64,000 bases of DNA from NCBI RefSeq assembly GCF_009914755.1, contig NC_060933.1, one strand, 5' to 3'. Source of the stretch: the human T2T-CHM13v2.0 reference genome, Homo sapiens. Position 1 is the stretch's first letter, and each line of letters opens with the position of its first letter. A model generated the notes under the pieces. It made no database searches. It was given only the letters and a program-made list of their open reading frames with translations, and was not told the DNA's origin. Of this stretch, positions 1 through 64,000 are shown one piece after another. Made by a program: the position numbers and the translations under genes.

Positions 1-222
1 CTAGCCTGGGCAACATGGAAAATCCCCATCTCTACAAAAAATATGAAAATTAGCCAGGCGTGGTGGCATGCACCCGTAGACCCAGCTTTTCGTGAGGCTG
101 AGGTGGGGGGATCACTTGAACCCAGGAGGTTGAAGCCGTAGTGAGCCTTGGTTGCATCACTGCACTCCAGCCTGGTAGACAGAGTGAGACCCTGTCTCAT
201 AAATAAATAAACAAACAAAAAC
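1..222 (+). mobile_element. Alu (AluJ-like), cut by the window start
   Basis: End of the left arm, A-rich linker, right arm and (TAAA/CAAA) tail. Confidence 0.9.
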
Positions 223-799
223 ACTTTAAATTTTAAAATTCTTCACCTGGCATTTGAAAGCCCCTCACAATCTGCCCTTGATTATATTATCAGGCATATT
301 TCTAGAATATCACATTTTCCCTTGCACAAGCCGTCTGCTCTGCCCACCAAGCACCTCCTGCCTCATGTGTGATTCCATTTAGGTCCTTTCAAAGCCAAGT
401 TGCCAGGTTCTAGTTCCAATTCTACCCAACTCGCGTTTTCTGGAAACTCCGCAAAAAGCACTGTGCCTGCAGCTGCAGGCTATACTCTCAACTTAGCCTT
501 TTCTCACTTTGTATTCCCTGGGCATGTAAAATTTGTTAGGGCAACATCCTTGATCTTAGACCCTTTTGTGGAGGGAAGGAAAATAAATGGGGTAGAAAGA
601 GCTGACAAAAGCTTCAAACTTCTTCAGTATCTGCTTAAAGGCCCATCTCCGCTAGGAAACCAGGCCTATCCATTCAGCCATGGAGATCTCCTCCCCTGGC
701 TCCTATAAGTCTAATTATGATGACCCATACCACCGCCCAGCACCGACCTTATGTAGCCATACATTGACATGTGTGATCATGCTGTGTCCCCCCACCAAC

Positions 800-1460
800 T
801 CAATCTATGTCTTTACCAAATATTTAATGAACACCACCATGCTACCATGTTACCAGGTAGCAAAAGATGACCGAGACCCCATTCCTGCTGACAATGGAAC
901 TCATAGGAGAATCAAATAACAATTGTACTTGAAGAAATTGTCTCTAAGATAGTGCGACATGGAATTGAGACCTCTGTGCTCTGCATGGAAGACCCGAGAG
1001 GGCTGCTAAGGGGATACTGTCCTTGACATGAGTCATGAGGATATATATGTATCACTTTTCAAGTGGAAACAAGCGGAAAAAGAAAAAGGCATTTAACAAG
1101 AAGGTGTTTCAGGAGAATTCCAACTAATTCAGTATGGCTGAAGTACACAGCACCTGCAAAAAAGCAAAGGTGGTGAGGGTGGATCCATAGGCATGAGCTA
1201 AAACAAATTCCTCCTGTGTGTAGGCTCCTTAGCAGCAGAGATTTTTGTGTGTTTATTGATGGATCCTGGGTGCTCCATAGTGCCTGGCACAGAACAGGTA
1301 CTAAATATATATTTGTTGTATAGGAAAACAAATCAATGTTGGAAATGGATTAATAAATGTATGTCAGGACCAGAAGTTTGGACTTTGACCTAAAGGGTTA
1401 TTGAAGGACTTTAGTCAGCTCAATGGCTAGGTCATACGTTCATTTCAGATAAGCACGTAA
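800..1460. mobile_element. Degenerate L2 fragments
   Basis: L2 3'-end motifs such as 'tttaccaaatatttaatgaacacc' and 'agtgcctggcacagaacaggtactaaatatattt'. Confidence 0.5.
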
Positions 1461-2009
1461 TCAACTGGAAAACAAATGAAAGTATATAAAGGGGCTCAAT
1501 GTGAAGGCTTACAGAGAACACACAGACATCATCTCTTTATACATATATGTAATGTCCAATAATAAAATAAATAGCAATAAAAATTTAAAACACCAAGTAA
1601 AATTAAAATGTGCAAGATGTACATCTTTAAAAACAATAAAACTTAATAAAAGAATAAAAAGAAGAAGACTTGACTAAATAAAGGGAAACATCATGTTCTT
1701 GGGCAGGAAGTCTCATATTGTAAAGATGTCACGCTTCCCTAAAGTAATATATAAATGTAATACAGTTTCAATTAAAATCCCAGTGAGGTTTTGTGGTACT
1801 TGACGAATAGCTTTTAAAATTCATTTATATGTACAGGTGAATGAAAACGGCCAAGAAAAACTTGAAAAACCAATAAAAATGAGAAAGGAGCTTGCTTAAC
1901 CAGATCAAAAGACACCAAATAAATTTATGGTAACTAAAACAGTAAGGTACTTAGAGCAGGAACACAGAAATTGAACAGAGTCAAGTATCTAAAAACAAAT
2001 CTTGTGTAT

Positions 2010-2235
2010 AGTTAGCAGTGGTGATAGCTCACATTTATTGAGAGCTTACTATGTGCCTGGCATTTTTCTAAGCATTTTGTGTTACTCATTTTATTCTCAT
2101 AAAACCCTCTGAAGGGTGTCTTGTTATTATCCCCATTTTATATATGACAAAGCACACATAGATTATGCTACATGCCTATGGTTTCAGAGCTGGTGAGTGA
2201 CATCCAGGCTGTCTGACTCAAAAGCCTTCATTTTC
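2010..2235 (-). mobile_element. MIR
   Basis: 'catttattgagagcttactatgtgcc...ttattatccccattttata' is the MIR core in reverse. Confidence 0.7.
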
Positions 2236-2619
2236 AATCACAATAAAATGGTCTTTCTGCAGGTAAAAAGCAGAGGCATTCAAAACATAAGAGACAAATT
2301 TGACTATATAAATATTTAAGGCATTGATCCTGAAAAAAACAGTGTTAAATGAAAAGCGAAAAGCTAGGAAAATATTTGCAAAGTACGGGAATTCTTACAC
2401 ATCAATAAAATATGAACACCTAAATAGACAAAGTAAACAATCATTATGAACAAGACAATTTATACAAGAAGAAATGCAAATGGCCAATAAACATATAAGA
2501 TGCTCAATCTCAATGGCAATCAAAAAAAAGAAAATTAAAATGAGATGTCATTTTTCTCCCATCAGAATGATAAGAATTAAAGGTAGGAGCCTAGGGTTGG
2601 CAAGAACATGGTGGGAACA

Positions 2620-2851
2620 GTATCAAGCCAACAATATTGGAGCTTGAGGTAAAAGGAAAAATCAATAATATTGATTCTACCTTTATTTCAAATGTTGATA
2701 TTTTGTTCATCATGGACTTTTCTTGCATGAATTTTGATTTAAAAATATTGTATCAAAATATTTGTTTTGATTACTGAGGTTTGTTTATAGCACGTTAAAT
2801 TTTGTGTCCAAGGAAAAGTGCCTCACTCGTGTCATATTAGTCCCAACTCTG
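2620..2851. mobile_element. MER96B-like hAT DNA transposon fragment
   Basis: The terminus 'ttaaattttgtgtccaagg..aagtgcctcactcgtgtcatattagtcccaactctg' resembles MER96/96B. Confidence 0.55.
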
Positions 2852-3509
2852 CATGGACAGTCTGCAAATATAAATCAAAATGTTTAGGTATGCTTAGCCA
2901 CTACTAGCACAGCAATTCTTTTTCTAGGAATTTAACCTAAAGGAATAACTCATCAAGCACACAGAGATAAAAGTACAGAGATGCTCGTTATGGTATGACT
3001 CGTAAGAAAAAGTTGTAAACTATCATTAAGAGATTGGTTAAAGTATGATATATTTGTACGCTAGAATACTATACAGGCATTAAAAATGATGTCATAGAGG
3101 TGTGCATATTTAAAGGAAAAGATATCCGTGTTGCATTAAAGAGTACATAAAAAAGCAAGAATATGTACAATGTGTACAATAATTCCAATTATGCAACACA
3201 CACATGTAACTCCAAAAAAAGTCTTAAAAAGTAATAAGTTTTTATTGGAGTGACATGAAAAAGTAGCAAAATGGAATGTCACACTTCACACAGTCTCTCA
3301 TCATGGCAGCTATTTTATTTTCTCTCACAAAACTCCCTTTTGCTAACATACCCTCTTACAATTTTTTGACATATTTCAATTTCCCCATGGTAGCACGTAG
3401 TGCCTCATATGCCTGCATTTAATCTGCCCCCATGTTTTCAATTCTATAGCTCTGCCCATCACCCAGGAGGACTAGTACCTTTAACACATTAGCCTTCTTT
3501 CCTACAAGG

Positions 3510-4040
3510 CAGGTGTAACAGACATTTATTTTTCTTAGGGGAACTCCTTGGCTTATGAGTCTGCCTCCCTCTATAGAAGCCAGACTCTTTTTATTCCAGC
3601 CTCCCTTTCCACTTGAGCATAGACATATGACCTGGGCTCAGTCAATCAGCTGCCCCTGCCCAAGACTTGCAATCAGAAGCTAGTGACTGAAAGCAGCAGG
3701 TGCCATGTAGAATCCAGTCTGGTTGTGGTGGTGGCAGCTGATGCCTTCAGTTTTCAGAAGCAGCAATTGCAGGGCTCCCGGTGGAGGCAACCAGTGCCCA
3801 GCATCTGCCGGGTCAGCAGAGCAGGCTCCTGTACTGCGTTCAGTGGTGGGGCTGTTGTGTTTCCTCCAGACCAGCTCTGCAGTATGACTGGGACTTCTCT
3901 GGCCATGCAGCCTCCACGCCTGGGTTGCTGACCATTCCAGAGATTCTGTGAGTGACTTCACATTCTTTAACAAATCTCTTTCCTGCTTAAATTAAATGTT
4001 TGCTTTCCATTGTTTTCAACTAAGAATCCTCACTAATACA
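3510..4040 (+). mobile_element. MLT1 (old MaLR) solo LTR
   Basis: Typical MLT1 end 'aacaaatctctttcctgcttaa...ttgttttcaactaagaatcctcactaataca'. Confidence 0.7.
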
Positions 4041-4180
4041 TAGTTATTTTTGGTACTGCCATATATATGTGTGTATGTGTGTAGAAATCTGATTTCAACA
4101 CCCATTATAGCTTACTCTCCCAAAGAAAAACAAGTGTATAGGTTAAATCAAGTTGATATGCTTAGGGAAGCTTCATTCAT

Positions 4181-4397
4181 CTAGAACTGTATAGTCAAAT
4201 ACAATAGCTACTAGGCATGCATGGCTATTCAAATTTAAATTAATTAAAAGTAAATAAAATTTAAATTCAGTTTCTCAGCAACTCTAGCCATATTTCAAGT
4301 GTTGAAAACCCACATGTGGCTATGGGTACCAAACCGGACAGTGAGATTTAGAACATTTTCATTATTGCAGAAAGTTCCATTGGACAGGACAATCTAG
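4181..4397. mobile_element. MER3 (hAT-Charlie MITE)
   Basis: ~215 bp with 'aatagctactaggcatgcatggctattcaaatttaaat...ccacatgtggcta...gcagaaagttccattggacag' and ctaga ends. Confidence 0.8.
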
Positions 4398-4774
4398 AGG
4401 GATCTTGAGATTTCACCAGCCCACCTCACTGAACCATCACAGAGAGTGAAAAACCACTTTGGGTTACATGCATTGCACTATCTAACCATATCGCAGAAAT
4501 TTTGTGTCAACAGAGAAGTAACCTTGCTAACTAGATTAGAGTGTGTTTTACTTCTCTATTTAAATTATTCTTGTTTTCTTGCTCTCTGCCTCCCAGCCTC
4601 CCATTCTCTTTCTTTCCTTGCCAGGACTTTGAATTTTTTCAGGTTACTTGGCCATATGCTTTAAGTCTTCTTGTGATAGTATCTGCCCCACCAACTTTAC
4701 AGGATTGCTGTGAGCCAATAATATAATTTGGGAGGGAATTTTATATTCATGATTGGTCTGAAATGAGCCCTGAT

Positions 4775-4865
4775 ATTAGATGATTCTATGATTCAAGCCA
4801 TCTGACTTTGAGCAAATCACTCAACTTTCCTGGATTCCTGTTTCCTCACCAGTCAATTGAAGAAG
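4775..4865 (+). repeat. Donor copy of a 91-bp dispersed direct duplication (partner 6879-6969), MIR-derived
   Basis: 86 of 91 bases identical to 6879-6969 by manual alignment. Confidence 0.9.
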
Positions 4866-5814
4866 TTGAATAAGATAATTTCTAAGTTCCATTAACAACA
4901 TTAAAAAATTATCTTATTTTATATAGAGCCCCAAATACTTTATTTATGATCTCTTCAGCAGAGCTGAGGAGTTCTGATGCAGGTGGCCAATGATGAGGCA
5001 GGTAGAGATGACAATAATCAAGAATGAGTCTTTTTTCAGGATTTGATGGGCACTAGCCCATTTTACTAGAGGCAAAATGAATATAAAAGGCAGAACAGCA
5101 AAGTGAAAGCTTATACTACAACCTCTTTCTCTCAAATCACTCAATGGTCATATTTTTCATGCACCGTAGTTAATGTTTAAATGTTCAGAAGAAATTGCAA
5201 ATACGTGAAGTTTTTAATCTCTTTCTTTTTGAGATGCCCAGCTTCATGCTTGGCAATGCATTCCTTGCTACGGGAACACAGTCTACCTGAAAATGATTCC
5301 ATTGTTGTTCTAACTAACTATATGTTCTTCTAAAAAATGTAAACACATATTTCAGAGGTAACCCCTTTAGATCAGTGCCAGGTCCATCCCAGAGAAAACC
5401 TCTTGGGCCTCCGCAAAGGGCTTTCTATTCAGGAATTCAAATACACACGAGAGTGTCAACCTGTCTCTCTTGAGTCTCCTCCACTACAGTTTCTATTACC
5501 AGATTAAAATGTTAAGCTGAAGCTTCTTGAGAAGCAAGGGTATTCTAGGTGAGAATGTGTTCAAGTCTTGCAGATTGGATAGCTTAGAATATCTTTTTAG
5601 AACTTTCTATCAGGAAAATGGACAGTCCTTATTGTTATTAGGGAATTGTGTTATGATAACAACATTCATTAAGCATTTCTACGTGTTAAGCACTTTATAT
5701 GCATTATAGCATTCCCATTTTACAGATGTAGAAACAGGGATGCAGAGTGGTTTGGCAACTGCCTTGCCTTACATCTCATAGTTAATCAATGGTGTGAAGT
5801 TGAGAGGATTTGAA

Positions 5815-6070
5815 GCTTGGAGCTGCTGCAACCATCTTGCTCCTACTTCCAGGTGGAAAGTGATCACAACACACAGAAGGAAGAAGTAAAAGAAGCGAGC
5901 TGAGAAAAATCTCATCCTGATGCAGCAAGTGAGCCCTAAAATCAGTTGTGCCTGAAGCCAGCTCTATCCCTGCACACTGAAGCTTTGACGAATCAGTCCC
6001 AACCCTTTTCACTTAAGCTTTGGGTGTTAGTTCTTCTTTAATATGTACTCTCGAGAATTTTACTTGATCT
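5815..6070 (+). mobile_element. Old MLT1 LTR fragment
   Basis: 'agcttggagctgctgcaaccatcttg' and 'gtgcctgaagccagctctatccctg' MLT1K/L-like motifs. Confidence 0.55.
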
Positions 6071-6878
6071 AAACTTGTTTTATTTAATGTTACCAGTGAA
6101 AATATACATAACCTTATCCAAGGGATAAGTTTTAATTCAGGAGTGTGCAGAAAAATAGTTCAAATTTTTTTTATTGTGGTTGAATTTAAAACCACACCAC
6201 CCCCATTGTGGCTCCCATAAGCTGGCTGGACATGGAGGTTTGTATGTCACACTCACCCCCTATTTCCTCATTCAGGAACCTAAGCCCTGAATTGCACTGG
6301 AGAAATAATTTACTGTGGCATTTTACTGAAACATCCTGTGGATATTTTAGGTATTTGCACAGAGAACTTTTTGACCTTTGAATAATATATGTGCTGAGAA
6401 AGGTCTTGGGATATTTTAACAACATGTTAAACTGAGATAGTCCTGATGAGATTTATTTTGGTCTCTGTTGGCTGCTACGTTTTTTCAAATCCTGTTGGAA
6501 TTTTTAGTTTCTATGAGGACATTTCCAAGATTTTTTTACTGCAGCATATTTCATGCTATTTAATGGTCCCTTTATCAAAGATGACAGGCAGGCAGTTGAT
6601 AAGCTCTCCAGAGAGTGACTCCTCATAAAGCCTTTCCTCCGTTAATGTGCTAGGTACATTGCCACCGACTCCCATGGCCACCTGAGCCTCCAGTAGTCCC
6701 CTCCAACTTGATGTGTCCTAAAGTGGGTGCTGGGTACTTAAAATGAATACACAATTTTCTAACATTTAAAACCGCTGATTAATTCTCTGAAAACATAAGT
6801 GCAGGTGATCACAGGCATAAACTGGCCAGTATAGCCAAAGGCATCATGAGGATTGGATCGCTTCCACAGGCAGTGGAC

Positions 6879-6969
6879 ATTAGATGATTCTATGATTCTA
6901 GCCATCTGACTTTGAGCAAATCACTCAACTTTCCTCGATTCCTGTTTCCTCACCAGTTGATTGAGGAAG
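6879..6969 (+). repeat. Derived copy of the 91-bp duplication of 4775-4865
   Basis: Same alignment; followed by AT-rich filler at 6970-7000. Confidence 0.9.
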
Positions 6970-9900
6970 CAAATATTAATTAGATTAATTAATTGAAGAA
7001 ATAAATATGATCAGACTTTCCCCAACAGCCGCTTGGTAGAGGAGGCCAGAAGTAATTCTGTCAGTGCGGTATGACAGACTGCAGCTTAAACAGAGGATTA
7101 ATTGAAGGTGCATGCATTTAAACCACAAGGTGCATATTCTCCCAGAATGCAGGATGGTTCCTAGGCTAGGGTTTGGTATCTTTGAAGGACCTGTTTAAAT
7201 TTCTGTGCAAGTAGGCTGCCAGGAAATACATTCCTGCCCCGGAGGACACTTTGTCTCCTACAGAAAGGAACTAGCATTGTGGAAATTTGTGGGTGAGAAT
7301 GCAATAGGTTGATTCTAAATTATGTTAACTGGATTTTCTTCCAAATTAATAAAAGAGCATGGACTGGACCTGATTGCTCATTGCTGAGTTCCTAGAAATG
7401 ATCACTTGTTTGCATACAACAAGCGTGTACTAATTATTTCTTGAGTGAACAAATGTGCTAAAGTGGTGAGCAAATGTCTTGAGGAGACAGAAGTTACCTT
7501 GCAAAGGAGACTTTTGGAACTGGGTGTTCAAGAATGAGTAGGGGCTCTCTTGATGAAAGGAAAGAGGAGTAATAGGAGAAAAAGAATTGTAGTCAAGGAA
7601 ACAGAATGCACAAGGGAATGGAGACATGGATTTCAAGCTTCTAGTAATTCATAGCAGGAATCTATAAGGAAAATCTTGCACAAAGTTATGAATGACAAAC
7701 CTTCACAATAAAAGTGCAAACAAAATCCCAATTCATAAATGTCTTGCTGTGAATATTGGTCAGAAGCTGGACTTTCGCCAAAACATAAGCATTATACTAG
7801 GTCAATTACCTTTGTGAGGTGATGAAACATTTCTAGAAGTTGGCAGGGTCCTCCGTGCTGGTTTTATAGGCTATTGCATAATGTCAACTTATTCTAGAAT
7901 GTTGCCTGAGGCTGCATCACTGGGATTCAAGGATTGGTCAGGAACATACATTAACCGTCTGTGTTTGATAAAGTGGGAAATTCTTCTACAATTGGTCTTT
8001 GGCTGATTGCTGTGTTTTTGCCAGTAGTGTACTTCTGACAGTTTGGATTTGGCTTAAGAAATCTAAGACAATTTTTAGAAATCAATGTGTCTTAGAAACC
8101 ATTAAACACATTTATCTCCTTTTATAAGTTTAGGATATGAATAAGAAGAGTCCTTAAGGAATGATAATCACCCTTTTCTCAGGCCAATGGGATGTGTTGC
8201 AAAAGAGAATGGGGATAATCTCCAAAGATGTTAGGCTGCTGGGCACACCAGAGCATATTCCCTACTCAAGCAAGGGTGGAGATGTCTGCAATCTTTCTAA
8301 CCAACAACATATCTTGAATAGCGCTCATTTGCCAGTGGAAAAAAAAAAAGGATAACATAACATCCCTTATACTAATTAACAAACCATCTGGTGCATATTT
8401 AGATAACTATTCCTGAAGTGCTTTCCTTTGCTTTCCAACCGGGGACTGTCAAATGCTAACCAACCATCCTGAAGCATGAATTGTGTGAATTTCTTATTAG
8501 GAAATGCAGATGTTAAACTAATTACACCTGGAGTGTATATTGACGTTAACTTATATACATGTATACATACAGACACCCACTGTCTATGCTGAACTACTCT
8601 GAAGTAATTACAGAGGAGATTGTGTCTTAATTCCTGATTTTTTCCTAATGGTTCCATCTCTACCTCTACTGCCAGCAAATAATGGAATCAATAAGGCTGC
8701 ATGAATTAACCAACTTATACTGGACATGATTTTGCTCTTTTCTGTGTCAAATGATGCAGTTGTCAAACTTCTTATAGTAGTTTAGTTCTCAACAAATTCA
8801 TTCGTTATCCTGTTGATCTCATCTTCCTACTCTTCTGAAAATGAAGAAAAGTAAACTGAAGAAAAAAACTAGTCATGGCTCCAATACCCTAACACAATCA
8901 CCTTTTGAATCCAGTAAAAAGAATGGTGAACTAGAATGTTTAAACTGGAGTGAAATTGTAAATTAAAATATGCTTTTCTTTGTATAGTCTGATTGCCTGA
9001 TTATCTTTTACCTCAGTGGACATTAGGGGTGAGTTATGTTACATCTAATTTATTACCAATGCTATTATTATTAATAGTAGTATTTCTTGACTATAAACAA
9101 TAATTTATAATTTATAAGTAAATAGTATTATTTATGAAATGCTGAACATTGTGAAAAATTTTGTAATATAAACTGGAATAGAATAAGCATGTTATACTCC
9201 TACACATGTTCTCAGGTGAGGAAATGTTGAAGTTAGCCATGGTGCAGGTTAATATTCATATGTGTGGCATGTGCATCAGGGGAGAAGAGAGGGTAAGATC
9301 TGTGTCTTGTTTTGGCCTGAGATGCTTATGTATGAGATGACATTGGCTTTGATTCTGCTCCAGCCACAGAGCTGGATGGGGACTGTGGATGGTGCCACAA
9401 ATAACGTCCTGGCCAGATTTCAGCCAGGTCTGCGATTTGAGAAGCTGGGTACTTTCGTGCCTTCAGCAGGAGCCACTTTGGCAGGAAGGACAATGAGACA
9501 GGAAGACCCCAACGAGACCTGTCTTCCTCAAAGCAAATTCAAATTACCTGCGTCATTATGTGCAGGGCTGGAAATTGTGCAAAGACCAATGTACAGATCA
9601 ATGGAAGTGAAAGACATTGCACGTAAGAATAGCATTCCTTCCACGTGTACCTAGCTCTGTGGTTTCCCCAAAGCTCTCAGGTATATTGCCTCAGAAGGCT
9701 GGGAAGGTAGTGTGCTGTGATGGGAATAGCACCAGCTTTGGAGTCAAACAGTCTGAAAGCTCAGCTGTGTCTTCACTGTGTCCCTGCATGTTCATTATTT
9801 ATAATAACATATCCATGACAAGGTTCCTGTGATGATTAATGAGGTATCTTTGGGGGAAAATAGCTTTTATTTATAATTGATTGCTGTCACCTAAGAATGG

Positions 9901-10000
9901 GTGGATGACAGTAGTTGGAAGACTTTTTGTTTGTTTATTAGATTGATGGGTGGTGGGCACGCAAGGTTAGACTAGTTAGGAAAGAGCTAAATTGTTTCCA

Positions 10001-10520
10001 CTCATTCATTCAACACATGGATATTTGGGATATAGATGAACAAGGCAGACAAAGACCCTGATGATACGGTGATTACCTTCTAGTTGGGGAAAGACAGATA
10101 ATAAAGAAATAGTCAAATAGAAAAACCATATAATGCGGGTAATGATGAGTGCTATGGAGAAAAAGAAAGTCAGGGGAGGGGTTAGAGAATGGCTGAAATG
10201 GAAAGGGTAGCAGGGAGAAGGTCTCCCTTTCAAGATGCTCAGAGAAGTCCTCTTTCTGAGGTGGTGGAGCAAGTTGTGCAAAATTCAGTGTTGAAGAGTG
10301 TTCCTGGCAGAGGTTGCTGAGGTATAAAGACCCTGCAGTGGGCATGGGGTGGGTATGTGTGACAAATTCCCCAGGGAGATCAAGGGATCAGGAGTAGAAT
10401 GAGGCATGCATGGTAAGAAGTGAGTTCTGAGAGGTAGACAGGACCCAGATAATATTGAGAGGCTCAAGTTAGGGGTTCAGATTATATTCTATAGGGGCTG
10501 GGAAGCCATTGAAATGATTT
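10001..10520 (-). mobile_element. L2 3' fragment
   Basis: 'cattcattcaacac...aacaaggcagacaaagaccctg...gggaagccattgaa'. Confidence 0.7.
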
Positions 10521-11804
10521 GAAAAGAATGATTCCATTAATGTATATAAGAAAAGGGCAGGGATTTAGAGGCCTAGAAGGAAGAATGAGGAAACTAGAAT
10601 GGGAAATAGAGTAATTTAGATGCATCCTGGAAAGGGGTTGAGGGAAAAATATATCCCTTACCTTATCTTCCCACTGGCTTGGTCAAAGAGGGTCGTTGGG
10701 GAGAAGAGAAGTGACAAAAGAACATTTGTTAGATTGTTCAAAGTATGGTGTATAATGAGAGCTCTTGCCTCTATCTCTGCTACAGAATCTTCAAGAAATC
10801 TCACACTGGTTAACAATACTTTAGGGTGAGTAGATCCTGAATGGTGAGTGGGAGGAAGTGTTGTGTCTGGCTTAATGGCTAGGCAGAGTGAGAACAGAGG
10901 CTGGAACACACGTGGAAATACCCTGGTGTGGTACAAAGCAGAGACTCAAGAAGTGTGCCTTTCCCCTTCCGTAGTCCTTACTTCGTTTTCAATCTGTGTG
11001 TAGGGCCATCTCCTTGTTTATGGAATGACATTCAACCAGCCTGAGTTCCTTTCAAGGCTGTCAGTTTATAACCCTATGGCCTATGGCTTTTATCTCCCAG
11101 ACAAGGGAACTCTCTCTAAATGTAATTTTTCCCTCAATTTTAATCACAGCATTTAATGTAATCATTTGGGGGAATCAATCTGAAAATCATCAGGGATTCT
11201 TTTTTCTTTTTACTGCTACCACGAATAGTGATTGTGCAACAGAGTTGGGGAAAGACTTTTGTTTTTGATGTTGCAATAGCAGGAAATAGAAAGTTGCTGC
11301 TGTCAGCCACTTGGTCAGAGTTACATTTCTTTTGCACCACAAAAGAAGACTTGTAGGAGACTGGAATATGGTTCCAGGTAACCCAACTATACATTCAATG
11401 ATGAATGCACCACTGCAAAGGAGAGGTGTGGCCATTGTTGAGTAATTTGATGAAAGAACAACTAAAACAGATTCTAGATGATTTAACCTTGACTTAAAGT
11501 AAGCCCGAGGGGGAGACCATAATTATAACTAACTTCCATTTTTCTTGGCAGAGTCTACAGTCCATTTTGTTTTCATTTCATTTAAAGTATTCCCACTACT
11601 GGATTATCTCCATTTTAGATCAATAATCCTCTTCCTCCCTTTGCAGTGGCTTTAAATGTTTTAAGAATTTGTAGTCATTTTTTTTTTAAGCTATCCTGAG
11701 GAATCAATCTAGACTATCACTTAGGAACAAGAAATGCATCATAACTGGCATCTTGCAGCTAGTATAAAGAGAGTAAATTACAAATTAAATATTGAAACTA
11801 ACAT

Positions 11805-12012
11805 TGAACTGTGCTGATAGATAGCCAATAGGCACATTTGTCAATTTAAATTTAAATGAATTACAATTAAATAATATTAAAATTCAGTCCTTTATTTGTC
11901 ACATTTCAGGTGCTCAAAACAGCCACATGTGTCTAGTGTCTACCACATTGATGTAATAGATATGGAATATTTTCCTCTTTGCAGACAATTCAATTGGACA
12001 GCCTGATTTAGG
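11805..12012. mobile_element. MER3
   Basis: Same MER3 motifs as 4181-4397 but independently diverged. Confidence 0.7.
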
Positions 12013-12300
12013 AATTTTAATAGTTGGAGTCAAGAGAAGAGTCCTTTAGAGTGTATAAAGAGGCAGGAGAGTCTCATCAAACAGATTCCATGACATTTTA
12101 ATTTCATTAAACATGACTTCTTCAGCAACGGATCCATGTGTTAGAACCAATTAGCTATCCCAAAGGAAGAAAAGTGAAGATAACTTTCCCACAATTTCCA
12201 ATGTGTTAGTATTGCCCAGATTGTAGGTTACTTTGCAAAATGGCCAAAAGCATTTGCAGCACACGGAAAGAGGGTCCCTCTGCCAAATAATCACGAGGAC

Positions 12301-12366
12301 CTTCCCCTCCCTGGAGAAATAGATTGAAACCTCTTCCCCTCCCTGGAGAAATAGATCCAAGCCTCT
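12301..12366. repeat. 32-bp tandem duplication
   Basis: cttcccctccctggagaaatagat at 12301-12324 and 12333-12356. Confidence 0.85.
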
Positions 12367-13995
12367 CCACTGCCATCTTGTCAAACATATTTACATTGCT
12401 CAACTGACTTGGGAAGAAAACAAATTTCCAGTATGAGACTCTCTGGTGGGCCAAGCTGTTTCTCAAGGAGCATTGAGAAATAATAGCAACTCCAAATATT
12501 ACCTTGGGCAAGACAAGGCAAATGATATCCTTAACTTTGTTATCCAAGCATAGTTGAAAGAGTGTCTTCTTCCAGTTCTCTGTGTCTTTGACTCTGGCTA
12601 GACCCTCAGGGCCTGGCTACTGCCTTGCATACTAGATTCATGGGTATTTTCCTGAAGCTCCTTTGTAGCTCAAGCTGGGCCTGCTCTCCAGCAACTCAAA
12701 CTCAAGTAGAGCTTTTGGCCCACCATCTTTTATGATCTCCTAGCACTGTAGGGAAGGACACACTGTGTATATATGCACATTCGCACACTTGGGATACATG
12801 CTCTCTGAGGGGCTCTGGGAGGTCATGTTTCAAAGGCTTCCTGCATCTGGGGAGTCTGGGTTAAAGGCAGTTTCATGGGACAAACTCTCAGCTCAAATCT
12901 TGTCCTGCAGGGAGCTATGAGCCCTGAGTCCAGTAACTTTAATCTTCAATGCTATGGAATTGGGTAGAAAAAGACTAAATGAAATGCCTGTAATCACACA
13001 GCAAGTTAATTATGGAATCAAAAAATGATTTTTTGGCTGAAATGTCTGTTGCATGATTAAGAAGTTTCCTCTTTTCATTTTGCACTGCTCTTTATAAAGG
13101 AGCTTTATGTGCCCAGAGGAAAAGGGAAGATGGTGTAGATACTGATTTTCACTTAATAGAGTTCCCTTGGGATGTTTGTTAGTTTTGTCCCAGGCATTAA
13201 TGGTAGGTCTGCCTTCATGCACCTTTTCATCATGCTGATAGGAGGAAGAGAAACAAAAAAGAATCCTTCTTTCCCTGCTGCTTAAGACTGTAACTTGGGT
13301 TTGCCTTCTGTTTGTGTGCAACAGGCTTGGGAAGACAGGCCATCTCTCTCGTTCTCAGATGTTAAGGACTGGGACCAAATGAGAAGAAGAAAGCCAAGTA
13401 GGCGTTTCTCCCATGGTAGTTATCTTTAGTCTATGCTGAGGTCATGTCCCAGCATAAGAAAGTTGCCTGCTTATGGGCTTGGGGCCAAATTCACACTGAT
13501 TCTTGAAGTCTGGAAAATCACCAACCATTCCAGCATCTAGGATCAGACTTCTTCACAGGCACAACGACGGTTAAAATCCCCTGTGTTTTTGTCTTGCGTT
13601 TGTATATTTATATGTGGAAAATAGGTCCCGGGGAACTAGTCTTGTACAAAAAAGTGAATTACTATAAATACATATAATTTGTGAATATATGCATGTACGT
13701 ATAAACACACACTATAAAAGTTTTCTGTAGCGACAATGAACATGAGAGAAATTGATCATTTACATTTAAATTGAATAAATTGATGATTTATTGGAAGACA
13801 TGTTCCAAGAATGGTCTAGGTGTTATGAAAGGGCTTAATCTTCCAAACCGAAAGTGAATTCAGACCACCACTCAGTCACTATTGGCCAAACAATAGTCTA
13901 AGCAAGATTAGTTATTCTTTCTTTAGTTTTAGTAGAAGGCCTTGACGTAGAGCCATTTTTGCTTCATGACTGAAAATATTTGACTGCCATTTTCT

Positions 13996-14244
13996 TTTTT
14001 TACTTTTATTTTTATATATTTTAAAATTTAATTTATTTTTAAGTTTTTATGTATTTAGGGGGTACAAGTGCAGATTTCTTAAATGTATCTATCGCGTAGT
14101 GGTGACATCTGGGCTTTTAGTGTACCCATCACGTGAATAGTGAACACTGTACCTAATAACAGGTGATTGTCAACCCTCACCCCAACCTTCCACTCTCCCG
14201 CCATCCCACCTTTTGTAGTCTCCAGTGTTTATTATTCTGGTCTG
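13996..14244 (-). mobile_element. 5'-truncated L1PB/L1MA-type 3' end with a perfect 19-bp TSD
   Basis: T-rich tail followed by 'ggggtacaagtgcagatttctt...'. TSD tatttgactgccattttct at 13977-13995 and 14245-14263. Confidence 0.85.
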
Positions 14245-15779
14245 TATTTGACTGCCATTTTCTGAAGCCTGGAGAAAAGCATCTCTTCCCATGATTACAG
14301 CTAACATGTGGTGTGAATATGCAACCCAAGAGCAATTGACAGGAAATAGATAGCCTTAAGGAACTGAATCACTACCACTGTCGCCGTCTCTTTTGTATAT
14401 TAGCCTTGGCCATGCTAATCTTTAACATCATTGGGAACTAGAAAGCATTTGAAAATTGATTATAAGGACAACATAGTGTAAGATGATTTTATCGCTAGGG
14501 AGGCATCATCTAGGAAAGTCTTTGCCAGGAAGCGTTCTTTCTCATTCTAAATCCTAGGAGGCACAGGAGGAAAGCTAGGGATGAGTGCTCTGGATCATAA
14601 GGCACCAAAGGGATCCTGGAAACGCTATGATTACAGTGGCTTCCAGAGATGTGGTAGGAAAAATGTGAGCACCAGTGGTCAGCATGACCAACTTACAGGT
14701 CCAGCAAACTGGGTGGCCTGAGTGGTCATCACGATGGGAAAGACATGACCCATGGATCTATTTGTTCTGTGACAGCACAGTTAGGACTGTGCAGTCATGG
14801 GAGGTGACTAACAAACTCACTGACTCCATGGCCATGTGGCCAAGGGTGAGGTTCAGCTTGATTGTACAAAGTGTCACTCACTCTGCTGAGTGTGTATTTG
14901 GAAGAAGAGGCAAGTGAAATGTTAGAGACAGCAGCAGCCACTGTAAATGGAAATGAAGCATGCCAGGAGACCTGCCACAGATGAAAAGAAGCAAGCCAGG
15001 CACACAAGAAAGAAAGGTTGAAGGAAAACAGGACAAGGGCTGGAACTAGGGCTTTGCTAATTTTAGCTAGGTGCATCTACTGACCTCATAGTAACAGTAA
15101 TTGACAGTCCAACAAGAACAATAACTAGTTAGCACACAGTCAATTAGTTATTTTTCATCCTACATTGTTTAGCAAATATGTAAGTAGTTCACTCATAGGG
15201 TTCCAAGGCTTGTGCTTTCAAAGAACCAAATTAAAGAACTCTGTTCAAACATTATTACTAATCTTAAAATGGGCAGTTGCCATCCAGTTTGAAGGTTTTA
15301 TTCCAACTGTGTTTTCTCAAAACCATCATAACATTTGGGTGTTGGAAACAAAAGACATTAGGTGGATGGACACCAACCTGACTAGCATGGCTTTGATGCC
15401 TTGGCATGGAAAATCTTTATTGAGTCTTCCAGATGGCAAGAGGCACAGACAATCATTATATATTTGGCCTCTAAACTGAAAGTGTTCCTGGTACCAATAT
15501 TGGAAAAAAAAGAAGTGGTACTCATTTACTGAGCACCAACTATATATAATCTATTGCACTTGCTATGAATTTCTTTATATACTCTTATGTTTCCCTCACA
15601 GTATATCTGGGAGGTAGAATTACTATTCCTCTATTAAAGATAAGGAAACAGTGGTGTAAAGTTTCAAGTGAGATCTTCAACCCACTTTCTCACAGTTGCC
15701 CCCAGAGCCTGCCGCTGAGAACTTACAATTTGGAGAAACGACAGCTGCCACCAGGGGCTTACTGATTGGTGTGCTCTTT

Positions 15780-16012
15780 TTGAAGAATGAACAGAAGTAA
15801 AAGTCATACAGTTAGGAAAAGAGAATAAAACTGTCTTTATTCATAGAATAATGATTGTTTAGGTAGGAAATTAAGAAATCTACAAAAAGTTACTAGAACC
15901 AATAAGTGAATTTAGCAAGGTCTCAGGATAAAAGATCAATATAAAAACGTCTATTTCTATACACTAGCAATGGATGATTGAAAAATGACATTTAAAAACA
16001 TTTCACTTACAG
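15780..16012 (+). mobile_element. L1M ORF2 fragment
   Basis: 'aaaactgtctttattcatag...tactagaaccaataagtgaatttagcaaggtctcaggataaaagatcaatat'. Confidence 0.75.
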
Positions 16013-17572
16013 AATTCCTGGAAAGCATTAGGATCTGAATCATTTATCATTACGGTAGTCTTCTATCCAGAAGAAAAAGGGAGTCAACAGAGAAGAGTTG
16101 CTAGGAAAGTCAAATGTCTACATTTTACTTCCAAAGAGTTGAGAATCCTCAGACTCTTTACACCATGCCCAGAGATACTAAATAATTTGCCCAAATCCAC
16201 ACAACTAGTAAGCCCAAAAACTGGGATTTGAATTTTGGCATCTTTGATTAAAAAAATGTCTAGTTTTTTCCACAGCGCCCCTGCAATTAATTAAAGTGTT
16301 TCCCTGTGTACTGCAAATGGTGGAACACCTTATCTGCTCTTTATTCCAAGAGCCCAAAGGTTCAAAAATTGTTTCCGAACTCTCAGAATTTCCATTTGGC
16401 TCTTGGTTGGCATTCAAAGTCCAATAGTATAATAATGCTGTCTCATATTTGAACAATATAGTTTATTAAACTTTCCCATGTATTACCTCATTTGGTTCTC
16501 ACAATAACTTGTGGATAAGAAATGGTTAAAATTATCTCAATTTTATAGCTGATGCATAGCTAGACCCAGATGAAAATCTACTTTGAAAACATCAACTCAG
16601 AAAGAGCACCAGACTTTGCTGACATAGACAGGGTTTTGTTAATTCAAGTAGTTCATTGACTTAGACAACATCTAAGCATTGAAATTTATTTAAGAAAGTA
16701 CAGGTTGTTATATTCATTTACTTAAACCAGTACTCTAAGGAAGATGGGGAAACGGAAGTGTGGCCTCATGTTTTAGAGAATGCCATCAATTGTAAAAAGA
16801 AATAGGAAACTCATTTTTAATATGCCTATTTAAAAAAAATAGATGTCATGACTGAAGGCTTTACTCATCCAAAGCTGAACTATTCCTTGGTATATAGGTG
16901 TATAGATCACTGATTCAAAACATTCAAGAGTTAGAAAGGGATCTTAGAGGTCTCCTAGTTGAACCTGCTCTTTCCTAGTTGAGGGAACAGAAGCTCCAGG
17001 ATTTTCAATGATTATTTCTGGTCACACCACTAATTAGTGGCAGAATTGGTCTTGGAATCCAATTAGAGCCAGACTCCAGGCCAGTTCTATGATACACCCC
17101 AAGCTCAGGAATTTCTTCCTCCTCTTTTTAATTTCTATGAGACACTTTCAATAATAACTTTGAGGTCTCTAGTTCTGAGTGGCCATGATTTTGTAATGCA
17201 AGTGATGCTAGCTCAGAAACTCCATGCCTGGCCCTCTCTAGACACCCAAGGGAAGGGCTGCAGAACGTGGGCAACTCCCAGGGCTTTTGAGGCCCTGGAG
17301 CTTCCCACCCGGAACACAAAATACACTGTCATGTGTCATCTTGCTTTGTGACTTCTCATCTTAAGGTCTTGTCAAAGCTGGCCACGTAGGCCTTTGAAAA
17401 TATCATAGAGTTCTTTGAAGTAGGTTGTTTACTTTTCTTGAAACACATCTGTGATTCATCTTATTTGCATTTTAAAATGTAAGTGTTTTGGCCAGCAATT
17501 TGAGGGAGAAGTCCAATAGAAAATCAGTATACCAGTCCAATTTGACAGCTTTCATCTAATCTATCATCACTT

Positions 17573-18384
<812 letters not shown>

Positions 18385-18409
18385 AGACTTTTGCTTTTTT
18401 AAAAAACTA

Positions 18410-19300
18410 GATTTTTTAAATTGAGGTATGATTTACATCCAAGGAAATGCACAGATCTCAAATTTGTTTTGAAGGTATCTGGCAATTTTATACTCTGCAA
18501 CTATCATGCAAACCTAGACATAGAGGATTTTCATCACCTCAGAAAGTTTATTTGTGATGCTTTCTAGTCAATTCTCCACCTGCTCCCAGCCCAGAGGTAA
18601 CCAGTGTTCTGATTTCTATCACTATTCTGGAACTTTGTAAAAATGAAATTATGCATGCTTTTGAGTCTGGGTTTCTTTCACTCAATGGAATGTTTTAGAG
18701 ATTCACCTGTGTTGTTGCAAATATCCATCGTTCATTGCTGGGTAGTACTCCATTGTGTAATTATATCACCACAAGTTTATTCATTTTCCTGTTGATGGGT
18801 AATTAGATTGTTTCTTGGTTTTGGCTATTTTCAATAAAGCTGCCGTGAATATTCTTGAACAGGTCTTATTGTGCATATACGTTTGCATTTCTCTTGGGTA
18901 CATACCTAGGATTGAAACTGCTGGGTCATAGGGCGACAGATGTTTTAACTTTATATGAAACTGCTGAACAGTTTTCCCAAGCGATGGAACAATTTTATGC
19001 TCCCACCAGCAAAGTGTAAGAGCTTCCATTGTTCCACATGTTCACTGACATTTGGTTATGTCTGGTGGGTTTGTTTGTTTTTGTTCTAATCATTCTGGAC
19101 AGTGTTCTGTGTAAGAAATATCTGTCTACTCCAAGATCGTGAAAGGATTTTCTCGTAGAAACATTATAGGTCTTAGCATTTAGGTTTTAGCTCTAAGATC
19201 CATCTTAAATTAATTTTTGTGAATGCTGTAAGGTGGAGGAAAGAAGCAGATATCCAATTCCACATTATTTGTGAAAAACACTGTATTTTCCCATTGAATT
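18410..19300 (-). mobile_element. L1M (L1MB/MC-like) 3' region
   Basis: L1 3' UTR and ORF2 end in reverse; ORF 18781..19029 resembles the L1 ORF2 C-terminus. Confidence 0.8.
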
Positions 19301-19613
19301 GTCTCAGCAGAAGGAGTTTGCTTTTATTCCAAGTGAGAAGAAAGTTGCTGGGGTGTCTTAAATTTTCCTCAAGGCAATAATAGTTGTCTTGCATAATAGT
19401 GGTCTACTTTGCATATTAGATGTTTATTGCACTTTTAATACACATGTGCATGCACATTGCACACACTTTGAGAACAGGAACTACATCTTGCTTTTATTTT
19501 TATCCTCAACTTCAGTACCTAGAGCAGTGCTTGGCAAACCATAATCAATGAAAGAATGAATGAATGAATTCCAGCAAATGACATAACTTTTTATTTTCCT
19601 GTGTAGCCTGTGG

Positions 19614-19681
19614 ATGTACTCATTTGTCTGTGATGTACTCACATGTATGTACTCACATGTACAAATGAGTACATGTGATGT

Positions 19682-19728
<47 letters not shown>

Positions 19729-19996
19729 CACAGCCACTTGAGTCGACTGAAGAGATCAGAGAAGAAAAGAAGTGAGGCAGCATTTACTACAACCTAAAAG
19801 CCAAGCCTCAGAAGAAGTGAGAGCCTGGAACTATGAGCCTTATGTATGAGCAGCTCTTGTACAAAAGAGAAGTGAGATAAAATGGGTCAGGAGTCTAAAA
19901 GATGGCAATCCCAGTTTACCTTTGCTTTTATCCTACTTTGATCAAATAATGAGTACATGTGATGTTCTCTTTGTCAAATGTACTCATTTGTCTGTG
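19614..19996. other. Composite templated insertion flanked by a 19-bp direct repeat
   Basis: atgtactcatttgtctgtg at 19614-19632 and 19978-19996. It encloses the reverse complement of 22795-22938 and a direct copy of 25849-25952. Confidence 0.88.
19685..19725. repeat. (CA)n microsatellite
   Basis: About 20 CA units. Confidence 0.95.
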
Positions 19997-21389
19997 TTCT
20001 ATATGGCTCCCACACATACTATGACCATTTCCACTTGAGGTTGTTAGTCTCAGATTTATGGGTCATTGATAATGTACATGCAGGATTATATATTTCTTAT
20101 ATATACCACATAAACCTATGCTGGCCCCTTACATGGTTAACTTAGCTGCTATTTTTGTTTTCACTTCTACATGCCATATTTGGGGTAGAGAAGATTAAAA
20201 AGCATATGTGGACAACACAGAAATGGCATCTGGAAAGCAGCCGTGTTGCAGCACTCTCAACTTCCCTTGAAAATTTCCAGAAAGGCTCAGAAACAAGAAA
20301 AAAATCTCACCACAGCCACAAAAAGCATGCTTGTCAGACAGCCTGTTGCCAAGACCCAGGAGCCACCTCCCTGAGGGAAGCAGAGATAGAAGGAGTGGAG
20401 AAAGGCTTTTATGCCTCCCCTGGAGTTTTCCATTTACAGAGCCCCTTGGTCTATTCCAGCCAGAAAGCTGAGTCCCCCTCCCATTTTTCAAGGAGCTGAT
20501 TCCTTTTAAGGCAGGCAAAAAGCTGCTTCCCATTCACCCTTCCTTCTTTCTCTATTCACCCAACCTCCACAACTCCCCAAATCCAGTAGGATAAAAAAAG
20601 GGAGGGATCTTTTTCCCTCCCTTGAAGCATGTGTAAAGCTTAACTGCATCCTGGGAAGTGTAGTTCCAGCACTTAGGTGGATCCAAGAAGTAAGATTTAT
20701 GGCAGAAGTATTCTACATGCTGGGATTGTAGCTTTTCATGCACAGGGTGTTGAGTCAGCATCTCAAAGAATCAGACAATGACGGTTAGGAGCAATACCCC
20801 ACCCGTGCAGAGCTGCATTAGAATTTAGAGTTAGGTTAGAAGCTGCGCAAACACCTGTTCTGCAGCTGCAGGTGTGAGATCATCATACAAATGGAGGGCC
20901 GGCATTGATGAAGCCAACCCCATACCATGTATGACTGCTGCCTCAAAGTCTCAAGAAAGCTCACCTTATTTAAATATTTATATTGAAGAAGTAAGTTATA
21001 GGAAAGACTACTTGGAATCAGTGAAAAAATTGTTGAAGACCCCAGGATGTCTATTTCAGGAACCAGGAGAAAGTTTCAAAAATTTTCAAAATATCTTTTG
21101 AAATGTAAGCCTTCCTTAGGCAGGCAACACTTTCTACCTTGCATTATGGTTGTTTGTGTGCAACGTCTTAATACACATAGGCATATACATACATCTGCCT
21201 GCACACTTTGATAACAGGAGACATGTCTTTCTTTTATTTACATTCCTAACATCAGAGCCCAGCACACTGCTTGGAATGTCATAGGAACTCAGTGAATGAA
21301 TAAAGAATGAATTCCAGCAAATGACAAAATTTGCTCTTTTTTTCTTATTGAGTATGTGGATGTTCTCATTTATCTATGTTCTATTTGGC

Positions 21390-21850
21390 CTTTAAGAAAA
21401 CAGAAATGGAAAACCACAAGGTCATAGGCATGGGAGTGGGAGTGAGGTGAAAATGAAAATGTGAAATGGATAAAATCTGACTGAAAGTTAACAACTCAAG
21501 AGCAGAATTAAAATTCGTATTAGAGTCAACAAATAACTGAACTAAACCAGAGAAGAACTGAATAATGATTGGAGAGGATAAACTGGAAATCTCTCTCAGA
21601 ATGCAGAGAAAAGGGAAAAAGCTATCCATGTGATAGGAGAGATATTGTTAGATGTGGAGGGCAGAGAATGGAGTTCCAACCTCAAAATTATAGGTATTTT
21701 GAGTTAGTAAGAATAACTGAAACAGAAATAATTATAAAGACTTTGAAGAAACAATTTTCTGTACTAAAACAAAGAATATGGTTGTCATACTCCAGGCAAA
21801 ATGAATAACAATTTTTTTATGACAAAGAGAAAGAAAAATATCTTGCAGAT
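21390..21850 (+). mobile_element. Degenerate L1M ORF1-region fragment
   Basis: A-rich; 'aacaactcaagagcagaattaaaattcgtattagag...ctggaaatctctctcagaatgcag'. Confidence 0.45.
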
Positions 21851-22627
21851 CTCAGCTGATATCATCTAGCTGCATGGCGTGGGCAATTTTCGGAGCCTAA
21901 TTTTCTTCATCTTTAAAGGGGAAAGTTTCCAGAGAGTCACTAGATCCCTGCTAGACGTGACTATTTTATGATTTCATAAATGTTTGGAGGACTAGAGGGT
22001 CTAAGACAGCAATTGACTATTTTAACATCTCATTTGAGATAGAACAAGCAAAGAACAATTGCAAGTCCTCCCAAACAAGGCTTTATTGCCCCTTAATATA
22101 ATTTGCTCCAGTGCATTAACTGGGATTCCAGGAATGTTCTAAGCACCCCAGATGTTCTCATAGTAACATCAGGACCTCACAGCCTCTGGCAACACTACCT
22201 GTTTTTGACTTCATGTGGAGCAGAAACCTCCTGATCACAATGATGTCTGTCAAATCCAGCATTAAGATTTTGAACACTAGGACCCTCCAACCTCCCAGCA
22301 GATTTTGGCACACTTCTTGCTCTCTCCTCTCTTCCGGAAGACTCTAGGACTAAGGCATCTTCTCCATGAGCTCCCTCTAAGTCCATGCATGCCCTCAGTC
22401 CCAATAATTTTTGGCTTCCAGAGCTCCTTCTTCTCAGCCCAGGCACCAAGCAACTTTTCAGCATTTATTCAGCATTTAAATCAACCTCAACAGTGAACAC
22501 AGCCTTCCTTTTTGCTCATTTTCAGAGCCCAGCGATTTCATAGAATGGCAGGGCATCAGGTCCAGATCATTTAGACCACTGCCATGACCAGCGATAGGTA
22601 TGGACTCCACTTAAAAATAAGGCTCGT

Positions 22628-22790
22628 AGCCGGGCATGGTGGCACAAGTCTGTCATCCTAGCTACTCAGGAGGCTGAGGCAGGAGAATTGCTTGAACCTA
22701 GGAGGCAGAGGTTGTAGTCAGCTGAGGTCGTGCCACTGCACTCCAGCCTGGGCATCAAAGTGAGACTCTGTCTCAAAAATAAAAAAAAAT
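22628..22790 (+). mobile_element. Alu right monomer (5'-truncated Alu or FRAM) with a 17-bp TSD
   Basis: TSD aaaaataaggctc(g/a)tag at 22613-22629 and 22791-22807; TT|AAAAA endonuclease site at 22611. Confidence 0.9.
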
Positions 22791-22910
22791 AAAAATAAGG
22801 CTCATAGTTCCAGGCTCTCATTTCTTCTGAGGCTTGGCTTCTAGGTTGGAGTGAATGCTGCCTCACTTCTTTTCTTCTCTGATCTCTTAAGTCGACTCTA
22901 GTGGCTGTCA

Positions 22911-22938
22911 GTGTGTGTGTGTGTGTGTGTGTGTGTGT
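22911..22938. repeat. (GT)n microsatellite
   Basis: About 14 GT units; this is the donor of the 19685 (CA)n. Confidence 0.95.
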
Positions 22939-24104
22939 AGGAATAGGCATGAATTTACCAGCCAGAATATACACACACACCCTTTCCTGTCTTGTCGTGT
23001 CCTGTTTTAGGTTATTCAAAATGTTATTCAGTGGCCACATTTACAGCAATAATAAAAATAGGCAGAAGTCATCAACACTATGAATAGTAAACACATTTAG
23101 AAAAAGGTGGCAGACAATAACGACGTCTGGGAAGTGTTTCAGTGGAGTCTTTCCTCACATGAGCACGCAGTGGTGTGGCTGCCAGAACTCCCTGGCTTCT
23201 GTACTTGATTTACACAATGGTCTGGGTTGCCCTAGTTGTAACCATGCAGCTTGGCTCTGGGCTTCATAAATTCAGACCCCAGAATACAGTTTATTTATGT
23301 TATGACTCCATCCAAAACGTTGCAAAGAAGCCAACTCCCTTCATCCCATTAAAAAGGTATAATATGTATTTTTACTAGCCTGCAGAGCTTGGCATTCAGA
23401 GGTAACAATATGTGCTTTGTTACTCTGCAGGTTTGCCGTGAAGTGTGCTGTAATCTTTGCCAGGGGTGTGCTGCTCTCTCCCAGGAGGGTTCACAGCCCG
23501 GGAGGAACACTTCAGACTGCTTAACGACTTGCTCGGGCCTTGCCTTATATGGAATTTTTCCTTCTGCACAAGAGAATGACAACCACTTAGAGTGACAGCC
23601 AGCAGGGAACAGATGACAGCCAAAAATCCACTGTGCTCTTGGTCCCAGGATGTCCTATCTGACTTGAACTTTTGCTGTTTAGGCTTGCTCTCTGATAATG
23701 AATTTGGGAATGCCAACAGGTTTGGAGGAATAGGAGTCACTTAGAAAAGCTAGCCAGATAACTCCATTTTAGAAAGCATGGGGGAATGTCTTTCCCATTA
23801 ATCCTGGTAAGTTAGTTAACAAGCACAGGGCACAATAGGTCCCCAAATAAATGGAAGAAATGGTGCAAAATGCAAGCTACAAAGTAGGTGTTTGATCATA
23901 CACATTCATATTTTATTATTTAATTTGATTCAATCTTAGGGTCAGAGCTAACAGAAATAAATATATTTATTATTATTATTGATCAATAATTATTAGAACC
24001 ATAAAGAAGTGTCCTCACACTCAGAGTCTAGTGTGCTAGCCCAGTAGAGAGACACCAATGATATCCCCAGGAGGTGGAAGGGAGGTTGGTGTGGATCTGG
24101 TTCA

Positions 24105-24310
24105 GGCACTGCTGTAAATGCTTTAGATCTACTGTCTCAGTGAATCATCACCACAACCCTATGAGATAGTCCTATTTTATCTTCATTTTGCAGATGAGGA
24201 AACTAAGGCACAGGGAGACTAAGAAACTTGCCCAAAGTCACACAGCTAGGTGTGGCTAGATGTGGCTTCTAGTTGGCAGCAGCCTAGAGTTCAAATACAG
24301 GCAGTCTTGC
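24105..24310 (-). mobile_element. MIR
   Basis: 'cattttgcagatgaggaaactaaggcacag...cttgcccaaagtcacacagcta'. Confidence 0.8.
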
Positions 24311-25084
24311 TCTATGAAGATTTTAACAGGCACAGGTGGAAGAGGGCAGTGCGTGTGGCAGAGATGTCAGCAAGAACATGAGAAAGGCATGGAGTAGAGA
24401 ACAGGGACATGTCCAGTTGGATTGGAGTATGGGTAAGAGGGTTGGAGGAAAATTACACCATAAACACAAGCTACTGCCATATTGTGGAGGGCCATGAATG
24501 CTGATGTGAATATACTGTAATAAATATTGCTAATAATAAAAGCCAATATTTCTATGGTTTTATATTGTGTATAATATCTGTAATAGCCTAGCTTTGTTTT
24601 TACAGGTGCCCAAAAAGGCCACCAGCAGATGGATTCACTAGGCTCATTTCTCTTTGCCCTTGTCTTTCAAGTGGTTTATGTCAGGCTAGCCCCCAGGCCA
24701 CCACGCTGATTTTCAGTTAAAAAGTCACTGGTATTGAGGTTTTTTAAAATTATAAATGCCTTCTTAAACAGATGTTTTACTCTAGAAATGTTTGTTAAAA
24801 TATATTCTATTCAATTTCTAGTAATGGTTAGCAAATTTGCCTTGACGTTCTTGGTGTTCCTGTCTTGGCATTCATGCAGAATTTGATATAAAATTATATA
24901 TACTCATAAGAAGAACCAAAGAACCAAATAGTTCTTCTTGCCAGTCACTTGGAGATTACAAAACAGCATTTCTGAGTAGAAGGCATAATCAAATATGATT
25001 TCATGAACTGATGCATATATGAGTTAGAGGCCAAGAAATATTGAATCATGAAGTAAAGTTCTTCTCATTTCTAAAATACTGTAA

Positions 25085-25393
<309 letters not shown>

Positions 25394-25799
25394 GGCTATA
25401 TGTCCATAATTTTAAAGATTACAAATGACTCTATCAAAAGTTATTCTGTTGACAGTTTCAACACAATATTTACCAGTTGAAACTGATTTTTATGCTCTTG
25501 GAAGCTGGTGGCCACCTTCTTATATGTATGTTTGGTTTATTCTAGGATACTTAGTTGATTAACCACTTGGAATGAAGTAGAGTTGTGTTTTCTTTTTTTT
25601 CTTTTTTTAACTGTAGCAGAGTGACCAAGCATGCAAAGGAGGGAGAGAGAATATGATCCATGGCAAATGCAAATACCCCCTATACTCTTTCCATCTGGAC
25701 TTGGTGAATTGGGCTGCCCTTCTGCAGTTGAGGGTACATGAACAGCCCAGTTTCTCATTCCCAAAAGGACACTAGGGTTTGCAGGGAATGACGCACTAC

Positions 25800-25862
25800 A
25801 GGGGTTCCCAAGACAGCTGGGGCATCGGCCTTAAACATGAGGCGATAGGAGCAGCTCTTGTA
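25800..25862 (+). repeat. ~62-bp dispersed direct duplication (partner 26520-26582)
   Basis: aagaca(g/a)ctggggcatc(g/a)gccttaaacatgaggcgataggagc(a/g)gctcttgta is shared. Confidence 0.9.
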
Positions 25863-26112
25863 CAGAAGAGGAGTGAGATAACATGGGTCAGGAGTCTAAA
25901 AGATGGCGATCCCAGTTTACCTTTGCTTTTATTCTACTTTGATCAAATAATGTGTGATGCTAACATCATTGTATTGGAAATAGAATCATGATGCTTCCTA
26001 AGTTAAATGGCAGATTGCATGTACTGTCATGTGTCCTATCTGTCATGATGCTGACAGTTACACAATTTTGCTCTGGAAACTGGGAATTACACTTTGATTT
26101 TGGGGTAGAGGG

Positions 26113-26504
26113 TGTTATATTGGCTTGCTAGGCTGCCATAACAAAGTACCAGAGACTGGGTGGCTTAAACAACAGAAACTTTTTTGCTCACAATTCTGGA
26201 GTCTGGAAGGCCAAAATCAAAGTGTTGGCAGGATTAGTTTCTTCTGAGGCCTCTCTCTTTGGCTTATGGATGGCCATCTTCTCCCTGTGTCTTCACCTGG
26301 TCCTCCCTCTGTGCAAGGTTATGTCTTAATTTCCTATTCTTATAAAGACTCCAGCCATATTGGATTAAGGCCCACTCTGATGATCTCATTGTGACTTAAT
26401 TGCCTCTTTAAAGACCTTATCTCCAAATACAGTCACATTCTGAGATACTGGGGATAAGGACATCAACAGATGAATTTTGGGAGGACACAATTCAGCCCAT
26501 ATCA
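26113..26504 (-). mobile_element. MLT1A/B-type MaLR solo LTR
   Basis: 'ggctgccataacaaagtaccagagactgggtggcttaaacaacagaaa...gacacaattcagcccatatca'. Confidence 0.85.
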
Positions 26505-27992
26505 GATGTGCTCTCCCTTAGGGGGTTCTAAGACAACTGGGGCATCAGCCTTAAACATGAGGCGATAGGAGCGGCTCTTGTATTTCTGTCTTTAGTCCCT
26601 TGGTCTGCCCGTTAGTCCTTCTAGAAGGAGTCCACTTGACAGATCATGATGCCCTTCAGAAGTACCCAGGTCTCTCACAGTATCTAGCAGGGCCTCCCCA
26701 GGCTACTCCAACAGACTATTGAAATTAGTCACGCGCCCCACCATATTAGAACCACTTTCCTGGGCCTAGGCAAGTCCCTAGTGCTGGGGAATAATCACTG
26801 GACTAGTGATCAAGAGATCTCGTTCTTGTCTAGATTGCTGCTGGCTTGCTCTTGGGCAAGTCTTTTTCTCATCTGGGGCTGATTTTCTTACCTAAGAAAT
26901 GTTGAGCTTTATGATTTCTGAGGTTGGCTATATGTGAATTGCCCTAGTAAGTGCAAATGTGTTTTCATAGGTTAGAAAAAAAAAAAAAAGCCCAAAAAGT
27001 ATTTTCTGGGAATTGAGAGTTGTAAGCACCTACAATTCTAGAATATACTTTATTATAAAAGTTAAAATGTTATGCAATCCTATAGAAAAATTCAGGACCA
27101 TTTTGCTGTTGTCTAAAATCAGATGTGTGATCTCCATCTTCTTAATTTGACAGACATTTGCCACAAGTCACTTCCACACCAGGCAGAGTGCTGAGCACTG
27201 TGAGAAGGATGTGGGAATTCAGAGGCTAATAAGTTCTAGTCCCCTGCTCCCAAGGAGTTCGTTGTCAACCTGTTTTCATCACTGGATGTTTAGAAGCCTT
27301 GGATAATATCAAAGGTATCTATGTTGGAGACCATGGGCTTCAATTTCTGGCTGTCTTTTGGCATTTAGAACCTAAACAGCTCTGGGCTGGTAGACATCAC
27401 TGACATGACTTTATTGTTCCCATGAGTGAACATCTGCATGAGATCAAAAGTAGTGATTTCAGTGTCACCAATATTGAAAAATACAGAAATTGAAATTGTA
27501 GGTAAACCCCTGGATGGTTATAGTTCAGGACAGAAAGACAAGGAGTGAAAGAAACTCCGTGAAACAGGAAATGCCAAGAAAAGCCTATAGCTTCCCTGAC
27601 TTGAGACAAAGGCTGTTGACTAGAATCTCTTGATTCTTAGTCCAGTGATTATTTTCTAGCAATAGGGACTTGCTCAAGCACAGGAAATTAGTTCCAATAT
27701 GGTGGGGGCACATGGCCAATTTCAATAGCCTGTTGGAATAGCCTGGAGATGCCCTGTTGCATACTGGCATGTTTGATTCCTTATTGAAAAAAGATAAAAT
27801 ATATACAATTGCAAAATTCATATAATTCTGCAAAAGTAATATAATGTAAAGGAAAAAGAGGAAAAAAAGTTCTGCTACCATGTTAAAAAAATCATGCAAT
27901 GCTAAGTATGATACCTGAATTAGAATGGTCAAGGGTGGCCAACCAGTGGAGACAAAACTCATTTCCTTCTCATCCTCAGAGCTCTGCCCTAG

Positions 27993-27995
<3 letters not shown>

Positions 27996-28038
<43 letters not shown>

Positions 28039-28051
28039 TGTGTCTGTGTGT
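27996..28051. repeat. (GT)n microsatellite with an imperfect 3' part
   Basis: Direct reading. Confidence 0.95.
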
Positions 28052-29465
28052 ATACCAGGATGTTAGCCTGTATGAAATTTCTGGGCTAGATGAAAGAGAG
28101 GGGTTGGGATTGAGGCAAGTTCTGGAAAATAATTTGTTTTTTTCTAAAGGTCATGATAGCTACTTGGATCTAGCCAATTGTTACCATGAAGAAATTTTTA
28201 AAATGTTGGCAATCAACTTAAGACATTCTTTTGTAAGATATAGTATGGTCCAAACAAAACCATGCCTTGGTCACTAATTTGCAATTTCTGTTCTACAGCA
28301 TCTTCCAGATCTTTATGGTTACATTAATGATCTGAGGCAAAAAGTGCAATTCAAGACAGGTTTCTTTCCCAATGAAGAAATACAAGATAGGACCCAATAC
28401 AGGCAGAGACCCTTGCATCCCACCCTCACCCCTGCTTCTGGCTTCCTAAGCAAACTGTACAATCTACTTAAGTGCGATGTCCATGTGAGTCTTTCAAAAT
28501 ATACCTGAATCCAGCCAGGCAACCCTAGATTTTCAGTTCTGTTTTGTTTGCTTTCAAATGATTTTCATTCAGTATTCCACTCAGAAAATGTCTAAACTGA
28601 GTGGGGAACTGCGGTTGAGTTGGGCATATACAAGGATATCCTCAGTTTGAATCTTCCCTAAATATCCATAAGGGAAAAAACCCCACTTTAATAATAAATT
28701 ATTCAAATGTGCATTCGTTCTTGAAACATTTTAAGGATGTTTACATTGAAACCAGATGCCTGCTCCACAGACAGCCCCCGTTTCTGTTGATTTTACAGCT
28801 CTCCTGCTCACTTCAGTTTTCTCAGTAGGGTCTTTGTTTTACTCACTAGTAAAAAGAATGTTTCTTTTGTTTGCTTTTCTTTGCCATCCGCGCTGACCAG
28901 ACTCTAGAGGGAACTCCAGCCATGCTGTGATTTGGCTAGCATCCCCTTCATTTCACTCCTAAAAGTCATATGTACACATAATAGTAAATCGTTTCTGAGA
29001 CCTCATGCGCTTGGGCTTTTCCTAGCTCGTTCTTCTTCCATGTGGTTGGAGTTTTGCAGCAGTTTGAGTAACAGTTCAATCATGCTCTCAATTAAAGAAG
29101 TTGAGTCAGTTCATGATACCCATCTCATAGAGCAAGATGAAGCTAGGATTTCTAGGGAATTTCTGGCCGTTCAAAAATGTCATCTGAACCCAAAGCTTTT
29201 ATTTCTAAGCTGAGCTGAATCCATCACCGAGTAAAGAGCAGGAGGGAAAACTCATTTGTTCAAATGCCTGCAGGTATTGGCCTGAGGGAATATGGGGAGA
29301 ATAGCTATTCCCAAGGATACCCTTTTTCTTTCTTAGTGGTTGGCCATTCAAAGTGTAGCAAGAACCAGAAAGGTGAGCTATCTAAGTCTAAGAAAAAGTA
29401 AAAGTCATAAAGATAACTAAGCAAAGCTTTTCTACTCACACTCTATTTGGCCTGATTGGTCCTTT

Positions 29466-30440
29466 CATGTATTCATTTGTTTATTCAAAAAACATTTATT
29501 GAGCACCTACTATGTATTGCTAGGTCTGTGCTAGGTGCTGTAGTGCATATCTCTTGGTGGAGGTGGCAGAAGAGTCCAGAAAATTTTAGTGCGGTAACTT
29601 ATATGGCGAGAAACACATAGGATAATGGGACACTGGAGAAAGGCATTCAATGAAGACCAGTTAGAGTGAAGGTAGAATGCAAGAAGACTTCTGGGAGGAC
29701 GTGGAGCCTGAAGTGACCATGAGTAGGAATTAGCAAGCCACAGCTTTTCAAACTTTCACATGCACAGGAATCTCCTGGGAATCTTGCTATACTGGTGATT
29801 TTGACTCAGGTCTGGGATGGGTCCTGAGAGTCTGCATTTCTAAGGAGCTCCCATGTGAGGCCAATGCTACTTTGGGTAGGAAGGAGCTAAATGATGACTT
29901 GACATGGGAAAAGAGAAAGAGGGATTGAAGAAAACATTTCAGGTAGAGGGAATGGTGTGTCAAAAAGCCTAGAGGTGTAGGAGCATGTGGAATGTTTGGT
30001 AAGTTGCAAATAACTCAGAATGGGAGAAGCCCAAGGGGATGAGGGGGAATGATGACCTTGAATCTGGAAGCAGCCATCATATTATGAAGGACCTTGAAGG
30101 TGGTGCTAAGGATTTGGGGCTATTTCCTAAGAACAAGAGGAAAACACTGAAGAGTTTTATATAAAGGAATGATAAGAACCACTTCATTTTGAAAGGATTA
30201 CTCTGATTGCGATGCAACAGATGGACTGGGGAAAATGCCACCTAGAGGCAAGAGACCAGTAGCCGGGCAATCTTGTTCATCCAGTTGAGAAAAGATGAGG
30301 TCCTGAACATAAAGAGTAGCAGTGAGTAGAGAGAAAAAGCAACTGGCTTTGGAATATTACAGAGGTTAAATGATGAGGAGTACTAGCTGGTCAAGAAGAG
30401 GAGAGGCAAGTTCAAGAACTGCCTGTTTTCTGGCTTTAGA
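29466..30440 (-). mobile_element. L2 fragment interrupted by MER5A
   Basis: 'ttcaaaaaacatttattgagcacctactatgt...tgtgctaggtgctg' and 'ttttgaaaggattactctg'. Confidence 0.7.
29740..29890. mobile_element. MER5A (hAT-Charlie)
   Basis: 'tcaaactttcacatgcacaggaatctcctgggaatcttg...gtcctgagagtctgcatttctaa'. Confidence 0.75.
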
Positions 30441-31819
30441 TGAAGTTCACTCCATTTCAATCCTGGTCATAGTGTCCCGCTTCCTCAAGATAATGATTGG
30501 TGAACCAAGATGCCACTTGGAGTTTCCAAGAGAAAATACCAGAGCCAGGATTTGTACCCATGACTTCTTGATTCAAAGCCCATGTTCATTTTACCATACT
30601 CCATTGCTTCTCAGTGGCTTTCTTAAAGCCAGAGAGGAGAAATTCGGAAGTTCCCACCCAAGTTGAGTCTTAGAGATTTTACTACTGAGCGCTGAAGCAC
30701 AGGGGAGGGATCAAGGCTTTAGGGAATCAGAGTGGCTGGGGTACTTAGTGGTTGTTTCCAAAACCGTTCCAGTTCTGCTCTAATAATGGGGGACGGGGAA
30801 AAAGAGGGTGCCTCCTTCCTCAGTTTGCCATCTTCTTTTTCCAGCTTCCAAAAACATACTCGAGGAAAGCCATTGGAAACCTGTCAAGCTGTTCCCTAGT
30901 ACTGAAAGACAGTTTGTGACAAAACAGGCTTTTCTGCGCCCTTGGGCTTTCTGTGACTTTCTCAAGATGTTTGCAGTTGATGATCTGCATGCAAGCAAGC
31001 CACGTTGACAGTTTCTGACCTGTTTCCAGCACCTTTGCAAGTGTGTGTGGAAGAACTGTTCAGATTCATTTTGGATGCTTTTCCATATATCATGGGGAAT
31101 TTGATCTATATATCTCAGAGTCACTTAAAGTTAACTCATCGAGGCAGTTAGAGATTGTGCCTATCGTTTACTAAATTATAAAAAGGATTAACTAAGACTA
31201 AAAGCCATCCAAGCATTGGAGTTCTTCACTTCTTTAAAGTAATTGAATTCAGCTCTTAACTTTTTAAAAATCAAGGATACTACATTTTTCGGATTTCAAA
31301 AATGATACAAGTTTATTGTAGAAAGTTTGAAAAAAATACAGAAAAGACTAAAGAAGAGAAAAGAGTAATTATAATTTCACTGCCCCGGTATAACTACTGT
31401 CAACACCTTGGCATATGACCTTTCCATCTTTTAAATAAATCTGCATATACACAACTTTTCAGTGATTGTTACTGTACTCTGCACATTGCTTCCTCGCTTA
31501 CTGTACATTAAAAGTTTTCCCTTGATTTTTCCTTTATTAGATTTTATTGGAGTGCCAAATACAAAACATGTGGCATGAAAGATAAAACAGAAAAAGTACC
31601 CTCTAAGGTATCCAAGGTAGCTTGGACTCTTATTTGTAAAATCAAGACCAGTTAAGCTACTTCTCTAAGATCACATTAGTTAGGAACTGAGCAGGACTAC
31701 AAAGTAGAACTTATATTAAGTCCATTGTTTTGGTTACTGTGAATCCTATAACAGAATCCAAAAGCTGAGAACTAGAAGTAATTTTAGAAATTATCAAATT
31801 CAACTTCTTCATTCTCTCT

Positions 31820-31950
31820 TTTTTGTCTTGTTATGGTAAGAACACTTAATGGGAGATCTGCCCTCTTCACAGATTAAGCGTAGTATACAGTGTTGTTAAT
31901 TATAGTCACAGTGTTCTATGGCAGATCTCTAGAACTTATTTATCTTGCAT
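31820..31950 (-). mobile_element. L1MA 3' terminal fragment
   Basis: 'ggtaagaacacttaat..gagatct...gcagatctctagaacttatttatcttgcat'. Confidence 0.7.
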
Positions 31951-31977
31951 TTTGTCATTGACTTCCTCCTTCCCATC

Positions 31978-32327
31978 TGTCTTAGTCAGTTTGGGCTGCT
32001 ACAACAAATTGCTATAGACTGAGATTTCTGAGACAACAGAAATTCATTTCTCACAGTTGTGGAGGCTGGGAAGTCCTAGATCAGGGTGCCAGCTTGGTGA
32101 GGGTTCTCTTCCTAGTTGGCAGATGGCCTTCTGGCTGCATTCTCACATAACTGAGAGGAGAAGCAAGCTCTCTTGTGTCTCTTCTTATATGGGCACTAAT
32201 CTCATCATGAGGGCTCCACCCTCACAACCCAATTACTCCCCGAAGGCCTCAACTCCAAATACCATTACATTAGGGATTAGGGTTTCCACATACGAATGTT
32301 GGGGAACACAACATTCAGGCCATAGCA
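31978..32327 (-). mobile_element. MLT1A/MST-type MaLR solo LTR
   Basis: 'tgtcttagtcagtttgggctgctacaacaaa...ggggaacacaacattcaggccatagca'. Confidence 0.85.
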
Positions 32328-32950
32328 CGATCCTAATAAATGGCACCACTATCCAACCAGTTGCACAGACTCCAAACCTAGTCATCATTGCTGCCTCTAG
32401 TTCCTCTTGCCCTATAGCCTGTGTATAAGCAAGTTCTGCTGACTCTCCTGCCAACACCAAGGGCTCCTTAGAACCTCCACCTCTGCCACCCGAGTCTAAG
32501 CCACCATCACCTCTTAGCTGCACAAATTCATTGGCCTTCTACCTGGTTTCCCTGCTTCCTCTCTCACTCACCCATCCCCACTCCCACATACGTAGCAGCC
32601 ACAAGTATTTTTAAAATGTAAACCAGAAAATGCCACTTCCCTGCTCACACTCCTCCAACAGCTTCTCATTCAACTGAAATCCAAATTCCTTATCCTGACC
32701 AACAAGGCTCTTTATAACTGGTCCTGCCAGTTCCTCTTTCCTCACCTCCCACCACTCCCCCTCCATTCATGTTGTTCCAGCCACAGTGGCCTTCAGACTC
32801 TTTCTGTAATGTGTCCAGCTGGTTACCATCCTAGACTATTGGTCTCATTGTTCCCTCTGCCTGAAACCTCTTCTCCCTCATCTTTGCATGGCGCACACCT
32901 TGTCATTTGAGTATAGGAACATATTTCCTGACAACTCTATTGAAAACAGC
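32328..32950 (+). mobile_element. L2 fragment
   Basis: 'taaatggcaccactatccaaccagttgcacagac...ccagccacagtggccttc'. Confidence 0.75.
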
Positions 32951-32954
32951 CCAC

Positions 32955-33110
32955 AGCCAGGTGTGGTCGCTGGTACTTGTAAGGTGGGAAGATCATTTGA
33001 ACCCAGAAATTTCAGGCTGCAGTGAGCTATGATCATGCCACTGCACTCCAGCCTGAGCAACAGAGTGAAACCTTGTCTCTCAAAACAAAAAATAGAAAAG
33101 CAAAATAAAA
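32955..33110 (+). mobile_element. Alu monomer (FRAM/AluJ right arm) with an internal deletion
   Basis: 'ggctgcagtgagctatgatcatgccactgcactccagcctg' plus an A-rich tail. Confidence 0.8.
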
Positions 33111-33389
33111 TAGTCCCCAGCCCCCACCTCCACCCCCTTAGTATCCCTTTACACTGCTTAACTTTTCCATAATGCCCTCATGACTATGTAACATTAAATA
33201 TTTATTTATTTATTTATTATATGTGAGGAGAGCCTCGCTAGAATGTAAACCTGATGAAGACTTCAAAACCCCTGGAACAGTGCTTTTGCACAGAGTAATC
33301 ATCATCAATACATACTTGGTGAAAAACTGTAAAAATGGCAGCACAATCTTTTATCACAGAGATGTACCATGATAAGCATGCAGATTCAT

Positions 33390-34230
33390 TTTGATTTTTC
33401 ATCACTGCACATGATGGTTTGATGAGCTTCCTTATACATAAACCCTTGTTCCCATCTCTAGTTATGTTCATTACTGATATTCCAAGGGGCAGAATCACCT
33501 AAATCAATGGGTATATATAGTTATAACACTTTTGATTCACATCACCAAATGGTTCACCAGAAGACTTGCACCATTTATATACATGCAGATACCAACAGTA
33601 TGTAAGTCTGTTCCTCAAACCTTCACTAATGCTGAGTGTGATTGCTTTTGAAATCCTGCCCACTTTGATAGTCAAAATAACAGCGTCACATTTTGTGTTT
33701 CTTTGGATATCTGTGAAATGAACATTTCTCTCGTGTCTGTTTGCCATAGGTATTTATTTGTATGTGAATGTGTGATTGGACCCATGTTCTACTATTAATC
33801 TTCATCTTTTTTCTTATTGATTCATAAGGGCTGAACTGTTGATCTGTTACATACAGATGTTGTGGATATGTTTTCCTATTTTGTTGTTTGCCTTTTGATT
33901 TTGATTGTGGTGCTATCTTTTATAGACATGTTCATTGGCTTTTGGCCAATTTTATCAGTTTGTTCTTTTAGGATATGTCCTGTTCCTTTTACACCCAAAA
34001 GTCACTTTTCACCCTGAAATTAGGTGTTTACTTTTTATGCTTAGCTCTCTAATCCATGTGGAGTTTATCTGAGTGCCAGTTGTGGGATATGGATTCAAAC
34101 TGTAGTTAATTTCTCCCCAGAAGTTAACCAGATACTCTATGCACTTTACTGGATATCCCATTATTTCACCACCAGTTGGAATTTCAAGATTTATCATATA
34201 CTGATTGCTTTGAATCACTTGAGATTGTTT
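33390..34230 (-). mobile_element. Old L1ME-like fragments
   Basis: Degenerate L1 ORF2 and 3' sequence in reverse. Confidence 0.55.
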
Positions 34231-34264
34231 TATGCATGGTTAGCTTTTAGTAATTCTGACCATC

Positions 34265-34712
34265 TTTAATTTTTTTTGATGAGTACATATTTATAGGGCA
34301 CATGTGATATTTTGAGTACATGTATAGAAAACCTAATGATCAAATCTGGGTATTTAAGAAGTCTATCACCTCAAGCATTTATAGTTTCTATGTTTTGGGA
34401 ACATTTCAAGTCCTCTTTCTAGCTATTTTGAAATATACAATACATTGCTGTTAACCATAAGTGACCTATTCTGCTATTGAACATAACGTGTTCTATCTAT
34501 CTGTATGTTTGCGCCTATTCGCCAACCACTCTTTATCCCCACCTACCCTCATACACACCCTTCCCAGCTTCTAGTAACTATCATTCTAATCTCTACCTCC
34601 ATGAGATTAACTTTTTTAGCTCCCACGTATGAGTGAGAAAATGCAAGATATGCCTTTCTGTGCCTGGATAATTTTACTTAACATAATAACCTCCAGTTCC
34701 ATCACGTTGCTT
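34265..34712 (-). mobile_element. L1MA 3' end
   Basis: 'catatttatagggcacatgtgatattttg...ctctacctccatgagattaacttttttagctcccac'. Confidence 0.85.
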
Positions 34713-35319
34713 CAAGAGAACATTTAGTGGCAAAGAATACTTTGTAAGAATCCCATACTGTATCTCCTTCTTTCATACCAATGCGTGGTTTAATATATAA
34801 TAACCTTGTTTGAAATAAAAGGCTTTGATGCCTGGTGCCCTTACCACTTATGAAGTAACCATCAGTTTCCACCACTAAAAGTCTCCTATGGTCACAAAGT
34901 CCTTTGTGAAAAAATCCAAAGGCAAAGAGAGAGGCAGGTCTGCCCCATACAGAAGTTCAAGCTGTGCATTGCACAACTCCAAGGAGTGTCTATCACATAG
35001 CAAGTTATATAAATGGTGCCCCAGAGTTTGATAGTCCACAATATGTACAGTTGTGTGCATTGATCATGAAGAGAGAATCCATGTTCACTTCCCAATTCAG
35101 CCCTCAAGAAAACCAACACGAGGTCTTCGAGAGCTTACTAGATCTTAGAGATCAACTTCATCATTTACAGCAAAACATGCCAAGGTTCACCAAAAAGGTA
35201 TAGGCTTGTCTATGGTCATAAGACTTAGTGATAGAAAAGGGATAGATCCCAGATTTCTCTTTTTTTCATTGATTTATCTATGTAACTTTTTATGTATTTC
35301 ATTGATTTATCTATTTCAT

Positions 35320-36490
35320 TTTTTGTTTACTTTCAAGAAGGTAATATATTCTCATGGCCCAAAATTCAAAATGTATATCCACAAAAACAGCTTTACCCAT
35401 CCTAACCCCCTCCCAACCCCACTGAGAGTTCCCATAAACAAACCCTAATACCAGTTGGTGGCATATCTTTCCAGGGATAGTCCAAGTATATACAAGCAAA
35501 TACAGCCATACATTCTCCAATCACTCCCCTTTTTAACCTAAATACTAACATACTGCACACTATTCTGCATTTTGACTTTTTGATTTATAATATATCTTCA
35601 CGCTTGCTCCCCATCAGTGCATGAAGAGTTTTTCCATCCTGTCTTAAAGAGAAGTTGTGTACTATTGTATGATATACAACAACTCTTTTAACCCTATGGA
35701 TGGACATTCATTTGCTATTAGAAATAGTACGACAGTGAATAATGTTGTTCTCATATCATTTTGAGCATGGGTCATCTGTAGGATAAAATTTGTGGAAGTG
35801 GGATTGCTGGGTCAAAGTACATTTGTAATTTTAATAGACATTGCCAAATGGTTCTCTATAAAGGTTGTTCCGTTATTAGCTGATTTTCTTATATCATCAT
35901 TAACACTGCTAGCAAACTTGGTACATTTTGCCAGCCCAATGCATACAAGAGAGTGCAGTTTGTGTGTGTGTGTGTGTCAATGTAAAGACAAATATTTCTT
36001 TAAATAATAATGTATTTGTATTTTTTTTTGCAGTGGAATTGGAAATTTTCTCACAGTCCTATCCAGATGTGCAAAGAAGTGGTAGTTTATTTCTATAAGT
36101 GACCTAATCATCCACTGTGTACATTTGCTGTTTAATGAAATCTCAGCTTCTCCCAGCTTTAACATGTATTCTCATTTAAAGATTTAGAAAGATAAAGTAA
36201 AAGGGTGGGGATCAGATTCTGCCCTTCCTCTATTCTTTCCTACAATTTGAGTCTCATGTTGGCTCTTTTCTTCATTTGTTTTTAATTGACTCATGATAGT
36301 TGTACCTATTTGTGGGGTATAATGTGAGATAGTGCAGCTTTCATTTGCCTTTCTCTTATTATGAGTATGTTTAAGCATCTTTTCTTGTGTTTCAAGCTAT
36401 TTGTATTTTCTATTCTGTGAGCTATTTCGTTCCTTTGCTCATTTTCTTAAAAAACTGAGCTATTGGTCTTTTTGCTTACTAATTAATAGA
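35320..36490 (-). mobile_element. Old L1M fragment interrupted by a ~370-bp insert at 35961-36330
   Basis: 'gaagtgggattgctgggtcaaag' before the insert; it resumes at 'tttcatttgcctttctcttattatgagt'. Confidence 0.6.
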
Positions 36491-37304
36491 AAGAGAAGTA
36501 ACTTTTTCACTAGTTATATTGAAATAGAACATCTTTTCATAGTTTGAGAGCCAGTGTATTTTCTCTCCTGACCTGTCTGTTGGTATAGTTTTCCCTTCTC
36601 TTCTTTTGGGGTGTGAATCTTTTTGTTCTTGATGTATGGAGTCATTTATGCATTATAGAACCCAGATTTTTGGAACCCCATTCCCAGCCTCTTACACTTA
36701 GATGTGCTGTATCCTCATTTCTTCATTGCACATTTCTTCATTTCATAGAATGGTAGAATGTTTTGTAAGTGTACATGTAAAAATTAATCAATTCCAGAAT
36801 CACCACAAACTCAGAAAACATGGCATCAAAACGGTGATTCTTTAAGGTGCAAGATAGTGTGAATCATTTAGTCTCCAGCAAATGCATCCATCATAATATA
36901 AGACCTTTTAGAATTAGAAAAATAATCAAACCTGTAACAAATTTTGCAAGCAATTTATAAACAGGTGCTAGAATCTAAGATATTGGTGACAGTAGAGAAG
37001 CAAACAAACAACAACAACAACAGCAACAACAACAAAAACCAACCAGTGATTAATTGTAATCTTTTAGGCCCATTTTAAATGCGTCCTCCTCCATGAAATA
37101 TTTCTTGGTTTCTCTGGACGGATGTTGTTTCTCTTGCCTCTGAATTCCCAGAGAACTTTGTACCTCTCTTAGGGAAATTATCAATCTCTGTCTTTTATTA
37201 TAGTTAGTTATGTACATGAGTATTTCCAGGAGCACTGCCAATTTCCTATACTGATCATAGATTTTTCCTAATGAAAGGCTCAAAGGTCCCAAGGCAAAGT
37301 ATTC

Positions 37305-37592
37305 TTTTTTGAAGTAAGGTTATTGTGGTGTAATTTATATATGGCAAAATTCACTCTTTTCAAATGTACAGTTCAACGTGTTTTGACAAATGTATACATG
37401 CATATAATTACCTCCAAAGTGAAGATACAGAACATTTCCGTCACCACAGTGTTCTCTTGGTACTTCTGTTGTCAAGCCACCCTCTTCACCCTCAGCCCCT
37501 ATTGATCACTGATTCGATTTTTGCCCCTATAGTTTTGCCTATTCCAGAATGTTGTATGAAAAGAATCATGCATCCTGTAGCATTTTGTGTCT
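37305..37592 (-). mobile_element. L1M 3' end
   Basis: 'tttattgtggtgtaatttatatatggcaaaattcactcttttcaaatgtacagttc'. Confidence 0.75.
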
Positions 37593-38782
37593 ATTTTTAC
37601 TCTAAACCGCAGTACTTTAAAATTAAACACGGGAAATAATTTACTCATTGCTTTGTGGAATTTAGGTTAAGCAGACTTGCTCACCAAAATCATGCCAGTA
37701 GTTAGGCAGTGGTCAAAAGGAAGGAACAAAGAGGAAAAGGGAGGGAGAACAGAAATTGAGAAAAACACAGAAGGAAAGTTTAATGTTTATTATAATATTC
37801 TTTATTGTTTAGAAATTATTTTCTATAGAGCACGTCCAACGTCTCCAGCATTTTGTGTCATCTTCACGATAACTTTACAAACTGTTATTATTCCCATTCT
37901 GCAGATGAGGACGCTGAGGTTCAAGTTATTTGACTGACTTGTCCCCAAACAGAACCATAGAAAAATGAAAAATCAGCATTGAATAAACTCTGATTTGAAG
38001 GACATTGTTTTGTGGACTCCTTCAGGCTTCCTCTTCCCCAAATTCTAGTAAGAGAGAGTTAACGAGAAGAGCTGTCAGCTCTGGAAGGAAGAGCTTCTCG
38101 CTTTCACTCACCATTGTAAACCCAGAAACTAGCACTGTGTTAGCCCACTGTATAAGAGGTGTTCATTAAATATTGTTAAATGAACTCACGAAACAAGTGT
38201 CTGTCCTTCAGATCCTTAGAGTACAAATGCACTCAATTTTCCTCCCCAAGAGCTCCCTGGGAGTTTTTTTCAACTGTTGCATTTTTTTTCTCATTTTTTA
38301 AAGTTTCCTTTTTTACTCAAAGTAAAACACAAATGATTTCTCAATTCCTGTAACTTTGTGTCAGGGCACATTATCCCAACACATGCATTGAAGGCGTGTG
38401 ACTGAGTACCACCTTTTGGATTGTCTGTCATTTGAATAAAGAATATGGTTTATGTTCATTAAGGACCACTCCAGAGGTAACCTTCAGCTAATCATTTCTT
38501 ATGTTCTTCATCTAGACCAGTGGAGTAATGATCAAACATAAAGTGATCTATTTGAATGAAAAACAGGCTATACATAAAATGGTTTTAAAATGAAAAGAAA
38601 ATCTAATCTTATGGCATTTTAAGATGCTGACAAACCAACAGGGTATGTGGAAAATTCCATCCAAAATAATATTATTGCTTTCCTAAAACCAACCTGAATG
38701 TTTGAAGGCAGATGAATAGGTCAGGAATTATAACAGTATCTATTACTTTGTGGATTGTTGTAATGTCTGAAACAAGGATAGA

Positions 38783-39573
38783 ATTTTTTTTTCAATTTTA
38801 CTTTAAGTTTCGGGATACATGTGCAGAATGTGCAGGTTTGTTACACAGGTGTACATGTGCCATGGTGGTTTGCTGCACCAATCAACCTATCATCTAGGTT
38901 TTAAGCCCTGCATACATTAGGTATTTGTCCTAATACTCTCCCTCCCCTTGTCCCCCACCCCCAACAGGCCCTGGTGTGTGATGTTCACCTCCGTGTGTCC
39001 ACGTGTTCTCATTGTTCAACTCCCACTTATGAGTGGAACATGCCGTGTTTGGTTTTCTGTTCCTGTATTAGTTTGCTGAGAATGATGGTTTCCAGTTTCA
39101 TCCATATCCCTGCAAAGGACATGAACTCATTCTTTTTTATGGCTGCATAGTATTCCATGGTGTATATGTGCCACATTTTCTTTATCCAGTCTATCATTGA
39201 TGGGCATTTTTGTTGGTTCCAAGTCTTTGCTATTGTAAATAGTGCTGCAATAAACATACGTGTGCATGTATCTTTATAGGAGAATGATTTATAATCCTTT
39301 GGGTATATACCCAGTAATGAGATAGAAGACATTTATGCTGTCAACAAACATATGAAAAAAAGCTCATCATCACTGGTCATTAGAGAAATGCGAGTCAAAA
39401 CCACAATGAGATACCATCTCATGCCAGTTAGAATGGCAATCATTAAAAAGTCAGGAAACAACAGATGCTGGAGAGGCTGTGGAAAAATAGGAATGCTTTT
39501 ACACTGTTGGTGGGAGTGTAAATTAATTCAACCATTGTGGAAGACAGTGTGGCGATTCCTCAAGGATCTAGAA
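38783..39573 (-). mobile_element. L1PA (L1PA7/8-like) 5'-truncated insertion with 5' inversion (twin priming)
   Basis: 38783-39323 is the L1 3' end on the minus strand and 39324-39573 is the upstream ORF2 segment on the plus strand. TSD aagga(t/c)agaattttttt at ~38774 and ~39572. The ORFs translate to the L1 ORF2 C-terminus. Confidence 0.92.
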
Positions 39574-40799
39574 GGACAGAATTTTTTTTTTTTTAATGGT
39601 ATTGTTTCATATAAACCTATGTAGTTCCCAAAGAGGTCTTCAAAGTGTTTTAGGTCCCTGGGAAGTTTTTGATCTTTTGAATTTCTCATTTTCTTTTTAC
39701 ATAATTATGTCTCCAAAATGGCTCCTCTTTTGGCAATAAACTTTGATCAGTGGAAGACTAGTGACACCTGGATTCTAGGTCTAAGTTTCCACTTTTAATT
39801 TAAATATTTGTCTATTTAACACCCTGGAACTTTCCAATGAAATTCCATCCTAGAGTATAAGAAAAGTCTTTATTAATCTAGATGTGTAGGGCAGTATAGA
39901 TATTCACCTTTAAATTAATTGATCGATTATCCTCACTGAATTGCCACCCCAGACCCACAGAAGGGATTATCGGAGCTGGCAATGTCTTGAAATGGCAATG
40001 TCCACATGGAAGTGGCATTAATACAGCAGCCTTTGTGCTTTGTCATTGCAACCCAGGCCAATGTAAGTCACTCACTGTGAGGCAGGAAAAAAACCCTAAG
40101 TTATTATAAAGGGGCAAAAGCTACTTTTATATACTTTTCAGAAGTCTCTTGCCTTGGAGCTGAGATAATGGGAAATTTTAAAAAGGAAAATAGGAGAATG
40201 ACATAGACAAGTGACTTTTTGCCTTGGCAGACATGGCTTTCCTACCCTCCTTTTATCTCAATGCCCCTCCTTCCCATTCCCCAGGGGGTGGAGGGGAGGA
40301 AAGAGATGGGAATGCTGAGAACAGAAACCAGAGTAAACATTAGGATTTTAGGGTCAGGAAAGAGCTCAAAGATGTTAAGACCATGTGGCCAGAGCTGGCC
40401 ACATGATCAGAGCCAGGCACATGCCTATGTGGACAGAGAAGCCAAGAGAGACCAGAGGGCAGCACTTTCAGGGAGTCAATAAGGGTAGAGCCTTTTCAAG
40501 GATATAAGTGGAGAGAGCAAAGGACTCCTTGAGAAGCAGGTCCCAAAAGCAGGGCTAGAGAGTTGGACAGGTTAACATATCCCGGGGGTCACTGTGGCAT
40601 GAAAAACAGAAGCTGAGGGAAACTCAGAGGGCAGAGGGACCACAAAAGCCTGAAACCCAGAAGGCTGGCCTCCTCCTGCCCACCATCCATTGCCAGGCCC
40701 TATTCATCCTCCCGGCCTCCTCAAATCTGCCCTTTTCTCTCCATCTCCATAGAGCTGAGACCACGGGCTATACTACCAGACTGTCGGTAGGTAAGACCC

Positions 40800-40965
40800 T
40801 GCCCTGCCTCCTACTTGCTTTGCAACCCTAGGTCAAATACCTAACTTCTCTGTGCCTCAGTTTCTTCATCTGAAAGATGGGAATGATACTACCATATCCA
40901 GTTTAGGAACTGTTTGGGGTGCCAAATGAATTGACACCTGTGAAGCATTCACAGGGTACTTAATA
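40800..40965 (+). mobile_element. MIR
   Basis: 'aacttctctgtgcctcagtttcttcatctgaaagatggg'. Confidence 0.75.
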
Positions 40966-40979
40966 TTAGTTTCTTAGCT

Positions 40980-41485
40980 ATGTTAGTTTCCTAGGGATGC
41001 TGTAAGACATGACCACTCACTGGGTGGCTTAAAACAAGAGAAATTCACTCTCTCATAGTTCTGGGAGTGGGAAGTCTGAAATCAAGGTGTCAGCAGGGTT
41101 GGTTCCTTCTGGAGGCTCTAAGGAAGAATCTGTCCTTGCTTCTCTCCTAGCTTCTGGCAGCTGCTGGAATTTCAGAGATGCATAGGCCCTCAATGTGGGG
41201 TGGGAGGGAAGTAGGTGGAGGTCCTTGGCTCATGGACACATTGCTCCAATCTCTGCCTCTGTCTCCATGTGGCCTTCCCCTCTGGGTGTGTGTGTGTGTC
41301 TTAAATCTCTTTCTCTTATGAAGCCATTGGTTATTGGGTTTAGGTCCCACCTTAAATTCAGGATGATTTATCTCAATATCCTTAACTAAATTACTTCTGC
41401 AAAGACTCTAAGTGAAGTCACATTCACAAGTACAAGGGGTAGGACTTGGACAGATCTTTTGGACAGCCACTATTCACCCAGGTAC
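40980..41485 (-). mobile_element. MLT1C/D-type solo LTR
   Basis: 'tagtttcctagggatgctgtaa...tgggtggcttaaaacaagagaaatt...aagtctgaaatcaaggtgtcagcagggttggttccttctggaggctc'. Confidence 0.85.
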
Positions 41486-41489
41486 AGTC

Positions 41490-42125
41490 ATCATAGTTAT
41501 TACTTTCAATTCAGGCTCCTATTGTCTCTTGACTATACTCTTATAATAGTCTCCTTGCCTGCAGTCTTCACACAGCAACCCATTCTCAGTAAAGTATCCC
41601 CAGTGAGCTTTCCAAAACATCTTCCTCTTTTACACCCTCAAGTGGCTCCCTGTCACCTGCAGGGGAACATCTGACATGCTGAACTAGACCCAACCTGGAG
41701 CTTATCTCATCTCCCCAGGGCCATCTCCCACCCCCCTCCATCTTGTACATCCTTCTCCAAAACAGGGTGTCTCCCAGAACTCTAAACACACTGCGCTCTT
41801 TTACACCTCCTGGCCTTTGCACAGCTTGTTCTCTCTGCCTATATACTACCTCCCCACTAGCCCCCATTGAGAGCCTATGCATCCTTGAAATTCAGTTCTT
41901 ATTTCACCTCCTCTGAGATGCCTTCCTGGACCCTTCTCTGGCAGTTCCCCTAGATCCCAAGAACTGCCTCCTTATCCTTACTGATTCTTGAGCTCACCCC
42001 TGTCATCAAACTGTATCAACTGATTCCCAAAGATCTATTAATGTTTCTGTTGCCCCTTGAGAGTTGCACCTTATTCAACTCTGCCTCACCGATGCCAGTG
42101 CAGTAGTGGAAGGTGTTGAATGATG
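41490..42125 (+). mobile_element. L2 3' fragment
   Basis: 'ggcctttgcacagcttgttctctctgcct...cacctcctctgagatgccttcctg', ending in a TGAA tail. Confidence 0.6.
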
Positions 42126-42236
42126 AATGACTGGTGGATGGATGGATGAATGGATGGATGGACGGATGGATGGATGGGATGGGATGGATGGATAGATGGA
42201 TGCATGGGTAGATGAATGAACGGATAAAGGGATGAA
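42118..42236. repeat. (TGGA)n/(TGAA)n simple repeat grown from the L2 tail
   Basis: Direct reading. Confidence 0.9.
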
Positions 42237-42529
42237 TATTTTTTAAAAAAAGAAAAGAAAACTCTGAGTCAGGAATCATTTGGAACTACAAGGTGAAACC
42301 TGGACTAAAGCTAGGACCATCTGTGATGAGAAGACCTGAGCAGTTATTAGTGAGGAAGGAATGTGGATACTCAGGATTCATATCTTTGTCATATAAATAA
42401 TGAACAGCCATGTATCTGAACTGCCCCATAGATGATGCCAAAAGTAACTGCTGAGCAAACTCATTATAGCTCTGATTCTTTTTAATGTCTAAAGCCTTAA
42501 AATAAAGAAACCCCTTTGGGAGTGGATAA

Positions 42530-43260
42530 AACGTGGTTCTCACATCTTACACTTTAGTATGAATTAGATTTACCTGGTCCATAAGTTTAAAATGTGGACA
42601 CCTAAGCTCCACCCCCAGAGATTCTGATGAAGTCAGTCTGAGGCAGGCTCAGTGATTTGTGAAGAGGTTAAAATTGCAAATTCTGGCTCTGCCACATCTG
42701 TGCTATATGACCTTAGGCAGTTCCTTAATTTTTCATCTCTTAAGTGGAGACAATGCTAGTACTTCTTCACAGAATTGTGATGAGTTAAATACTAGTAAGA
42801 AGAGTTCAGCACATGTAAGTGCTCAGTAATGTTACCTGCAGTCATTGCCGTCTTCATCACCATCATCATGATCACCATCATCATGATCATGATCATCATG
42901 ATCATCATCATCATCATCATCATCATCAATGACATCTGTGGTTTTTAATAGTGGCTGCATAGTAAAATCACCTGAGAAATTTACAAATAGATCCTGATAT
43001 AGTTAGTCTGGAGTGGGCATTGGGTAAGGGTATAATTTTAGAGCAACCCGCCTTTAAAAGTCTGATGTGCAGTCACAGTTGAGACCCAGCCTTGATCTGT
43101 GCTTCTCAAACTTGAATTGTGCACAGATCACTAGGGCAGTTTGTAAAAAATGCAGATTCTGATTCAGAAGGTCTCAGGGTGTTGATAATCTGCATTTCAA
43201 ACAAGCTCCAGGTAATGCTGCTGCTGCTGTCACAGACCACAGTATGAGGCATCAGGTTTT
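42530..43260. mobile_element. Cluster of MER5-type fragments plus a MIR (42680-42835)
   Basis: 'gtggttctcac..', 'ccacccccagagattctgat', 'gtgcttctcaaacttgaa...gcagattctgattcag...tctgcatttcaaacaagctcc'. Confidence 0.7.
42855..42927. repeat. (CAT)n with an (ATCATG) self-complementary core
   Basis: catcaccatcatcatgatcaccatcatcatgatcatgatcatcatgatcatcatcat... Confidence 0.9.
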
Positions 43261-44769
43261 AGGGGATGAGTAAAACCTCCTGAGCCTGAGATGCAATGCA
43301 CAACATGGTCGGGGACTTGGTATCAACCCAGTGACCAATTGTGATGGAGGCCACATGGTTCCTGGTTATACCCAGGCCTGTCATATGCAGAGTGTCACAT
43401 GCCTGCCTTCTGGAATTCCCCCAGCTCCTCACTAATGTCCCAGGGAGGAGAGGCAGGCAGGCTGTCTTGGGCTTCTCTGATAAGATATGTCAAGTGTACA
43501 TGCATTACCTTCCCTACTGTCTGGGGAGTCCTTTCGGAAAGCACTTAAGGACATGCTATGCACTGAGCACTTAGCTCTTTATATTGTGGAGCTCAGGGTC
43601 AACGTTTTGCCCATAAAAGGGCCACTTGTGTAGGTCAAACTGCCGAGTCAATGACCCTGCCCAGTGGGAATAGTATTGTCACCCCTGTTTTTGGCACAAA
43701 TGATTTGAGTGTTTTCCAAACATCATTAAATGCCAAGGTCCCTGACCCTAAATGTGGTTCAGGTGTAGGGACTCAGAGGCCCACAGCTAGACTGGGCAAG
43801 GGAGGGGTAGAAGATTAAAATGGGAATGACTGACAGGCATAGGCTATTAATTCTCAAAGGTTGGCTCTGCATCTTCTTGCAGACTCATTGCGATTTCCTC
43901 AAAGCAAGGCCTTCACTGCCTGGTTGTGCATCATAGAGTTCACAGCATTGTGAAATCACCCTTAAGGCAAAGCTGACAGCATCTTTATTTATTGTGCATG
44001 GATTTCATGTTAGCCTCATCATCCTTTTGCTGCATGTTGATAAGGCAGAAATAGTGAGTCATTTAAATAGCGGATTACAAAGACTCTGATGTAGTAAATC
44101 TACCCTCTAGGTTTTCATTTCATAAAGAATCTGTGCATTATTTATCATCCTCATCAGCAGAATAATAAAAGCCAACACAGACCTTCTCATGAACCCCATA
44201 ATGTAGATATTATTGTCCTCAGTTTACCCAGGATAAAATTGAGGCACAGAGAGGTTAAGTACCTTGCCCAGGGCTCCCCCATGCCAATAAATATGGAGCT
44301 GACGTTGGAACCCAGAGCCTTGCAGTGCCAGTGCTGTTAGCCACTGTCCCCGACTCCATTTGTGAGAATGCTGCTGACTGGCATTTATGAGAGTGCTTAG
44401 TACCTGCCAGGCACTGTGCCTGGGGATTTACATGGATTATCTACTTTTACCCTCAAAACACCGATATGAGTTAGGCACTATTAATTTCATTTTCTGATTG
44501 AGAGAGCTGATGTGAGAGAAATGCAGTGATTTTCTCAAGTTTAAACTCACCTTGTAAGCTTCAAAGCTGTGATTGGAACCCTAGGGGTCCATGTTCCCCT
44601 TGCTCATGTGTTCTGGCCCCTCCTCAGCTGACTTTGGATTTTTGTCCCCTCCTACTGCTCCCTCCAACCCCAGAGTGAAGGTCTCCTGGCTTTGTCCAAA
44701 CATTAGTTCCATCAGGGCCGCCCCACCGGCCTGTGCCCACCCTAATACCACTTCCTTGGAGTCCCTTTT

Positions 44770-44862
44770 GCCATTGGAGATGATGCATTCACAGGTTCCA
44801 GGGATTAGGGCGTGGGCATCTTTGGGGGCTGTTGCCCCATCTACCCCTACCACACCATTTTG
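44770..44862 (-). mobile_element. MLT1 LTR terminal fragment
   Basis: 'cattcacaggttccagggattagggcgtgggcatctttggggg...ctaccaca'. Confidence 0.65.
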
Positions 44863-45319
44863 CAGGTCTCTCACATGAATCCTGCAGGATCTTGCTGGTT
44901 TCCCTGCTTACATCTTCTTCCCTGCCTCATCCCTGGCAGCTGGAGTGACCTTTTAAAATGTAAATACATTACTTTGCAGTTTGCTTAACCCCTCCCAAGG
45001 CCGAGATCTGGTGGGGCCACCCTCTGGTCTCCTCTCCCTGAACCCCTCCCCTCGCTCCCTCTGCCCTGACATGACTCCATCGCTGGCTTCATTCGGGGCT
45101 GTCTGATTGTCACTTCCTCCTCCCATACCTAAACCATCACCCCCATGCCACTCTCTCCCCTTAGTGTTGGCTTGCTTCAGAGCATTCCTAAGTTACAGTG
45201 TGCACTTCTCTACTCTTAATGTCTCTCTCCCTTCCCTGGATTCTAGGTGGAAAAAAGGCAGCTGATCTCTAGCACATGGGACAATGCCTGGTTCAAAGCG
45301 TGGGCTAATACATTTAGCA

Positions 45320-45704
45320 GGATGGAAGGAGGGAAGGTGGGATGGAAGAAAAAGAGGGAGAGAGGGAGAAAAGAAGGAAGGAGAAAGGAAGGAAGGAAGG
45401 AAGGAGGGAAGGTGGGATGGAAGGAAAAGAGGGAGAGAGGGAGAAAAGGAAGGAGAAAGGAAGGAAGGAAGGAGGGAGCAAAGGCAGGTAGGTAGGAAGA
45501 AAGGAAGGAAGGAAAGAAAAAGAGTGAAGGAAGGAGGAAGGGAGGGAAGACAGGCAGGAAGAAAGGTAAGAAGAAAGGAAGGAAAGAAAGAAAGAAATGG
45601 AAGGAAAGAAGGAAGGAGGAAGGAAAGTAGGAGGGCAGGAGGGAGTAAAGCAGGCAGGCAGGGAGAAAAAAGGAAGGAAGGAAAGAAGGAAGGAAGGATG
45701 GGGG
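45320..45704. repeat. GA-rich (GGAA)n-type low-complexity tract with an internal ~75-bp duplication
   Basis: Nearly all purine. The unit starting ggaaggagggaaggtgggatggaag occurs at 45324 and 45399. Confidence 0.92.
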
Positions 45705-45817
45705 AGTCAGCTCAGTTGATTGTCCTTTTAATGTTTGTTATCTGAGGCCTTATTCCTTAGGATGACAGTCCAAGTACTTAAAAAAAAAGTATCCCTTTTG
45801 CCTCTTTCAAATGCATA

Positions 45818-46015
45818 TTTTTTATTCTTAATTTTTTTATTGATACATAATGTTTGTACATATGTATGGGATTTATGTGATATTTTGTTACATGCATAAA
45901 ATATGTAATGATTAAGTTAGGGTATGTGAGGTATCCAGCACCTCAAGCTTTTATGATTTTTATGTGTTGGGAACATTTCAAGTTCTCTCTTTTAGCTATT
46001 TTGAAATATGCAATT
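45818..46015 (-). mobile_element. L1MA 3' end
   Basis: 'tttttattgatacataatgtttgtacatatgtatggg...gggaacatttcaagttctctc'. Confidence 0.85.
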
Positions 46016-46104
46016 TTTTAAATAATACTGCTAAATGTTCCTGATACTTAAGTAGTTCCACACAGTCACATACTACAAACAGTAAGCTCATCACCTGATA
46101 TTAT

Positions 46105-46285
46105 TACATCTGCCACTTAGAAGCTGTGTGACTGGAAGCACTCTGTGCCTCAGTTACCTCATCTGTAAAATTCGGATAATAATAGTGCTACTCTCATAGG
46201 CTGATATGAGGTTTACATTAGTTAATATATGTAAAGCACTTTGAATGAATTCAGTAATACAGTCAGCACCATGTAAGTGTGTATT
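46105..46285 (+). mobile_element. MIR
   Basis: 'ctctgtgcctcagttacctcatctgtaaaattcggataataatag'. Confidence 0.8.
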
Positions 46286-46298
46286 AAATTTAAAAATA

Positions 46299-46442
46299 GA
46301 CCAGGCAAGGTGGCTCATGCCTATAATCCTAGCACTTCAGGAGGCCAAGGTGGGAGGATTGCTTGCACCTAAGAGTTTGAGACCAGCCTGGGCAACATAG
46401 TGAGACCCTATCTCTATTTATAATAAATAAATATAAAAACAA
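46299..46442 (+). mobile_element. FLAM (free left Alu monomer)
   Basis: Single left monomer followed by an A-rich tail. Confidence 0.85.
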
Positions 46443-46518
46443 CTTAAGTTCAAGACTATCCTCTCCAGTCTTCTATTCATACTTTTATTTAATTTAAAAA
46501 GACTGTTGGAAACTTTCA

Positions 46519-46635
46519 AGTTTTTACTTGCATTAGTTTGTTTCTGCCTTATCAGAACCCATAAAAATAGTAGTTTTTACTGACATTAGTTTGTTTCTGC
46601 CTTATAAGAACCCATAAAAATACTAGTTTTTTACT
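46519..46635. repeat. 53-bp tandem duplication
   Basis: cattagtttgtttctgccttat(c/a)agaacccataaaaata(g/c)tagttttt at 46531 and 46584. Confidence 0.9.
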
Positions 46636-48218
46636 CCTACGAAAGTGAAATGGCAAAAGTGTACCTATGCACATTATTTTTCCCACCAATGGTCATATTC
46701 TTAGCAAATAAACGTTTTCTCTGTGGGCTGGGGGTGTTACAATGTTTTTAAATAGTGGGATTATCAAGTTTAGGGTTTTATTGGCTCAGAGGGCAAGTGT
46801 GAAATCTTGAGTCTGTCTGGTGCTGGGGTTTGAAACCTGATGCCCATGTGTCACTTGCTTTATTAAGTCACCACCTTGGAAGGGCTGCTTCCTCCTTATT
46901 AATGAAAAGCCTGCTCCATTTGTTTTGGCTTGCACCAACCTAACAGTGTCTTTAAATCAGCGACAGACTGTTTTCCTTGGAAGCCACAGAGTCCAATAGT
47001 TTTGGACTAAGCTCAGATTCTGGCTAGAACTTCCAAACTGGAAGTAAAATGACTTCACCCAACAGTGGTTGGGGGGAAAAGCCAGGCAGGCTTTTGGAAA
47101 GTGGATTTTTAATATTGGAGGATATTTGTGAAGGTGCCTGATGAGATGGACCTAACAGTGTTTGAGGGTGATGTGGACAAACCGTTTTATTATTCTGTTT
47201 CAACATAGTGCTATGTTTTATTTAAATGAATTTGCAACTTGGGGTCCTGAAATCTATTTTTGTTTTTGTTTCCACCTAGAATAGAAAGCACTTTCAAGCT
47301 TATCCTGGGAGGCAAGAATAGATTGAAAGGATAACTACTGTATGTAGATGCAAAGGAGGTACCTTCTCGGGGAGATCGGGTGAAGGCTGTTCTCCCTAGA
47401 AGAACTAAAGGCTGGGTAGACATGGAGTCAGAGGAAGCTTTGGTTGGGAGAAAGACAGTGGCAGTAACCCAAGCCCAGAGAGGGGATTCCTTGGCATTTG
47501 TGCCTTTTCTGTGCCATCAACAGTGAAAAGAACTAGAGAAGGGCAGCTCTCAGAGCTCAGACAGCCAATGGTTGGCTAGGTCAGAGGAGCTCTTGGGCTG
47601 GGTCGGAGTTGGCCAGACTTCTTGTGCTCTTCCATTCATACCCAAAAGGAGCTTCTGGGTCTTGAAGATAAACCACTTTCTCTTGTTCCTCTCAGTTGCT
47701 CTGATATTCTAAGACCCAGAGCAGATTTTTTTTTTTGACCAGGAGTCCATGAGTCTTCTAAGAATGTCCTTGGAAGAATTCAAGGAATTCCTGATACCCC
47801 AGAAACTATACATAAAATGCTGTATGCATGTGCACTGCTCTGAGAAGGAGTCTATAGTTCTTACCAGATTCTTGAAAGGATTCTGTGAACTCTTCTCCCC
47901 TAAAGCTTAGAATCACTGTTCTGGATGGTACCAAAAACCACACAGTAGAACACTTTATACTTTTGTCTCCCACCTCTGATAATAAATGCAGAATTTGGCA
48001 TAGTCAAAATGTTACAAAAGGTTTGTACAGCATCAAAAGACCTTGGATTGCAAATTTTACAGGTAAGAGGCAATGACCAGGTTAGCAACCAGTCAAGAAC
48101 ATTCATGAGCAAATGCTGGTCTAGTCTGAAGGGCCATCTTGGGTACACTTGGGCACTACTGGTGCTGGGCTGAACATGCCACTCAGGAGTTTTTACTGGA
48201 ACACAGGCATGTAGAAAC

Positions 48219-48269
48219 ACATCTAGAAGGATATAGGTGTCAACATCCAGAAGGATACAGGTGTCAACA
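48219..48269. repeat. 24-bp tandem duplication
   Basis: acatc(t/c)agaaggata(t/c)aggtgtca, twice. Confidence 0.85.
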
Positions 48270-50297
48270 GATAAGATTATGCTCATAATTAGAAAATAGA
48301 ATTCATTGAGCATCTGCAATATGCCAGGAGCTTTGTATACATTATCTCATTTGTTTGTCACAATAATCTTATGAAATGAATACTATTGTCTTTCCCATTT
48401 TACAGACAGCATAGCTTAAACTCAGAGAAGTCAAGTACAATTCTCAAGGTCATTAAGTGGTAAGAACTGGAAGATAAGGTCAGGTTTGTCCAATCTATGC
48501 TTCCTCCCAACTTAAGTAGCTTCATCACATGCAAACAATGATCATGGTGGCTTATGGGACACCAATTAATCTGACAAGAGCTCCTTCGAGGCTGTGACTT
48601 TATAATTTTTAGAATTAACTGAAAGAGTGGCAAGTTGAGCATTCAATTTGCAAGTCATGCTATGTTTGGAATTAGGAGGGATAACCCCTTTTCCTTCCCA
48701 AAGGGACTGACAAGCATACCAAGAGGGGGTGGGATTTCTGGAACTCTGTGAAGTTAACAAGAAGGGACTTGGAAAGTTAGAAGAAGGAGGGGGAGCTGCA
48801 TTCCAAGCATAGCTCATGGTATGAGAAAGCACCAAATTTGGAATGGGACGAACAGATGAAGAAGGTGTCAAGTTCTCTGGGGAGGAGTGGAGGGTACTAG
48901 ACACCAAATACAGGGTAAAACTCTGGCAAGATGCTGTGGTGACTTATCTGAGCCTAAAACAAAGGAGAACCATCCCAGAATCCTAGAAATCTCCCTTCCC
49001 CCAAATCAGTGAAGGGAAGTTTCATAATGATGGACAGAGTCCCAGATGGAAATTGACTACCTGTTCTACAGAAAGGTCTTCAATTCTAACAGAGAACTCT
49101 CTGATCGCAGGAAAAGCTATCTCAATTTCAATGACTTGTCCACTGACAGAAAATAGTGTAAGAAGGGCTCACTCTGGGGGAGTGAGAAGTAAGGCATTAG
49201 AGGAGGAAAGATGATAACTGAGTGGGAAGAAAGAAAATCATGAAGGACCAACAGGAGGCACCTGGGTCGCAGCCCAGGGAGCATTAATGATCCTACCTCC
49301 AGTTTTAGGGGCACAATACTTAATCCGACCCAGAAGGTGGAATGCAACAACCTCCCTCTCCTCCCCTCCCACCCCAGAGGCATTACCGCAGCAGATAAAC
49401 AACTGGCATGACCCTCCAATAGAAAGCAAGATCACCTTTGCAGCAGAAGTGGCCCTGCCAGCTGCCCTTCTTCTTTCCGTGGGGACAGACACTGTTTTCC
49501 CTGGGGAGGCCAGAGAGCTGCTGAGTCTTCATTTCCTGAAGGGTTGGGCCAGATTTGGGAGCTCATGGGAGTTATAGAACTGCTTTTTCTAATTTACAAG
49601 TTCTAAAGTCTTGTTCCTGGTCACTTCCTTCTCAAAAGCGAAGGGTGCAGAGGCTCCTGTGGAAACACCTTCCCTTGTGAAGTCTGCACAGAGTCCTCAC
49701 AGAGCCTCTGGAGTGGCTACCTTCCATGTGCTGGCTACCACCGTCTTCTTCCAGGGAACTCCACAAGGCTCCTGGCTCCCAGTCAAGCAGCCGCCTTTGT
49801 GTCTGTTCTTTTTCCACCCCCACCTCCCCAAGTATGCCTTCTCTAGTGGGATAAATTTAGCTCTGAATGAATGCAGAAAGAAGAACACATTAAAGTAAAC
49901 ACAGACCAAACAGCATTCAAATATAGGTTTGGCACACACACACAACTGACAAAAGATCCAAGTTTTTCTGTTTCCTTCTCTTCTGCTTATCTCTGTTTCT
50001 CCCATCTCATCCTCTGACTGCTACACTCTTTTCTGCATGTATTTAAGCTAATTAGATATGTAGATCAGAATGTGGGGCTGTTGGTCTTCAGACCCCATGA
50101 AGGGGAAATCACTGGAGTGACTGAGAAACATCAAGGAGTGAATGAGAGCCCCAGGTGGTGCTGGCATTTTCATTTACTGGCTTGATCATCTTAGAAACCC
50201 TTCCAAAAACTTGAAAGCATATTTTATCTTATGTGTTAGCACAACCTTTTCTCCCGGTGCACTGAGTCTACAGTGGCTATAGAATGTTGCAAGGTCG

Positions 50298-50943
<646 letters not shown>

Positions 50944-53839
50944 TAAGCCCTACTTTTGAAGTATTTTATTTCACTGTAGTTCTTCACTCTCACAGCATTT
51001 GTAGTTCTCAGATCACTTTCTCATTCACGAACTTTAAACTTATAAGAATCTAATGGGACTAGTTAGCTATCCCTGTTCCCAGTTTACAGATGGAAAACCT
51101 ATTCCCATTTTACAAATAGAGAACCTCAGTTCAGAGCAGGCAAGTGACTTGTACGAAGTCACACAGTAAGTGGCAGAGTTAGGATTAGGACCTAGGATTG
51201 ATACTTTGTCTTATGTTCATTCCACTCTACCATGAGCTGCTTTGGGGAAAGGCAGTTTGTCCGGGAGGCCCTGGCTGGGAGGGTCACACATTAGTAATGA
51301 GCAATTTTTGAGACTGGCTAGCTACTTCTCAGTGAGACAGGCTCAGAGGGGTCCAGGATCCATTTAGTCAATATATGGAGGGTGTGCAAGGGGCAGTTGA
51401 GACCTCTGTCATTCCCAAAGGTGTCAGGCAGGCACAGCATCCATAGGTGGTAGGAGCTGAAGCTAGGCTTTCCCAATTTCATTATTCATTCCCCAGCCAG
51501 CAGGGTGGACAGGATTTAGTGGGCAGGCCACCATCCCTCCACTGCCAACCCCGCAGGAAATTTCTCTCTTGTCAGCAGTGCTGACTTGCAGAATGTACAC
51601 GGCATTATTGAAACATGGTTAACAATGAAAGTGTTGATGGCCACACTACCAAAAGGGATTCCAAGCTGACTGAGCACATCGTGGTCATTGTGCTAAGGTA
51701 AACCAGACTGGCCCCTAAGCTCTCTGAGAAACCAATGACCCGACTGTGTCTACTGGCATCAGATAACCAGGCTGGAGTAGAACCTGGCCTTCCCAAAGAC
51801 TTTCTAGTTTGTAGCTAATTCATAGCCAAACCTAGAATTGTTTCTACCACAGAGCACCTTCAATATGTAGGCATGTAGCTCTCTTCCTAATACTCAAAAA
51901 TTAAGCTGTTCTTCCCATATTTTCCTAGGATTTAATCTATCTCCTCTTAAATTTTTAAATTCCTTCTTATTTATAATTGTTAGATTGACCCACACTAAAA
52001 GATAAGACTGTAGATGTCTAAGAATCATTAAAAGCAGAGTCTAGTAAAGGTGTTTCTAGATAATAAATGACATAGGGCAGAATCCTCTTGTTTAAAAGAT
52101 GGAAAATGAGAAGTACTGACTAATGGGAGGAATGTTAAGAATACCGATAGCTCAACCCTTAAAAAAAAAAAAGCCTATATAAAAGGGTGGATAAAATGAA
52201 GTCATTCACTTAAGTTGGTCCATGGCATTTTTCATGAAGCAATGATTGGGTTGAGTGATCAAGATTACCATTTCCAGAGCACCTACCATGGCCAATCACA
52301 AGCCTTTTACATCTGTTAACCTTATTTATTACAACATCCCTGTGAGAGGGCTGAGATTCCAACTTGTCTTCAGAGTTCCTGTCTTTTCTGTGTCATATCT
52401 ACCTCCTACTTCCTAATCCTACTTTTCAAAACTTTTGTCATTAACAGGACTACCACTCTGGACCAACATCTGAATAACACAGTATTTAAACTTATCAGAT
52501 ATGACAACCCAATGAGACTGGACATCACATATTTTCATTTCCATCTTAATGTAAGGAAACTGTCATTCTAATCTATTATGTGATTTGTCCATACTACCAC
52601 AACAAAATAAATGTAGAATGATCTCTAACCATTTGGCTCTAATTGATTCCCGTACACTCTCCTTATCTACCCAGTTTCCTCTAGGGACTCATGTTGATCA
52701 ACTGACATTGCCAAAGCTAACCAAGAGAAAAGGAAGTCATCACAGTGAAATATTGATATTCATTTCTAGCCAGATTTCCAATTGCTCATTTTCAATCTGC
52801 TATGTAAAGACCTTAGCCACTATATACCTTAAGCAACATTCAGCCTAGTTTATTTTTCACAATGGTGCTGTTTTCTGACTTCTTTCTATCTTCTTGCTCC
52901 ATGGGGACTCCCTAAATGAATCTATCATTTGGATCCCATGGAGAAAAATAGCATATACTTGAAATCCCATCAACTTTCCCAAAGAGCTAACAACCACAGG
53001 AGCCAAGAGGACCACAGGCAATGTTCTCCTTCTTTTGATTCTGTGCAGCTATCACATATGTTTTAAATGACCATTTATTTTCAAAAGATCCCAGGCAAAA
53101 AAGAACTAACACAAATATAAACATTTGAGGGGATCCTGGCATTCCTTTCAAAATTACTTTTGTCCAAGGGAAGCTTCAGGTTGCTGGGAAATGTCACACT
53201 CATAGCTCTTGCTCAACAAGACTGACTTTTACTCACACAACGGGCCTTGGCAAGTCATTTCCCTTTTGGTATACAGAGCTCTTGTTTTCCCCACAAAGGA
53301 ATTGGCTATGATCGTTTGTGATTCTCAAAGGACTCATGTTCTAAAATAGATTCTGAAATTTTTATTAACAAAACATCTATTTTGCATATCTAGCATTCTG
53401 TATCCTTTTCGTATAATGCTTTGCAATGAAGCATCTATCATAAAAACCACTAAACCGTACAGATGGTGTTTATGCAACACAATTTAATGTCCCAGCAAGA
53501 ACTAGTGATTTGTTACATACATTATGCATCATTGTGATGTATATATCCAGATTTTAAATGTTTGGAGGGCAAATAGTCACCAATATCATTGTGGCACTAG
53601 ACTACGATTTTTTTTCTTAATACCAGGCCATGGCCAAACATCTAATATAAAATAATTATACAATATGTTTATTAAATAAATAGCATAGTTTGGGTTTTAA
53701 ATGCCTGTGTTTGTAATGGGTTCAAAGATTTTAAAATACTAAAATTTAGAAAGTTGAAAGAAGTGCTGGAAGAGGAGAAAAGATTTTCCCTCTGCTCCTT
53801 GGCCAACCATCAGGCAGTCATTTCATGTGCCTTCCTGTT

Positions 53840-54210
53840 TCACCTAGGGTTCTTGGTCCCAAGCAACAGAAATAGATTCTGGCTGATAGGAGCAGAAAAA
53901 GAATGAAATGAAATTGTATTAGATAGCTCACAGGAGAGATGGAACGTCCAAAGAAGGAAGCTTGGGCAATGGGTACAACCAAAGGTGAACTAATAGCCTG
54001 AAGGAATTCTCTAACATGCTCAGTCTCCAAAATTCTTGGCAGGCACACATGCCTGACTGAGCCGAGATTGCCTGCCATACCATGGCTTCAGGGGGATCTG
54101 GGGAACAAGTGTCTGATACCTCCCAGCTTCTACCACAGGATGTGGCTCTGCCTCTCACTATGGCTTTTAATATGGGAAATCCCCAAAGATGGGAAGGAGT
54201 TCACAAATTG
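53840..54210 (-). mobile_element. Old MLT1 LTR
   Basis: 'tagggttcttggtcccaagcaacagaaatagattctggctga'. Confidence 0.5.
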
Positions 54211-54589
54211 GCCAGCCAGAGGAAAAAAAAATGTGTATATGAACAAGTCTGTTACACTTCCTACCTGGCCAGAAGCATTTTGAATTTCCTCTCTTCTTTG
54301 GCTTTTTGTCTTACCTGCTTTGATAATCCGCAACACTGAATAAACACAAGCTTTTTTTATTGTGGGTCTCAGGGCAGTTAAAAATCACTTAGGAAGTACA
54401 CACTATTGGTCATGAGTCTTTAGTCTATTCCTAGTAAATTCAATTAGTACAAAGGTTCTAAACCCATCCCTAACTCCCACATCACCCTGTAGAAATTTAA
54501 TTCTGTACAGGTCTTCAGGAGATTCTGATGCAGATTTCTGATTAGGAACCATGTTTTAGTCTTTCTCATCTTTCACAGTTTCTTTACAA

Positions 54590-55480
54590 ACGATTTCTAT
54601 TTTTCTGAAGCCCCAACCCTACGCCATCAGTCTTAATCAATGACTCTTTGTTCAATTGGGAAAACCAGTCCATCTGATGCAAATTCACTTAACCTCTCTC
54701 CTGAGAGTTGAACTCAAACTTTCTTCTTGTCTTTATCCATTTCTTCCTCCTTCCCTACTTCGTTATTCCTTCTTCCCAAGGCTAACTGGCTAATGTGATG
54801 CTCATCTGAATGTCCTCTTGACTAATTAGAGACTTTGACTAATATTCACCTTCCTTTTTGACTGTATCTTTGGCCTCATTTCCCTGTTGTCTAATTTGCT
54901 TTGACCCCCAAACATCCAAGTCTTGCCTGACCTAAAAACCCTTTCCACTAGACCCTGCTTCCCATGGGCTATGTTCCTGTTCTCCACCTTCATCTTTCAC
55001 ATCTGAAGAGCTGAAAGAAGCAGTTTGTACTCATGGTTGCTTCTCTGATCTCTCGCTCATCCCCATTTTTGTTTGTTTTATTTTCAACATTCACTTGGTA
55101 GCAGTCATTCCTCACCTCTTGTAAGTGCTTCCAAGCTCATCTTCTGGACACAAGTCACTCATGGCTTACTGACAGCCCTCCAATGGTCTCTTCTTCATCT
55201 GCATCCCCCATGACCTTTCAGAAGCATATGACCCTGTTGAAAACCTCTTTCCTTCTTTGTGGCTTTTGGTGCAAATCCCTTTGAATTTTTCCTTCTACTT
55301 CTCGGATGATACTTTATCAGTCTTCTTTGCTGGGCTCTCTCCTCTTCTTGCTCTGTTTTCTCATCCTGGCTGTTCTCATTTCTTTAGCTGTAACCGCAAA
55401 GTAGATGACACTTGGATGTGTGTCCCCAACCCCGATTCTTCTATTCAGAGTTCAGATATTTCCAACTGATCACTTCCAAA
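54590..55480 (+). mobile_element. Degenerate L2 ORF2-region fragment
   Basis: 'ccaatggtctcttcttcatc...tgacctttcagaagcatatgaccctgttga'. Confidence 0.55.
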
Positions 55481-56265
55481 GGGTGCCCAGGCCCTTTTCC
55501 TTCTCCATCTCCCCATTCCATCACTCCTTTTAAAAATTTATTGCGGTTAAAAATACAAAACTTAAAATTTACCATTTCAACCACTTTTAAGCATATGGTT
55601 TGATGACAGTAAGTACATTCACACTGTTGTGCTCAATCATACCTTTTAAATATCTGTATAGCTGGGAGTAGAAGGACCATTTCTGGTTCAATTGTTTATT
55701 CCTGGGGCCTGCTTCTATCTCCATATCATTGGCCAAGCCTGGTGCTTAATGGTTAAGAGCATGGGCTCTGGTGAGTGTGATCTGAGTTTAAATCCCAGCT
55801 CTATAACTGTAGCTGAGTCTTTCAACCTCTCTGGTCTCATTTTCCTCATCTTAGTATTCTCTACAATCACTCTGCTGAAGCAATAACAGCTTTGTTTATT
55901 TGTGAGCAAACCCCTTTAAATAACTTGTCCTGCTGGGGCTTGTGCTGGAAATGAAGAAAAAAGGATGCATTTGAAGAAAAGGATGGGCTTAGCCAGAAAG
56001 TAGAAGTTTCTGATATATTGGAGTGGGATGTAGAATCTGGCACTGGCTTGGATTTATTAAACAATCAGCTCCACCTACACTTGTTATGAAAAAGATGGGA
56101 AAACAATCCATCAGTAAACGATTTTGGTGAGTGCTTCCATCTTTGGTCAGAGGAGTAATTGTTCATCAGTGACAGGTGAACCTCTGTGAAAATTGAAAGG
56201 GCAATTTAGTTGAAATGGAAGCATTTATTCAGGAAACAGGTGATCTGGGAAAATTTGATGTGCAT

Positions 56266-56563
<298 letters not shown>

Positions 56564-56949
56564 TGATGTGTATATCTTTTAACATGCCTTTAAATCCTAT
56601 GGCTCTAAAGAGGCCATATTAGTTATTTCAGTGTTTATTTCATTTGATGAAGAAACGTTTGCATATGAATGTTGGGAATTCTAGCAGGTCCTGCCTCAAT
56701 GTGAAGAGGCATTTTTTTTTGCTTTTGGCATTGATCTCCTTTTGGACTGGGCCTGATCCACTTCTTACATCCAGTCCAGGACCTGTCACAAAAGACTCAC
56801 ATTAGTACCACATGGTATCCTGTTTTAGTAAAGAATAGGTGAAATATTTTAGTGAGTAGATCCTACTTTTCCTTTCAGATGCAATGAACAGAAGACCCTG
56901 AAAGGATTTCAATCCAGAATGTCACAGGATAATAAGAGCAGATGTCTGT

Positions 56950-57095
56950 GATGCCCTTTACAAAGCACCTTTACATACTGTCTCTCATTCGTCTCTAATG
57001 ACACCTATGTGATCCTCCATTTTTTCAGATGAGGAAACTGAGGTTCAGAGTGATTAAGCGAGTTGCCTGAGATTTCACAGCTAACACATTGTGAA
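56950..57095 (-). mobile_element. MIR just upstream of the CpG island
   Basis: 'ccattttttcagatgaggaaactgaggttcagagtgattaag'. Confidence 0.8.
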
Positions 57096-57738
57096 ATCTA
57101 GTCTAGCACCCAGGACTAAAAACTCTCGGCTTCTTTTAAGGCCACATATCGCCTCACCAGAAGGGTGGCCTCTCTGGAGATATACCCTACCCTCGGCCGA
57201 CTTGATATTGAGAACTTGGTCATCTTAAGCATGTGGGCCACTTGGGCAAGGCAGCCCTTCCCAAATTGTAAATGTCCCCACGTGGAGCTCAAGCGTCTGG
57301 CTTGAGCCAGAAGGTGCCCTGAACACTCGGTGGCCCCAGCCCCCACGTAACAGCACGTGCTCGGGTCCCACATTCGGTCAGACGCCCCTCTCCACTGGCA
57401 TCTGCCCGGTGGAGGCGCCACTGCGCTCTGCCTCCGCCCCAGCAAGCGCGTGTCCACGCGGGCGCGCCACGCCAGCCGTGCGCCCCAGCGGCTCGCCGTG
57501 CGCCCGCGCCCCAGGTGCCCACTGGCTCGCGCGCCCTCCGTCTGCGCCTTGGAGACCCGCGGCGGCGATCGCTCGGAGCCGCCTTGGACCGCGGCCTCGG
57601 GTCCATCACACTCCAGGGGCGGAGCGAGGCACCGAGACGTCAGGGCGGAGAACTAGCGCCGGGCTAGCGCGCCCTCCCGGCGGCTGCCGGCGTCCCACGT
57701 CCTCGGCTGGCGCGGCCGGCGGCGGCGGCGACCGGGAG

Positions 57739-57743
57739 ATGCA
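57739..57743 (+). CDS. PALM2AKAP2: Coding end (ATG CA) of a candidate alternative first exon in the CpG island; splicing to 57982 gives MQ-MAEAELHK...
   Basis: GGGAG-ATG-CA|gtgagc provides a donor at 57744. Its phase 2 matches the single G before the ATG at the 57982 acceptor. The intron would be 238 nt. Confidence 0.6.
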
Positions 57744-57981
57744 GTGAGCGGCGGCGCTGGGGCGCAGCCAGGCGGCCGGGAGGGCGGGGGCCAGAGGCTG
57801 AGCCCGGGCGAGCCCGCCGTGCGCACAGCTCTGCCCGCCGCCCCTGGAGCGGATCCCCAGCCGTCCCTGGGCGTTCTCCCGGGTTCTAGCAAAGCCCCCC
57901 GGGGTGCCCATCAGTTTCCTTGGGTGACTACAGCGTGTGTTTTTTCTTTCCTCTTTCCCCTGCCTGTGTGCCCTTCTCCAG

Positions 57982-58027
57982 GATGGCAGAGGCGGAATTG
58001 CACAAGGAAAGGCTGCAAGCCATAGCA
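57982..58027 (+). CDS. PALM2AKAP2: Paralemmin-2 / PALM2-AKAP2 N-terminal coding exon (G + ATG at 57983; MAEAELHKERLQAIA); the gene continues beyond the window
   Basis: The peptide matches the paralemmin-2 N-terminus as I recall it. A long polypyrimidine tract (57937-57979) ends in ccag at 57978-57981. A consensus donor GCA|gtaagt follows at 58028-58033, phase 0. The exon sits in the CpG island. Confidence 0.93.
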
Positions 58028-59857
58028 GTAAGTCCACTTTCATTTTATTTTCTTGCTCTATTGTCTGGGGTGGAAGGGGGCCCCCGAGGGTTTCGGGGCA
58101 AGCGGCATGCCAGCACAGTAGCCGCAGGTCATATGTTCCAGGGGCTAAAACTCTGTCAGGGCTCAGCTAGGCTGCCTTTTCTTTTCTATGTCTATAGATG
58201 GAGACCCCCAAGGGCGCGCTTTGGACTGAGGATTTGAATGTGGAAGATTGGCTTAAAAAAAGATGCTTGCTGCTGGGCTTTGGGGAAGGACTAAACAGAG
58301 GCTTGGGGTGGGGGGACGACTCCAGGAATATTATGACCAAATGCTCAGGCATACGTTGGCTTCATAGCCTGGAGAACCAAGAGAAGGGTGACCTGAACGG
58401 TGGCTGCCATCCTCTCTGCGGAAGCTGTCCTCCTGTTAAGTAGAAAACCAGGAGTCAGCGACTCAGCCAGCCACGCGGTAGAACCTCCTCCCAGAAACCG
58501 GGAATGTTAGTTTTCCCTTCTCTGTTTGATATTGACAAGGGCACTGGCACAAGCCACCACCCTGGAGGTCTGGGGACTTCATACAACTGGGTCCTGGTTA
58601 TAATATTCCATGAGAGCCTCCTTCTTATGGTGTGGAGTATCTGAAAACCTATTTTCAGCCTACAAAGGAGTAGTCAGTTTTGGCAAAGTTCGTAGGCACT
58701 TTCAGAAAAGTGTACCCATGTGCATCTTGGGTTTAAAAAAGAACTCTCTGAGACTGCCTAGATTTGAGCAATCTTAACACAGTGTTGCCAATGATCCACA
58801 GATGTGGTATTTTTACTGGAGCCACCACAGCTGGATTATATATTTCCTTCGAGGATGAGGGAATGATTACTGCTGCCGTATGAAATAGTAACAATTAAAA
58901 AAGAAGGTCCGTTAACATATTGGCATAAAAGAATCTCCAGACATTCTTCCACCTAAATACATTTGTGTTTTTCAGTTCGGAAGTTCTCTGGAAACACATA
59001 TAAATTTGTTGGAGAAATAGTGTGTAATGTTTTGGAACCAAAGTATATTAAAGCGTTTTCCAAAACCTTTTTGGACAGATTCTTCATTGGGAAAATGCAC
59101 ACAGACCCTTCCTTTTTTAGAAGCATTTGACATGGTCTCCAAGGCTCTGAGACCCTCTTTCTCAAACGCCTCAAATCTGAAATGTCTTGGAGACTTCACC
59201 ACTGAAGTGAGAGAGATGTTTGCTGGCAATATTGAAATGCCATGGTTTGCCTATTAGGTAATCTTTGAACGTGGTGCTCTGAACTCAGAAAGGTTGTTTT
59301 TTTCTTCTTTCTCTTTCCCCCTGTGCATGTGTATTTTGATGGTTTGTGAAGTTATTTGTGGTTTCTAAAGTTGGTGGCAAGGCAGCATGGCCAGTGTGTC
59401 ATGAACTTGATAAGAATGGTGATATTGAGTTAATGGTGCCATGTAGCTGGTGGGTGTTTTGTGTGAACTGGATAATAGGCTGCTTTAACTGTTGATGCAG
59501 TGGCTGTTCCCATTGGCTGCTGCTGAAGGCTTCCAACAGTTGTCACATTTTCTGCCTTTGCACAACCAGCTTTACTGGATGCCTGAGGAACAGCTGAACT
59601 CCATGAAAGGACTTGCTTTCCAAACATGGAGCCAGTAGCTGCTAACACTGGGGTACCCTTTTCCAAGTGCGGTTGAGTAATCCCAGCAGAGGCCAAGTCG
59701 ATTTTCCAAGAAAGATCTAGGCAAATCTTTGGGAATTCTCTTGAGCATATAAGAATACACACAAATACTCACTTGTGCCTCTTCAGTTATTGAAGAATTG
59801 AGTTTGTCCTGTGTATCTGGGGAGCTGTTGATTACTCTCATGAATGTGCACCTAATA

Positions 59858-60195
59858 CAGTCTGCCCTCCCTATTCATGGGTTCCATATCCACGCCTTCA
59901 GTCAATCTTGGATTGTAACTATTGGAAAAAATAATAGATAGCTGAGTCTGTACTGAACATGTACAGACTTTTTCTTGTCACCATTCCCTAAATAATACAG
60001 TATAATCAACTGTTTACGTCGCATTTACAGTGTATTAGGTATTATAAATAATCTGAAAATGATTAATGTATGTGGGAGGATGTGAGTAGGTTATATGCAA
60101 ATACCATGCTATTTTATAGGGACTTGAGCATCCTTTGATTTTGGTATCCAAGGGGGTCCTGAAACCAATTCTCTGAGGATACTGAGGGATGACTG
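59858..60195. mobile_element. MER2 (TcMar-Tigger MITE)
   Basis: TA|cagtctgccctcc...gagggatgactg|TA: terminal inverted repeats with a TA target duplication, ~340 bp. Confidence 0.85.
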
Positions 60196-60226
60196 TATGA
60201 TGTTGTCAGGACAGATTTGCTAACAG

Positions 60227-60234
60227 CGTGTGTT

Positions 60235-60276
<42 letters not shown>

Positions 60277-60291
60277 TGTGAGAGAGAGAGC
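60227..60291. repeat. (TG)n(AG)n compound microsatellite
   Basis: Direct reading. Confidence 0.95.
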
Positions 60292-60814
60292 CAATTAAGA
60301 GACAGAGGGAGTTGGGTGGGGGGACTTATGGCCACATCGGTAAATGGTTTTATGCTATGCTTTGGTCTAGTGCCTACTCTTCTGAATTCTGCAAACCCTG
60401 ACTCTCTCATCACTTTCCTGGAGTTCTCAGGGGACCCTGAGGAGATCACAAGCCTGCCCCCAGAACCTAGCACTCCTGAAGTCTCTCTGGAGATGTGAGG
60501 GAAGAAGAGAATAGGTCCTCACATCTTCACTTACTTGGGCTTCTCTCTCAGAGGCAGAGAATCGACTGGGATTCCAGTCTGCAGGGCCTTGGGCAGTCTT
60601 TAGTCTGGGTCTCAGCTCCTTCATCTGTAGAATGGGTTCATGAGTTCTACCTCCTGGGCTGGTTGTAAGGTTTAGTTAGGATGGAGGTGAAGCACCTGGC
60701 AGGTAGCTGTCATTGGATGGTGTTGAGCAGAGCCCTTAGCTTTTGTCTGTATTGCTGTCTTGTCCTATGGGGGGTCAGAAGCAACATCTCTGAAGTGGAA
60801 TGTGTATTAATGAC

Positions 60815-61089
60815 TTTTTTTTTTTTTAGACAGAGTCTCACTCTGTCACCCAGGCTGGAGTGCTGCCATGACAGCTCGCTGCATCCTGAAACCATCCTCC
60901 CACCTCAGCCTCCCCAGTAGCTGGGATTACAGGCATGTGCCACCATGCCCAGCTAATTTTTAAATTTTTTGTAGAGATGGGGTTTCGCCATGTTGCCCAG
61001 GCTGGTCTGGAACTCCTGACCTCATGTGATCCTCCCACCTCTGCCTCCCAAAGCACTGAGTTTAGAGACATGAGCCACTATACTTGGTC
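60815..61089 (-). mobile_element. AluJ with an internal deletion in the right arm
   Basis: Poly-T plus Alu in reverse. Confidence 0.88.
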
Positions 61090-62264
61090 TGAACAGCTCT
61101 TTTTTAATCCCTTCCTTCAACTGACTGAAAGTCAGGGCCCTGCCCAGCATCACTTTCTCTAACTGCTTTAGACAGAGGCAGAGATATGACTTGAGGATTC
61201 ATTCATCCATTTGTTCAGTAGGTATTTACAGATTGCCTCCTCTGGGAAGGTATTGGCAACACTGAAAAGTTGGTGTCCCCAGGTTTCAGCTGCCTGAGGC
61301 TGAAACCTTTATTTCACCTTTTGCACATAATTTCTTGAAGGACAGATGTCCTGATACCTAAGATGCTTGTCACATGAACATCTGTGGAATATCCGCCCCC
61401 ACCAACAAAACTGAATTAAATACTTAGAAACTACAGTGCTTTAATGGAATCTTCCATTTGGATCCAGGAACTAATCAATGAGAAAAGATGACTCTTATCC
61501 TAATTTCTGCCAAAAGAAAAGCAAGTCCATCTTTGACAATGATCTCTACACTCACATGCTCCTTTCTTCTGTAGGGATACTCCCCAAACTTTACATTTAG
61601 AACATGGTAAAAAGCCTCTGAAACAGCATGAGTGAGAATGGTAATCCCAGGGACTAATAACAACAATTGCCATTTATTGAATATTGTTCATTCAGAAAGG
61701 CACGGTGTGAAATACTTTTTGTTTTTCGCCTAACGTTATTTATAGTCTAATGGAAGAAATAGAAAAGCACATAAGCAGTTACTATCCAGGAGTACTATGA
61801 AAATGAGCATCCAGGAGGAACATGTAAACCAATCTCAGAGTTGTGAAACAATTCCCCAAAAAGAAGACATTAGAGTAAGTCCTGAAAATTGGGTAAAATA
61901 AAATATAAAATAACATCATAACCTTCCCAATTACCAGGAGGCATTTGTTTATTCGTTATTTGATTATTATTTATTCAGGACATTTAGTGTGAGAAAGGGA
62001 AAGGCAAAAGCATGAAGAAGTTAAGTCAGTAGCTAAAGACACAAACTCAGAGTGAACACTGAAATGCTTTTCAGCATGTATTATCTCATTGAATCCTAAT
62101 AAGAAGCTTATGAGGTAGGCACTACAGTATTACTCATATTTTATAGGTGAGGAGGTTCTAGAACTGGTCTAACATTAAACTGATAGTATCAAAGCCAGGA
62201 TTTGAATGCTGCCCGCAGCAGGCCATTGGAGCCTTTGCTTTGACTGCTGCCCTGAGCTGCCACC

Positions 62265-62276
62265 CAAGATGGCGGC
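62265..62276 (+). promoter_or_regulatory. Consensus YY1 motif CAAGATGGCGGC in the intron
   Basis: Exact match to the canonical YY1 motif; a few CpGs are retained nearby. Confidence 0.4.
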
Positions 62277-62949
62277 AGCGTCTCGCACTTTTCCCATGAG
62301 CACACTGTGCAGGTGGTCTCAGCAGCCTGAGTGTGAGCCACAGACTGATTCCATTGCAATGGGAAAGCTTGAGACAAGCCAGGAGGCCTACCTCCTTTTG
62401 AGAGTCTTTCAAGCCTGGATTCAGTGCATAGAAATACCCAACATAAAATTTAATGGAACGAGTAACATTCCCATGGGGAAGAAGCTGTTGTGTCTCAGTG
62501 GAAACTAACCTTGTGGGAGGGTGCTGTTATGTCTGCACATTGGAGAGGAAGATAGTTTTCTTTGGGCATGAGTGAAAATAAGTAAATGTTATATAAATTG
62601 TCTTGGGTGAAACTCCTAAGAGCCACGTGGACAAGGCTCAGGCTACACCAGGGACCAGCATGAGTATGTTTATATATGTGCGGAAATAGGAAATGCTAAT
62701 CTAACCTATGCTGTTCTTTAGGGAATTTTGTCATTTAATTAGAACCCACTCTGTGAAGTAATAAAAATGATCTTTGCATTTGTGCAGTACTTTATAATTT
62801 ATGAAAACCTTGTATATGCTACCTTCTTCCTGAGGTGTGTAGAGCAAATCTTATACGCTTTACAGGTGAGTATTCAGAGCTATCCAAGCTTACACAGATA
62901 GAGGTGGAAGAGTTGTAGTAAATCCCAGCCTCTCCTGACTCCCAATTCT

Positions 62950-63294
62950 TGTATTAGTCCGTTTTCACCGTGCTGATAAAGACATACCCGAGACTGGGTA
63001 ATTTATAAGGAAAAAGAGGTTTAATGGACTTATAGTTCCACGTGGCTGGGGAGGCCTCACAATCATGGCAGAAGGTGAAAGGCACATCTCACATGGCAAC
63101 AGACTGGAAATGAGAGCTTGTGCAGGGAAACTCCCCTTTATAAAACCATCAGATCTCGTGAGACTGATTCACTATCACAAGAACAGCATGGGAAAGACAT
63201 GTCCCCGTGATTCAATTACCTCCTACCATGTCCCTCCCACAACACGTGGGAATTCAAGATGAGATTTGGGTGGGGACACAGCAAAACCGTATCA
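62950..63294 (-). mobile_element. THE1 (THE1B/C-like) MaLR solo LTR
   Basis: 'tgtattagtccgttttcac..tgctgataaagacatacccgagactgggtaatt...gagatttgggtggggacacagcaaaaccgtatca'. Confidence 0.92.
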
Positions 63295-64000
63295 CTTGTG
63301 TTAGTGGTACATCCAGCCTTGGAAGGGTGCTTTGATACGGGCTGAAACTGCAACTAAGATCCTGCTGGACTAAAATCTTCTGGCTGGGAGGAGAGGAGTG
63401 AGCTTGGATGTGTCTCTATGGAATATGCCCTTGTTAGGATTTCACTTTCGGCCTCTTTCATTCTTGAAATTCTCACCAAGGGGTCAGCTAGTGAGTTTAT
63501 GGCTTTCATCTGATTCTATTCTCAGTCCTGCATAGACCTGGGTATACGCTGTTGGCCTAGGCTGGCTGTGCCGTGGGCTTACAGAGAAGTGCTCATTGGC
63601 TTTTCGTTGGATTCGCCTCTCCATGCCTTTTCTTGCCTGGGAGCATTACAGCCTTGAGTACCAGGCTTGGAGTGTGGGGCCAGTGGCCAAGGAGGCCACC
63701 ACCCTGCTTTTGGTCCAGGCCTTTTAGGCCGACCTGCACAGCATGGGCAAAAAGTCCTTGCAATGATTTACATACTATCCAGTCCAGCTTCCCAAGGATC
63801 CCTCAGAGGGGTTAGAGACTCAAACCCAAGCCCTGTAGAAACAGGCACTGTGATTCATGTGGGGACCATCCCCATCCATGTTCCTTGTGGACTTGTGTTA
63901 TTGGTATGCAGCTGTCAGAGAACTGGAGAATTTAAGATCCTGGTCATTCATCTGTTATCTTATATCTCAGAGATGCAGATGACACCCTGCTTCTAAAATT

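What the first reader, a model, noticed from the sequence alone, without database searches (positions are those of the whole stretch)
19614..19996. Patchwork insertion built from two neighbouring loci plus fold-back filler: a fixed multi-template-switch repair scar
Seen in sequence, in order: (1) a 19-bp direct repeat atgtactcatttgtctgtg bounds the block (19614-19632 and 19978-19996). (2) 19633-19681 reiterates that end: atgtactcacatgt twice, then acaaatgagtacat (19661-19674), the exact reverse complement of atgtactcatttgt. (3) 19685-19843 is an inverted copy of 22795-22938, about 3 kb away. (4) After a 4-nt spacer (gtat), 19848-19951 is a direct copy of 25849-25952, about 6 kb away. (5) The sequence then returns through an aatg microhomology to an 18-bp repeat aatgagtacatgtgatgt (19664-19681 and 19948-19965). 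There is no poly-A tail, L1 endonuclease site or terminal inverted repeat, so this is not a standard mobile element. Inference: one break was healed by serial template switching (polymerase-theta end joining or MMBIR/FoSTeS-like) and fixed in the germline. The similar 5-6% divergence of both captured pieces suggests a single event in primate ancestry. Repeat annotation would probably flag only the CA run here.
Basis: partly seen in the sequence, partly recalled or inferred. Interest (0 to 1): 0.8.

Follow-up and report, generated by a model that had tools for sequence, protein, structure and literature searches.

The report
Break-repair patch copied from two neighbours
A 345-base insertion in an intron of PALM2AKAP2 is an old chromosome-break repair scar stitched together from copies of two nearby stretches plus short fold-back filler, which is a well-preserved example of a kind of scar already catalogued in primate genomes.

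Summary
19633-19977 is an insertion bounded by an exact 19-bp duplication. It holds an inverted copy of 22795-22938 (136/144 identical) and a direct copy of 25849-25952 (99/104), joined by GTAT and framed by short direct and inverted reiterations of the duplicated 19-mer.

In the whole CHM13 assembly the block matches only itself and those two loci, so it is not a repeat family. A new point fixes the direction of copying. The flanks are collinear with an old paralogue at 21133-21389, which carries the 19-mer once. That acts as an internal "empty site".

There is no poly-A, no L1 endonuclease site and no terminal inverted repeat. The best reading is a chimeric "repair-mediated duplication": a break patched by synthesis on nearby templates (SDSA/MMBIR-like), with fold-back filler. 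Pace et al. 2009 described this class, with 824 proximal cases and 20 two-donor chimeras. This locus is not in their table.

Three things stay unshown: one event versus two nested steps, the polymerase, and the date (5.5% divergence, roughly hominid to catarrhine age). No primate orthologues were reachable with these tools. An RNA-templated, twin-priming-like origin is not excluded. It is ordinary in kind and unusually legible in detail.

The parts
19403..19613 (+). Left flank of the insertion site, part of an old duplicated or repeated stretch
   Evidence: Aligns with 21133-21359 as part of the 19403-19632 to 21133-21378 alignment, 71% identity, E 1.6e-26. That paralogue is its only other match in the genome.
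19614..19632 (+). Left copy of the 19-bp target duplication (T1)
   Evidence: Exact repeat of 19978-19996. Aligns to the single 19-mer of the paralogue, 21360-21378, at 16/19.
19633..19660 (+). Filler: two tandem 14-nt units, each made of the first 9 nt of the 19-mer plus CATGT
   Evidence: period 14, 2.1 copies, 100% matches.
19661..19674 (-). Filler: exact inverted copy of the first 14 nt of the 19-mer, forming a hairpin with T1 and the tandem units
   Evidence: pair I4 (14 nt, 100% complementary). DNA fold of 19605-19690: -18.8 kcal/mol, z -3.0.
19664..19681 (+). Left copy of the exact 18-mer, either an inner duplication or a re-copied filler piece
   Evidence: (family D3).
19685..19725 (+). 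CA run, the copy of the donor's GT run, now longer than in the donor
   Evidence: 20.5 units. The donor run is 22911-22938.
19728..19843 (-). Tract 1, unique part: inverted copy of 22795-22910
   Evidence: 109/116 identical. Whole BLAST hit 19700-19843 to 22938-22795, 136/144, E 1e-60.
19844..19847 (.). 4-nt junction filler GTAT between the two tracts. With its neighbouring bases it reads TATG TATG.
19848..19951 (+). Tract 2: direct copy of 25849-25952
   Evidence: 99/104 identical. BLAST 19845-19954 to 25846-25955, 103/110, E 2e-43.
19948..19965 (+). Right copy of the exact 18-mer. It holds an inverted copy of the first 11 nt of the 19-mer and overlaps tract 2 by AATG.
   Evidence: Hairpin with T2: 19940-20005 folds at -10.1 kcal/mol, z -4.0.
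19962..19975 (+). Filler: degenerate direct copy of the first 15 nt of the 19-mer
   Evidence: Local alignment of 19961-19975 to 19613-19628, 14 of 16 columns with one gap. Filler 19952-19977 against the flanks: 3 of 500 shuffles score as well.
19978..19996 (+). Right copy of the 19-bp target duplication (T2)
19997..20007 (+). Right flank that continues the paralogue alignment directly after the 19-mer
   Evidence: 19978-20007 aligns to 21360-21389 at 26/30.
21133..21389 (+). Old paralogue of the target site, carrying one copy of the 19-mer: an internal 'empty site'
   Evidence: It has no hairpin potential (z +0.4).
22795..22938 (+). Donor 1, including a GT run at 22911-22938. It lies 2.8 kb downstream of the block.
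   Evidence: The context 22805-23400 has only 2 places in the genome: itself and the block.
22626..22790 (+). 5'-truncated Alu (named from recollection) with a 13-bp target duplication at 22613-22625 and 22791-22803. Tract 1 ends 4 nt inside the right copy of that duplication.
   Evidence: Read. NCBI masks 22624-22804 (hub table). Subfamily not determined.
25849..25952 (+). Donor 2, lying 5.9 kb downstream of the block and 2.9 kb downstream of donor 1
26520..26582 (+). Separate 63-bp direct copy of 25800-25862. It shows that the sequence across donor 2's left boundary is continuous.
   Evidence: 57/63 identical, E 8e-15 genome-wide. These are the only two copies apart from the block's overlap.

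Best explanation
A germline break in the 19-mer region of an old repeat was repaired by copying nearby DNA into the gap. This is a chimeric repair-mediated duplication.

Shown:
- The target 19-mer is duplicated on both sides of a 345-bp insert.
- The insert holds an inverted copy of a stretch 2.8 kb downstream and a direct copy of a stretch 5.9 kb downstream, abutting within 4 nt.
- Both junction regions are filled with direct and inverted reiterations of the first 9-15 nt of the 19-mer, and these fold into hairpins.

Inferred:
- The break was staggered, or both ends otherwise kept the 19-mer.
- The 3' ends first made short abortive fold-back or slipped copies of their own flank.
- They were then extended on the two nearby templates for about 100-150 nt each. 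This happened either as one end on each donor, with the two new strands then joined at GTAT (the SDSA model for chimeras), or as one end switching serially (MMBIR-like).
- The AATG overlap, and a re-copy of the 18-mer, led back to the target.

In the two-ended version both tracts are copied from the + strand. The scar has no detectable function. It dates roughly from hominid to catarrhine ancestry.
For: - Tracts and repeats are confirmed.
- Single-locus status: the block has 3 places genome-wide. Each donor context matches only itself and the block, plus one 63-bp local copy for donor 2.
- Direction: both flanks are collinear with 21133-21389, which has one 19-mer and no insert. The left flank aligns at 71%, E 1.6e-26. 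The right 30 nt align at 26/30, directly adjacent.
- Donor 2's left boundary lies inside sequence that is continuous in an independent copy at 26520-26582.
- Equal tract divergence: 7/116 and 5/104, Fisher p 0.77.
- Hairpins at both ends (z -3.0 and -4.0), none at the paralogous empty site.
- No poly-A and no TTTT/A site next to either duplication.
- Fit to the published class (PMC2671141). Proximal duplications there have mean length 162 bp. There are 20 chimeras, 5 with the second donor 289-3,432 bp from the first; here the gap is 2,911 bp. Target duplications span 4-21 nt (here 19), filler 1-68 nt (here 52, 4 and 26), and none of 39 inspected proximal cases has a poly-A.
- Experimental analogues (abstract; passages): paired-nick overhangs raise complex insertions, the median insert is 120 bp, and donors are enriched nearby.
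Against: - No orthologous empty site from another species could be examined. The empty site is inferred from a 71%-identical paralogue.
- Microhomology at the long-tract junctions is short or ambiguous: 1 nt, or 5 nt if TATTC is donor-derived, at the left; 0-3 nt at GTAT; 4 nt (AATG) at the right.
- The 51 nt of short repeat pairs (19 + 18 + 14) show no difference at all, while the tracts differ from their donors by 5.5%. The chance of that at equal age is 0.057. The parts may therefore differ in age, or some tract differences arose during synthesis.
- Donor 2 lies beyond the 5-kb 'proximal' cut-off of Pace et al.
- The exact 18-mer pair fits a second staggered break as well as a re-copy does, so 'one event' is not established.
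- The enzyme cannot be read from the sequence.
Confidence: 0.7

Rival explanations
1. RNA-templated patch with twin-priming geometry. The two break ends primed reverse transcription on one sense RNA, the PALM2AKAP2 pre-mRNA, which spans both donors on the + strand. The left end primed internally at the GU run and the right end primed further 3'. The two cDNAs were then joined at GTAT. No canonical L1 endonuclease cleavage was involved.
For: - If each break end was extended separately, both tracts must have been copied from the + strand. That is the sense strand of the host gene (geometry worked out; gene strand from the hub table).
- The inverted piece lies upstream of the direct piece on that strand, as in twin priming.
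- The tract lengths (about 145 and 104 nt) and the 18-19-nt duplications are in the range of retro-insertions.
- Published work ties templated insertions at breaks to transcribed donors, RNA/DNA hybrids and reverse-transcriptase inhibitors (PMC5110952; bioRxiv 2022.09.30.509517 abstract).
Against: - There is no poly-A tail and no polyadenylation signal with a tail.
- No TTTT/A-like site lies beside either the 19-mer or the 18-mer, in either orientation.
- There are no splice signals at the tract ends.
- The strand and order geometry has about a 1 in 8 prior chance on its own (my estimate, no call).
- In Pace et al., 0 of 39 inspected proximal duplications carried retro-insertion marks.
- DNA templates explain everything equally well.
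Confidence: 0.15
2. Several independent events at a fragile site. First came a small local duplication and inversion cluster of the 19-mer, made by short-range template switches. Later came a separate break in the resulting hairpin. That break captured the two donors, possibly even one at a time, and made the 18-mer a second target duplication.
For: - The exact 18-mer pair directly flanks the two long tracts, as a target duplication would.
- Without the tracts the remainder is a 61-bp hairpin-forming filler, and such palindromes are break-prone (general knowledge).
- One internal 19-mer copy, 19962-19975, is degenerate while the others are exact.
- The zero-difference statistic, p 0.057, hints at unequal ages.
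Against: - Two staggered breaks of 19 and 18 nt at one spot is a coincidence, unless the first event caused the second.
- The two tracts have equal divergence and abut within 4 nt.
- Iterative re-copying within one repair event is documented for such scars (abstracts seen in the listings).
Confidence: 0.1
3. Reversed direction, or a decayed segmental duplication. The 19.7-kb block is the original, or all three loci are remnants of a larger old duplication that was rearranged by inversion and deletion.
For: The copies differ by 5-6%, so some later rearrangement cannot be excluded from one genome alone.
Against: - The paralogue with a single 19-mer and continuous flanks shows that the block is the inserted state.
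- Two separate copy-outs would have had to end at the same 4-nt point.
- No further homology exists between the 19.7-kb surroundings and 22.9-25.8 kb.
- Donor 2's boundary is internal to a sequence that is continuous in a third copy.
Confidence: 0.03
4. An unrecognised mobile element or low-copy repeat family inserted with a 19-bp target duplication.
For: There is a long target duplication, and an 18-nt inverted repeat at 19661-19678 and 19974-19991.
Against: - Only 3 places exist in the 3.1-Gb assembly, and all lie within 6.3 kb.
- The inverted repeat is itself built from the duplicated target, so it is not an element terminus.
- The content is two unrelated local stretches in opposite orientation.
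Confidence: 0.02

Closest known systems
[quoted passage not shown]
   Same: - The insertion interrupts older sequence.
- Each inserted tract has exactly one other copy, on the same chromosome and a few kb away.
- Tract sizes are about 100-160 bp, and there is no poly-A.
- The junctions carry microhomology, filler and a target duplication within the published ranges.
- It is a two-donor chimera whose donors lie 2.9 kb apart, like 5 of their 20 chimeras.
   Different: - The locus is not in their Table S1. There are no PALM2/AKAP2 rows, and none of the 107 chr9 mentions falls between 107.7 and 116.0 Mb of their hg18 coordinates. My placement of the locus near 111.5 Mb in hg18 is recalled.
- The acceptor here is not in a stretch that NCBI masks, whereas their method needed an annotated transposon.
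- The second donor is 5.9 kb away, beyond their 5-kb class.
- The filler is unusually elaborate: six reiterations of the target 9-mer, counting the two 19-mer copies, and hairpins at both ends.
Synthesis-dependent microhomology-mediated / polymerase-theta end joining with snap-back filler, and fold-back inverted insertions at breaks (PMC2943611, PMC5728401, PMC4912351, PMC11724301; search listings and abstracts only)
   Same: The filler next to the break is templated from the immediate flank, in direct and inverted orientation, by repeated short synthesis. It creates hairpin-forming repeats.
   Different: Those insertions are mostly a few to a few tens of nt and come from within the flank. Here two tracts of over 100 nt come from 2.8 and 5.9 kb away, and the target is duplicated rather than deleted. 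The enzyme is untestable from the sequence.
MMBIR / FoSTeS serial template switching (as described in the abstracts of PMC8421209 and PMC11293582; mechanism otherwise from general knowledge)
   Same: It uses several templates in both orientations, drawn from the same chromosomal neighbourhood, with short or no homology at the joins.
   Different: The scale here is hundreds of bp rather than kb to Mb copy-number change. Microhomology is weak at two of the three long-tract junctions. A two-ended break model fits equally well.
Templated sequence insertion polymorphisms, class 1 and class 2 (Onozawa & Aplan 2016, PMC5110952; parts 1 and 2 of 4 of the text read)
   Same: Unique genomic sequence is copied into a break while the donor stays intact. 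Like class 1 it has a target duplication. Like class 2 it has no poly-A and has filler at the junctions.
   Different: It fits neither class cleanly. It has a target duplication but lacks the poly-A and the TTTT/A site of class 1, and class 2 is defined as lacking a target duplication. The donors are local rather than distant. It is old rather than polymorphic as far as divergence tells; polymorphism was not tested.
L1 twin priming (Ostertag & Kazazian 2001; recalled, not read here)
   Same: An inverted 5' piece is followed by a direct 3' piece from one strand of one transcription unit, between long target duplications.
   Different: There is no L1 sequence, no poly-A and no endonuclease site. 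The two pieces are 2.9 kb apart in the source rather than adjacent.

Membership tests
Repair-mediated duplication (Pace et al. 2009) | An insertion of at least 50 bp interrupts an older, otherwise continuous sequence | tested here: met
   A 345-bp insert lies between flanks that are continuous in the paralogue 21133-21389. The published method uses a transposon consensus; here a paralogue plays that role.
Repair-mediated duplication (Pace et al. 2009) | The inserted sequence is found at only one other place in the genome | tested here: met
   The block has 3 places genome-wide, namely itself and one donor per tract. Reciprocal donor searches agree. The tool warns that very common words are skipped.
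Repair-mediated duplication (Pace et al. 2009) | The donor is on the same chromosome within 5 kb. For chimeras, at least one donor must be. | tested here: met
   Donor 1 starts 2.8 kb from the block's end. Donor 2 is at 5.9 kb, outside the cut-off, as is allowed for second donors.
Repair-mediated duplication (Pace et al. 2009) | No poly-A/T tract, and junctions with microhomology, filler, deletion or target duplication | tested here: met
   No poly-A/T at the junctions. Target duplication of 19 nt. Filler of 52, 4 and 26 nt. AATG overlap.
Repair-mediated duplication (Pace et al. 2009) | Empty orthologous site in an outgroup species | not testable with these tools
   No primate genome can be searched here.
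L1-mediated retro-insertion (class 1 TSIP, twin priming) | Target-site duplication | tested here: met
   19 nt for the outer pair and 14-18 nt for the inner pair.
L1-mediated retro-insertion (class 1 TSIP, twin priming) | A non-templated poly-A of 10-40 nt after a polyadenylation signal | tested here: not met
   No A or T run lies at either end of the insert, or beside the 18-mer.
L1-mediated retro-insertion (class 1 TSIP, twin priming) | Insertion at a TTTT/A-like endonuclease site | tested here: not met
   The outer junction contexts read GTGG|ATGT and CTGTG|TTCT. The inner ones read ACA|AATG and GATGT|TCTC.
Class 2 TSIP (break patch from a distant locus) | No target duplication, with end-joining marks at the junctions | tested here: not met
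   A 19-nt duplication is present. Filler and microhomology are present.
Polymerase-theta / SD-MMEJ snap-back filler | The filler is templated from the immediate flanks, direct or inverted | tested here: met
   6 of the window's 8 matches of the 9-mer lie in the block. Exact inverted 14-mer. Filler against flank: 13 of 500 shuffles (left) and 3 of 500 (right) score as well.
Polymerase-theta / SD-MMEJ snap-back filler | Dependence on polymerase theta | not testable with these tools
   An enzyme cannot be read from a scar.
MMBIR / FoSTeS | Microhomology of about 2-5 nt at every template switch | tested here: inconclusive
   AATG (4 nt) at the donor 2 to 18-mer join. 1 nt, or 5 nt if TATTC is donor-derived, at the 18-mer to donor 1 join. 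0-3 nt plus 4 nt of filler at the donor 1 to donor 2 join.
DNA transposon or other mobile element | Multiple copies with the same termini, and terminal inverted repeats at the element's ends | tested here: not met
   There is one copy. The only inverted repeat is made from the duplicated target itself.

The most novel reading that the evidence does not exclude
The patch was reverse-transcribed from the nascent sense transcript of the host gene, or copied from the + DNA strand displaced by that transcript. Both break ends primed on one single-stranded + strand molecule 2.9 kb apart. This would be a twin-priming-like, endonuclease-independent, transcription-coupled repair event, preserved in the germline with every intermediate step of filler synthesis still readable.
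Probability: 0.15. Interest if true: 0.55.

Novelty: new member of a known kind. Interest (0 to 1): 0.25.

Why it matters
It adds no new mechanism. Small local templated duplications made during break repair are known to have shaped primate genomes.

Its value is as a specimen. Two donors, three long-tract junctions, a 19-nt target duplication and at least six short re-copies of the target survive almost undamaged. It lies outside annotated transposons, where the published catalogue could not look.

It shows that an old paralogue can stand in for the missing empty site. Two-donor scars of this type can therefore be found from a single genome.

The scar has no sign of function. It lies in an intron, about 8.3 kb from the nearest RefSeq enhancer (28334-28503), and has no RNA-family match above threshold.

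Tried and rejected
- A loose-gap alignment of the block region to the paralogue gave meaningless scatter. It was replaced by a stricter one.
- A greedy exact-match parse of the filler gave only 5-11-nt pieces. Apart from the pieces derived from the 19-mer, it could not assign templates.
- For sub-pieces of the filler, 144 of 500 shuffles (19966-19977) and 460 of 500 shuffles (19675-19684) scored as well as the real sequence. The resemblance of 19966-19977 to the end of donor 2 is therefore not significant, and I do not rely on it.
- Rfam gave 5 matches at E up to 1, all far below their gathering scores: mir-297 38.6 against 90, mir-466 32.5 against 85, mir-3149 26 against 100, and two weaker ones. 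Most overlap the CA run. I do not read the hairpins as RNA genes.
- The L1/retro-insertion reading is rejected as a family assignment, because there is no poly-A and no endonuclease site.
- The spliced-transcript reading is rejected. The tracts have opposite orientation, and there are no splice signals at tract 1's ends or a polypyrimidine tract before tract 2.
- The transposon reading is rejected on copy number.
- A molecular-clock date is too loose to use. The point estimates are 24-57 My, and the 95% range across the rates tried is 12-100 My.
- As an empirical scale I used donor-acceptor divergences from Pace Table S1:
  - human-specific rows: mean 0.9% (15 rows);
  - chr9 hominid-specific rows: 3.1-7.6%, mean 5.3% (9 rows);
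  - chr9 catarrhine-specific rows: 4.4-12.2%, mean 6.8% (8 rows);
  - chr9 all-primate rows: 1.6-15.1%, mean 8.1% (24 rows).
  The means were computed by hand from the rows shown.
- One paper reading failed on a search term that was too short and was not repeated.
- The Alu subfamily and the family of the flanking old repeat could not be determined, because no repeat library is available. My impression that the flank is MIR-like is recollection only.
Full report
**What is there.**
- The 19-mer ATGTACTCATTTGTCTGTG is exact at 19614-19632 and 19978-19996.
- Next comes a tandem pair of 14-nt units at 19633-19660, then an exact inverted copy of the first 14 nt of the 19-mer at 19661-19674.
- A CA run follows at 19685-19725.
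- The inverted tract 19700-19843 matches 22938-22795 at 136/144, E 1e-60. Its unique part shows 7 differences in 116 positions.
- Four bases, GTAT, separate the tracts.
- The direct tract 19848-19951 matches 25849-25952 with 5 differences in 104 positions. BLAST gives 103/110, E 2e-43.
- The second copy of the exact 18-mer AATGAGTACATGTGATGT lies at 19948-19965; the first is at 19664-19681.
- Twelve further filler bases precede the second 19-mer.
- The 9-mer that starts the 19-mer occurs 8 times in the 64-kb window, 6 of them inside the block. The expectation is 0.6, and 0 of 100 shuffles reach 8. The other two matches lie 33 nt apart near 34.3 kb in unrelated A-rich sequence.

**Not a repeat family.** The window's own assembly (3.1 Gb) can be searched.
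- The 383-bp block has 3 places: itself and the two local sources.
- The context of source 1 (22805-23400) has 2 places: itself and the block.
- The context of source 2 (25400-26120) has itself, the block, and one further 63-bp copy 720 bp downstream.
- The tool warns that very common words are skipped and that counts are lower bounds. Unique tracts of over 100 bp at 94% identity would nevertheless have been seen.

**Direction of copying.**
- The left flank together with the 19-mer (19403-19632) aligns with 21133-21378 at 71% identity, E 1.6e-26.
- The right 19-mer with the next 11 bases (19978-20007) aligns with 21360-21389 at 26/30.
- Both copies of the 19-mer therefore align to one and the same 19 nt of the paralogue (16/19). 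There the flanks run on without any insert.
- This paralogue is the left flank's only other match in the genome. The right flank beyond 20007 has none.
- The paralogue acts as an internal empty site. It shows that the block is the derived, inserted state, that the 19-mer was duplicated by the event, and that nothing was deleted.
- Independent support comes from the sources. The sequence across source 2's left boundary is continuous in the separate copy at 26520-26582 (57/63).
- The right end of source 1 lies inside the 13-bp target duplication of an adjacent 5'-truncated Alu. The left copy of that duplication (22613-22625) shows the same bases in continuity with the upstream flank.
- Parsimony points the same way. 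Two stretches that are 2.9 kb apart and opposite in orientation at the sources abut within 4 nt in the block.

**Anatomy of the filler.**
- Both ends of the block fold back on themselves as single strands. 19605-19690 gives -18.8 kcal/mol (z -3.0; 3 of 200 shuffles fold as well). 19940-20005 gives -10.1 kcal/mol (z -4.0; 0 of 200). The paralogous empty site has no such potential (z +0.4).
- The filler is built almost wholly from the duplicated target. There are two direct 9-nt copies in the tandem units, one inverted 14-nt copy, one inverted 11-nt copy inside the right 18-mer, and a degenerate direct copy at 19962-19975. Filler 19952-19977 against the flanks: 3 of 500 shuffles score as well. 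Filler 19633-19684: 13 of 500.
- The 18-nt inverted repeat 19661-19678 against 19974-19991 (17/18) runs across the right junction into the filler. Some filler was therefore copied from an already modified end, which means the synthesis was iterative.
- Three smaller resemblances are noted but not relied on. TATTC at 19681-19685 may continue source 1 beyond its GT run with a 2-nt gap. TGTGATG follows source 2 and also lies inside the 18-mer. The likeness of 19966-19977 to the end of source 2 is not significant (144 of 500 shuffles).

**What it is not.**
- No A or T run lies at either end of the insert or beside the 18-mer. None of the four junction contexts resembles the L1 endonuclease site TTTT/A (definition from PMC5110952). 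It therefore fails two defining features of an L1-mediated insertion, although it has the target duplication.
- The tract ends carry no splice signals, and the tracts have opposite orientation, so a processed transcript is out.
- With one copy in the genome it is not a transposon. Its only inverted repeat is made from the target itself.
- Rfam gives only sub-threshold matches, most of them overlapping the CA run.

**Mechanism.** The features are those of a break repaired by templated synthesis on nearby sequence.
- Inferred sequence of steps: the break left the 19-mer on both ends, through staggered nicks about 19 nt apart or an equivalent.
- The ends then made short slipped and fold-back copies of their own flank.
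- Next the ends were extended for about 145 and 104 nt on two stretches 2.8 and 5.9 kb downstream.
- Finally the product was closed.
- Two versions fit. In the first, the left end copied source 1, the right end copied source 2, and the new strands were joined at GTAT. This is the model given for chimeric duplications in PMC2671141. In the second, one end switched templates serially.
- In the two-ended version both tracts must have been copied from the + strand, which is the sense strand of PALM2AKAP2. This is my inference from the orientations and the hub's gene table. It is the geometry of twin priming, and it leaves room for an RNA or R-loop-displaced template. I estimate its prior chance at about 1 in 8, so it is weak evidence.
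- The exact 18-mer pair that brackets the tracts is either a re-copy reached through the AATG overlap, or the target duplication of a second staggered break in a hairpin made by a first event. One genome cannot decide between these.
- The 51 nt of short repeat pairs show no difference, against 5.5% in the tracts (p 0.057). This is a mild hint that not everything has the same age, or that some tract differences arose during synthesis.

**Date.**
- The two tracts do not differ in divergence (Fisher p 0.77). Pooled, 12/220 gives 5.5%, with a 95% interval of 2.8-9.3%.
- Clock estimates give 24-57 My depending on the rate. The 95% range across the rates tried is 12-100 My.
- Against the donor-acceptor divergences in Table S1 of Pace et al., 5.5% sits in the middle of their hominid-specific and catarrhine-specific rows and at the low end of their all-primate rows. 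Their human-specific rows average 0.9% (15 rows). On chr9, hominid-specific rows average 5.3% (9 rows), catarrhine-specific rows 6.8% (8 rows) and all-primate rows 8.1% (24 rows).
- "Somewhere between hominid and catarrhine ancestry" is as far as this goes.

**Comparison with what is known.**
- The closest described class is the repair-mediated duplication of Pace, Sen, Batzer and Feschotte 2009 (PMC2671141; abstract, sections 6-7 and Table S1 read).
- That work lists 824 proximal duplications within 5 kb, with mean length 162 bp. There are 20 acceptors that are chimeras of two donors, 5 of them with the second donor 289-3,432 bp from the first.
- Their junctions carry microhomology of 2-9 nt, filler of 1-68 nt and target duplications of 4-21 nt. 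None of the 39 inspected proximal cases has a poly-A.
- The present block meets every feature I could test. The outgroup empty site cannot be tested here.
- It is not in their table. There are no PALM2 or AKAP2 rows, and no chr9 entry lies between 107.7 and 116.0 Mb. The locus's approximate hg18 position is recalled, not computed.
- That absence is expected, because their method needed an acceptor inside an annotated transposon, and the site is not among the stretches NCBI masks.
- The fold-back filler matches what is described for synthesis-dependent and polymerase-theta end joining, and for fold-back insertions at breaks (listings and abstracts only).
- Experimental work shows that paired-nick overhangs raise complex insertions, that inserts have a median of 120 bp, that donors are enriched nearby and in transcribed DNA, and that several donors can be joined (bioRxiv 2022.09.30.509517; abstract, section 8 and passages).
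- It fits neither TSIP class cleanly (PMC5110952).
- A full-text search for PALM2 together with templated-insertion terms listed 10 of 136 papers holding at least two of the terms, and none of the 10 contains PALM2.

**Verdict.** The new paralogue argument fixes the direction without outgroups. The claim of a single event, the named polymerases and the date are not established. The kind of event is already known and common. It is a new, unusually legible member of a known kind, with no sign of function.

Noticed in passing
window 25800-25862 and 26520-26582: A 63-bp direct duplication (57/63 identical) that exists only at these two places in the genome. It overlaps the left boundary of donor 2, so the same 150-bp stretch took part in two separate small dispersed duplications. 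Which copy is the acceptor was not worked out.
   Followed up: partly
window 26678-26818 and 27625-27766: An inverted pair of 142 bp at 81.7% identity, about 0.8 kb apart, with no other copy in the window. It could be another local repair duplication, or two copies of an old repeat.
   Followed up: no
window 22613-22803: A 5'-truncated Alu (22626-22790) with a 13-bp target duplication at a typical TT|AAAA site. The copied tract 1 ends 4 nt inside the right copy of that duplication. Either synthesis stopped at the A-rich tail of an Alu that was already there, or the Alu later hit almost the same spot. Chance of a boundary falling that close is roughly 1% (my estimate).
   Followed up: partly
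window 19403-20007 and 21133-21389: An old paralogy of about 260 bp at 71% identity, 1.7 kb apart and in the same orientation. No further copy was detected in the genome at the search's sensitivity. Part of it looks MIR-like to me from recollection, but the homology extends further than I would expect for that element.
   Followed up: partly
window 19614-19733: Sub-threshold Rfam matches to microRNA precursor families (mir-297, mir-466, mir-3149) on the hairpin and CA run. All score far below their gathering scores, so I take them as composition or hairpin artefacts.
   Followed up: yes
window 34280-34321, minus strand: The only two matches of the 9-mer ATGTACTCA outside the block. They lie 33 nt apart next to an A-rich run, and this looks like the 3' end of an L1 (recollection). 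They are unrelated to the block.
   Followed up: partly
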